Positions 1-64,000 of a stretch of 64,000 bases of DNA are shown one piece after another (position 1 is the first letter of the stretch; each line of letters opens with the position of its first letter). The notes beneath the pieces were generated by a model. The model was not told where the DNA came from and ran no database searches. It was given only the letters and a program-made list of their open reading frames with translations. The translations under genes and the position numbers were made by a program. Source of the stretch: Eledone cirrhosa (lineage: Eukaryota); contig OZ024743.1 in NCBI GenBank assembly GCA_964016885.1, positions 83,452,001-83,516,000 of the forward strand. The letters run 5' to 3'.

Positions 1-354
1 TATATAAAACATGAGAAGAAAGAAGAATGGTGCGGGGTTGCACATAGGTTACATATGATAAAAATAGTCCTTCGTCAGTGATTTTCCAACCATCATTGGT
101 ATTTCATCGCATTAAAAATCATATACCTCAGGTTGGTGCGAGCAATATCTAAAAAAAGTTATTGGGACCAGTAAATCGCGTAAAGCGAGGGGGACAAGTG
201 AACAACATAGAAGGATAAAAGCAAACCAAAGAAAGGAAATAAACAAGCAACATGATAGTCCTGGTCAGCATAACCTGGGTGGATTTCATGAGCGAAAGGT
301 ACAGGCACATATATATGTATATACATTCCCACACACACATATACACATATATTT

Positions 355-422
<68 letters not shown>

Positions 423-1160
423 CTGCTCTGTAAAACAACCGATGTTATTACATTGAGCTATTTATCTTACTGGTAATAAGATAGTAATTAATGACTATCT
501 TTCACTATTTAGGGTTTGTATAAAAAATATATAACCATAAAAGGTTTTATTACATACATAACCATAAATAGTATCCTTAATACTATATATATATATATAC
601 GGGTAACAAATAATAGTTATATCCAGTCCCCTTAGGTGTAGTCCAGTTATGGTATTCCGGGTAGTGGATGATATCAACGCTAGGCTTGGTTTGACTCAAC
701 AAGGCGTATTCATAGTGATGTTGCGAGTATGCTGTAATTCCTATGTTTAGCTTTGACAGTGTTGTCCCATTCATGTATGTTATTGAAGATGAAAAGAAAG
801 ACTGTATTCTCATCTAATGTAGACCACACAAATTCTACTCAATGATAAATACTTCGTCGGTCAGATAAATACTGAACATTACGGCCACCTGACCTATATT
901 GGTGATAAACACCGGCTTATCTTTAAAATTGATACAATACACACTACGACATGCCAAACTTATACTTCTGCTTCATGTCAGCTAGTTTTACACGCCGAAA
1001 TCTTAGATACACTATACCCCCCACCTAATGTAATGTCAGGGTCTCCTCAAATAATTTATTACTAGCATTGTTGTAATTGTTGTTATTGTTCTAACTGAAT
1101 GCCATTACTACTTCATATAGTAGCCTGTATATTCCTTTCATGCCTGTATATTCTCTTCAT

Positions 1161-1281
1161 TCTCGCATGCTCCGAAGAACTGACTGGTTATAATTTTGTA
1201 TTGGCGATCGAGTAACGTGAAAACAAGCGAATAGCGATCTCTAGACCTACCAGTTCAGAGAAACAATTGTCAGCAATGAGA
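1161..1281 (+). ncRNA. Degenerate type I hammerhead ribozyme (PLE pLTR remnant)
   Basis: Stem I tctc.catgct/agcaatgaga; core CCGAAGA (U4C relative to CUGANGA); long stem II actgactggt...accagttcag; GAAA; palindromic stem III caattg; UC site. Confidence 0.6.
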
Positions 1282-1327
1282 TTAAAAACCTTTTTTGTAT
1301 TGCAAACCATGTCAATCTTCTTTCCTG

Positions 1328-1383
<56 letters not shown>

Positions 1384-1417
1384 CATTCACTCACAAATAT
1401 ACACATGTACGCACAGA

Positions 1418-1477
<60 letters not shown>

Positions 1478-1479
<2 letters not shown>

Positions 1480-1695
1480 AGTATAAACAACGAAAAATCA
1501 GTGATGCATCTGGATTCAGTTTATTGCGTGTTACAATTGTTTAGCTCGAAACAATTGTAACACGCAATAAACTGAGTCCAGATGCATCACTGATTTTTCG
1601 TTTATTTATACTATCCACACTCTACTCTGTATGAATATTGAGTGCTAATTTTGGCATACCGCCTATGGAAGCACCATAGCTACCATTATACACAA

Positions 1696-1696
<1 letters not shown>
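1478..1696 (+). mobile_element. Fold-back Penelope-like terminal fragment (hairpin about 1478-1613 plus tail)
   Basis: Near-perfect inverted repeat with apex at tttagctcGAAAcaattgTA (3' half of a hammerhead); about 80-nt tail on the right arm only; flanked by (TG)n and (TA)n. Confidence 0.7.
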
Positions 1697-1729
<33 letters not shown>

Positions 1730-1735
<6 letters not shown>

Positions 1736-1982
1736 AGATGGCGTAGGACAGAACAAAGGAGAGGCACAAAACAAAGAAACGAATCCCCAGTCACTGAACA
1801 GGTCACAGAATGTGTGACGAAAGAACTTTGATAATATATGAACAACCGTCTGGTTATAGAACCAACCAACCAACGAGAAATGTATAAATTCTTAAATTTA
1901 TAAATTTAATTTATAATAAATTGGAGTGAAAGCAACTGGTGCGTGTGTTTCTTATTGGCAACATGACCCTCCAAAAATAACC
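1730..1982 (+). mobile_element. Short hammerhead-bearing repeat, same family as 4840-5450
   Basis: Nearly identical to the 5140-5390 arm; gtca-CUGAACA-ggtcac...gtgac-GAAA-gaac-UU-tgat (decayed core). Confidence 0.7.
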
Positions 1983-4142
1983 ACTTGGCAAAAGACCACC
2001 GACCTATTGTATGCCGGAAACTAATGTATAAAATGCATACAACCTGTTTGGACCTATTCCCCTAACAACACGGTAACAACAAAATCATCACAGATGAGCA
2101 AGCAGTTGGGAAGAAGGGTGTTTGGTGGTATGTTGAGCAGCTTCTAATCAACACAATCACGACGTAAGAGATGCAGTGACATAGGAGGTTACAGTCGTAG
2201 GAGGTTACAGTCTACATGGACTACAGGATATCATTCGATCCTGTTCCCTACACTTGGATGTTAGAGGCCCTTCCACTTGCTAAAATCCCAGATACCTTTA
2301 TCAGAGCCATAGAGAAACTATCTTCTTCCTGGGAAACTATCTTGAAGAGGAGGACTATATTATCACTAATAAAACAGAATATCGCAGAGGTATATTTCAA
2401 GGAGTCTTTCTGTGATGCTATTTGTACTGTTAGTAAACTCCTTGCCTTTATACTGAGGAAATATGAAGGATGTGTAATTGGTTCACAGGAGGCCAGAAAC
2501 AATAACCTAACATACAACTTCTTTGCGGATGACCTGAAACTTTATGCCTAGAATATAAATTGTGTGAAGAAAAACCTTCACCTGGTTACGATGTTTTCAA
2601 GAGATATAAGAATTGAGTTTGTCTAGGATAAATATTCGCATTGATTATAAAGCGAGGAAAAACTATGAGCCAATCTAGCAACATCAATATCAATGATCTG
2701 ACTGTTTCATTAGTATCTGACGAGGACTACTACAGATACTTAGGAATAAATGAAAATATATCCTATGATGGAATTTGTAACAAGGAACAAGTAACCAGGG
2801 AATATAACATCCGAATAAGAAAAAGATGGTCTTCTGAACTCTCTGCATGCAATAAATCTCACAATGTGTTTGCAGTGCTGACACCAACATTTGGATTATT
2901 TGACTGGACGCTAGATAAAATCCGAGCCATTGATGTTTAAAGCCAAAAGTTCTAACCGGCGCCAGAAATTCCTACATCAACAGTCATATAGACTGCCTCC
3001 ACATGAAACGTAAACTGGAAGGCAGAGGTTTAACATCAGTCCATGCAGCATTTCAGTATCGCATCATACCCTCCGAGAACATCAACGAACCACAAAGCAG
3101 AGAAGCCCATCCTTAGAACAAGTCTGTCAACAGGTAACATCATGAGAGTTGGTAAGATGCTTCTTGAGAAATACTCTCTGCATGATAACGTAAAACTTAC
3201 ACCCAGGGAAATGCACAGCAATACCGCAATGAAAAGCTGCAAGTTTATCAGCAAAAAAATCATGCATGGTTATGTTGCCAAAAAGCTTCAGTTTGAAGTT
3301 TGAATAATATAGATAAGCAAAGCAGTTTATATTGGACCAAAAACAGGTATATTGGCTCCCACTTTGAAGGATATGCGTTTGGAATCCAAGAACAAGAAAT
3401 AACAACGAAATATGTGATGCAAAAAAGAGATAAGGATGCAGGCAAAACACCTTGATGTGACAATAAATTCAGACTGTGCGGAATAAACATCAAGGATGTC
3501 ATTGATGTCAAAAGCAGCTGTCCAACTATTTACCTATGAAGCATGATGTAGTGGCCAAGACACTATACAATGCAATCCACAGAAAGGATAGCTCCGACAA
3601 TAAACGTACAAAAAGTTACAGCAATGTGGAGGACTTATACATACATAATACGAAAGCGTACTGGTGGAATGTTCCAGTCAAAATTCCAATAAAATACAAA
3701 CATAACAGACCACCCATAGTAATATGAGACAGAGAAAAGAAGGCATTCACAGTAGTGGAAATCAACTGTACAGCAGATGTCAATATAATGCTAAAGATCA
3801 GTGAAAAGGAGAACATTTAGGCTGAACTAGTGACGAATCTGCAAATACTCCACCTTGACTATACCTTTAGATTTGTACTTGTGGTCATCGGGGCTCTGGG
3901 ATATGTTACTAACTGCCTCAGTACAAATCTTGAGAAGTTGGGTTTCACAGAGCCAGAGCACGACTAGATAGGAAGTTGCAAGTACAGTCCATTAATGGAA
4001 CTGTAAAAATATGTAAAACATTCCAAAAATTCAGCATCTAATAACTGCATATACACATGTATAATCACAGAAGCATATGCACGTGTACACATATAACTCA
4101 AAACATACGGATCCATACATACAATAACAGCCATACATGCAT

Positions 4143-4145
<3 letters not shown>
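1983..4145 (+). mobile_element. Decayed R4/Dong-clade non-LTR retrotransposon (RT, CCHC and restriction-like endonuclease)
   Basis: Broken ORFs DYRISFDPVP, FFADDLKLYA, YRYLGINEN, HFEGYAFGIQEQEI, KHNRPPIVI, VVEINC; colinear with 17293-19313; many stops and frameshifts. Confidence 0.85.
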
Positions 4146-4211
<66 letters not shown>

Positions 4212-4474
4212 GACACACAAACAAACAGATACACATACACATACGTATTTACATAGTTGATGTCAAAATTCCAATGACTCTTGTTTCTATGCTAGAAGGC
4301 AGCTCTCTCTCTCCCCCCTCTCTCTCTCTCCCTCTCTATTGGTGAACATTTATAAAACAATAAAACCAGAAGAACATACATCATATACGATGGCTGTCGA
4401 CTCGTTAGACGAGTATAACCATCACAGGAGTAAAGAAGGCTTGTAAAAACAGATATTATTGACATTTATAGACA

Positions 4475-4832
<358 letters not shown>

Positions 4833-4839
4833 ACATATA

Positions 4840-5447
4840 TATTGTTATGCTTTGGGAGGGTCATGTTGTAATAAGAAACTCACGCACCAGTAGTATTCAC
4901 TCCAATTTATTATAAATTAAATTTATAAATTTAAGAATTTATAAATTTCCGGTTGGTTGGTTGGTTCCACAACCGGACGGTTGTTCATATATTGTCAAAG
5001 TTCTTTCGTCACATATTCTGTGGCCTGTTCAGTGACTGGGCATTTTTTTCTTTGTTTTTGTGTCTCTCCTTTGTTCTGTCCTACGCCATCTTGTTTTTTT
5101 GTGTGTAGGACAGAATGGCGTAGGACAGATCGCGTAGGACAGATGGCGTAGGACAGAACAAAGGAGAGGCACAAAAACAAAGAAAAGAATCCCAGTCACT
5201 GAAGAGGTCACAGAATGTGTGACGAAAGAACTTTGACAATATATGAACAACCATCCCGTTGTGGAACCAACCAACCAACTGGAAATTTATAAATTCTTAA
5301 ATTCATAAATTTAATTTATAATAAATTGGAGTGAAAGCAACTGGTTCGTGTGTTTCTTATTGGCAACATGACCCTCCCAAAGTATAACAATATCGGTTTC
5401 AACACACGTTTTCAGATAAAGAATCTTGTTAAACAAATTCAGAAACG

Positions 5448-5450
<3 letters not shown>
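4840..5450. mobile_element. Fold-back element with about 250-bp inverted arms, each with a hammerhead fold, and a tail on the right arm
   Basis: 4840-5092 is the reverse complement of about 5140-5392; the apex has tandem gatggcgtaggacag units. Confidence 0.8.
5195..5237 (+). ncRNA. Minimal type I hammerhead ribozyme
   Basis: gtca-CUGAAGA-g-gtcac(agaatgt)gtgac-GAAA-gaac-UU-tgac. Confidence 0.6.
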
Positions 5451-5498
<48 letters not shown>

Positions 5499-5650
5499 TT
5501 ACTACCAGAATGGCCCGGCGTTGCTCGGTATTTGCTCTAGGGTTCTTATATATTTCATATCGTATATTTATCCTTATCGAGCCTCGTCAAATAAATACGT
5601 TTGTTTATATTTTGTTATTGTGTATGCAAAAATATCTATACACGAATATA

Positions 5651-5728
<78 letters not shown>

Positions 5729-5786
5729 AACTCACACACACACACACACATGTTAATAGATTTAACTCATAATGGAACCCTGCGCG

Positions 5787-5833
<47 letters not shown>

Positions 5834-5952
5834 ACACAGACACACGCGCACATGCTTGAGTATCAAGCGATTGCATTACTCGCAATCGAGTTGCAGCCAT
5901 CATGTATGTACGTGTGTATGCATGTGTGTGAGCATATATATATATAGATATA

Positions 5953-5996
<44 letters not shown>

Positions 5997-6369
5997 TGTG
6001 TGTCTGTGTGATTTATTTATATAAATATATATGCGTACACACACACACATATATATATATGTATGTAAGTATGTATATACACACACAAACACACACACAC
6101 AAACACACCCACACTCACATACACACACACACATATATATATATATCCTGCTTCCCACGGAGGTAATTCGGTTTCAATGTAACCCCTTAAATATTTCAGC
6201 ATGTCCTCATTTCCAAATGATGTCATGGTGACGTCAGTGGAACATAATGGTCCCTTAAACATAAACAAACAGGGAAAGGGAAGCTTCAACAAAGTTGCGC
6301 CAAATATATATATATATGTGTGTGTGTGCTAGTGTGCGTTTATCTATCTATATATCTATATATCTATAT

Positions 6370-6401
<32 letters not shown>

Positions 6402-6427
6402 ATATATTATATATACCAATTATGTTA

Positions 6428-6617
6428 GGGCGGTGGATTGGCTGTATCGGTAGAGGGTCGGATGCCATGCTTTGACGCATTGAGTTACAGCCCTTGCCAT
6501 TCTGAGTTCAAATCCCGCCGAGGTTAACTTTGCCTTTCATCCTTACGGGGTTGATAAAATAAAGTACCAGTAATACACTGGGTAATTGCTGGCCTTGTGC
6601 CAAAAAAAGAAACAATT
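6428..6617 (+). mobile_element. tRNA-derived SINE family A (Nin/Deu-domain-like core)
   Basis: A-box-like tggctgtatcgg, B box gagttcaaatcc, core gcctttcatccttacggggtcgataaaataaagtacc; many copies in the window. Confidence 0.85.
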
Positions 6618-6633
6618 ATATATTATATATACC

Positions 6634-6960
6634 AATTATGTTAGGTTGTTTACCAATGGTTAGAACAGGTGGTTCCGGTTCGTAAGCGATGTTGCAATAA
6701 ATTAATTAAAGCACTCAACGTTATCAAATCATCTATCGTAGATGTGGTATCCCGTGGCTGGTGAAGGAATGGAGTTAAGTATTCATTAAAAACAGAAGGT
6801 CGGGCAGTAAATTTACTTTAGAATTCTGCGAAAACACTATACATATTTCAATAGCCCAGCTTTATAATCCGATCATGATGCATGACTTAGACGATTTCAT
6901 CAGGTGTTAATTGCAGAATTAGTTCCATACGACAATAGGATTGTGTCGAACACAAACAAA
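6634..6960 (-). mobile_element. Hammerhead-bearing PLE-like terminal fragment; relative at 56205-56627
   Basis: Shares sequence with 56205-56627; contains the hammerhead at 6833-6908. Confidence 0.7.
6833..6908 (-). ncRNA. Type I hammerhead ribozyme
   Basis: aacac-CUGAUGA-aatcgtctaag...ctgggctatt-GAAA-tatgta-UA-gtgtt. Confidence 0.7.
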
Positions 6961-6976
6961 TAATATATATATATTT

Positions 6977-7180
6977 CGTAGCATGAATCAACTGAGAGTA
7001 CAAGACTCCTCCCTGGACAGGACGCCAGTCCATTGTAGAGTTAACACCCCCCCCCCAATTATTGCTGGTACCTATTTCCATCTGAGTATACTGGAGCAAC
7101 GCGAAATGCAGTGTTTTGCTCAAGAACAGACAACCCAACCCAGGAATCGAATTCACGATATTAGGACCATAAATCCAATT
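6977..7180 (-). mobile_element. tRNA-derived SINE family B (CORE-like domain)
   Basis: B-box-like gaattcgattcc then gttcttgagcaaaacact...ctccagtatactcag; relatives at 37615-37760 and 50150-50403. Confidence 0.65.
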
Positions 7181-7240
7181 GGCTTAATTTGGCAGATGTA
7201 GATACATTTTAATTATAAAGTAAACATTATTTAATTAGAT

Positions 7241-7432
7241 AGGCGGTGGATTGACAGTATCGGTAGAGGGTCGGACACCATGCTTTGGCGTATGATTTGA
7301 ACTCAGAACTCCATTCTGAGTTCAAATTCCGCCGAGATTAACTTTGCCTTTCACCCTTACGGGGTCGATAAAATAAAGTACCAGTAATGCAATGGTTAAT
7401 TGCTGGCATCGTGCCCAAAGTAGAAATAGTTA
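7241..7432 (+). mobile_element. SINE family A
   Basis: Full-length match to the other family A copies. Confidence 0.85.
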
Positions 7433-7514
7433 TTTAATTAGATATAACTAAGTATACATTGTTTAACTATGTATATCTCGGTATATATATTAAAACTAGT
7501 TTTAACTAGGTATG

Positions 7515-7711
7515 CAGACCTGCCAACCTATAAAATCCCAAGCGGGGAGTACCATGACAAAAAGTGTCCCGAAACGGGGAGAAATGAAGCAAAATGGGGA
7601 GATTTTACATAATAAAAGCTATTCCCATTTTTACAAGAGAAGACCTTTTTAACCCCCCCCCCCCAAGTGGGTGGGAGTTCTCCTCGTCGGAGGGGTAAGT
7701 TGACAGGTTTG
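7515..7711. mobile_element. MITE with imperfect TIRs and a 7-bp TSD
   Basis: TIRs cagacctgccaac / gttgacaggtttg; direct repeat aggtatg at 7508-7514 and 7712-7718. Confidence 0.75.
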
Positions 7712-7869
7712 AGGTATGTGTATTTAACTAGGTTGCACTAGTTATACATTATTCAACAGTACACTTGACTGATTCACTATTATTTCTGTTTGACCTGACT
7801 TTGTCTATGTTAAGTCAGCGTGTTCCCGCCATAACACACCTGCTCTGACACACAGTGATATATATATAA

Positions 7870-8080
7870 TATAACAAAGAGCGTGTGGTAAGATACCAGG
7901 TGGACCATAACGCACCAGGGTACTCAATACTTAGGGTAGTTGAGTGGGTAATAGGAAAAGAGTCAGGACCCCGACGACTGAGCTCCGGCCGTTTCGACAG
8001 CTAGATCCGAACAGTTCAGATCTAGCTGCCGAAGCGGCCGGAGCTCAGCCGTCGGTGTCCTGACTCTTTTCTTTTCCTAT
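7870..8080 (-). mobile_element. Fold-back Penelope pLTR end (apex 8013, tail on the left arm)
   Basis: Inverted arms of the 3' half of the U3A8 hammerhead family; tail homologous to 9087-9165. Confidence 0.8.
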
Positions 8081-8087
8081 ATATGCA

Positions 8088-8493
<406 letters not shown>

Positions 8494-9040
8494 GAGTCCT
8501 GTAGAAGCCATTTCTATATTAAATATTTATACTCTGCTCTGTATTGAGTACCTTACTTACTGTGGTTATCCCCGATTGAACCCGGGATAAACTCATCTAT
8601 ATATATATGTACATGTATGATGTATGTACGTATTTTTTTCGGGGAGGGGGGGGGGCAGTGGAGTGAGAGACCCCTAGTCTTAATGAAGACATCTCTCTAG
8701 GAAAAGGTTATTCTGATATAAAACCTGCGACTTCGTTTACATCCAATGATGTAGACCAGTTCTTTTGGGGTAAATGCATTAAATGTTCAGTGGGATTAGC
8801 TTCAATGTTCAGTGGGATTAACGCCGTGCAAAGCCTTTCCTCACTTAAAAAAAGCTTCAAGCGCAGGCATTGCTTGTATCAAGCGATACAAGTATCAAGC
8901 GATTAAGTATCAAGCGATTGCATTACTCTCAATCGAGTTGCAGCCATCATGTATGTACGTGTGTATGCATGCATGCATGTGTGAGCATATATATATATAT
9001 ATATATATATGTGGTTACCTCCGATTCAACCCGGAATAAC

Positions 9041-9088
<48 letters not shown>

Positions 9089-9179
9089 CGAAGGAAATGT
9101 GGTAAGGAACCAGGTGGACCATAACGCACCAAAGTACTCAATACTTGAGGTAGTAGAGTGGGTAATAGGAACCAGTAAG

Positions 9180-9273
9180 ACCCCGACAGCTGAGCTCAAG
9201 CCGTTTCGACGGCTAATTCTGGACTAAATGAAAATTTATCCTGGTATTTAAATAGCCGATCTTCTCAAGGGGT
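9180..9273 (-). ncRNA. Type I hammerhead ribozyme, U3-A8 core variant (inverted pLTR copy)
   Basis: Reverse complement of 11680-11773. Confidence 0.75.
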
Positions 9274-9945
9274 AATTCCATATATGGTCAAAGTGATTGT
9301 CAAAAATCAGTAGTAATTCTGTGGTTGCAAATTAGTAGGGGAGATGGTGGCTAAACCTGCCAGTAGGAGAAAGAGGGGAGGGGGTGGAGTAGACCCAATC
9401 AAGCATTGGTAGTGCCAGCTACAGCTGGGCATGAGGTCAAAGAAAATACTGGGGAGGGGGAGGGGGAGGAAGTCGGAACGGTAGGTAGAACAATGGGGGG
9501 TAGAAATATATAGGAAAGAAAAAATACTGAGAGTGAAGAAAAGCAAATAAGTGTAAAGAAAAAAGTAAAGTAAATTCTACGACCTAGGTCTCTAGCTATT
9601 GTTAGGCTAGAATAAATAAATAAATAAATAAAGAAAGAAAGAAGTAAAGAAAGAAATAAAGAAATAACGAAATAAGTAAATAACGAAATAAGTAAAAGAA
9701 CTAGGTAGGACGGGATAGGCAAGGACCCTTTAAGAGGTATAAGTACGTAAATGATACGGTGACGGGTCAACAAAAGGAGCCAAAATACTAAAGAGACTAC
9801 CACGAAATAAACAATAAAGGTTTCCATCCCGGGCACAATGCCAGCAACCACCCATGCAGCAAAGTGAACTAGTACGAGATAATAATTCTGAGTCCCGAGA
9901 AAAATATATACTAATGTTAACTCTAAAACATCTAAAACAAGCTAC

Positions 9946-10596
9946 ATGAAACTATTCTTTAGGCTCATTGAAAAACACTTCCCATTACAACACCGCTACC
10001 ACAACATAATTAACAAAAATACCATCAAACTCTCTTACAGCACTACACCAAACTTCGCACAAAACATCGTCTCCTCTAACAACAAAAAACTCAACCCCGA
10101 TGGCAGAAATAACCTAAATAGCAGTGGAGAACCGACCAGGAGGTGTAACTGCCCGGATAGATCCATTTGCCCACTCGACAATAGATGCAGAGACCGTAAT
10201 GTGATCTACCAGTGCAACGTGAGGACGGATACCTCCAACAAAGCCTATATAGGACTTACCGCATGTGACTTCAAGACCCGGCTATACCAACATAGACATA
10301 CCTTCCGAAACCCGGCCCGGCGTCACGCCACTACACTTTCGGGCCACATATGGGACCTCAAGGACAACAACATCACCTATGATCTCACTTGGAGATTACT
10401 GTCCAGAGCCAATTCTTACACGGGAGGACGCCGTCCGTGCAATTTATGCTCGGAGGAAACTTTACAAATGCTGTTTTCGACGGACCAACTCCTAAACAAG
10501 AAAGATGAACTGGTTACTGCATGTAAACATAGATTGCGTAGGACTTACCTCGCCCTCAAACCCCATAATGACCCGGGGGGTAGACTAGGGCTATAA
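9946..10596 (+). CDS. C-terminal part of a PLE polyprotein: linker plus GIY-YIG endonuclease (Naiad-like)
   Basis: NKNTIKLSYS, CNC..CPL...C, VIYQ...AYIGLT..FKTRLYQH, LSGHIWDLK, CNLC, LLNKKDELVTACKH; RT domain lost by 5' truncation. Confidence 0.9.
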   Translation: MKLFFRLIEKHFPLQHRYHNIINKNTIKLSYSTTPNFAQNIVSSNNKKLNPDGRNNLNSSGEPTRRCNCPDRSICPLDNRCRDRNVIYQCNVRTDTSNKAYIGLTACDFKTRLYQHRHTFRNPARRHATTLSGHIWDLKDNNITYDLTWRLLSRANSYTGGRRPCNLCSEETLQMLFSTDQLLNKKDELVTACKHRLRRTYLALKPHNDPGGRLGL

Positions 10597-11679
10597 CACC
10601 CCATTTGCCGATTTTGCAATGGGTAACCCCTGCTTGCCAAGGGAGACGTAAGATCTTCTTTGTATTCTTTTATCGCTTCCTTTATTTCCTTCCCTCCTCT
10701 CTCCTTAGTCCTTCTACCCCAGCTCTTCTCCTTTGTCGGCGTCTTTTCTCGCCCACCCGAGGCTGCCCTTTGGCCCCTTGTAGCCTTAGTACCCCCACCC
10801 CCTCCCCTAGTCTATGATAGATTTGGCGGACTCCGCCTTTTATAGCAGTTGGTTTAGACCCCGGATACTTGTCCCCTTTTTCCGACCGCTCCCACTATTC
10901 TCTGTGCCCTCTATATTTCTTAGTGGCACTTATGCCTTATTTTTTCGTTTCAGTATTTCTTTCTTCGCTTTTCTTTTGGGCGGGGTGGATTCTGAATTTA
11001 TTTTTCCGTATTCTACCTTTACCTCGTTCGAACTTTCATGTAGCTTGTTTTAGATCTTTTAGAGTTAGCATTAGTATATATTTTTCTCGGGACTCAGAAT
11101 TATTATCTCGTACTAGTTCACTTTGCTGCATGGGTGGTTGCTGGCATTGTGCCCGGGATGGAAACCTTTATTGTTTATTTCGTGGTAGTCTCTTTAGTAT
11201 TTTGGCCCCTTTTGTTGACCCGTCACCGTATCATTTACGTACTTATACCTCTTAAAGGGTCCTAGCCTATCCCGTCCTACCTAGTTCTTTTACTTATTTC
11301 GTTATTTACTTATTTCGTTATTTCTTTATTTATTTATTTATTCTAGCCTAACAATAGCTAGAGACCTAGGTCGTAGAATTTACTTTACTTTTTTCTTTAC
11401 ACTTATTTGCTTTTCTTCACTCTCAGTATTTTTTCTTTCCTATATATTTCTACCCCCCATTGTTCTACCTACCGTTCCGACTTCCTCCCCCTCCCCCTCC
11501 CCAGTATTTTCTTTGACCTCATGCCCAGCTGTAGCTGGCACTACCAATGCTTGATTGGGTCTACTCCACCCCCTCCCCTCTTTCTCCTACTGGCAGGTTT
11601 AGCCACCATCTCCCCTACTAATTTGCAACCACAGAATTACTACTGATTTTTGACAATCACTTTGACCATATATGGAATT

Positions 11680-11773
11680 ACCCCTTGAGAAGATCGGCTA
11701 TTTAAATACCAGGATAAATTTTCATTTAGTCCAGAATTAGCCGTCGAAACGGCTTGAGCTCAGCTGTCGGGGT
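11680..11773 (+). ncRNA. Type I hammerhead ribozyme, U3-A8 core variant
   Basis: acccc-UUGAGAA-gatcggcta...tagccgtc-GAAA-cggct(tgagctc)agctg-UC-ggggt; predicted cleavage after GUC at 11768. Confidence 0.75.
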
Positions 11774-11783
11774 CTTACTGGTT

Positions 11784-11859
<76 letters not shown>

Positions 11860-11902
11860 TGTGTGTGTGTGTGTATTTATTTATATAAATATATATGCGT
11901 AT

Positions 11903-11938
<36 letters not shown>

Positions 11939-11995
11939 GAGTCCAGAATTAGCCGTCGAAACGGCTTGAGCTCTGCCGTCGGGGTCATACTTGTT

Positions 11996-12025
<30 letters not shown>

Positions 12026-12028
<3 letters not shown>

Positions 12029-13212
12029 TGTCTGGGTGATTCTTAAGAAGTTAGGTGTATCAGAATAGATGCTTAATATCATCATTTTCCATCGGAGGAT
12101 GATGGCTTCAGTTAGAACCAGCGGAGAAGTGTCCGACCCATTCACTGTTTCAAAACAAGAGTACGTTCTTGCACCACTCCAGTTTCCTTTGTATTTCTCT
12201 GTTATGCTGGAAACAGCTTTTGAGAATGTCAAATAGGGAGTGACGTTTGAATATAGAACAAGATGTGGCTTGTTCAACCAGCATCGCTTCAAAGCAGGAA
12301 CTAAAACTACAGTGTAAACTGTTCGTGACCTGCTCTTTGCAAATGACTGCGCACTTGTAGCCCACAACCCTGAGGAAATGCAGTGGATCGCTGACAACTT
12401 CTCGCGCATGTCTAAAGCTTTTAGTCTGACTATCAGCATTAAAAACACGGAGCTTGCCCACCAGCCTTTTCACCCCCCCCCCCCGGCTGTTGTTTCTATT
12501 GTTTATGTCGATGAAAAGGCCTCGAAACCTGTTTCCTCCTTCACCTATCTTGGCTCCATTATATTCAATTTTATCGACCCCGTAAGGATGAGAGGTTGAC
12601 TTTGCCTTTCATCCTTACGGGGTCGATAAAATAAAGTACCAGTAATGTACTGGGTAATTGCTGGCCTTGTGCCTAAAGTAGAAACAATTATATTCAATGA
12701 TGCAAGATGGGCAAAGAAATAATGTGCAGGATTGGGAAGGTTAGATCTGCCTTTGGTAGTCTTTATCACAGGCTTTGAATGATGTTTCATTAAAGGTGAA
12801 AATTGATGTGTACAAGTCAGTAGTACTAATATCGCTACTCTATGGCGCTGAAGCATGGGCATCAATCAGCTTGATGTTTTTTACATGCGATGCTTACGTA
12901 CTATCTGCAAAATAAAACTAACTGATCACATTAGAAATAGTGAGGTTCAGACTAAATGCAAGAAGTCAGGCATTGAAGCTATCCTCGTGAGATTCCAACT
13001 CAGGTGGGCAGAGCATCTTTCTCATATGAGCGATAGCAGACTTCCTAAGGTGTTGTCTTTTTTTGGTCAGTTTTCGACAGGCAGGCCAGTTGGCAGACCA
13101 CTCTTGCGCTTCAAGGACAAACTCAAGGACAATCTGAAACTTCTCTTCGTGGGAGAAGAAAGTATCAGAACTCAAGAGCTGGTGTCAGTGTTGCTTCTCA
13201 TCTATTCAAAGG
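12026..13212 (+). mobile_element. Decayed RTE (BovB-like) LINE RT fragment, interrupted by a SINE fragment at about 12568-12692
   Basis: LLFANDCALVAH, FSLTISIKNTE, FTYLGS, MRCLRTICKIK, QLRWAEHLSHMSDSRLPK. Confidence 0.85.
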
Positions 13213-13213
13213 C

Positions 13214-13287
<74 letters not shown>

Positions 13288-13299
13288 TGTCAAGCCGTT

Positions 13300-13901
13300 T
13301 TTAAAAATATTTTTCTAAACTCTATTTTTCCTAAATATAAGGGTTTATCATTGAAAAGTTGGGTTATGAGGTGGGGCAGTGCCCTATAGTGACCCATCCC
13401 CACTTTGCGACGAGTCTAGGAGAGAGGCAAATGTGGGTTGGTGCTTTCAAGGATTTGCCTTCTTTTTATTTTTAGAATTTTTCAGGGAGTGATTAAATGA
13501 TATGCACGAATGATGTTACTTCCATTGCGTTTTGGTTTGGCTTTAGAATTAATATCACTAGATAAAGGCGACGTCTTCTCCCTCTTTCTGTCACACATAC
13601 ACATACTCTCTCTCTCTCTGTTTCTCTCTCTCTCTCCCCCGCTCTCTCTCTCTCTCTCTCGCTCTCTGTCTCTCTCTCTCTCTAAACAATCGATCGACTT
13701 TCCTTTTCTCTGTCTAATTATGTACATATCTCTCGCTTGGGGCTTCCCCTCTCTCTATATAGATGAGGGCGACGTCGTAACCTTCTGCCTACCTCTTTCT
13801 GTCCCCTTGAAACACACATATCTCTCACTTGGCGCTCCCTTTCTCTTTATAAAGGGAGCGTGAGGACGGATGGACAGACAGCGCTCTTATTATAATATAG
13901 A
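13300..13901 (-). mobile_element. Possible non-autonomous Helitron/Helentron-like remnant
   Basis: Minus strand begins atctatattataataagagcgctgtctgtccatccgtc; a GC hairpin lies next to CTAG at about 13391-13419; the ends do not fit one orientation cleanly. Confidence 0.35.
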
Positions 13902-14064
13902 TTCTGACAAGATTCCAGATTGTGTGACCAATCTTTGTATAAGTAGTTGAATATATGAGTGTAATGATTCCTTCAGATGATTTAAGTGTATGTATGTATG
14001 TATGTATGTATGTATGTATGTATGTATGTATGTATGTATGTATGTATGTATGTATGCATGTATG

Positions 14065-14678
14065 TCAAGTCACCAGTTGGTGCTACTGGTAACATGTATC
14101 CCAGTACAACCTGACTCATGGTCGGGTCGTTGGCGACTAAACTGGCAACCCCACCAAGGTTTCTTGGTGAGGAGGGTGACTTTGGACATCCTGCAGGACT
14201 AAAGACAAAACCTGTCAAAGGGCAACGGAGCTCTTAAGAGTCAATGGCCATCCAAAATCACCGGGAGAGATGACCCCTTAGCCTTTGTCAAGGCAGAATT
14301 CTAGGAGAAGGAAAACTCTGATATAACACCTGAAACCCTGATGATATCCAATGATGTTGACTTGTTCTTCTTTTTGGTAAATATCATCTTGGTTAAGAGA
14401 GTGGGACTGGCTTTGTGCAGTGCCTTTGCTCACTATAAAAGCTTCACGGCACAGGCATTGCTTTATATCTGGAGATCTCTCTGCACTTGTCGTCACATGG
14501 TACCATGGGCCCAGCACTATGTGTCAATAATTGTCACAAGTGTAGTGTTTGTACCAGAGTTTTCAAGTCGCTGGCTGGACTAAAAAGTCACACTCGTTCA
14601 GCGCATTGGTAGGGGTTCTCCTATATGGATATAAAGTAGTGGCCGTACTCGAAAACTAGTTGGCAGCCACCATGTATG
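14065..14678 (+). mobile_element. Bipartite non-autonomous RTE derivative (5' UTR-like part plus RTE 3' end)
   Basis: RTE 5' UTR-like motifs gtcg..cgactaaa and ctaggagaaggaaaactctga; 14467-14678 nearly identical to 16920-17126; ends in (tatg)n. Confidence 0.6.
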
Positions 14679-15094
14679 TGTAGTGACCTACATTCCGCGG
14701 GCTCACATACATTCTCTGTGCGTGATTTGGCTCAGCTCAGCCAATCAGCGCCAGTAGAAGAGGATGTATCCCTACGCGTTCTGAGGGAAAAATAGCCCGC
14801 AAAGATTTGAGGACGCTATGACTCGCAGCTTCGACCGTGCTAAGGTAAACAACCATTTTTCTTGCGCCGTGAAATCACTAGCCAATATGTAACACAACAA
14901 TTTAACCACGGCCTGGCAACGCTTCTCTCAGCCTGTAGCCCGTGTCTTTCTGGAATCTTAATTCGTTTGTTTAATTTCTCTTGGCATGCCAGCTCAACGT
15001 CTGTTAATAAATAATGTAAAACCAAGCTAAAAGTCGTTGTCGATATTCCTATTATATCTTTCTACCAAACCTGGTTCCTCGTGGCAACATTACA
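14679..15094 (+). mobile_element. Possible solo LTR
   Basis: Ends TGTAGTG...CATTACA; internal CCAAT and AATAAA; no matching TSD found. Confidence 0.4.
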
Positions 15095-15443
15095 ACTTCT
15101 GAAATATACTTCTCCGCTAAATTGGAATTTACATCTTCAACCAAATTGGTGACTTATATTCAACAAAAAGAAACACATTCCTTTCCTTTATATGTATGTA
15201 TGTTGTTTTTTGTGGGGAGCGAGAGACTTCTAGTTTTCATTAAGACATCCCCAAGGAGAAGGTTATTCTGATATAAAATCTGCGAATTCGTTTGTATCCA
15301 ATGATGTAGACCAGTTCTTCTTTTTGGGTAAATGCATTCGATGTTCAGAGAGTGGGATTAACGCCGTGCAAAGCCTTTCCTCAATAAAAAAAGTTTTAAG
15401 CACAAGCATCGCTTGATATGTGACATTATTTGCGATGCATACA

Positions 15444-15633
15444 GGGCGGTGGATTGGCAGTATCGGTAGAGAGTCGGACGCCATGCTTTCTAGCATAGTT
15501 ACGTATCTTTACGATCTGAGTTCAAATCCCGCCGAGGTTAACTTTGCCTTTCATCCTTACGGGGTCGATAAAATAAAGTACCAGTAATGCACTGGTGTAT
15601 TTGCTGGCCTTGTGCCAAATGTAGAAACAATTA
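15444..15633 (+). mobile_element. SINE family A
   Basis: Full-length match. Confidence 0.85.
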
Positions 15634-15889
15634 TTTGCGATGCATGGTATTGCTGGCCTTAGGCAGGTCCCTAGCAGGACTAAAGAGCTACGTCTGTGAT
15701 GCCCATGCTTAGGTATCAAGTGATGGTATTACTTGAAATCGAGTTGCAGTCATCCTCATCATCATCATCCTCATCATCATCATCATCATGTATACATGTA
15801 TGTATGTATGTTTGAATGTATGTATGTTTGAATGTATGTATGTATGTATGTTTGAATGTATGTATGTTTGAATGTATGTATGTAAGTAT

Positions 15890-16845
15890 ATTCTTCTGGT
15901 TTTATAATTTCACAAAGTTTTACCAATAGAGAGAGAGTCGGTTTCTAACATAGACACAAGACTCTCTCATTGGAATTTACACAACATCAACTAGGTAGAT
16001 ATGTATGTATGCATGCATGTGTAGATATGGATGTTATTGTATGTGTGGATGTGGATGTTTTGAGTTGTATGTGTGCATGTGTATATGCTTTGTATCTGTA
16101 CATGTGTATATGCAGTTATTAGATGCAAATTTTTGGAATGTTTTACATATTTTTACTGTCCCATTAATGGATTGTACTTGTAGTTTCCTAACTAGTTGTG
16201 TTCTTTCTGTTCCTGTGAAGCTTAGCTTCTCAAGATTTGTATTGAGGCAATTACTAACATATCCCAGTGCCCCAATAATCACAGGCATAAATCTGAAGGT
16301 GTAATCAGGGTGGTGTAATCGGGGCTATCTTTTTTACAAACTGCATTGTATAGTGTTTTGGCCACTATATCATGCCTCATAGGTAGATAGTACCGCGATG
16401 ACATCTTTGGACAGCTGCTGATGACATGGGTGATATCCTCGATGTTAGTTCTGCAGAGTCTGCACTTGTTATCACATCTAGGTGTTTTGCCTGCATCCCT
16501 ATCTCTTTTGTGAATCAGGTATTTCGTGCTAATCTCCTGTTCTTGGATTGCAAAAGCGTATCCTTCAAAGTGGCAGCCAATATAGCGGTTGTTGGTCCAA
16601 TATAGACTACTTTCCTTATCTATATTACTCTCACTCTGGAGCTTCCTGGCAACATATCCATGCATGATTTTTTGCTGATAGACATGCAGTTTTTCATCCA
16701 TGGATTCACTGCGATACTGCTGAGCGACATCCCTGGGTGTGAGTTTTTGATTATCACACAGGGAATATCTCTCGAGGAGTTCCTTCCCAACTCTCATGAT
16801 CTTATCTGTTTCATGCAGATAGACTTGCTCGAGAAGCGGGCTCCT
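15890..16845 (-). mobile_element. R4/Dong-clade LINE 3' fragment with an internal deletion
   Basis: MHGYVARKL, HFEGYAFAIQEQEISTKYL, CRLCRTNIEDITHVISSC, PMRHD, then PVIIGALGYV...KICKTF; bounded by (CATA)n. Confidence 0.85.
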
Positions 16846-16919
16846 ATGTATGTATGTATGTATGTATGTATGTATGTATGTATGTATGTATGTATGTATG
16901 TATGTATGTATGTATGTAT

Positions 16920-17126
16920 GTCTGGAGATCTCTCTGCACTTGTCGTCACATGGTACAATGGGCCCAGCACTATGTGTCAATAATTGTCAAAAGTGTAGTG
17001 TTTGTACCAGAGTTTTCAAGTCGCTGGCTGGACTAAAAAGTGACACTCGTTCAGCGCATCGCTAGGGGTTCTCCTACATGGATATAAAGTAGTGGCCGTA
17101 CTCGAAAACGAGTTGGCAGCCACCAT
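16920..17126 (+). mobile_element. RTE 3' end fragment
   Basis: CSVCTRVFKSLAGLKS.TRSAHR zinc finger; tail gcagccaccatg(tatg)n. Confidence 0.65.
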
Positions 17127-17292
17127 GTATGTATGTATGTATGTATGTATGTATGTATGTATGTATGTATGTATGTTTGAATGTACGTATGTATGTATGT
17201 ATGTATGTATGTTTTCTCTTTCTCTTAATTTCGAGTATATTTTTTTGACCGGCCACCTTCCTGGTGGCAAGGTTGTAAAAGAAAAGAAATTG

Positions 17293-18048
17293 TCATCCCT
17301 TGAATCGCAAGAATGTTTTGCAAATTTTGAAGGTGGCAGCTATCGCAGCCATTTGTAGACTATGAATTAGGGAGCTGCGCTTTTTGTCCGCAAATCCAAG
17401 TTCAGTCATACTTTGGTCAAAGCGGGTTGGTATATAACCCGTAGCTCCAATAATGATGGGTATGAAGCTAAAGGTGTATCTTGGATACTGGATTTGTAAA
17501 CTCCTAATCAATAGTCCGTAGATGTCCTCCTTCTGTATTTTTCTGACAACGTTTACATCAAGTGGGCAGCTGATCTCCACAACAGAACACGTTTTCAATG
17601 TGTGGCCCCAAACAACAATATCAGGCCGGTTGTGCTTTAATTTGGTGGCAGTTTTTATTTTCAGGTTCCACCAGTATTCCTTAGTGCCATCTGTCTCAAT
17701 ATATTCTCCCTCGTTTGTTGTTAATTTTGTTTTCCGAAGTGCGTTCCAGATGGTTCTAGCTATCCCATCGTGTCTCATGGGGAGGTAGTAGTGAGATGAC
17801 ATTCTTTCGCAGCTGGCAACAATGTAGCTTACATCCTCGATCTTTGTTTTACATAGCCTACATTTATTGTCAGCTGCTGGCCCTCCTCTTTTGTGCAGCA
17901 GATATTTGGTAGGGAGTTCTTGTTCCTGTATTGCATAGAGATATCCCTCAAGGTGTGATGTCATAAACTTGTCGGAACTCCATGCCAGGCCTTTTGAGTG
18001 GTTTATCCCCTCTATGGTCTGTGTTTTACGCCTCAAGTATCCATGCAC
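17293..18048 (-). pseudogene. CCHC knuckle plus restriction-like endonuclease of the R4/Dong LINE
   Basis: CRLCKTKIEDVSYIVASC, RHD, HNRPDIVVW...VEISCP, PIIIGATG. Confidence 0.9.
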
Positions 18049-18248
18049 AACTTTTTCTGTAAATTGGTCAATTTTTTATCTTGTTTGAACATTGAATAGG
18101 ATCTTCCGATTTCTCTGGGTGAGAGATTTATATCAGGCTTTATTCCATATCTCTCCTCCAGATCAGTCGCTATTCTAATGATATTTTTTTTTTCATGCTC
18201 ATAAACCTGGGCAAGATGGTTGCCAACCTTTTTCCTCTGTTGAAGGTG

Positions 18249-19313
18249 TTACTTCACTGTTACTATCCGGGTCTCATATGTTGTTAATATTGATTTTAGA
18301 CCCCGGCCACCTTCCTTGCATGAGAAGTATAGCCTATCCACATCACCATTGATGTTAAAATTCCCAGTAACACTGAGAAGTTTTCGAGTTCTAACATCCA
18401 TCTCACTTAGTTCTTGCAATGACCAGTTCAGCAGGCCAAATGTTGGCGTTAGGATTGGCACAGCATAAGTATTGTGGGCAATGTATTTGTTGTACGCTGA
18501 CAGTTCTGATGACCATATTTTCTTTACTCTTCTGAGGTATTCAGTTCTGGTTCTCTCCTTATTTATGGGTCCATCATATCTGACATTCTCATCCTGTCCA
18601 AGATATCTGTAGTTGTCACCTGACTGCAGAGGTTGTATTGTCAGGCCGTTCATCTCTAGATTTCTAGAGGAGGGCACAGCTCTTCCACGTTTTACTGCCA
18701 AATATGCACACTTGGACTCACCAAATTTCATTTTGATGTCGGTTGAAAATTGTGTAATGAGGTCCAATTGTTTCTTGATGTCATTGATATTTGGCACATA
18801 CAACTTCAGGTCATCAACAAAGAAAAGATGGGAGATACTTCTGGGCCCACTTCTTTGTCCACCTTGTTTCCTGAGTAGGTAAGATAGTGGATTCAGTGAG
18901 AGAACGAAGAGTAGCACTGACAAGCTATCACCCTGAAAGATGCCCTTCTGGTAATGTATCTTATCAGTCTTAACCTGCTCCTTCTCACCTCTAAGGATCA
19001 AATTGGTGTACCAGTTCTTGGTCAGGCGTTCAACAGCAGCTACTAATGGTTGTGGGACTTTAGCTAACTGTAAAACCTTAATAATCCACCCATGAGGTAC
19101 ACTATCAAATGCTTTTTGATAGTCCAGCCACACCACAGTCATGTTTCTGCGATTCTTTGTTGTTTTTTCCTGAATCATTTTGTTAGTTAGTAGGTGATCT
19201 ATGCAACCCCACACCTCCCTCTTTCCACCAGCTTGCTCAGGTGTTATGATGTTGTTGGTAGCACAGTGATCCTGTAAGAACAGGTTAAGGCACCCAGTAT
19301 ATAATTTATACAT
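18249..19313 (-). pseudogene. Reverse transcriptase domain of the R4/Dong LINE
   Basis: WLDYQKAFDSVPH, KGIFQGDSLS, LFFVDDLKLY, YRYLG, EGGRGL; ends at a premature stop. Confidence 0.9.
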
Positions 19314-19494
19314 GATGTTTTGGCAGGCAATTGGGCGGTAATTTTTAGCAAGGGTGATTTGGCTATTTTTGGGAATGAGGAGAGTAGTGGCAGTTGATAA
19401 TCATCTGGGCAGTTCTTGTGTGCCCTTAATGGTTTCTGTAAACAGCCGTATGAGATCTTGCCGATAGAAAGTGAATGTATGTATGTATGTATGT

Positions 19495-20275
19495 ATTGGA
19501 GCGTTTCCATCAGATGTGTCTCAGACGGATCCATGGCGTTCACTGGAGGGACCACATCAGTGATGTCGAGATTTTGGAAAGCTCTATGTGTGAGAGTATA
19601 GAAGCTCTCGTGCTTAAGCAACGACTCCGTTGGAGTGGTCACCTTGCCAGGATGAAGGATTCTAGAATACCAAAACAACTCTTTTATGGAGAGTTGGTTA
19701 AAGGAAAACGACCGCCACATAACCCCAAAAAGAGGTATAAGGATTCCTTGAAAGCCTCTCTGAAAGACGCTAACATCTCTGCTGATACATGGGAAAATAT
19801 TGCTGCTGATCGTAATAAATGGAGAAAGACTGTATATGAGGGAAAAGTCGCCTTTGAGGCATCTCGATTCGCATACGAGAAAGTAAAGCGGGATGTGAGG
19901 AAGGGCATTGCTGTTGCACTTCCAGACGGCGAGGGTCCTCCTATGGTGCTGACATACAGCGTCTGTGCGAGACTCTGCCTAAGCAAAGCTGGACTCGAAA
20001 GTCATCTTCGCAGTCATAAAGTAAGACCAGTGGTTGACTACCAGGCTGCTGTTGGAGATGCTACACATCATGTTTGCCAAGCATGTGGTAGAGAATGTAA
20101 ATCAGCAGGAGGGCTCAAGCGACATGCATATGTACACGAACTCCAACCACAGCCGGCTATTCCCAGTGAATGTTTTGGTTGCCGACTCTGTGCAAGACAT
20201 TTTAGATCATTGGCTGGGGTAAAAAGCCACATTCGATCGCAGCGCTGTGAGTCGCTATCGTGTGTGTGTGTATAG
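19495..20275 (+). mobile_element. RTE LINE 3' fragment whose ORF ends in three C2H2-like zinc fingers
   Basis: LERFHQMCLRRI, RLRWSGHLARMKDSRIPKQLFYGEL, WENIAADRNKWR, then three Cx2C...Hx3H-like units. Confidence 0.85.
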
Positions 20276-20419
20276 ATATGCTTATGTGTGTGCGTGTATG
20301 TGTATATATATATGTATATGTATATTATTATTGTTGTTGTCGTTATTATTATTGTTGTTGTTATTATTATTGTTATTAATGTATGTGTGTGTGTGTGTAT
20401 GTGTATGTATGTGTGTATG

Positions 20420-20451
<32 letters not shown>

Positions 20452-20525
20452 TTTTTTATTTTTTATTTATTTATTTTTTTTCTCCTCGTGCAATGGCCAT
20501 ACTCGATAACGAGGGGGCAGCTATC

Positions 20526-20930
20526 ATGTATGTATGTATGTATGTATGTATGTATGTATGTATGTATGTATGTATGTATGTATGTATGTATGTATGTATG
20601 AATGTATGTATGTATGTATGTATGTATGTATGTATGTATGTATGTATGAATGTATGTATGTATGAATGTATGTATGTATGTATGTATGTATGAATGTATG
20701 TATGAATGTATGTATGTATGTATGTATGTATGTATGTATGTATGTATGTATGTATGTATGTATTATGTATGAATGAATGCATGTATGTATGTATGTATGT
20801 ATGTATGTATGTATGTATGTATCAATGTATGTATGTATGAATGTATGTATGTATGCATGTATGTGTGTGTGTATGTATGTATGTATGTGTGTGTGTATGT
20901 ATGTATGTATGTGTGTGTGTATGTATGTAT
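20526..20930. repeat. (TATG)n microsatellite (RTE tail-derived)
   Basis: Direct reading; follows the RTE tail motif gcagctatcatg. Confidence 0.95.
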
Positions 20931-21251
20931 AGGCCCGTAGCTGCTGGTGTATTCATAGGAGCACCGTCGTGACATACGGTGGTTCTTGAACATTTCAAAC
21001 TTGGTGGAGCCTGTCACTCTCCGACTCTCAACACATGTGATTTCTACCAGAGAAGGAGAGAGAATTATAGAGAAATATTCGACCTTAGTACTAGACTGGT
21101 ACATTTTTTTTATCGACATTGAAAGGATGGAATCAAAGTTGACCTCGCCTTGGCGAGATTTGAACTCAGAGCACAGTTAAACGCCACAAAGCATACTATC
21201 CAACGTTCTAATGACTCTAGTTTGCTGCTTTATGTTCGCTTGTATATTCGT

Positions 21252-21472
21252 TTATACAGCAATATGAGGTGTTCTATGTGTATGTTTGACTGTACATGTC
21301 AATGAGTGCAGTGATTCTATCAAGTGTTCCAGGTGTATTTGACTTGAAGTCAGTGAGTGTAGTGATTTCTTCAGATATTCCAGGTCTTTTGCAGCGAGGG
21401 TGGTGGTCTCTTCGGGTGTCTCAGGTGTATGTTTGGTTGTAGATGTAGGTGTGTACAATGGTTCCTTCAGGC
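21252..21472 (-). CDS. Candidate terminal coding exon of an unknown host gene
   Basis: Non-repetitive frame GLKEPLYTPT...AAKDLEYLKKSLHSL...PHIAV* after an acceptor-like ctgacAG; no family recognised. Confidence 0.3.
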
Positions 21473-21494
21473 CTGTCAGGATCTGGATGTATCA

Positions 21495-21690
21495 GTCTCA
21501 AGGTCTACCAGGCTCTAGGTCTATGAGGCTCTTGCTGTATCAGGCTCTTTGTCTATCATGCTTTAGATATATCAGGCTCTAGGTCTATTAGGTTGTTGGT
21601 CTATCAGGCTCTAGGTCTATTAGGTTCTTGGTCTATCAGGTTCTTGGTCTATCAGGCTCTGGGTCTAACAAGCTCTAGGTGTATTACGCC
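21495..21690. repeat. Degenerate ~16-bp tandem repeat (aggctctaggtctatc)
   Basis: About 12 imperfect units. Confidence 0.8.
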
Positions 21691-21697
21691 CTGGGCT

Positions 21698-24600
21698 TGT
21701 TTAATGGAATGAAGGTTTATATCCTCAAGACTAATGGAAGAAGTCAAATTCCTTAGGCTTAATGCAAGGAAGGGGTCAAAATCCCTATATCTAATGGAAA
21801 GAGTCAATATCCCTATATCTAATGGAAAGAGTCAATAACCCTATGTCTAATGGAAGGAGTCAAAATCCCTATGTTTAATGGAAGGTGTCAAAATCCCTAT
21901 GTTTAATGGAAGGGGTCAAAATCCCCTATTTTTAATAAAAAGAAGGGGTCAAAACCCTTGTTTAATGCAAAGAAGGATAAAACACCCTATGTTTAATGGA
22001 AAGAAGGGGTAAAACACCTTATGTTTAATGGAAAGAAGAGGTAAAACACCTTATGTTTAATGGAAGGAAGGGGTAAAAAAAACCTGTGTTTAATGGAAGG
22101 AAGGGGTAAATCACCCTATGTTTAATGGAAAGAAGAGGTAAAACACCTTATGTTTAATGGAAGGAAGGGGTAAAAAAAGCCTGTGTTTAATGGAAGGAAG
22201 GGGTAAAACACCCTATGTTTAATCGAAAGAAGAGGTAAAACACCCTATGTTTAATGGAAAGAAGGGGTAAAACACCATATGATTAATGGAAAGAAGGGGT
22301 AAAACACCTTATGATTAATGGAAGGAAGGGGTAAAACACCCTATGTTTAATGGAAAGAAGAGGTAAAACACCCTATGTTTAATGGAAAGAAGAGGTAAAA
22401 CACCTTATGTTTAATGGAAAAAAGAGGTAAAACACCTTATGTTTAATGGAAAGAAGAGGTAAAACACCCTATGTTTAATGGAAGAAAGGGGTAAAACACC
22501 CTATGTTTAATGGAAAGAAGAGGTAAAACACCTTATGTTTAATGGAAAGAAGAGGTAAAACACCCTATGTTTAATGGAAAGAAGAGGTAAAATACCTTAT
22601 GTTTAATGGAAAGAAGAGGTAAAACACCTTATGTTTAATGGAAAGAAGAGGTAAAACACCCTATGTTTAATGGAAGGAAGGGGTAAAACACCCTATGTTT
22701 AATGGAAAGAAGAGGTAAAACACCTTATGTTTAATGGAAAGAAGAGGTAAAACACCCTATGTTTAATGGAAAGAAGAGGTAAAATACCTTATGTTTAATG
22801 GAAAGAAGAGGTAAAACACCTTATGTTTAATGGAAAGAAGAGGTAAAACACCCTATGTTTAATGGAAGGAAGGGGTAAAACACCCTATGTTTAATGGAAA
22901 GAAGAGGTAAAATACCTTATGTTTAATGGAAAGAAGAGGTAAAACACCCTATGTTTAATGGAAAGAAGGGGTAAAACACCTTATGATTAATGGAAGGAAG
23001 GGGTAAAACACCCTATGTTTAATGGAAAGAAGAGGTAAAACACCCTATGTTTAATGGAAAGAAGAGGTAAAATACCTTATGTTTAATGGAAAGAAGAGGT
23101 AAAACACCTTATGTTTAATGGAAAGAAGAGGTAAAACACCCTATGTTTAATGGAAAGAAGAGGTAAAATACCTTATGTTTAATGGAAAGAAGGGGTAAAA
23201 CACCCTATGTTTAATGGAAAGAAGAGGTAAAACACCCTATGTTTAATGGAAAGAAGAGGTAAAACACCTTATGTTTAATGGAAAGAAGAGGTAAAACACC
23301 CTATGTTTAATGGAAAGAAGAGGTAAAAAACCCTATGTTTAATGGAAAGAAGAGGTAAAACACCTTATGTTTAATGGAAAGAAGAGGTAAAACACCCTAT
23401 GTTTAATGGAAAGAAGAGGTAAAAAACCCTATGTTTAATGGAAAGAAGAGGTAAAATACCTTATGTTTAATGGAAAGAAGAGGTAAAACACCTTATGTTT
23501 AATGGAAAGAAGAGGTAAAACACCTTATGTTTAATGGAAAGAAGAGGTAAAACACCTTATGTTTAATGGAAAGAAGAGGTAAAACACCCTATGTTTAATG
23601 GAAAGAAGAGGTAAAACACCTTATGTTTAATGGAAAGAAGAGGTAAAACACCTTATGTTTAATGGAAAGAAGAGGTAAAACACCCTATGTTTAATGGAAA
23701 GAAGAGGTAAAATACCTTATGTTTAATGGAAAGAAGAGGTAAAACACCTTATGTTTAATGGAAAGAAGAGGTAAAACACCCTATGTTTAATGGAAAGAAG
23801 AGGTAAAAAACCCTATGTTTAATGGAAAGAAGAGATAAAACACCTTATGTTTAATGGAAAGAAGAGGTAAAACACCCTATGTTTAATGGAAAGAAGAGGT
23901 AAAATACCTTATGTTTAATGGAAAGAAGAGCTAAAACACCCTATGTTTAATGGAAAGAAGAGGTAAAACACCCTATGTTTAATGGAAATAAGGGGTAAAA
24001 CACCATATGTTTAACGGAAAGAAGGGGTAAAACACCCTATGTTTAATGGAAGGAATGGGTAAAACACCCTATGTTTAATGGAAGGAAGGGGTAAAACACC
24101 CTATGTTTAATGGAAAGAAGAGGTAAAATACCTTATGTTTAATGGAAAGAAGAGGTAAAACACCCTATGTTTAATGGAAAGAAGGGGTAAAACACCTTAT
24201 GATTAATGGAAGGAAGGGGTAAAACACCCTATGTTTAATGGAAAGAAGAGGTAAAACACCCTATGTTTAATGGAAAGAAGAGGTAAAACACCCTATGTTT
24301 AATGGAAATAAGGGGTAAAACACCATATGATTAATGGAAAGAAGGGGTAAAATACCTTATGTTTAATGGAAAGAAGAGGTAAAACACCTTATGTTTAATG
24401 GAAGGAAGGGGTAAAACACCCTATGTTTAATGGAAATAAGGGGTAAAACACCATATGATTAATGGAAAGAAGGGGTAAAACACCTTATGTTTAATGGAAG
24501 GAAGGGGTAAAGAAGACTGTGTTTAATGGAAGGAAGGGGTAAAAAAGCCTGTGTTTAATGGAAGAAAGGGGTAAAACACCTTATGTTTAATGGAAGGAAG

Positions 24601-26597
24601 GGGTAAAACACCTTATGTTTAATGGAAGGAAGGGGTAAAACACCCTATGTTTAATGGAAGGAAGGGGTAAAACACCCTATGTTTAATTGAAAGAAGAGGT
24701 AAAACACCTTATGTTTAATGGAAAGAAGAGGTAAAACACCCTATGTTTAATGGAAAGAAGAGGTAAAACACCCTATGTTTAATGGAAATAAGGGGTAAAA
24801 TACCATATGTTTAACGGAAAGAAGGGGTAAAACACCCTTTTTTTAATGGAAGGAAGGGGTAAAACACCCTATGTTTAATGGAAGGAAGGGGTAAAACACC
24901 CTATGTTTAATGGAAAGAAGAGGTAAAACACCTTATGTTTAATGGAAAGAAGAGGTAAAACACCCTATGTTTAATGGAAGGAAGGGGTAAAACACCCTAT
25001 GTTTAATGGAAAGAAGAGGTAAAATACCTTATGTTTAATGGAAAGTAGAGGTAAAACACCCTATGTTTAATGGAAATAAGGGGTAAAATACCATATGTTT
25101 AACGGAAAGAAGGGGTAAAACACCCTTTTTTAATGGAAGGAAGGGGTAAAACACCCTATGTTTAATGGAAGGAAGGGGTAAAACACCCTATGTTTAATGG
25201 AAAGAAGAGGTAAAACACCTTATGTTTAATGGAAAGAAGAGGTAAAACACCCTATGTTTAATGGAAGGAAGGGGTAAAACACCCTATGTTTAATGGAAAG
25301 AAGAGGTAAAATACCTTATGTTTAATGGAAAGTAGAGGTAAAACACCCTATGTTTAATGGAAAGAAGGGGTAAAAAACCATATGATTAATGGAAAGAAGG
25401 GGTAAAACACCTTATGTTTAATGGAAGGAAGGGGTAAAAAAGCCTGTGTTTAATGGAAGGAAGGGGTAAAACACCCTATGTTTAATGGAAAGAAGAGGTA
25501 AAATACCCTATGTTTAATGGAAAGAAGGGGTAAAACACCATATGATTAATGGAAAGAAGGGGTAAAACACCTTATGATTAATGGAAGGAAGGGGTAAAAC
25601 ACCCTATGTTTAATGGAAAGAAGAGGTAAAACACCCTATGTTTAATGGAAAGAAGAGGTAAAACACATTATGTTTAATGGAAGGAAGGGGTAAAAAAACC
25701 CTATGTTTAATGGAAAGAAGAGGTAAAACACCTTATGTTTAATGGAAAGAAGAGGTAAAACACCTATGTTTAATGGAAAGAAGAGGTAAAACACCCTATG
25801 TTTAATGGAAAGAAGAGGTAAAACACCCTATGTTTAATGGAAATAAGGGGTAAAACACCATATGTTTAACGGAAAGAAGGGGTAAAACACCCTATGTTTA
25901 ATGGAAAGAAGAGGTAAAACACCTTATGTTTAATGGAAAGAAGAGGTAAAACACCCTATGTTTAATGGAAGGAAGGGGTAAAACACCCTATGTTTAATGG
26001 AAAGAAGAGGTAAAACACCCTATGTTTAATGGAAGGAAGGGGTAAAACACCCTATGTTTAATGGAAAGAAGAGGTAAAACACCCTATGTTTAATGGAAAT
26101 AAGGGGTAAAACACCATATGTTTAACGGAAAGAAGAGGTAAAACACCCTATGTTTAACGGAAAGAAGGGGTAAAACACCTTATGTTTAATGGAAAGAAGA
26201 GGTAAAATACCTTATGTTTAATGGAAAGAAGAGGTAAAACACCCTATGTTTAATGGAAGGAAGGGGTAAAACACCCTATGTTTCATGGAAATAAAGGGTA
26301 AAACACCATATGTTTAATGGAAAGAAACGGTAAAACACCCTATGTTTAATGGAAGGAAGGGGTAAAACACCCTATGTTTAATGGAAGGAAGGGGTAAAAC
26401 ACCTTATGTTTAATGGAAGGAAGGGGTAAAACACCCTATGTTTAATGGAAGGAAGGGGTAAAACACCCCATGTTTAATGGAAAGAAGGGGTAAAACACCC
26501 TATGTTTAATGGAAGGAAGGGGTAAAACACCCTATGTTTAATGGAAAGAAGGGGTAAAACAATCTATGTTATGGAAAGAAGGGATCAAAATCCCTAT
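21698..26597. repeat. 32-bp satellite array (gtttaatggaaagaagaggtaaaacaccctat), about 150 units
   Basis: Exact 32-nt period in the core; shorter and degenerate units at both edges. Confidence 0.97.
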
Positions 26598-26879
26598 AAG
26601 GTTGTAGGTCAACATCGTTGCAGCTGATGTTGTTGTGATTGTTGTTAATGTCATTTTGACATACGATGTGACATGAACATTTTAGATGATGTTGATGTTG
26701 TGTCTATTAATGCCATTTTGACATGGGGGTGTGGCTTGGAACTAGTCGATGTTTTGCATAGTAAAATGAGCTTAATTTTATCATTATGTGCTGTCAAATA
26801 ATTCTAATGTATTACTTACAATTAATTATGATACAGATTTTATATCACAATACATCGTTTAGAGTATAGAAAACATTGA

Positions 26880-29290
26880 GGAACATTTTTCTGGGGGCGA
26901 TGAACAGTTCCTGAGATTTTAGACCTAATTCTGGATATGTTTATGTCATTGACTCAGAAAATAGCATCCGTTTTGTCCCAGCAGCTCTAGTTTTCGAGAT
27001 ATCATAACACGTCATTACCTACTTTATTACCATTCCGGAATGGTGCTATGCGTTGCTTGTAAATAAACAGAGTCGCTAGAACGTCGGATAGAATGCTTTG
27101 CAGTATTTGTTTCGGTTTTCTGCTCTCTGAGTTCAAATCCCACCAATATCAACTTTGCCTTTCATCAATTCGAGGTAGATAAAAATGTACCAGTCACATA
27201 CTGGAGTCGATTCTTCCTCTATATCTTTTTCTCATTTCCATTCTCTCTCTATCCTTCGCTGGGAGAAATCTACTGTACTCAGACCTGGAGAGGAGAAGGG
27301 CTCGGCCAGGTTTTAAAATACTCTAGAAAGGCCATGTATAAATACGGCGCCTCTATGACTCACGCAGGAGTTACGTGACCATGCAATGCCATAATTTTGT
27401 CTGTTTTGCTGATGTATTTTACATGTGTGTTGTACTTGTAGCAACGTGAATTCTTTCAGGCTGCAGTGAAAACATGGCTTCATCATGACGAAAATGTTTA
27501 TATCATCCAAGTGTTTGTAATTATTATTATTATTGGTGAATTGGCAGTATCGGTAGAGGGTCGGGCATGCTTTCCAGCATAGTTACGTCCTTTACGATCT
27601 GAGTTCAAATCCCGCCGAGCTTAACTTTGCACTTCATCCTTACGGGGTCGATAAAATAAAGTACCAGTAATGTACTGGGTAATTGCTGGCCTTGTGCCAA
27701 AAGTAGAAACAATTATTATTTTCAGAGAATATAGATTCATTGAACAGAGAAACTATTAGTGATATTTTAAAAAGATCTTTTACTTTGCCTATTCCAGAGT
27801 ACGACTAGAAGCATAAGTACAATTAGGGGTAAAATAAGGCATGAGCTTCTCGTGTTGAGTGTAAAACCTATATGGTACATCTGAGGCAATGGAAAGAGGA
27901 GGTGCCTCAAATTTGGTATAGATAGAACAGAGAAACTACGGTGATGACTGTTACTTTTGTTTGGTGAATATAAAAGACATCAATGGACGTAACCGGGGAA
28001 AATAAACGTAACCGGAGTAAATGACGTAACAGGAGTAATGGACATATCATGACATAGAACGCTTTGAAGATGATGATGAATTAACTAATGACAATGAAAG
28101 CATATTTGAGAATAATGACAGTGATTTCGAAGGATTGTTATCAGTTGCAGAAGGTTTTATCAACACAAATTAAACGACCTCATGAGGGACTTAATTTTTT
28201 TTAAGAAATATCAATTGTTAGCCTCCTGGCTATTTACTGTTATCGGGGACCCAAATTATTTTATGTTGCGACCGAGAAAAGGATTTACAGTCCTCCTTCT
28301 CAAAAGCGAACGGTTGTCTTTTTCTGCAACAATGTTTGAAGATTGCTGTTGAAACCGGAAGTAGGTGGCAGACATTCACTAATAGCTCTGATTAGAGCCT
28401 AAAATATCTTCTCCCACACAATGGTAAAATATATAGATCAGTCCTAATTGGTCACTTAGTCGGTATGAGTGTGTTTGTGTGTCTGTGCGTATACTTTTGG
28501 TGAGCACTGTACACAATAATTTTCATTATATATTATATGAACACTGTGAGAAAGACCAGCATTTCTAGGATTCAATAAGCAATATTGGGGTATGTGCAGT
28601 GCATGAGCATCATTTAGTATGGTTGTGAACATAAGCGTATTGCTCCTATCATTTTTGGAGGTGCAGCTGTTCATAATTTTCAAAAAAAAATGACTAAGTT
28701 TAGAGAGTATACTGGGTACCTTTTTTGCGACACCAGCACAACTACTTTACAGACTTGAAGAGGTGTATTCTATGAAGGCAGCAACACCAACTATTTATAG
28801 GGGTACTGTGTATAGACATAAACATAAATATATTGTATATATAAATGTATATACACATACACAAATATATTGACAGTAGTAGAAGAAAACCAAATTTTCC
28901 GACAATTTTTGTTGGGCTGGAGTTGCACCCCTACGCACCCCCCAACAATATACCACTAGTTGTGAAGAGTTTTCTTGGAAACTATAATCTCTCTTCGTTT
29001 CGTAAACTTGACTATAACTGCACTAACTCCACGGCTATTTATGTGGTTTCCCTGATAACCTCGGTAATCTAAGTGAGGAACAGGAAGAACGATTTCACCA
29101 AGACATGAGGACTATGAAAGAACAGTATCGCGTATGATATGGTGCTCACACAATGGCAGATTACTGCTGAATCATCCCACATGAATATCCAGGTTATTTC
29201 GTTGCAGGAAATCTCAGAAAAGCCCAGAAAATCTCATACGGTTCATATATGAGATATCTCAATGAAAAACCTTTTTTCTTTTTGTCATTC
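26880..29290 (+). mobile_element. Decayed DNA transposon, CMC/Chapaev3-like transposase pseudogene with nested SINEs
   Basis: MASS*RKCLYHP (27474), DDCYFCLVNIK (about 27943), NSSD*SLKYLLPHNGK..SVLIGH (about 28380), FPDNLGNLSEEQEERFHQDMRTMKEQY...MADYC (about 29050-29168). Confidence 0.75.
27535..27715 (+). mobile_element. SINE family A; a more diverged copy lies at about 27060-27210
   Basis: Match to the family core. Confidence 0.85.
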
Positions 29291-29334
29291 GTGTCTCAAA
29301 CTTGTTTGAAATTAATAAATATTTTCCGTACATA

Positions 29335-29871
29335 ATAGTTATTTAATGTTAATACACTATTGTTGGTGACATTGGTGACATTCCCCACACGTTTGTATTC
29401 AGGTGGCAACAGCTGTGATTGTGATTGTCAGCAATTATATAATATTGCATTATATATATATATATATATTTAAAAGAATAGAGGTGTAACACACGAGTTG
29501 TGATATATTGGTAAAAGGAAAAAAAAATGCTGAATAATTGTTCCCAGTGAAAAATAGTTTAATTAGGAATAAGTAAAAATTAGTAATAAGTATTGGTTAG
29601 TATTCAGTTTTAGTTTTAAGCTTTTACCGGTTGCGCATTTCTAATGCTTTTCAAAAATAATTTTGAATGGACTCTCACACACACCTTGGTGTTATGACGG
29701 TGTGTGTGAGTGTCACTCAAAATTATTTTTGAAAAGCATTAGAAATGTGCAACCGGTAAAATCTTAAAACTAAAACTGAATACTAACCAATACTTATTAC
29801 TAATTTTTGCTTATTCCTAATTAAACTATTTTTCACTGGGAACAATTTGTCAGCATTTTCTTTTCCTTTTA

Positions 29872-29927
<56 letters not shown>

Positions 29928-30037
29928 TACATATATATAATATGCAATATTATATAATTGCTGGCAATCACAACTGTTGCCACCTGAATACAAACGTGTG
30001 GGGAATGTAAGCAACAATAGTGTATTAACATTAAATA

Positions 30038-30043
<6 letters not shown>
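29335..30043. mobile_element. Nested palindrome: hammerhead-family fold-back (about 29469-29878) inside a second pair of inverted arms
   Basis: Inner arms 29503-29684 / 29698-29878; outer arms 29335-29455 / 29933-30043; each inner arm reads attt-UUGAAAA-gcat(tagaa)atgc/t-GCAA-ccgg-UA-aaa. Confidence 0.8.
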
Positions 30044-30074
<31 letters not shown>

Positions 30075-30079
<5 letters not shown>

Positions 30080-30377
30080 AAAAAGAGATGAAATCGAAAA
30101 TGCAACTGGAGTCTTATTTAAAAAAAAAATATATATATTTATTTGGTTCCTGTGGTTTTTCTCACATCTCAGATGTAAGAAAAACCACAGACCCTCCATC
30201 TCAACTTACCTTTTGAAAAGCAGAAGAACTGCGAAACCGGTAAAGGAACTAAATAAATATATATATTTAAAAAAAAAAAAAAACTCCAGTTGCATTTTTG
30301 ATTTCATCTTTTTTTCTTTATACTTTCACTCGTGTAGGACACCTCGGTTATTTTTCATTTTGTAAAAAAAACCTCAC

Positions 30378-30384
<7 letters not shown>
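30075..30384 (+). mobile_element. Fold-back element, same family as 50564-50929, with a deleted left arm
   Basis: Same apex and right-hand tail as 50564-50929; inserted in (TA)n. Confidence 0.8.
30209..30246 (+). ncRNA. 38-nt minimal type I hammerhead, U3-A8 core
   Basis: cctt-UUGAAAA-gcag(aagaa)ctgc-GAAA-ccgg-UA-aagg. Confidence 0.75.
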
Positions 30385-30476
<92 letters not shown>

Positions 30477-30482
30477 CATATA

Positions 30483-30578
<96 letters not shown>

Positions 30579-30651
30579 TTTCGGGTTTGATCGGGGTAAC
30601 CACAGTGAGTAAGATACTCAATATATTAGTAGAGTGTGAACATCAAGTTTA

Positions 30652-30693
<42 letters not shown>

Positions 30694-30964
30694 TGAGAGA
30701 GAGAGCGAGCGGGGAGAGAGAGAGAGAGTGAGAGAGAGCGAGCGGAGAGAGAGAGAGAGTGAGATAGAGAGAAATCCCCAATATGGGAGAGGCGTTACAA
30801 ATCGGTTGTTTTATACCCCGTAGATAGAGCAATCTTCAATTCCAGGAGCGTGTTTTGCAAGTGCCCCTTTCTTCATTTCGCTCTCTTCCTCAACCTAGAG
30901 GTTTGTATACAAAGAAGGCCCCATTACTCGGGACATACAGATAGATAGATAGATAGATAGATAT

Positions 30965-31473
30965 ATTTCTTTATTAGCCACAGGGGCACAAAAGAAGGGG
31001 ACAAATACAAAGGGGGAAGTTTACATACAATAAAAACGTGTAAAATGTTATCACAGATGGAATTTAAAAGTTAGTCGATTTTCCCCAATAGAGGGAGACA
31101 GTTTATATGGGTAACACATACCCCCGAAAAAAAATGTGCAACCCTCATCTCCAGGAGTACGAAGAGTTTGTACTCCTTTCCTCTCCTCGTCCTTTTCCTC
31201 AACCTACAGGCTGATATAGAGAGAAGGCCCATTCACTCGGGCCATTCTCGCCACTTTCACCCACCTTTCATAAAACTTGCTGGGGTACAGCACCTCTCTC
31301 TCCATCCTGATTCTTCTTCCAAAGTGGTATTTGAAAAAAAGAATCAGTTGTTGGCCGGAGAGAAAGGTGTCTGACCTCAGCCCTTTCAACCTTGTCCACC
31401 ATACAACCTCTTTCGCCATAGCTATCACACAAAGGAAAACCGCCTCTCCTTCGTTTTTGAAGGAGGGTGGCGG
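30965..31473 (-). mobile_element. 3' end of an L1/Tx1-like LINE inserted in (ATCT)n
   Basis: ORF end AMAKEVVWWTR...FFKYHFGRRIRMER...FYERWVKVARMARVNG; 3' end gtggctaataaagaaat followed by (atct)n; relative at 43349-43862. Confidence 0.6.
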
Positions 31474-31539
<66 letters not shown>

Positions 31540-31577
31540 TATGTAGAGGGGGAGAGAGACAGAGATGGAGAGAGAGA

Positions 31578-31623
<46 letters not shown>

Positions 31624-31870
31624 AAGAAAGAGAGAGATAGAGAGAGAGGGAGAGAAAGAGAGAGAAAGAGGGAGAGAGAGAAAGAGAGAGAGAGAGAGAG
31701 TGTGTATGTGTATATATAGGGGAAGAGAGAGGTGGTGACAGACCGAAGAAAGAAAGTATGATAAGCGGGAAACCCACATTTAGAATGATGTGGAGATAGG
31801 AAGCTGGACAAGGTATAATTACTTGAACATGTGTAGATAATGTGTCGGTCTGAATATAATGCATGTAGCT

Positions 31871-32015
<145 letters not shown>

Positions 32016-32114
32016 ATAGATATATATATATAAGTAAACTTGTAGCTTTATAATATATATATATGTATGTGTGTGTGTACGTATATATACATATATATAT
32101 ATACAAGTAAACTT

Positions 32115-32605
32115 GGTGGGGTTGCCGGTTTAGTCGCCGACGACCCGACCATGCGACAGGTTGTAACCCAGTACAACCTGTCGCATGGTCGGGTCGTCGG
32201 CGACTAAAGCGGCAACCCCACCAGGTTTACTTGGCGAGGGGGGTGATTTTGGACACCCTGCAGGACAAAAAACAAAACCTGACAAAGGGCGGAAGAACTC
32301 ATAAAAGTCAACGGCCATCCGAAATTGTCCAAATATGTATGTACACATGTACCGCACGGTTAAACCACTGGGAATAAAGGACCCTTAGCCTTTGTCAGGG
32401 CATTCTTCTAGGAGAAGGCAACTCAGGAAACTGGGATAACTCCGATATAAAAACTGCGGCTCAGTAGTTACCGATGATATTGATCTTTTTCTTCTTTTCG
32501 GGTTATAGCTACTGTCGCTCAGAGAGTGGGATTGGCTCAGTGCACAGTCTTTCCTCACTTTAAAAAATATCTTCATGCACAGGCATTGCACGATAGAATT
32601 AATTA
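32115..32605 (+). mobile_element. RTE 5' UTR-like non-autonomous element with a 5' fold-back; partial second copy at 33520-33765
   Basis: Homologous to 14080-14460; 50-bp inverted arms at 32115-32223. Confidence 0.6.
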
Positions 32606-32696
32606 ATAATTATAAATAATTGTTTCTACTTTTTGGCACAAGGCCAGCAATTACCCAGTACATTACTGCTACTTAATAATTATTAATAATGATATA

Positions 32697-32878
32697 TTGG
32701 CAGTATCGGTAGAAGGTCGGACGCCATGCTTTGATGCCTTGAGTTACGGCCCTTGCCATTCTGAGTTCAAATCTCGCCGAGGTTAACTTTGCTTTTCATC
32801 CTTACGGGGTCGATAAAATAAAGTACCAGTAATACACTGGGTAATTGCTGGCCTTGTGCCAAAAGTAGAAACAATTAT
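32697..32878 (+). mobile_element. SINE family A
   Basis: Match to the family; an inverted tail fragment lies at 32618-32672. Confidence 0.85.
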
Positions 32879-32941
32879 TAATAATGGTATATCGTGCAAT
32901 GGCCATACTCGATAACGAGGGGGCAGCCATCATATATATAC

Positions 32942-33002
<61 letters not shown>

Positions 33003-33048
33003 CGTATATAAGGGTATGGGCGCTCGTACGTGTGTGTGTGCGCGTATG

Positions 33049-33082
<34 letters not shown>

Positions 33083-34129
33083 TGTATATGTGTGTATGTA
33101 CATGTATGTTTATGCATGTATGTATGTTCTTCTGGTTTCATTAATTTTAAGATGTTTACCAATAGAGAGCGAGTCGGACTCCACCATAAATACAAGACTC
33201 TTTCATGGGAATTTAGACAATATCAACTAGGTAGATATATATATCTGTATGCGTGCGTGTGTGTGTGTGCAGGTATGGATGTTATTGTATGTGTGGATAT
33301 GCATGTTTTGAGTTATATGTGTGCATGTGCATATGTTTTGTATTTATATATGCATATATACACTTATTATATATACGTGTATGTATGTATGCATATACGT
33401 GTATGTATGTATATATGTATGCATGCATGGATGCATGTATGTATGTACGTGAGTATGTATACATGTATGTGCGTAGGTATGTATATATGCATGCTTGTAT
33501 CATATATGTATGTATGTATGTTAAACCACTGGGAGTGAAGGACCCCTAACCTTTGTCAGGGCATTCTTCTAGGAGAAGGCAACTCAGGAAACTGGTATAA
33601 CTCCGCCATAAATCCTGCGGCTCAGTAGTTACCGATGATATTGATCTTTTCTTCTTTTCGGGTTATAGCTACTGTCGCTCAGAGAGTGGGATTGGCTCAG
33701 TGCACAGTCTTTCCTCACTTTAAAAAAAATCTTCACCCACAGGCATTGCAGGATAGAATTAATTAATAATTATTAATAATGTTATATCGTGCAATAGCCT
33801 TACTCGATAACGAGAGGTCAGCCATCATGTATGTATATATGTATGGACCCGTAACTTCTGATGGAATCGCAAGAATGCCGTCATTACATATAGCGGGCCA
33901 TGGGAAGCTTTTAATCCTGGCGAATTGGAAGTTTCAATACAGCCAATTTCTTCTAGATAGAGAGAGAGAGAGGGGGGGGGGGAAGAAGTCGTGAGGAAGA
34001 GATATGGAGGAAATTTCGATCTCAGTACTGGACTGGCTTTTTTATTGTATTCCGAAAGATGAAAGGGCAAGTTATCCTTGGTGGTGTTTGAACTCAGATA
34101 ACAAAACATTCTATCCGGCGCATAATCTA

Positions 34130-36500
<2,371 letters not shown>

Positions 36501-36625
36501 TAAAATAACAGATTAAACTTTAATCTGTTATTTTAATAAATATTTGCTCTTCGGTTCTTATATATTTGATATATATTTTCCTTATCGAGCCCTCATTGGA
36601 TTTTAGTCTTCAATTTTATTATTAT

Positions 36626-37230
<605 letters not shown>

Positions 37231-37321
37231 CGTGCGTGTATATATATATATTGTTGGATTTCACTTCAATCTAGTGTAAACTCCCTGTCGGTTAGTTTAA
37301 CAACCGGATAGTTGTGTTTGG

Positions 37322-37449
<128 letters not shown>

Positions 37450-37614
37450 AATTAAGTGCTATATAAAGGGATGTGTGTGTGTATGCAAATTATATAAAAT
37501 GCACCTCTATCGGTTTCGGCATGTGTTACTAGTTGTTTTAACAACAGAATAGCCTACTAGAGGAATTTCTCTACTAATGGTTGAGTATTCCACAGACATG
37601 TGTACATTTAGCGT

Positions 37615-38190
37615 AATTCTGAGAGTAAGGGTGTTGAACTTACGATCATAATGCCGTGGGTACGATTCCTGGCTGGACAGGGTTGTGTGCTGTGTTCTTG
37701 AGCAAAACACTTTATTTAACGTTGTTCCAGTATACTCAGCTGAAAATGAATACCAACAACTTTAGATAACACGGTATTAGGAGTAAAGTCTATGTTATAT
37801 TATTGTGTAAGTGGCTGAGGGCGGTGGATTGGCAGTATCGGTAGAGGGTCGGACGCCATGTTAGGGCGGTGGATTGGCAGTATCGGTAGAGGGTCGGACG
37901 CCATGCTTTGCAGCATAGAGTTACGGCTCTTTATGATCTGAGCTCAAATCCCGCCGAGGTTAACTTTGCCTTTCATCCTTATGGGGTCGATAAAATAAAT
38001 TACCAGTCACGCACTGGGGTCGATTTAATCGACTTTCCCCTCCCCCCAAATTACTGGCCTTGTGCCTATATAAGAAACCATTATTGTGTAAGTGGCTGAG
38101 TACTCTACAGACATGTCTACAGATGACATTATTCTCAGTCAGATTCAGCATGACAACAACATTCCATCCGACAAGCATCCAAAGAGTTTC
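37615..38190 (+). mobile_element. SINE cluster: family B at 37615-37760, family A with a duplicated head at 37819-38083
   Basis: A and B boxes and core matches; tandem 45-bp head duplication. Confidence 0.75.
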
Positions 38191-38339
38191 TATCTATCTA
38201 ATGTGTAATACACACACACACACATTCAGAATACATCTACTTATATTTTGAATATGTACCACTGTTACAAGTCACACGGTATTTTCTGAGGCCTATAATA
38301 CATATATATATATATACATATACATATATATATATATAT

Positions 38340-38997
38340 ATCTTTTCCTATTACCCACTCTACTACCCGAAGTAACGAGTACTCTGGTGGGTTATGGTCC
38401 ACCTGGTTTTTTACGACACCCTATCTGATATATATATATAACGAAGGAGAATTGGTAAAGTAGTCAATACTTAGGGTAGTAGAGTGGGTAATAGGAAAAG
38501 GTATGACCCCGACGTCAGAGCTCAAGACGTTTCGACGGCTATTTCTGGACTAAATTAGAATTTTTAGCCTGGTAAATAAATAGCCGAACTTATCAAAGGA
38601 AGATTGTAGATGTCAAGAGGATTGGTCAAAATTTGTTGTAAACACAAGTAAGTCTATCATGGCATTTGGTGGTAGGTAGGGGTGGCTGAACTTGCCTATA
38701 GAACAATGAGGGAGTGAGTTGAGCCGGTCAAGCGTTGAAAGTGATATCTATGCAGCAGATTCTAAGGATAGTGTATGAAAAGTCGAAGAATTATTCTGAA
38801 GAAAAATGGAGGAGGGAGGGTATAGAATAGGTAAATCAGATGAGAGTAAGAGTATTCCACTATTATATTTGGTAAGGTGAGAGAAGCTCTAAGCACACTA
38901 AAATCCTCAGCTCATAGAAAGTTTAAAACAGACGAAAGTTTTTGTTGTTGAGGACAGTTCAGGTATCGGAGTATTAATGGATTTAAGTTAACCATGG

Positions 38998-39000
<3 letters not shown>
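38340..39000 (-). mobile_element. Diverged Penelope pLTR related to 9087-9909, with an inverted tail fragment at 38342-38428
   Basis: Colinear with 9087-9500; contains a U3A8 hammerhead at 38506-38601. Confidence 0.75.
38506..38601 (-). ncRNA. Type I hammerhead, U3-A8 core
   Basis: tcct-UUGAUAA-gttcggctattt...aaatagccgtc-GAAA-cgtc(ttgagctct)gacg-UC-gggg. Confidence 0.7.
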
Positions 39001-39066
<66 letters not shown>

Positions 39067-39070
<4 letters not shown>

Positions 39071-39218
39071 AACGATGGCTAATTCTGGAATTAGCCGTCG
39101 AAACGGCTTGAGCTCAGCCGTCGGGGTCCTACTCGTTCCTATTACCCACTCTACTACCCTAAGTATTGAGTAATTTGGTGTGTTATGGTCCATCTGGTTC
39201 CGTACAATATTTCCTTCG

Positions 39219-39221
<3 letters not shown>
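39067..39221 (+). mobile_element. Penelope pLTR 3' end with a short fold-back in hammerhead stem II
   Basis: gatggctaattc-tg-gaattagccgtc then GAAA...GUC and the family tail. Confidence 0.75.
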
Positions 39222-39254
<33 letters not shown>

Positions 39255-39283
39255 GTGGTTACACAACAGTTAGTTCACCATAC

Positions 39284-39321
39284 CGAGAACAATTGTTTCA
39301 CCTTAACGGATCCTCAGCTCG
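39284..39321 (-). ncRNA. Minimal type I hammerhead
   Basis: cgag-CUGAGGA-tcc(gtta)aggt-GAAA-caattg-UU-ctcg. Confidence 0.7.
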
Positions 39322-39360
39322 TAATGGACATGGTTATACGGAACAGGAAGGATCTCTCTT

Positions 39361-39561
39361 TTTATTCTTCCACCGGGACAGGTTCGACTTGGTCCTAATG
39401 GTCTTAACTATGTATCTAAGTATGGCCTTACTGACTAGTCCCATATCTGTGCGTGCCTGGTTTATTAGTCTACATGTGGGGTTAGAAGTAAAGTTTACCT
39501 TGTGATCTTTCAGGGTGAGGAACGCCTCTCGCTTAGCTAGAGATTGTAGCTTCTTATCTAC
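39361..39561 (-). pseudogene. Fragment of a Penelope-like (Naiad-type) reverse transcriptase N-terminal region
   Basis: Manual translation VDKKLQSLAKREAFLTLKDHKVNFTSNPTCRLINQARTDMGLVSKAILRYIVKTIRTKSNLSRWKNK; not in the ORF track. Confidence 0.75.
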
Positions 39562-39667
39562 AATTGTTCTCGGTATGGTGAACTAACTGTTGTGAAACCA
39601 CTTCTACCTAACTCGTCCCATGGACTGACTGCTCTACCACTACGGATATTATCTTCCAGTGTTCTAC

Positions 39668-39722
<55 letters not shown>

Positions 39723-39815
39723 CTGTATAAATAATACAGAGTGAGTAACAGTGACCGCACCAACATGTAAACATGCCAGAAAATACGAATTCCCTGAATT
39801 GAAAAAATGATAAAC

Positions 39816-39860
39816 ATCTTTAATCGATTTTCGAAGTCTATTGAACCCTCATCAGAAGAC
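39816..39860 (-). ncRNA. Minimal type I hammerhead inside a short TA-flanked element (39720-39898)
   Basis: gtctt-CUGAUGA-gggttc(aata)gacttc-GAAA-atcgat-UA-aagat. Confidence 0.7.
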
Positions 39861-39924
39861 GTGGATATCTTCCAATCAACCACAAGGCATTAGATGGGTA
39901 TATATATATATATATATATGAATC

Positions 39925-40120
39925 AGTCAGGACCCCGACGGCTGAGCTCCGGCCGTTTCGACAGCTAGATCCGAACAGTTCGGATCTAGCTGTCGAAACG
40001 GACGGAGCTCAGCCGTCGGGGTCCTGACTTGTTTCCTATCACCCACTCTACTACCCTAAGTATTGAGTACTCTGGTGCGTTATGGTCCATCTGGTATCTT
40101 ACCACACCCTCTTTGTTATA
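39925..40120 (+). mobile_element. Fold-back Penelope pLTR end (apex 39977, tail on the right arm)
   Basis: Same family and apex position as 7870-8080. Confidence 0.8.
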
Positions 40121-40160
40121 TAGTCTTGTCACCCATTGCCACATATTGTTTTAACTTTCA

Positions 40161-40532
40161 ACGATCTGAGTTCAAATCCCGCCGAGGTTGACTTTGCCTT
40201 TCATCCTTACGGGGTCGATAAAATAAAGTACCAGTAATGAACTGGGTAATTTCTGGCCTTGTGCCTAAAGTAGAAACAATTATTTTTTGAGGTCGATAAA
40301 ATAAAGTACCAGTAATGCACTGGGTAATTGCTGGCCTTGTGCCAAAAGTAGAAACAATTATTTTTTGAGGGTCGGACGCCATGCTTTGACGCATAGAGTT
40401 ACGGCCCTTGCCATTCTGAGTTCAAATCCCGCCGAGTCAACTTTGCCTTTCATCCTTACAAAATCGATAAAATAAAGTACCAGTAATGTACTGAGTAATT
40501 GCTGGCCTTGTGCCAAAAAGTAGAAACAATTA
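40161..40532 (+). mobile_element. Tandem cluster of three truncated SINE family A copies
   Basis: Units joined through gaaacaattattttttgagg. Confidence 0.8.
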
Positions 40533-40562
40533 ATTATAATATATAATAATAGAAATATAATT

Positions 40563-40782
40563 TTCTATTTCAGAGCTCCTACAGTTTGGAAGAGAGGCAG
40601 CTTGCAAGCGTATGGACACGTGATCGTGTGCATTCTGGCAAGAGCATGGAGGATGTGCGACATGACTTCATTGCAAGATTCGGCAAACCAGCTCCTCCGA
40701 AGAGGACAATACTGCGATGGGAACATAAACTGTTTCTCATTACCTTTTGGTAGAGGGTGACAAGACTTTCGGACCACCCTGT
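40563..40782 (-). mobile_element. Tc1/mariner-like terminal fragment
   Basis: Minus strand starts TA|cagggtggtccgaaagtc at a (TA)n tract; no second TIR seen. Confidence 0.45.
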
Positions 40783-41089
40783 ATATATATATATATCCAT
40801 ATCTTCATAGTATTATTCTGATATTTGCTGGCCTTGTGCCTAAAGTAGAAACAATTATTCTGAAATGGACAAACTAATTTGTGCTCAATTAGCGTTCGTG
40901 TTTGTGATTAATTAAGATATATATTAAGAAGTGTGCTAACAGCCGACATCATAATCTATAATGTATGATAAAGTTATATGTATAAATAGTGTATTTATGC
41001 ACCAGCGTGTATAAATATGTATACATATCTTATATTTATCATTTATTTCAATTTACAGAGAAATTCGTGTTTTCTGGCATGTTTACTTG

Positions 41090-41138
<49 letters not shown>

Positions 41139-41201
41139 TAATTACACCAAGCAAATTAGGTTTAAGTGAAACAGCAGATATATATGTGTGTGTGTGTATG
41201 A

Positions 41202-41290
<89 letters not shown>

Positions 41291-41411
41291 GTATGTGTGT
41301 GTGTATGTGTGTGTGTGTAATGATAGTAATTTCTATGAGAATGGAGTTGCCAATTTTGTTTTGATTTTTAAACAACTTTCGTTTTCATTCTTAAAATAAG
41401 GAAATGATTTG

Positions 41412-42510
41412 AACAAAACTATCACCAACACCACCACATGACCACTACCACTAACACTACCACCACTACTACAACAACAACAAAACTATCACCAACACCA
41501 CCACATGACCACTACCACTAACACTACCACCACTACTACAACAACAACAAAACTATCACCAACACCAGAACATGACCACTACCACTACCACTAACACTAC
41601 CACCACTACTACAACAACAACAAAACTATCACCAACACCAGAACATGACCACTACCACTAACACTACCACCACTACTACAACAACAACAAAACTATCACC
41701 AACACCAGAACATGACCACTACCACTAATACCACCACCACTACTACAACAACAACAAAACTATCACCAACACCACAACATGATCCACTACCACTAACACT
41801 ACCACCACTACTACACAACAACAAAACTATCACCAACACCAACACATGATCACTACCACTAATACCACCACCACTACTACAACAACAACAAAACTATCAC
41901 CAACACCACAACATAACCATGACCACTAATACCACCACCACTACTACAACAACAACAAAACTATCACCAACACCAACACATGACCACTACCACTAATACC
42001 ACCACCACTACTACAACAACAACAAAACTATCACCAACACCACAACATAACCATGACCACTAATACCACCACCACTACTACAACAACAACAAAACTATCA
42101 CCAACACCAACACATGACCACTACCACTAATACCACCACCACTACTACAACAACAACAAAACTATCACCATCACCAACACAACATAACCACTATCACAAA
42201 TACTACCACCACTACTACTACTACAACAACAACAAAACTATCACCAACACCAACACATGACTACTTCAACTAATACTACCACCACTACTACAACAACAAC
42301 AAAACTATCACCAACACCACAACATGACCACTACCACTAATACCACCACCACTACTACAACAACAACAAAACTATCACCAACACATGATCACTACCAGTA
42401 ATACCACCACCGCTACAACAACATCGACAATAATACCACAAACATCAATAAAACAACTACACTAACAACACCACCACCACCACCACCACCATCACCACCA
42501 CCACAACCAC
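41412..42510. repeat. ~67-bp minisatellite built from CAC/CAA/CTA triplets, about 15 units
   Basis: aacaaaactatcacc recurs at 41412, 41479, 41546 and onward. Confidence 0.9.
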
Positions 42511-42511
42511 T

Positions 42512-43120
42512 TCTCTCGGGTCCCATATAATAAGGTGGGGTGATATAAGCAGGTGTGTGAAAAATTAGCAACTTTTTTAGGTTATCTTCCTTGATTTTTT
42601 AAAAATCAAAGTTAGTCATTTAGTTTACATATTGAGACCCCAACCCATCCTATATTTTATAACGTATGGGATTTCTAGTAATGTAGTTTTTTGTCATATA
42701 TAATTGCTTTTACTTTTGGCACAAGGTCAGCAATTACCCAGTACATTACTGGTAATTTATCTTATCGACCAAGTAAGGATGAAAGGCAAAGTCAACCTCG
42801 GCGGGATCTGAACTCAGATCGTAAAGGGACGTAACTATGCTGCAAAGCATGGCGTCCGACCCTCTAGCGATACTGCCAATCCACCGATAATGTTTTTTTT
42901 TAATGTATAAAGAAAATTATTAGTCACAGGAATGCTACCACTTAAAATAAAATTTCGCTGGAAATAGACTAGTAAAATTTAATAAGCGGTGGTGGTGGTG
43001 GTGGTGGTGGTGGTGGGTGTAGTGGGGGTGATATAAATGGGGTTGGTAAGGGGGGGTTGGAAAAATCTGAAAAATTAATAATAGTGGGGGTGGGGTACTA
43101 TTATTCGTGACACGAGAGTA
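42512..43120. mobile_element. MITE-like element with a nested SINE family A copy (42700-42887, minus strand)
   Basis: Imperfect TIRs ctctcgggtcccatataata / tattattcgtgacacgagag. Confidence 0.5.
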
Positions 43121-43348
43121 CATTAACACCACGACCGCCATCAACATGAGCACCACTACTACAACAACAACTACACTAATAACATAGCGGCGACCAACAC
43201 CACCACCACAACGACCACAACAATAAGAAGAATGATAATAATAATTGTTTCTACTTTTGGCACAAGGCCAGCAATTACTCAGTACATTACTGGTACTTTA
43301 TTTTATCGACCCCGTAAGGATGAAAGGCAAAGTTAACCTCAATAATGA

Positions 43349-43862
43349 TTTCATTTATTGGCCACAAGGGCCGACATGTAGAGGACACTACAAAGACACG
43401 GACAGTAGGGGTTTACAATAAGGTCGAGTAACAACGAAGATATAAAAATATAAAATAAACTATGCATAAATATAACAGAATAAATTCCCCTATAGGGGGC
43501 TGACGACCCTGGGGTGACTCGGGTACCCCACCAATCCTGAACCACCCTGCGCTTCTAGGGCACCCGGGGAAAGCGCCCCCTCTCCTCCTCAAGTTAGCTA
43601 CCCTATAGGCGCATGGTCAGAGTAGGCCCATTCACACGAGCCATTCTCGCCACATTCATCCACCTTTTAGCAAATGTATTGGGAGAGAAGTGCTGACCCC
43701 AGTACATTTGCTAAAAGGTGGATGAATGTGGCGATAAATGGCCCGTGTGAATGGGCCTACTCTGACCATGCGCCTATAGGCTAGCTAACTTGAGGAGGTG
43801 AGGGGGTGCTCCCCCCGGGTGCCCTAGAAGCGCAGGGTGGTTCAGGATTGGTGGGGGTACCT
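43349..43862 (-). mobile_element. L1/Tx1-like LINE 3' end with an inverted duplication
   Basis: ORF end FAKRWMNVARMARVNGPTLTMRL*, homologous to 31204-31473; arms about 43520-43683 / 43697-43862. Confidence 0.65.
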
Positions 43863-44015
43863 AATAATAATAGTAATAGTAATATATACCTGGTTATAGT
43901 GCTGCCGTATATTAACCACAACGTTGGTATTTTACATGTAGAAATTCCACTTGTCATCTTTGTTGTAAACACTTGTATACTTGTGTGTGTGTGTAGAAAT
44001 ATACATATGAGTGTG

Positions 44016-44100
<85 letters not shown>

Positions 44101-44212
44101 GATATATATATATAATTTATATATATATATATTATTTATATGTGTATATATATAATTTATATATATATATTAGTTACATGTATACATATATATATATATA
44201 TATATATATATC

Positions 44213-44243
<31 letters not shown>

Positions 44244-44644
44244 TATATATGTTATATATACATATAGTATTTATATATATATATATATAATATATATATT
44301 ATTTTTTTATATATACATATATAATATGATATATAATATGTGTATATAACAGTAATGTGTTCTGTAATAGATTATATCATACTGAAACAACACAACAGTA
44401 ACATGTGTGTCAACCAAATATATTCTCCCGGCTGTCACTCTCTTTCTCTCTCTGTATATGTGTATATATGTGTATGTGCGTGTGTATCAGTAATATGTGC
44501 AGTAAAACGACATTACACCACACTACTATAACTACACGACAACAGCGTGTGCCTGTGTTTGTGTCTGTCAGTTAAACTAAATCGCTCCACTGTCATCTCT
44601 GCTTCTAAACTTTTTCTACTGACGGTGGAGCTATTCAACATACA

Positions 44645-44748
44645 TTGCTTTATATAGTACTGCACTGCATTACACACAGACACACATATATACACACACA
44701 TACATACATATAGCTTTATATAGTACATACACACACACATACATATAT

Positions 44749-44784
<36 letters not shown>

Positions 44785-45525
44785 GCATACACACACACAC
44801 ATATATATATATACATACACACACACACAGACACACATATATACATACACACACATACAGACACATACACACCATTTTATATAGTACTTAACTGTACACA
44901 TACATACACACACATACACACACATACACACACACATCGCTTTATATATTACTTAACTGCACACATACATACACACACATCGCTTTATATAGTACTTAAC
45001 TGCACACACATATACATACACACACCGTTTTATATAGTACTTAACTGTACACACACACTCACGTACACATACAGACACACATACACACACATATACATAC
45101 ACACACACCGTTTTATATAGTACTTAACTGTACACACACACTCACGTACACATACAGACACACATACACATACATACATACACACACAACGTTTTATATA
45201 GTACTTAACTACACACACACTCACGTACACATACAGACACACATACACACATATACATACACACACACCGTTTTACATAGTACTTAACTGTACACACACA
45301 CGTACACATACAGACTCACATACATACACACACCGTTTTATATAGTACTTAACTGTACATACACACACGTACACATACAGACACACATACACACACATAC
45401 ATAAACATACACATCACTTTGTATTGTACTTAACTGTACATACACACACACGTACACATACAGACACACATACGCACACACATAGACTTACATACAAATA
45501 CACAGCGATTTATATAGTACTGTTC

Positions 45526-45566
<41 letters not shown>

Positions 45567-45868
45567 CCATGCATACATACACACTTACATATACACACAC
45601 TGTTTTATAAAGTACGGTACCGCACACGCACTCACTGATATGCATACACACACACATACATATCGCATATATAGTGCTGTATTACACACACATACATACA
45701 CACATACAAACACAGGGTTTTGTATAGTACTGTACCGCACACAGACACATACACAGCATATTGTAGTATCTCACACACACTCACACATATGGACACATAC
45801 ACACACCATATATATATATATATACATACTCACATACACATTGATACACGCACATACATACACACACA

Positions 45869-45906
<38 letters not shown>

Positions 45907-47185
45907 ATCTCCAACATACTCACATACACATCGATACACGCACATACACACATACACACACACACACTGACCCACTGACACATATTGACATACACACACT
46001 CACGCATATACACTCACTGACCCATACACATACTGCTTATATGGTACTATACCTCACACACACACATTGCTTATATAGAGCTATCACACACACACACACA
46101 AACACACACAAACACACAAACACACACACACTGTTTATATATCACCATACACACACACACACAGTGCTTATATAGTACTATACCACACACGCATACACAC
46201 TGCTTATAAAGTACTAACTCATTGACACATACAGTACTATACCACACACACACACTATCAGTTTACACACAACACACACATCTTATATAGTACCACCTCT
46301 CTATCTCACACACACACACACATCTTATATAGTATCACCACTCTATCTCACACACACACACATCTTATATAGTACCACCACTCTATTTCTCACACACACA
46401 TCTTATATAGTACCACCTCTCTATCTCTCTCTCACACACACACACACACATCTTATATAGTACCACCTCTCTATCTCTCTCCTACACACACATCTTATAT
46501 AGTACCACCTCTCTATCTCTCTCATACACACGCATCTTATATAGTACCACCTCTCTATCTATCACACACACACACACACACATCTTATATAGTAGCACCA
46601 CTCTATCTCTCTCACACACACACACTGACACACACACACACACACATCTTATATAGTACCACCACTCTATCTCACACACACCACACACACACATCTTATA
46701 TAGTACCACCACTTTATCTCTCTCTCACATACACACATCTTATATAGTACCACCACTCTATCTCTCACACACACACTGACACACACACACAGCTTATATA
46801 GTACCACCGCTCTATCTCACACACACCACACATACACACACATACACATATATAGTACCACCACTCTATCTCTCTCACACACACACATCTTATATAGTAC
46901 CTCCTCTCTATCTCTCACACACACACACTGACACACCTATAGTAGAACCTCTCTATCTCACATACACTGACACACACTGACACACACACACACAGCTTAT
47001 ATAGTACCATCTCTCTATCTCTCACACACTGACACACACACACATCTTATATAGCACCACCTCTCTATCTCACACACACACACAGCTTATATAGCACCAC
47101 CTCTCTCTCTATCACACACATACACGCACACACAGCTTATATAACACCACCTCTCTCACACACACACACAGACACACACACAATA
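44645..47185. repeat. Compound CA-rich minisatellites sharing a ttatatagtac anchor
   Basis: Units ttttatatagtacttaactg(ca)n, then catcttatatagtaccacctctctatct(ca)n. Confidence 0.85.
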
Positions 47186-47204
47186 CTATATGTATTTCTT
47201 CTCT

Positions 47205-47625
47205 AACATAGTTACTTTCTCTCTGTTCTCTCTCTTCTGTATCTCTCTTTCTGCTTTTCTACCCCTCTCTCACTCACTCACTCTCTCTCACTCACTCTCT
47301 CTCTCTCACTCTCTCTCTCTCACTCTCACTCTCTCTCACTCTCTCTCTCACTCTCTCTCACACTCTCTCTCACACTCTCTCTCTCTCTCTCTCTCAGTCT
47401 CTCTCACTCTCTCTCTCTCACTCTCTCTCACACTCTCTCTCACTCACACTCTCTCTCATTCTCTCTCACTCACTCACTCTCTCTCACTCTCTCTCTCACT
47501 CTCTCTCTCACTCTCTCTCGCACTCTCTCTCTCACATTCTCTCTCACCCTTTCTCTCACTCTATCTCACTCTTTCTCTCCCTCTCTCTCACCCTCACTCA
47601 CTCTCACTCTCACTCTCTCTCTCTG
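47205..47625. repeat. (CT)n/(CTCA)n low-complexity tract
   Basis: Direct reading. Confidence 0.9.
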
Positions 47626-47679
47626 ACATTCCCTCTGACTTCCTCCCTCACTTTGTTAATGATCCCGGAGATATCAGAA

Positions 47680-47863
47680 TGGATTGGCAGTATCGGTAGA
47701 GAGTCGGACGCCATGCTGTGACGCATAGAGTTACGGCCCTTTCCATTCTGAGTTCAAATCCCGTAGAGGTCAACTTTGCTTTTCATCCTTACGGGGTCGA
47801 TAAAATAAAGTACCAGTAATACACTGGGTAATTGCTGGCCTTCTGCCAAAAATAGAAACAATT
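47680..47863 (+). mobile_element. SINE family A
   Basis: Match to the family. Confidence 0.85.
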
Positions 47864-47869
47864 ATTTAT

Positions 47870-48872
47870 CAGTAGTAGTAGTAGTGGTAGTGGTAGTGGT
47901 GGTGGTGGTGGTGGTGGTGGTGGTGATGGTAGTGGTAGTAGTGGTAGTGGTGATGGGATGGTAGTGGTGGTGATGGTAGTGGTAGTAGTGGTGGTGATGG
48001 TAGTGGTGGTGGTAGTGGTGGTAGTGCTGGTGGTGGTGGTAGTGCTGGTGGTAGTGGTAGTGGTGGGGGTAGTGGTAGTGGTAGTGGTGGAGATGGTAGT
48101 GGTGGTGGTGGTGGTGGTGGTGGTGGTAGTAGTGGTGGTGGTGGTAGTAGTTGTGGTGGTAGTGGTGGTAGTAGCGGTAGTAGTAGTGGGTGATGGTAGT
48201 AGTGGTAGTGGTGGTGGTGATGGTAGTGGTGGTAGTGGTGGTGATGGTAGTAGTGGTAGTAGTGGTGGTAATGGTAGTGGTGGTGGTGGTGGTAGTTGTG
48301 GGGGTAGTGGTAGTGGTAGTGGTGGAGATGGTAGTGGTGGTGGTGGTGGTGGTGGTAGTAGTGGTGGTGGTGGTAGTAGTTGTGGTGGTAGTGGTGGTAG
48401 TAGCGGTAGTAGTAGTGGGTGATGGTAGTAGTGGTAGTGGTGGTGGTGATGGTAGTGGTGGTAGTGGTGGTGATGGTAGTAGTGGTAGTAGTGGTGGTAA
48501 TGGTAGTGGTGGTGGTGTAGTGCTGGTGGTGTTGGTAGTGGTGGTGGTGGTAGTGGTAGTGGTGGAGATGGTAGTGGTGGTGGTGGTGGTGGTGGTGGTA
48601 GTAGTGGTGGTGGTGGTAGTAGTGGTGGTGGTAGTGGTGGTGGTAGAGGTAGTAGTAGTGGTAGTGGTGTTGGTGATGGTAGTAGTGGCAGTGGTGGTGA
48701 TGGTAGTGGTGGTGGTGGTGGTAGTGATGGTGGTAGAGGTGGTGGTGGTGGTAGGGTGGTGGTAGTGGTAGTGGTGGTGGTAGTGGTGGTGGTGGTGGTG
48801 ATACTAGTGGTGGCAGTAGCGGTAGTAGTAGTGGTGGTGGTGGTGGTGGTGATATTAATGGTGGCAGTAGCG

Positions 48873-48914
<42 letters not shown>

Positions 48915-48926
48915 ATAGTGGTGGTG
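47870..48926. repeat. (GTG/GTA)n trinucleotide low-complexity array with internal block duplications
   Basis: Direct reading; accounts for the poly-T, poly-P and poly-V ORFs. Confidence 0.9.
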
Positions 48927-49575
48927 AAAGTTTTTTTTAAAATGACCGTGGGGGTGGTTGTTCTTTTTTTGTTGTTTTTCCGCATGTCAAACTTCACCGA
49001 ACATATATACCATCACAAACTGTCCAGCCGTGACCACCTCGTTATTTTTATTCAAAGAAAATATAGAACCACACTATACAATGCGTCCTTTTTAAGACGC
49101 CGGGAGTGTGGCTGCTATTTCTAGCAGGTTGAGAAACAAAATAAAAGTTCACTTGTTGCCACACATGGTAGTGCTAGTGGTGGTGGTGACGGTGGTGGTG
49201 GTAGTGGTGGGGGTGGTGGCGTTGTTGTTGTTGTTGTTAGTAGTGGTTTAATGGTAGCGGCGGTGAGTATGAATACACACATATATGTATATATACACAC
49301 ACACACACACATGTTTATACATACACACACATATTTTTCCCGTCCCTTCCTCTTCTCACGCTCTATCTCTCTATTTCGTCTTTTAGTTATGATTCTCTTC
49401 TTTGATGAAGGACTACTGTCTTAGACGTAAAAAAACTCTTTTCCTACTATGCCAAGCGTTAAACTACTAAATTTCTTCATTGTACTATATCGTTTACGTT
49501 GTTATTTGTTTACTTTTGCATACATATGGATATATATTTATATATACATATATACATATTTATATACATACATAA

Positions 49576-49619
<44 letters not shown>

Positions 49620-49622
<3 letters not shown>

Positions 49623-49775
49623 ACGAAGGAAATGTGGTAAGGAACCAGGTGGACCATAACGCACCAAAGTACTCAATACTCAATTAGTACTTAATTAGTC
49701 TCAATTAGTACTCAATTAGTCCAGAATTAGCCGTCGAAACGGCTTGAGCTCAGCCGTCAGGGTCTTACTGGTTCC

Positions 49776-49778
<3 letters not shown>
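49620..49778. mobile_element. Collapsed Penelope end: inverted tail, ctcaattagt x3 and the hammerhead 3' half
   Basis: 49620-49680 matches 9086-9145; 49716-49778 matches 11725-11787. Confidence 0.75.
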
Positions 49779-49830
<52 letters not shown>

Positions 49831-49834
<4 letters not shown>

Positions 49835-50107
49835 CCAGGAAAAAGATCTTAACGGTTCAAGTTTTTCTTGGAACCGTTAAGATCTTCTTCCTGGTTATGG
49901 CAATATTTATAAAACAAATTTTCTATTTTATCTGATGAGGGCGTACCAAAGTTTTGGTACCCTTCAAATATATATAATAGAATATATATGGTTTTATAAA
50001 TATAGTTTCCATTTATTTAATATCATTGAAAATATCTGTCGAGTGCTTCGAATCAGATATAAACATTTATATTTGTTGAATTACCAACAAATTAAATATC
50101 CCTTTTG

Positions 50108-50110
<3 letters not shown>
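49831..50110 (+). mobile_element. TA-flanked element with a short 5' hairpin and a decayed hammerhead (49926-49982)
   Basis: Hairpin 49831-49898; ttttat-CUGAUGA-gggcgtaccaaa..tttggtaccctt-CAAA-tatata-UA-atagaa (G12C). Confidence 0.6.
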
Positions 50111-50149
<39 letters not shown>

Positions 50150-50153
<4 letters not shown>

Positions 50154-50403
50154 CTTGACCGACCAGTCTGTCGGGCGCCAATCGGTGCCGCTGGTCACAG
50201 CACGTCGTGCTGTTTTAGCCATAAGATAACGCCGTCCCACTGGCTGGGCGGGCAGGTCGGTACTCATTTCTACAGCTGAGTAAACTGGAGTAACGTGAAA
50301 TAAAGTGTCTTGCTCAAGGAAACAACACATCACCCGGTTCGAGAATTGAACTCACAACCTTTCGATTGCAAGGCCAATGCTTTAACCACTAAGCCATGCG
50401 CCA
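50150..50403 (-). mobile_element. tRNA-derived SINE family B, full length
   Basis: ggcgcatggcttagtggttaaagc (A box), gagttcaattctc (B box), gtttccttgagcaagacacttt core. Confidence 0.8.
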
Positions 50404-50413
50404 TCACACACAG

Positions 50414-50561
<148 letters not shown>

Positions 50562-50563
50562 GT

Positions 50564-50929
50564 ATAAAGAAAAAGAGATGAAATCGAAAATGCAACTGGA
50601 GTCTTATTTTTTTAAAAAATATATATATTTATTTGGTTCCTTTACCGGTTTCGCAGTTCTTCTGCTTTTCAAAAGGTGAGTTGAGATGGAGGGTCTGTGG
50701 TTTTTCTCACATCTGAGATGTGAGAAAAACCACAGACCCTCCATCTCAACTCACCTTTTGAAAAGCAGAAGAACTGCGAAACCGGTAAAGGAACCAAATA
50801 AATATATATATTTTTAAAAAAAATAAGACTCCAGTTGCATTTTCGATTTCATCTCTTTTTCTTTATACTTTCACTCGTGTAGGACACCTCGGTTATTTTT
50901 CATTTTGTAAAAAAAACCTCACTTTCTAA
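50564..50929 (+). mobile_element. Near-perfect ~300-bp fold-back element with two U3A8 hammerheads and a 60-nt tail
   Basis: Arms 50564-50714 / 50716-50866; apex 50715; hammerheads at 50639-50676 (-) and 50754-50791 (+). Confidence 0.85.
50754..50791 (+). ncRNA. 38-nt minimal type I hammerhead, U3-A8 core
   Basis: cctt-UUGAAAA-gcag(aagaa)ctgc-GAAA-ccgg-UA-aagg. Confidence 0.75.
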
Positions 50930-50937
50930 TATATATG

Positions 50938-51039
<102 letters not shown>

Positions 51040-51115
51040 CATATATATATATATACATATATATATACATATATATATAAGTATTAATAAAATAGATGTT
51101 CTTTTGATCAATTAC

Positions 51116-51168
51116 ATTTTATTATACATATTTCGGATGTACAACAGTACCTCCTCATCAGACAAAAT
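51116..51168 (-). ncRNA. Type I hammerhead ribozyme
   Basis: attttgt-CUGAUGA-ggaggtac(tgtt)gtacatcc-GAAA-tatgta-UA-ataaaat. Confidence 0.75.
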
Positions 51169-51683
51169 ATAATGATACATGACATACCCTGAGATGTTAA
51201 ATGGTTAAGATTTAATCAAGGTAGTGATTACCCGATAGAAAATTTTGCTTATATAATATCTGTGTGAGAGTGCGAAAACGTAATGAATTCATTAGAGAAT
51301 GTGTGAATAAGAAAAAACGTTGCATACTTAAAGTGTTCTAAAATTTAAAATTGTATGATACTATAATATATCTAGGGAGACGTCTCATGAATCATAACAG
51401 CCAGTGATAGCCACTGGAAAAAGATTTATAAGGAAAAAGATAAAGTGTGTGTTGTGAGGGGGGGGGGGGTCGAAAGTTAAACGGTTCGAATTTGGAAATA
51501 TTTAATTTATAATATTAATGTGAAGACTCCAGATTTCAGGATTATTTGCTATTTATTTATATTATTTATATAAATTCGATAAGTGTGTTATCATTTCTAA
51601 ACTTCTGAATTGTGAGAATAACATTATAAAGGATTTAGCTGGCGCATAAAGAATGAAATATTATACGGTTGATTAATTACCTA

Positions 51684-52341
51684 AATCTAAACTTTAGCAA
51701 ATATCTCGACATATTAGGTATGTAAAGCTTTTATAGTACTTATTGTTATAAATATTTAAATAACTATTATGTATATAGGTATATATTAATGAGTCAGTAT
51801 GTATAAGGTAAAAATAAAATAAAATAAAATAGACATTATTTTTAATTTTATACATGCACTCATTGTTCGTTTTTCTTATATGCATGTATATAGATATTTA
51901 AATGTAACATGTTGTTAAGAGTATAACTGTTATCATTTACCTAAAGTATACTACATTAATTGTTTCTACTTCAGGCACAAGGCCAGCAATTACCTAGTGC
52001 ATTACTGGTACTTTATTTTATCGACCCCGTAAGGATGAAAGGCAAAGTCAACCTCGGCGGGATTTGACATTAATAATACCTAATATATATCTATATATAT
52101 ATACATCCCTATATCTAATAATACGTTGATATCTTGGTTGAAGAATAATTATACATATCTATAAATCTTATCTGTAACATATTATTTTATTTTATTTTAT
52201 TTTATTTTATTTTTACCTTATACATACTGACTCATTTAGATATACCTATATACATAATAGTTATTTAAATATTTATAACAATAAGTACTATAAAAGCTTT
52301 ACATACCTAATATGTCGAGATATTTGTTAAAGTTTAGATTA
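51684..52341. repeat. ~150-bp inverted repeat enclosing a SINE family A fragment (51958-52066, minus strand)
   Basis: 51684-51831 is the reverse complement of about 52190-52341. Confidence 0.8.
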
Positions 52342-52351
52342 CAATAAATGT

Positions 52352-53389
52352 TTAGGTACAATAAATGTTACTGTGTTTGATGATGTCAGTAATGTCATTA
52401 ATGTAGATGATGAAAAGAAGTGGGCCCAACACAGTGCCTTGTGGGACGCCACTGCTGACTTTGGCAGGGCTTGATTTTACTCCTTCGACTGCAACATGTT
52501 GGGTTCTGCCTGTCAGGAAACATTTGATCCACTGTAGTAACCTTCCACAGACACCAACATTGGATAGTTTTTTCAGTAGAATCTTATGATCAACCCTGTC
52601 GAAGTCCTTGCTGAAATCAAGGTAGTTGACATCAGTGTTGGAGCCCTCTCCCAAGGCTCTCAAAATATCGTCAAAGTGATGCAGGAGCTGCGTTAGGAAG
52701 TCCCTTCCATTACGGAACCCATGTTGGTTGGAGTTCAGCAGGCCGTTGCTTTCAAGAAAGTGGGTTATTCGTGATCTCACCACCCTCTCAAATACCTTGA
52801 TAATATGAGAGGTGAGTGAGATCGGACGGTAGTTCACTGCAAGGGACTTATTTCCCTTTTTGAAAGCTGGGACAACGGACTGGGACAGAAAGTTTTCAGG
52901 AATATAGCCAGCATCCAGTGAGTTCCTCCACAGATTAGCAAGAGGAGTTGCAAGTTGGTGTCGACACACCTTCAGGACACAAGCAGGGAACCTGTCGGGG
53001 CCTACTGCTGAATTGTGTTTAATTTCGTTTATTGCCGCTAAGACATCAGGGGCGCCAAACGTTATGTCTGATATAGTGTGTTGGGGGTTAATATTACTGA
53101 TACGGCCCAGATCGGCCATATCAGGGTTGCTGAAAACAGAGCAGTATTGTTTCTGCAGTATCTCGCCCATGGTTTTGGCATTGTCCTGGAGTGTGCCATT
53201 TTCATCAACTAGGGGGCCAACAGTGGAGACCGTGACCTTGTGTTTTTTAGCGAATGAGAAGAACACTTTGGGGTTGAGTTTTATTTTCTCAATGGCCCAC
53301 CTCTCTTCAGCTATTCTCTGGTTATTGATGATGGTCATCATGCATTGCTGGAGGTTATATTTTTTTGATTCAAGCAGGGTGATAGCCAT
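52352..53389 (-). pseudogene. Reverse transcriptase (partial) of the LINE ORF2
   Basis: RT motifs through PQG; catalytic YADD absent. Confidence 0.88.
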
Positions 53390-54491
53390 TGAATGTGTGT
53401 TGCTGTTGGCAGTATTTTAGTGTGTTAATTTCTTTGTTTGTTCTTTTTATTTTTCTGATAATTGTTTTTCTGTTTTGGGGGATACTGCACTTCGTTTTGT
53501 TCACAGGTTTTGGTGGGGTGTGTTTTATACATATATTTGTGACAGTGTCTACAAAGATCTGCCAAGATATTTTGATATTGGTAGAAGTGTGTGCGTGTGT
53601 AAAAGACCAGTCGACATGCGATAGTTTGTTCATAATTGCATCCCAGTTGGCATTGTAGAGATCCATGTTATCAAATGGGTGGGCTGGAGAGAGGACCCTG
53701 GGATTAGCTTTCGGCTGGTGGAATCTCAGGTTACAAAGAACCATGTCATGGTCTGAGAGAAGGGTTTTTTCCACTGTAATATTATGTATAGTGTTAGTGT
53801 GATTACTAAACACTAGATCCAGAATGTTCTTCTGATGCCTCGTTGGTGCAAGGACAAGTTGGGACAAGAAAAACTCATTCATGAAATCAAGAAGTGACTC
53901 GACACCCTCTTTGTCAGTGGTTGAGGTTGTGAAGCCTGGTTTCAAACTACATGTAGACCAATCGACACAGGGTAGATTAAAGTCTCCCATCAAAAGTATG
54001 TTGCTAGAATGGCACTGTTTGATAAAGCATTTAATACTGTTGGGGCATTCTTTAAAACAGATTATGGGTGTTTGTGGCGGCCTATAGAGCCCAACTAATG
54101 TCAGGTCATTGGCTTTATTGTGCACAGTGTCTGATTCACAGTATCCATTAGAGAATGTTGTGTTGTCATCTGCCGTAAAGGAATCATGCAGGAAAATGGG
54201 AGTTCCACCCTTCCTTCTGCCAACACGATCCGCACGGATGGTTGTAAAATTTCCCACTCTTACTTCGGCCTCCAAGTGGGAGTTGTCAAGGTGGGTCTCA
54301 GTAAGAATGAAGAAGGGGATGTGAAATGGATGGTTACCAACCCAATCCTCAATGAATTGGATCTTCCATTTCTGTGCATTGATGGATGGGCTGATACCTT
54401 GTGTATTGAGTAAGAATGTGGAGGCGAGTGTGGTGGCTGGTTTTGACTGTTGCAGGGGGCTTGTTTTGTGATTGTGTGTTAGTGACAGCAA
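53370..54491 (-). pseudogene. APE-type endonuclease of the LINE ORF2
   Basis: TETHL, GDFN and SDH motifs. Confidence 0.88.
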
Positions 54492-55031
54492 GGTTGGCGT
54501 TGGGTGATGGCAAAATGTTTTTCTCTATCTCTTTTGCCAGGTTCATGGCTAAAAAGATTTTTTTTTTGTTCAGGGAGCAGTTTTTGATTGGATTTGTGGT
54601 TACAACAATGGATAGGGTTCCCTCTTTTGTTGTGGTTGTTGTATTTGTTGTAATTGTGTCTTTGTGAAAAGACTGGAGCAGCGTTATTTTTGTTGTTGTA
54701 TTTGTTGTTGTTGAGATCGTGTCTTTGTGATAAGACTGGAGCAGCTTACTTTTGTTGTTTTTGATGTTGTAATCATGTCTTTGTGAGGAGACTGGAGCAG
54801 CATTACCGCAGCAGGGGGTGGCTTTATTGTGGTTTGTGGGTTGGCATGAAGCCCCTTTTCTGTTCGTACGTTGTGTCCCAGGAAGATGAGTGAAGGGACA
54901 GTCAGTCAGCAGACATAGCCTCTCACGTTGGGAATGTTGGCAGATTTTGGGACTGCGACCTATACGTGCAGGCAGTTATTATTTCTAGCATGGATCTTTC
55001 TATAGTCATGTTTGTGTGTGTGTATGTGTAT

Positions 55032-55133
<102 letters not shown>

Positions 55134-55385
55134 AGTGTGTACATGTGTGTATGTCTGTTTGTGTCTGTATGTGTGTGTATATATGTGTATGTGTGAGTGT
55201 AATGTGTGTGTGTGAGTATGTATGTGTGTGTATGAGTGTGTGTGTGTTTGTATGTGTGTGTGCATGTGTGGTTGTATGAGTGTGTGTGCATGTGTGTGTG
55301 TGTGTGTGTATGTGTGTCCTGAGTGTGTGTATCTTAAGGAGTTAATTCAACCATCCAACTGTGTTCACTCTATTACTCTTCACAG

Positions 55386-55471
55386 AAATGAATGGCAAAG
55401 AAGACCCGGTCTGGGTGAAGGAGTTTGAAGAAAACAAACGAAACTTTGCAAAAATGAAAAGAGAACTATGA
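55386..55471 (+). CDS. Candidate terminal coding exon of an unknown host gene
   Basis: Pyrimidine tract plus CAG acceptor (tactcttcacAG); frame MNGKEDPVWVKEFEENKRNFAKMKREL*; downstream AATAAA at about 55646 and 55727. Confidence 0.4.
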
Positions 55472-55806
55472 TAAAATAACATGGTACTAAACACAGAAAT
55501 AGATTCACCCTTCAGGTACTCAACGTGAGTTAAAACTCACCTTTCTAAAGCTGGCTAAACTTCACATCTCAGAGCTCATCATCATACAGTTGGTCCAAAT
55601 TAAGCAGATTTCAGTCTAACAGATTTGCTCATATGTATTGTTTGTAATAAAGACGTAGAGACGGCGTCGGTCTAAAAAAAGACTTTTAAATATTCACAAA
55701 CCAGACGAAACATTTACACTGATTCTAATAAACATGTTAATCAGCTATCACGAAAAAAGTTTCTTCTAATGAGAGTGGTCAAGCTTTGAATAAGACCAGG
55801 CTACCA

Positions 55807-55910
<104 letters not shown>

Positions 55911-56005
55911 TAAGAATAAATGTGAAGATTAAAATCCGAAGATCCCGTAAAAGGGTGAAAGCAGAGATTCTTTGCTTACTTTGCTTAAGCTTTAAACTAC
56001 TTATA

Positions 56006-56046
<41 letters not shown>

Positions 56047-56051
<5 letters not shown>

Positions 56052-56627
56052 ATGGTCGTGTTGCCAAATTTGCCCATAGAAAGGAACACAGGCACCATAT
56101 AAATTTCATTTTCACTTTATCTTTATTGTTCGTTATTCAATTGTTTATCAAAGTTCTCTCGTCACACATTCTGTGACCTCCTCAATGATTATCTGTTTTG
56201 TGTAGAAGGTTGAACTGGAAATTTACTTTAGAATTTTAATCCTGCAAAAACACTCTACATATTTCGATGGTCCAGCTTTATCATCCGATCATGATGCAAG
56301 GCTAAGGCGATTTCATTCGGTGTTAATTGCAGAATTAGTTCCATACAACAGGATTACGTCGAACAGAAAATAGAAAATAAAAAATAGTGGAGTGATTTGA
56401 TTCATGGATGACCTGCTAATTCAGTGTTATAGCAACGGTTATGTCGCGGTAATAATTTTAAAGTAAATTTCCAGTCCGGTCTTGTTTTTAATGAATACTT
56501 AAATATCTTCCTGCACCAGTTACGGGATACCACATCTACAACGGTTGATTTGAATAACGTTGAGTGCGTTAATTTTATTGGAATCCGGAATCATCAATTC
56601 TAACTATTGGTAAACAACCTAACATAT
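56047..56627. mobile_element. Two adjacent decayed hammerhead-family PLE fragments
   Basis: 56047-56203 (-) relates to the 4840-5450 family; 56205-56627 relates to 6634-6960, with an inverted end and tail. Confidence 0.6.
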
Positions 56628-56676
56628 ATGTATATATATATATATATATGTAAAAAGTAAACATAAATAACACACA

Positions 56677-57788
56677 TGAATATGTCATTTATTTTGTCTG
56701 ACCTGTTTAGCTTGACTTGTTTTTTGGCTTAGGTGGTTAATGGCTTCTTGACCGCCTTCTCAGTTTGTATGGCCTTTATAACCTATCTTTATTGCTCTGG
56801 TCTCTTTAGCCCACGGAGCGCTTGCCAGCATGACTCGGAATTTACGTTATGTTTCGCTTTTTCTACCCGCCGAAATACAAACATCGCTGAATTTATATTT
56901 ATATTAATCTCCCGAGTCTTACAATTAACCTGTTAATAATTCTATTGACAGATTAATTGCATAAGTTTATTTTAAAAACTACCTGGTCGAGAGCTTATTT
57001 GATTTGTGCTATTTATGCAATTTTTTGCATGGATTTACACATACTGAATTCATTTGCCAAAATCTGGGGGTTTTCCCCTGTGAGTTACACATGTGCTTTT
57101 ACAAAACACTGTGTCATCCACAACACTGGCGCAGAACAAAATACCTGTTGATAACGTGATATTTCTCGTTCGATCATTATACCAAAAGCTTATTGTTTTA
57201 AGCAGACAGTATTATTGATTTAGGTGTCACAGAAACCCTGTACTGGATTTTACCATCAATTCCAAGGGTCCAGGTTTGCTATATATATATATATATATAT
57301 CAATTTTATAGTTCTGGTATGTCAAATTAATACCATAGAACAACCACTGTATCATAGACACCCTATATATTTCCAGGGGTACTTAGTACCTGTGGGGATA
57401 TTAACTTCTTTTAATATTCTCCGTTATGTAGAGAACAAATCTGTTGTTCTATTTAGCTGCTATTTTTAGTGGTGAGGTAGACAATGCGTCTATGTTTACT
57501 TCCGCTTCTACTATGGGCTGGTTCATGCATAGGTCAAAATTTCGACCCCATTCGATCCTGTGCTAGCCGGCAGATGGCAATATATTTTGCCGTTCCTGGG
57601 ACTTTTTGTCCTAGGAAAGGAAAATGCTCTCTGATGATCTAAACTTTTCCATTGGAAGTCCCTAGGGATCTCCAATCTTTTGTGAAGTGAAACCGTCGGT
57701 AAAAGCAATTGGAATAGGTAAATATTTAAATTATATTTTTTAATTTATTTTAAAAAATTGTTTGAATCTTGCTTGCTCCGCTTATCTC

Positions 57789-57867
<79 letters not shown>

Positions 57868-58077
57868 TATGTCATTTATTTTGTCTGACCTGTTTAGCTT
57901 GACTTGTTTTTTGGCTTAGGTGGTTAATGGCTTCTTGACCGCCTTCTCAGTTTGTATGGCCTTTATAACCTATCTTTATTGCTCTGGTCTCTTTAGCCCA
58001 CGGAGCGCTTGCCAGCATGACTCGGAAATTGCGTTACGTTTCGCTTTTTCTACCCGCCGAAATACAAACATCGCTGA

Positions 58078-58083
<6 letters not shown>
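56677..58083. repeat. ~220-bp direct repeat (56677-56897 and 57863-58083)
   Basis: Near-identical copies flanking about 1 kb that includes a hammerhead. Confidence 0.85.
57625..57707 (+). ncRNA. Type I hammerhead ribozyme candidate
   Basis: tgctct-CUGAUGA-...-GAAA-ccgtcgg-UA-aaagca; stem II imperfect. Confidence 0.55.
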
Positions 58084-58153
<70 letters not shown>

Positions 58154-58502
58154 GTAGCCGATCTCTCAAACTTTTACGAGGCGCAGAGGGGATAAAGTTA
58201 ATACAAACAGTTGTCTGCTCATGCACATGGGTGCTATAAAATAGCTATAAAATATAGGGTGAAGACCCTTAGAAACGGAAGAAAACGTTGCCATCGACCG
58301 ATACGATGGCGATACCGACGATTGCGACAAAGTTCTCCAGGAAAGTTAACCAGGAATCTTTAAAAATTCTCCCACCGAAGTTAACAGAGAACTTACTAGA
58401 TCTACCAAATCAGAACATTATAAAATTAAATCAAATTGTTTAGAACTACAAGTGAAGTTATTCTTTTCCTTTTTTTCAAATATATATATATATACACACA
58501 TA

Positions 58503-58845
58503 TAGGAAAATAGGAAAAGAGCCAGGACCCCGACGGCTGAGCTCCGGCCGTTTCGACAGCTAGATCCGAAGTAAGCCACGAGTATTAGAACGGCGGGAAT
58601 CTAGCTCAACTTATCAAGGGGTACAGTCCATATATGAGCATGCAGTGAAAGCCAAAAAAGCAAAAATATCTAAGCAAAAAATGTGTTTACGCATGGTGGG
58701 TTAAAAATCTAATAAGAAACAGGACCTTGGTAGTAGTGCCGGGATTTAAGTGTTGGTATGGGTCGAAGAGGGCTCCACTATGGAAGAACAAAGAGGGTGT
58801 GGTAAGATACCAGGTGGATCATAACGCACCAGAGTACTCAATACA
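58503..58845 (-). mobile_element. Penelope pLTR fragment (second U3A8 subfamily) with the tail sequence placed upstream
   Basis: Hammerhead at 58527-58622; tail at 58787-58845 in the same orientation. Confidence 0.75.
58527..58622 (-). ncRNA. Type I hammerhead, U3-A8 core
   Basis: acccc-UUGAUAA-gttgagctagat...atctagctgtc-GAAA-cggc(cggagctca)gccg-UC-ggggt. Confidence 0.75.
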
Positions 58846-58857
58846 TATATATATATA

Positions 58858-59285
58858 TATAATATGAGAGACGTAAAATAAGAAAATTATAAAATTAACT
58901 TACTTACTAAAATATCACTTCCAACTAATTAGTTTCTGGAATGGAGTAAATATATTTTCCGAAGAAGATATAGAGAAACATTCCGTCGTCAGGGAAGTCT
59001 ATTCTCAGCTAAGTTTCCAGGCAAAGCGAGGACTCTGGAAACTGGAAACTTAGCTGAAAATAGACTTCCCTGACGACGGAATGTTTCTCTATATCTTCTT
59101 CGGAAAATATATTTACTCCATTCCAGAAACTAATTAGTTGGAAGTGATATTTTAGTAAGTAAGTTAATTTTATAATTTTCTTATTTTACGTCTCTCATAT
59201 TATTGTTCTGCAACCCCCATGCATTGAACCACAATGTTACTAAGACAAAACCTATATATTTGCTAGCATTGATATGCATCTGTAT
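58858..59285 (+). mobile_element. Fold-back element with two hammerheads and a right-hand tail
   Basis: Arms 58858-59019 / 59042-59203; hammerheads at 58917-58998 (-) and 59064-59145 (+). Confidence 0.85.
59064..59145 (+). ncRNA. Type I hammerhead ribozyme
   Basis: acttcc-CUGACGA-c-ggaatg...cattcc-a-GAAA-ctaattag-UU-ggaagt. Confidence 0.75.
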
Positions 59286-59628
59286 GTATATATATGTTAC
59301 TAGATATTAATTCTTTATATATATATATATATATATATAGTCTAAGTACCAATGTTATAGGAAATATATTTTCTATAATCTTGGATATACACTCACACAC
59401 TCACACACGCGCGCAGACACACACACATATATATATATATGAATGTACGTATTGTATATTTAACAATATACGGTATGTTTATGAAAAACATTTTGAAGGA
59501 CTTTCGGTATGAATTTTAAGGTTGTGACGGACGCCACATACGTAGCTTCAGCAAAAGCAGGGAGAAGTAATCGACGATGCCACCGTTTCTCACTCATAAG
59601 TGGTTGGTTGACAAGATATATATATATA

Positions 59629-59922
59629 TACACAAGTATAGACATACATATAAGGGAGTCCAACAGATACCAATTTTGCTCGATGAAGGAAACAAATATT
59701 CAGATCATAAAGATAAAGAAATATTTACCTATTTACTCAGAAGGTCCCTACTGCAGTTTCATTGAGAAAAACTCAATATTTTGAGCTGTGAAAATCTCAA
59801 ATCATCAGGGAACATTTTCAAACAAGAAAGAATTCAACAAATATAATTGGTTCTTATTAATTCCTTCATCGAGCAAAATTGGTATCTGATGGACTCCGTC
59901 ATATGTATGTTTATACTTGTAT
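59629..59922 (-). mobile_element. Element with ~60-bp inverted ends enclosing a hammerhead
   Basis: 59632-59691 is inverted relative to 59861-59920. Confidence 0.75.
59744..59813 (-). ncRNA. Type I hammerhead ribozyme
   Basis: gttcc-CUGAUGA-t-ttgaga...tctcaa-t-GAAA-ctgcag-UA-gggac. Confidence 0.75.
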
Positions 59923-60206
59923 ATGTATGTATATATCTTCAGTATATTTGTTAATTAAGAAAGCGAAATGTATTTATTTCTCCAATCAAGGTTAAGTCAA
60001 GAAAGGAACATTTGGTGTCTTACATCCAATTACAGGTTGAAAACTCTTCAGAAAGAATTTTTTAAAAACTACAAATTAGTTTACGAACATTGCTTTTGAC
60101 ATGCTTTTTTGGAGGGTGGTTGGGTTGAGAGGTGTTCTTTTCCCTTTGGTCATTTGATACAATGTATCTACATCTAACTAGCAAATATATTTATCTTATT
60201 CATTGT

Positions 60207-60382
60207 ACAGATACAATTCCGTTATAACGAATACCATTATAACGAATTTTTCAGTATAACGAAATTTTTTTCAATCGCTGGCCACACCCTCAATGTACTT
60301 CGGTCGATCTTGTTATAAAGAATTGTTCGTTACAACGATTTGTTTTATACCCCGTGAATTTCGTTATAACGGAATTTCACCC
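60207..60382. mobile_element. pogo/Tigger-like MITE
   Basis: TIR aattccgttataacgaa / ttcgttataacggaatt with internal tataacgaa subrepeats. Confidence 0.6.
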
Positions 60383-60699
60383 GAACAGCTTCTGTTGCTA
60401 GCTTTTCTTTTTCTCTTTATTTCTGTTAGCAACAGTGTTTGTCCTTTAAGTATCTTTCCGCAGTAGCATAAGGTCAATTGTCACCTCTTTCTTTTACTCC
60501 CTTACGGATGAGTAAAGAATTTGGCCGAATCGGACTGCTATATTTAGCAGCCCTTTCACTTACCATTGTCCACATACTTCTGCCCCTGTGTAGGACACTA
60601 ATCACGTGATAATTCTCCCGTTTGAAATTATCGCTGGTAGAGAACAACTCAGTTGAATTCTTTCTTGTTGGTAAATGTTCTCTGATTTAAGATTGTCAA

Positions 60700-61022
<323 letters not shown>

Positions 61023-61564
61023 TGTGTTTGTGTGTGTTTGTGTGTATGTGTGTGTACATACATAAATATATATATGTGTGTGAGTATAAGTGTGTGTGTG
61101 TATGTGTGTATATTTGTATATATAGATGTATATATATATATATATACATTCATAAATATATATTTTATGTGTCCATCTGTGTGTCTGTCTGTACGTATGT
61201 ATGTGTGCGTGCTTTGGTGGTTATGAGTCTGACGCCTTACTAAGACAGGAACCACATGTATGAATCTGTTTATTAACACCGATGTTCAGCTTGAGAACGA
61301 CTCTGATGTAACATTTACCACATTTCTTACATGCTATACTATGTAGTAATTGCTATACTATGTACTGGGGTCAGTATAACCGACTTTTACCTCCACTCAA
61401 CTTACTGACCTACTGCCTGTCGCTGGCCATCGTCCACAGACAATTCCATCATTGTATAACTTCTTGTAAAATATAATTGACATAATATGTTTATGTTTAA
61501 TCAATTAATAAACTTATTATATCTATATATTTCTATTTAACCTTAAACATCTGTTATATGATGA

Positions 61565-61782
61565 TGGTTTCTGATTTAGGCACAAGGCCAGCAATGTTTT
61601 GGGGGTGAGAGGAAAGTCGATTAAATCGACCCCAATACTTACTGCTGCTTTAATTTATCGACTGCGTAAGGATGAAAAGCAAAGCTAACCTAAGCGGGAT
61701 TTGAACTCAGAATGTAAAGGGTCGTAACTCTATGCCACACCATAGTGTCCGACGCACTCCCGATACGGCCAGTCCAACGCCC
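61565..61782 (-). mobile_element. SINE family A, diverged
   Basis: Reverse-complement match including the B box. Confidence 0.8.
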
Positions 61783-62139
61783 TTTGTTAGATGATAACAA
61801 AGACAAAGTATATGTGTAGAAATATTAGCTCGCCAAACGTAATCGTATCAAGCGGATGTAAGTCCCAGTATTCATCAAGATATATTATGTTTATTCACCA
61901 CTGGCGGGGGGGGGGGGGGGGGTTCTCTCTACCCTCAGTGTCACTCTTTCCGTCATAATGAAGTCTTTTCTCCCCCACCTCCACCTCTATAGTTCATGAG
62001 TCATCAACCGACTCTCCCTTTTTAAGTATAATATCAACCAGGTGGGACGTATATCTGTTTTCTAATTAGTCCTGTCCCCTCTTTCTTCACTCTAAAACCA
62101 GATGGTGATGGTGATGGTGGGATATTTCTGCTGTGGCAG

Positions 62140-62194
<55 letters not shown>

Positions 62195-62200
62195 CATATA

Positions 62201-62274
<74 letters not shown>

Positions 62275-62368
62275 CATACATACATACATACATACATACA
62301 TACATAACTACATACATACATAAATATATACATACATACATACATACATACATACATACATACATACA

Positions 62369-62453
<85 letters not shown>

Positions 62454-62781
62454 CTCAAATAAGGCTTAGAACTGACGAAAGGGAAGATCGCAGTAAAGTA
62501 TTTTAAAATAAAGAAACCTTAAAAGCGTCTCACCCCAGAGGCAAATATTTTGTCAAGGGATCTAAATCCATAAGGCTTAACAAATTTTCCTTTTTACTGC
62601 AGTTTCACAAGCTAAAAGTCAATTCTGAGCCTTATTTGATATAGTTCTATATTTGTATTCATAAGCTTCTCTGAATTATGTTCTAAGCAATATTATTCAA
62701 TGAGATGTAATATATATTTCTGACTAATTTTTTAATATATTATTATTATTATTATTATTATTATACATTTATATAGATACA

Positions 62782-62894
<113 letters not shown>

Positions 62895-63269
62895 AGTGTG
62901 AAGAGCAAACACAAAAATATACCTAATTATTTTTCAAAGTCTCGACTTTACAGTTTCGCCGATTGGTATGCAGCCAAAGTGCATCTAAAGTGCACTGGGG
63001 TGGTGAGGTTATTGGCTTGTCAAGCGATCCCTCAATGAAAGGGCAATTTCCTGAACTGACCGCTACCAGTGAATAATACATATACATATATATGCATACA
63101 TACATAAATATGTAGCTGCAAATCCACGACCTGTCAACTTTACTGGAACTGGAACCAATGTATACTGCTGTTGTCATCCCTCACACGAATACTTATGTTC
63201 TTCGTATTTTAGGATGTTCCTTTCTTTTAATTTCACCCTCCCCCTCATATTATCTTCCCAAGGCACAGT

Positions 63270-63530
63270 TAGCTAAACATCCAGGTCGTTCTTGACAATG
63301 CTATAAAGTCTAAACGTTGGATCGTTGTAGCAATATGGCTCGGAAACACAGGAGTTTTCTCTACGATCCACTTGTAGCTCCCAATCATTGGCACCTAAGA
63401 GACGTTCTGGGTACCGACTTTACTTTGTTTACCCTCCTATGTTGTGCTCATTACTCATCCCTGTGGAAGGCAATAGGGTGCAAGCATGCATTCGTTCCTT
63501 GCAGTAACACTGTTGCATTGGTGTTGTAAT
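63270..63530 (-). mobile_element. Decayed restriction-endonuclease LINE fragment (NeSL/Hero-like)
   Basis: LLGANDWELQVD and FPSHIATT in broken frames. Confidence 0.4.
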
Positions 63531-63534
63531 GCAT

Positions 63535-63580
<46 letters not shown>

Positions 63581-63730
63581 GTACATATGTATATATATTG
63601 GAAAATGTATGAGGTCGTTGGTACAGTTAGGTATATTTGAAAAAAAGAAAAAGAATGACTTCACTTGTAATTCTAAATAATTTGATTTAATTTCATATTA
63701 TAATAATATGAGTCGGTACCAACTCATAAA

Positions 63731-63922
63731 TTGGCAGTATCGGTAGAGGGTCGGACATGCTTTCAGCATAGTTACGTTCCTTTACGATCTTCCAGCATAG
63801 TTACGTCCCTTTACGATCTGAGTTCAAATCCGGCCGCGGTTAACTTTGCCTTTCATCCTTAAAATAAAGTACCAGTAATGTACTGGATAATTGCTGGCCT
63901 TGTGCCTAAAATATAAACAATT
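63731..63922 (+). mobile_element. SINE family A with an internal duplication
   Basis: Match to the family. Confidence 0.8.
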
Positions 63923-64000
63923 ATTATAATATTATAAAATTAAATCAAATTATTTAGAACTACAAGTGAAGTCATTATTTTCCTTTTTTTCAAATATATT

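Follow-up and report, generated by a model that had tools for sequence, protein, structure and literature searches.

A palindrome with paired U3-A8 hammerhead motifs in Eledone cirrhosa as a head-to-head insertion of a young Neptune-type PLE

How did a near-perfect palindrome come to carry the same U3-A8 hammerhead motif on both of its strands, and does its symmetry serve the ribozyme? The locus lies at 50562-50935 of a 64,000-nt stretch of Eledone cirrhosa DNA (contig OZ024743.1), the whole of which is called the window here. An earlier note, made from the letters of the window alone, had described a near-perfect palindrome of about 300 bp, and the structure bears this out, with arms of 153 nt each (50562-50714 and 50716-50868) that carry one mismatch and meet at one unpaired centre base (307 bp). 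The motif, cctt-TTGAAAA-gcag(aagaa)ctgc-GAAA-ccgg-TA-aagg, was found at all three places reported: at 50754-50791 on the plus strand, as a mirror copy within the inverted arm at 50639-50676 on the minus strand, and again at 30209-30246 (+). Cleavage of the plus-strand copy, a type I motif with a 4-bp stem I, a 4-bp stem II and an ACCGGU palindrome, is predicted after A17 at 50787, and relative to this site the centre of the palindrome is the junction -72/-73. The inverted arm (50562-50715, minus strand) runs from a short fixed end, about +76 to +81 past the predicted cut site, back to -73; the sense arm (50716-50935, plus strand) runs from -72 to a long fixed end at about +143 to +148, its exact base hidden in TATATA, and so extends about 63 nt beyond the palindrome, to 50929-50935, where (TA)n begins. 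TA repeats flank the insertion on both sides. As the two motifs lie on opposite strands, a single transcript never contains both, and a transcript of the whole palindrome is predicted to fold as one long hairpin with the motif buried in a 153-bp stem. The role implied for the palindrome in the earlier note finds no support. The palindrome is not a ribozyme device; it was left by the integration of a Penelope-like element (PLE), a young one of Neptune type that inserted in (TA)n, truncated at its 5' end and with its two arms head to head.

The motif fits the type I hammerhead core at positions 3-9, G12-A14, A15.1-U16.1, H17 and the 3-8 pair, with U3-A8 replacing C3-G8. Its stem III, described previously as the 4-nt palindrome CCGG, is palindromic as claimed but really comprises the 6-mer ACCGGU once A15.1-U16.1 is included, with one pair in the monomer and six in the modelled dimer; the computed folds gave +0.7 kcal/mol for the monomer and -18.9 kcal/mol for a double hammerhead through ACCGGU. 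Across 12 variants, hand-picked and related so that the shuffle p is not a true probability, stem II pairs 10.2-10.4 were Watson-Crick in 36 of 36 cases compared with 20.5 after shuffling, and stem I in 38 of 48 compared with 29.5. The stems covary in these variants, so that pairing is conserved across them, one of the two checks on which the earlier note had made its reading depend. Core and stems were kept in 11 of the 12, with N7 and N17 varying, a sign that some function of the motif has been, and still is, under selection. In other records, elements with 40-49% identity have C3-G8 hammerheads in the corresponding position, with the palindromes CCGG, CGCG, CATG, ACGT and TATA. On these comparisons the motif is a hammerhead by descent, derived from ordinary C3-G8 PLE hammerheads, and its assignment to the PLE type with a short palindromic helix III stands; it occupies the position of its C3-G8 relatives in the pseudo-LTRs of an RT/GIY-YIG element.

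Natural U3-A8 hammerhead cores have been reported, and reported as active (Perreault 2011, PMC3088659), and Cervera and De la Pena (2014, PMC4209133) described them in Schistosoma PLEs such as Schistosoma mansoni Cercyon, together with opposite-strand hammerhead pairs 100-700 bp apart. The present motif resembles the PLE hammerheads of PMC4209133 in its short stem I, G10.1-C11.1, dimer-needing palindromic stem III, pseudo-LTR location, opposite-strand pairing and U3-A8 covariation. It differs from them in having no extra nucleotide between 9 and 10.1, a 4-bp stem II, a 4-nt loop palindrome and a sister family with C13, and has A17 beside U3 where two Schistosoma U3-A8 rows listed there have G17 and U17.

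The exact 30-nt core is present in 11,539 copies in the 3.0-Gb host genome and in none of a reversed control, so the motif is not a chance occurrence; in the same pattern search the copies often formed minus/plus pairs of variable spacing. The linked autonomous ORF that the earlier note proposed to look for was found. At one locus (L038) the end of a GIY-YIG domain is linked to the motif about 1 kb downstream, and a search with this domain end returned many 775-codon frames in the host genome; the motif lies downstream at 28 of 30 endonuclease loci. No RNA record was listed for the endonuclease stretch, a result that is silent on expression. The full units, which we call family 1, measure about 4.7 kb and have the order hammerhead, ORF1 (409 codons, stop to stop), -1 slippery site, ORF2 (RT/GIY-YIG), 3' UTR, hammerhead, and three tandems (L072, L075, L077) have 4.68-4.71 kb between motifs. 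Fifteen loci were fetched for their open 775-codon frame, and all 15 of their ORF2 copies share 99.1-99.9% identity, which marks the family as young. A non-LTR retrozyme, a short non-coding tandem unit without its own RT, is ruled out since these units carry an RT; animal non-LTR retrozymes (PMC7229834; bioRxiv 10.64898/2026.07.22.740005) share the dimer-type hammerhead and the link to PLE machinery, whereas family 1 is autonomous and protein-coding. Two subfamilies are distinguished by the outer stem I, ACCTT giving four pairs and TACTT three, the latter accounting for about 4 in 10 of the 100 matches listed, counted by eye. L069 holds a pair of neighbouring 3.9-kb insertions with the same inversion junction, produced either by duplication on the spot or by an error of assembly.

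ORF2 carries an RT (Pfam RVT_1 at E 1.3e-6, 0.9 bit under the cut-off), a CX4CXXC linker, DKG, and a GIY-YIG domain with CCHH (above the cut-off) at residues 682-772 of 775, that is, C-terminally. RT and GIY-YIG, together with tandem pseudo-LTRs, 5' truncation, an inverted copy and a tail at one end, make family 1 an EN+ PLE. Compared by eye with the rows of Craig et al. (2021) Fig. S2, the C-terminal endonuclease, CCHH, CX2-5CxxC linker and DKG are those of Neptune, and the linker spacing fits the Neptune rows and not the Nematis rows; the Hydra features (CxCX5C linker, no CCHH, DKT, RWK motif) are absent from ORF2, as is the N-terminal endonuclease of Naiad. The Neptune-type assignment rests on these motifs, the trees described below containing no named Neptune references. 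Family 1 shares with the Neptune EN+ PLEs of Craig et al. (2021, PMC8557442) not only this endonuclease, linker and DKG but also pseudo-LTRs, 5' truncation, an inverted 5' copy, an optional tail and an optional frameshifted ORF1, and departs from them in a tail of about 63 nt rather than 30-40 and in the U3-A8 core. A search with its short motifs gave no match in the supplement of PMC8557442, which lists Naiad, Chlamys and Hydra sequences. Family 1 is a new family of a known element type; the motif itself is no surprise, since elements of this type, their inverted arrangement and the U3-A8 core variant have all been published.

Where ORF1 and ORF2 overlap, families 1, 2 and 4 (families 2-4 being sister families) and three outside relatives share the heptamer U UUU UUA, set in the -1 frame; among further outside relatives, two have U UUU UUG and one has neither. 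This conserved U UUU UUA is likely a programmed -1 frameshift site through which ORF2 would be reached. The region corresponds to positions 4592-4682 of L075, with relatives in L116, L259, L157, L161 and L162, and a hairpin is predicted behind it in most.

Two further insertions of this group lie in the window. One, at 30073-30390, is a second family 1 insertion with a short-end inverted arm lacking the motif, followed by a sense arm with the 30209-30246 motif and the long end. The other, at 29466-29882 (outer limits by eye), is a head-to-head insertion of the sister Neptune family 2 (U3-A8, C13), with motifs at 29621-29658 (-) and 29725-29762 (+). The compensatory stem II ascribed to both of these motifs in the earlier note holds for the first (gcat/atgc), but the second reads gcat/atgt, with one G-U pair; the GCAA reported in place of GAAA is present in both and is not stray damage but the master state of family 2. 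GCAA instead of GAAA also appears in one of the two pseudo-LTR copies (position 169 of L158) of a C3-G8 relative in an unrelated host. Family 2 as a whole has A13 in only 25 of 4,254 motifs and C13 in 99 of the 100 motifs listed, a fixed A13C by which it fails the type I hammerhead core at position 13. Changes at A13 are harmful to hammerheads. An alternative register using the loop GAAA was tried by eye and fails, with no U16.1 and a 6-nt stem II. Family 2 carries an ORF1 and an ORF2 of its own, at about 54% identity; the copies seen are frameshifted.

Copies end at two fixed points, each an internal TATA tetramer, about +76-81 and +142-148 from the predicted cut site, both between the motif and the ORF1 ATG (+170), with one end type per arm. 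A long end was combined with a short end in 23 of the 25 classifiable head-to-head pairs of family 1 (34 found, p 2e-5) and in 15 of the 17 classifiable pairs of family 2 (20 found, p 0.002). In the contigs of four sequencing runs, loose TA ends at both fixed points, and loose ends at -69/-72, were seen in one independent run; contigs cannot reveal transcript starts. The stretch between the two fixed ends, at 50869-50929 (+) here and present in one arm only, is identified by these end positions and loose ends as the PLE tail, and inverted 5'-truncated copies with a one-sided tail are standard PLE features. A near-perfect 307-bp palindrome in TA repeats might suggest a DNA transposon, either a MITE or a fold-back element, that duplicates a TA target, the hammerhead being a chance A-rich match; stem I is mostly A-U in the sister families, and no hammerhead was among the best 150 of 183 Rfam matches listed, microRNA-hairpin and similar sub-threshold matches appearing instead. 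Equal terminal inverted repeats and a uniform length were not found, however: the outer ends of the arms are unequal and the junctions vary between copies. This very improbable reading is refuted by the identity of the arms with the ends of an RT/GIY-YIG element and by the canonical hammerheads at the same place in relatives.

The inner ends of the copies are also clustered. Sixteen of the first 30 family 1 copies stop 62-73 nt upstream of the cut site, where the palindrome centre falls, as do 10 of 30 family 2 copies at 59-76 nt; several insertions contribute both of their arms to the 30 family 1 copies, and the stops are spread over 12 nt instead of forming a sharp peak. A 30-mer across the -72 region has 2,939 genome copies compared with 11,539 for the core, a count lowered by subfamily differences as well as by truncation. 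Full copies have CATATAAA at -104 and CCAGAT with its A at -72, which resemble a TATA box and an initiator. We infer from this arrangement that a candidate promoter in the pseudo-LTR directs the element mRNA to start at -72, on the A of CCAGAT; in full copies this A follows TATAAAA at a distance of 30 nt. The putative start and a predicted 5' leader hairpin, which has a counterpart in family 2, occupy 50716-50746 (+). Family 1 shows the TATA/initiator pattern clearly and family 2 in part, whereas families 3 and 4 lack it. Farther upstream in the pseudo-LTR (L075 3140-3240; L116 upstream of the motif) there are GGCGCGAAA, CCAAT and CACGTG words, which to our eye resemble E2F, NF-Y and E-box sites and would presumably suit a cell-cycle promoter.

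Because the hotspot is broad, both arms of some insertions are among the 30 copies, and the predicted hairpin begins at the same place in two families, RT stalling or fold-back could also explain the inner ends. If one cDNA had snapped back at the leader hairpin, the palindrome would derive from that cDNA and not from two primed ones; in favor of this, 10 of 24 pairs have arms that differ in length by no more than 5 nt, and the hairpin lies at the junction. Fold-back needs the long-end arm to be the longer, however, whereas among the 14 unequal pairs there are 6 whose short-end arm extends further upstream, which makes this origin quite improbable; PAc, moreover, extends both strands in vitro (PMC11167929).

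We favor, with a probability of about 70%, the reading that the palindrome consists of head-to-head pseudo-LTR stubs of a young autonomous Neptune-type PLE in a TA repeat, that both cut strands likely primed copies on uncut RNA, that these cDNAs likely ran off its start, and that the inherited hammerhead is predicted to be weak and dimer-only. A TATA/initiator-like promoter in the pseudo-LTR would start the mRNA 72 nt upstream of the cut site, leaving the hammerhead in the 5' UTR. At the two internal TATA tetramers the RT would begin its copies, using the nicked (TA)n of either strand as primer; from the 5' pseudo-LTR both cDNAs would fall off after about 150 and 220 nt and be joined tip to tip to give the palindrome, while long copies would need a read-through tandem (or circular) RNA. 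PAc, the Anolis Poseidon studied by Frangieh et al. (2024, PMC11167929), offers a close parallel in vitro: its RT starts at two internal sites that bound the tail downstream of the hammerhead, and both strands are extended with uncut RNA as the template. Unlike PAc, family 1 has two ORFs, and its copies end before the ORF1 ATG is reached. Both of these ends match the TA target, whereas the sites at which PAc starts have no such homology, which counts against the priming model.

Whether the hammerhead has to cut for the element to move is a separate matter. Copies starting at the cut site numbered 57 compared with 28 at the single control (+4), in a test whose patterns missed junctions that share letters with the element; with starts at twice the control, a little cleavage is possible. 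The lowest-energy dimer fold pairs U3 with A17, a predicted pair resembling the C3-G17 pair proposed as an inhibitory trap in PMC3884650, and A17 is present in 7 of the 12 hand-picked variants. The general statement that minimal PLE hammerheads cleave mainly as dimers holds for one tested Schistosoma motif, which gave no monomer cleavage, but at low dimer activity only (PMC4209133). The family 1 hammerhead is predicted to cut only weakly and only as a dimer. Given the few cut-site starts and the fixed A13C of family 2, cleavage looks weak or dispensable for insertion, and the need for cutting is probably little.

An active and necessary hammerhead would work otherwise: motifs paired through ACCGGU in a tandem transcript, or in two RNAs, would cut out 4.7-kb monomers that are circularised, the RT would read through the religated junction, and family 2 would tolerate C13 or move in trans. 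The dimer fold is favorable to this, core and stems are conserved with covariation, the U3-A8 cores of PMC3088659 were reported active, a circle model was proposed in PMC4209133, and religation would likewise leave few copies beginning at the cut site. A circle has no 5' end at -72, however, yet more than half of the sampled copies stop there; family 2, with its own ORFs, amplified with C13; the best dimer forms the U3-A17 pair; and PAc hammerhead core mutants insert normally in vitro (PMC11167929). We consider this alternative unlikely. In the preferred reading, cutting would be slow or late and unneeded for insertion. A fuller version of that reading, slightly less likely than not, is that the thousands of palindromic stubs are a fossil record of PLE integration. 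Both strands of a cut TA repeat would pair with the two TATA sites inside the 5' leader of an mRNA that had started at the promoter and had not been cut, and the cDNAs would run off the capped end and be joined head to head; the hammerhead of this lineage would have been tuned down (U3-A8, the U3-A17 trap, A13C in the sister family) without loss of mobility, and PLE hammerheads would be passengers or late regulators and not the processing enzyme. A literature search that covered few subscription papers returned none on family 1, on A13C in hammerheads, of PLEs or otherwise, or on stubs that originate by run-off. The origin of PLE inverted insertions and whether PLE hammerheads must cut are open questions according to PMC8557442 and PMC11167929. 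Family 1 has value here as a test system that makes sharp predictions: it is very young, its ORFs are intact, both of its ends are fixed, a transcript start can be proposed, and the core of a sister family has changed.

To place the U3-A8 core we used RT trees whose core labels come from our own motif scan. In a careful 21-row tree, built from labelled rows only and without ten of these, families 1-4 group together with full support and lie among C3-G8 relatives, and U3-A8 needs four changes in all 200 bootstrap trees; a 51-row quick-search tree, from which two rows were dropped for short cover, agrees. Holding all seven U3-A8 rows as one clade was rejected (p-AU 1.85e-31), and joining only the nearest outside U3-A8 row to families 1-4 was weakly rejected (0.039). 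A looser pattern found 245 further U3-A8 motifs in the host genome, some tied to sister RTs 49-58% identical; a C3-G8 pattern with ACCGGT gave 5 matches there compared with 143 in the reversed control, no canonical cousin being found. The earlier note had left open an independent or an ancient U3-A8 lineage. Since the tree requires four changes and the other U3-A8 family of the window is Hydra-type, the first option stands and the second does not: the U3-A8 of families 1-4 goes back to a single change in their common ancestor, and its other occurrences have separate origins. That other family, said in the note to be unrelated, is so, with a Hydra-type RT about 21% identical. Its motif follows an ORF with RWR, DKT and CxCX5C and no CCHH in 10 of 12 loci, features that place it in the Hydra clade. 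PMC8557442 lists Hydra-1_Obim with a C3 core, and its supplement gave no match to short motifs from the Hydra-type family in the window. The Hydra-type copy at 9165-11788 (loci L291-L302) is an inverted insertion of a young PLE with a long-stem-II U3-A8 hammerhead, its motifs at 9198-9268 and 11685-11755; related motifs lie at 38526-38596 and 58539-58617.

Searches restricted to CUGANGA miss whole PLE families. Six C3-G8 type I motifs with a longer stem I and a 6-nt palindromic stem III are also present in the window, at 34319-34389, 34516-34586, 34851-34921, 36030-36100, 39814-39862 and 51111-51173, and probably belong to other PLE or retrozyme families. Animal PLE sequences occur inside several bacterial MAG records (L012, L156-L252; MAG L236-L252) and are likely host contamination. 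A satellite of about 140 copies of a 32-nt unit occupies about 22000-26500 of the window.
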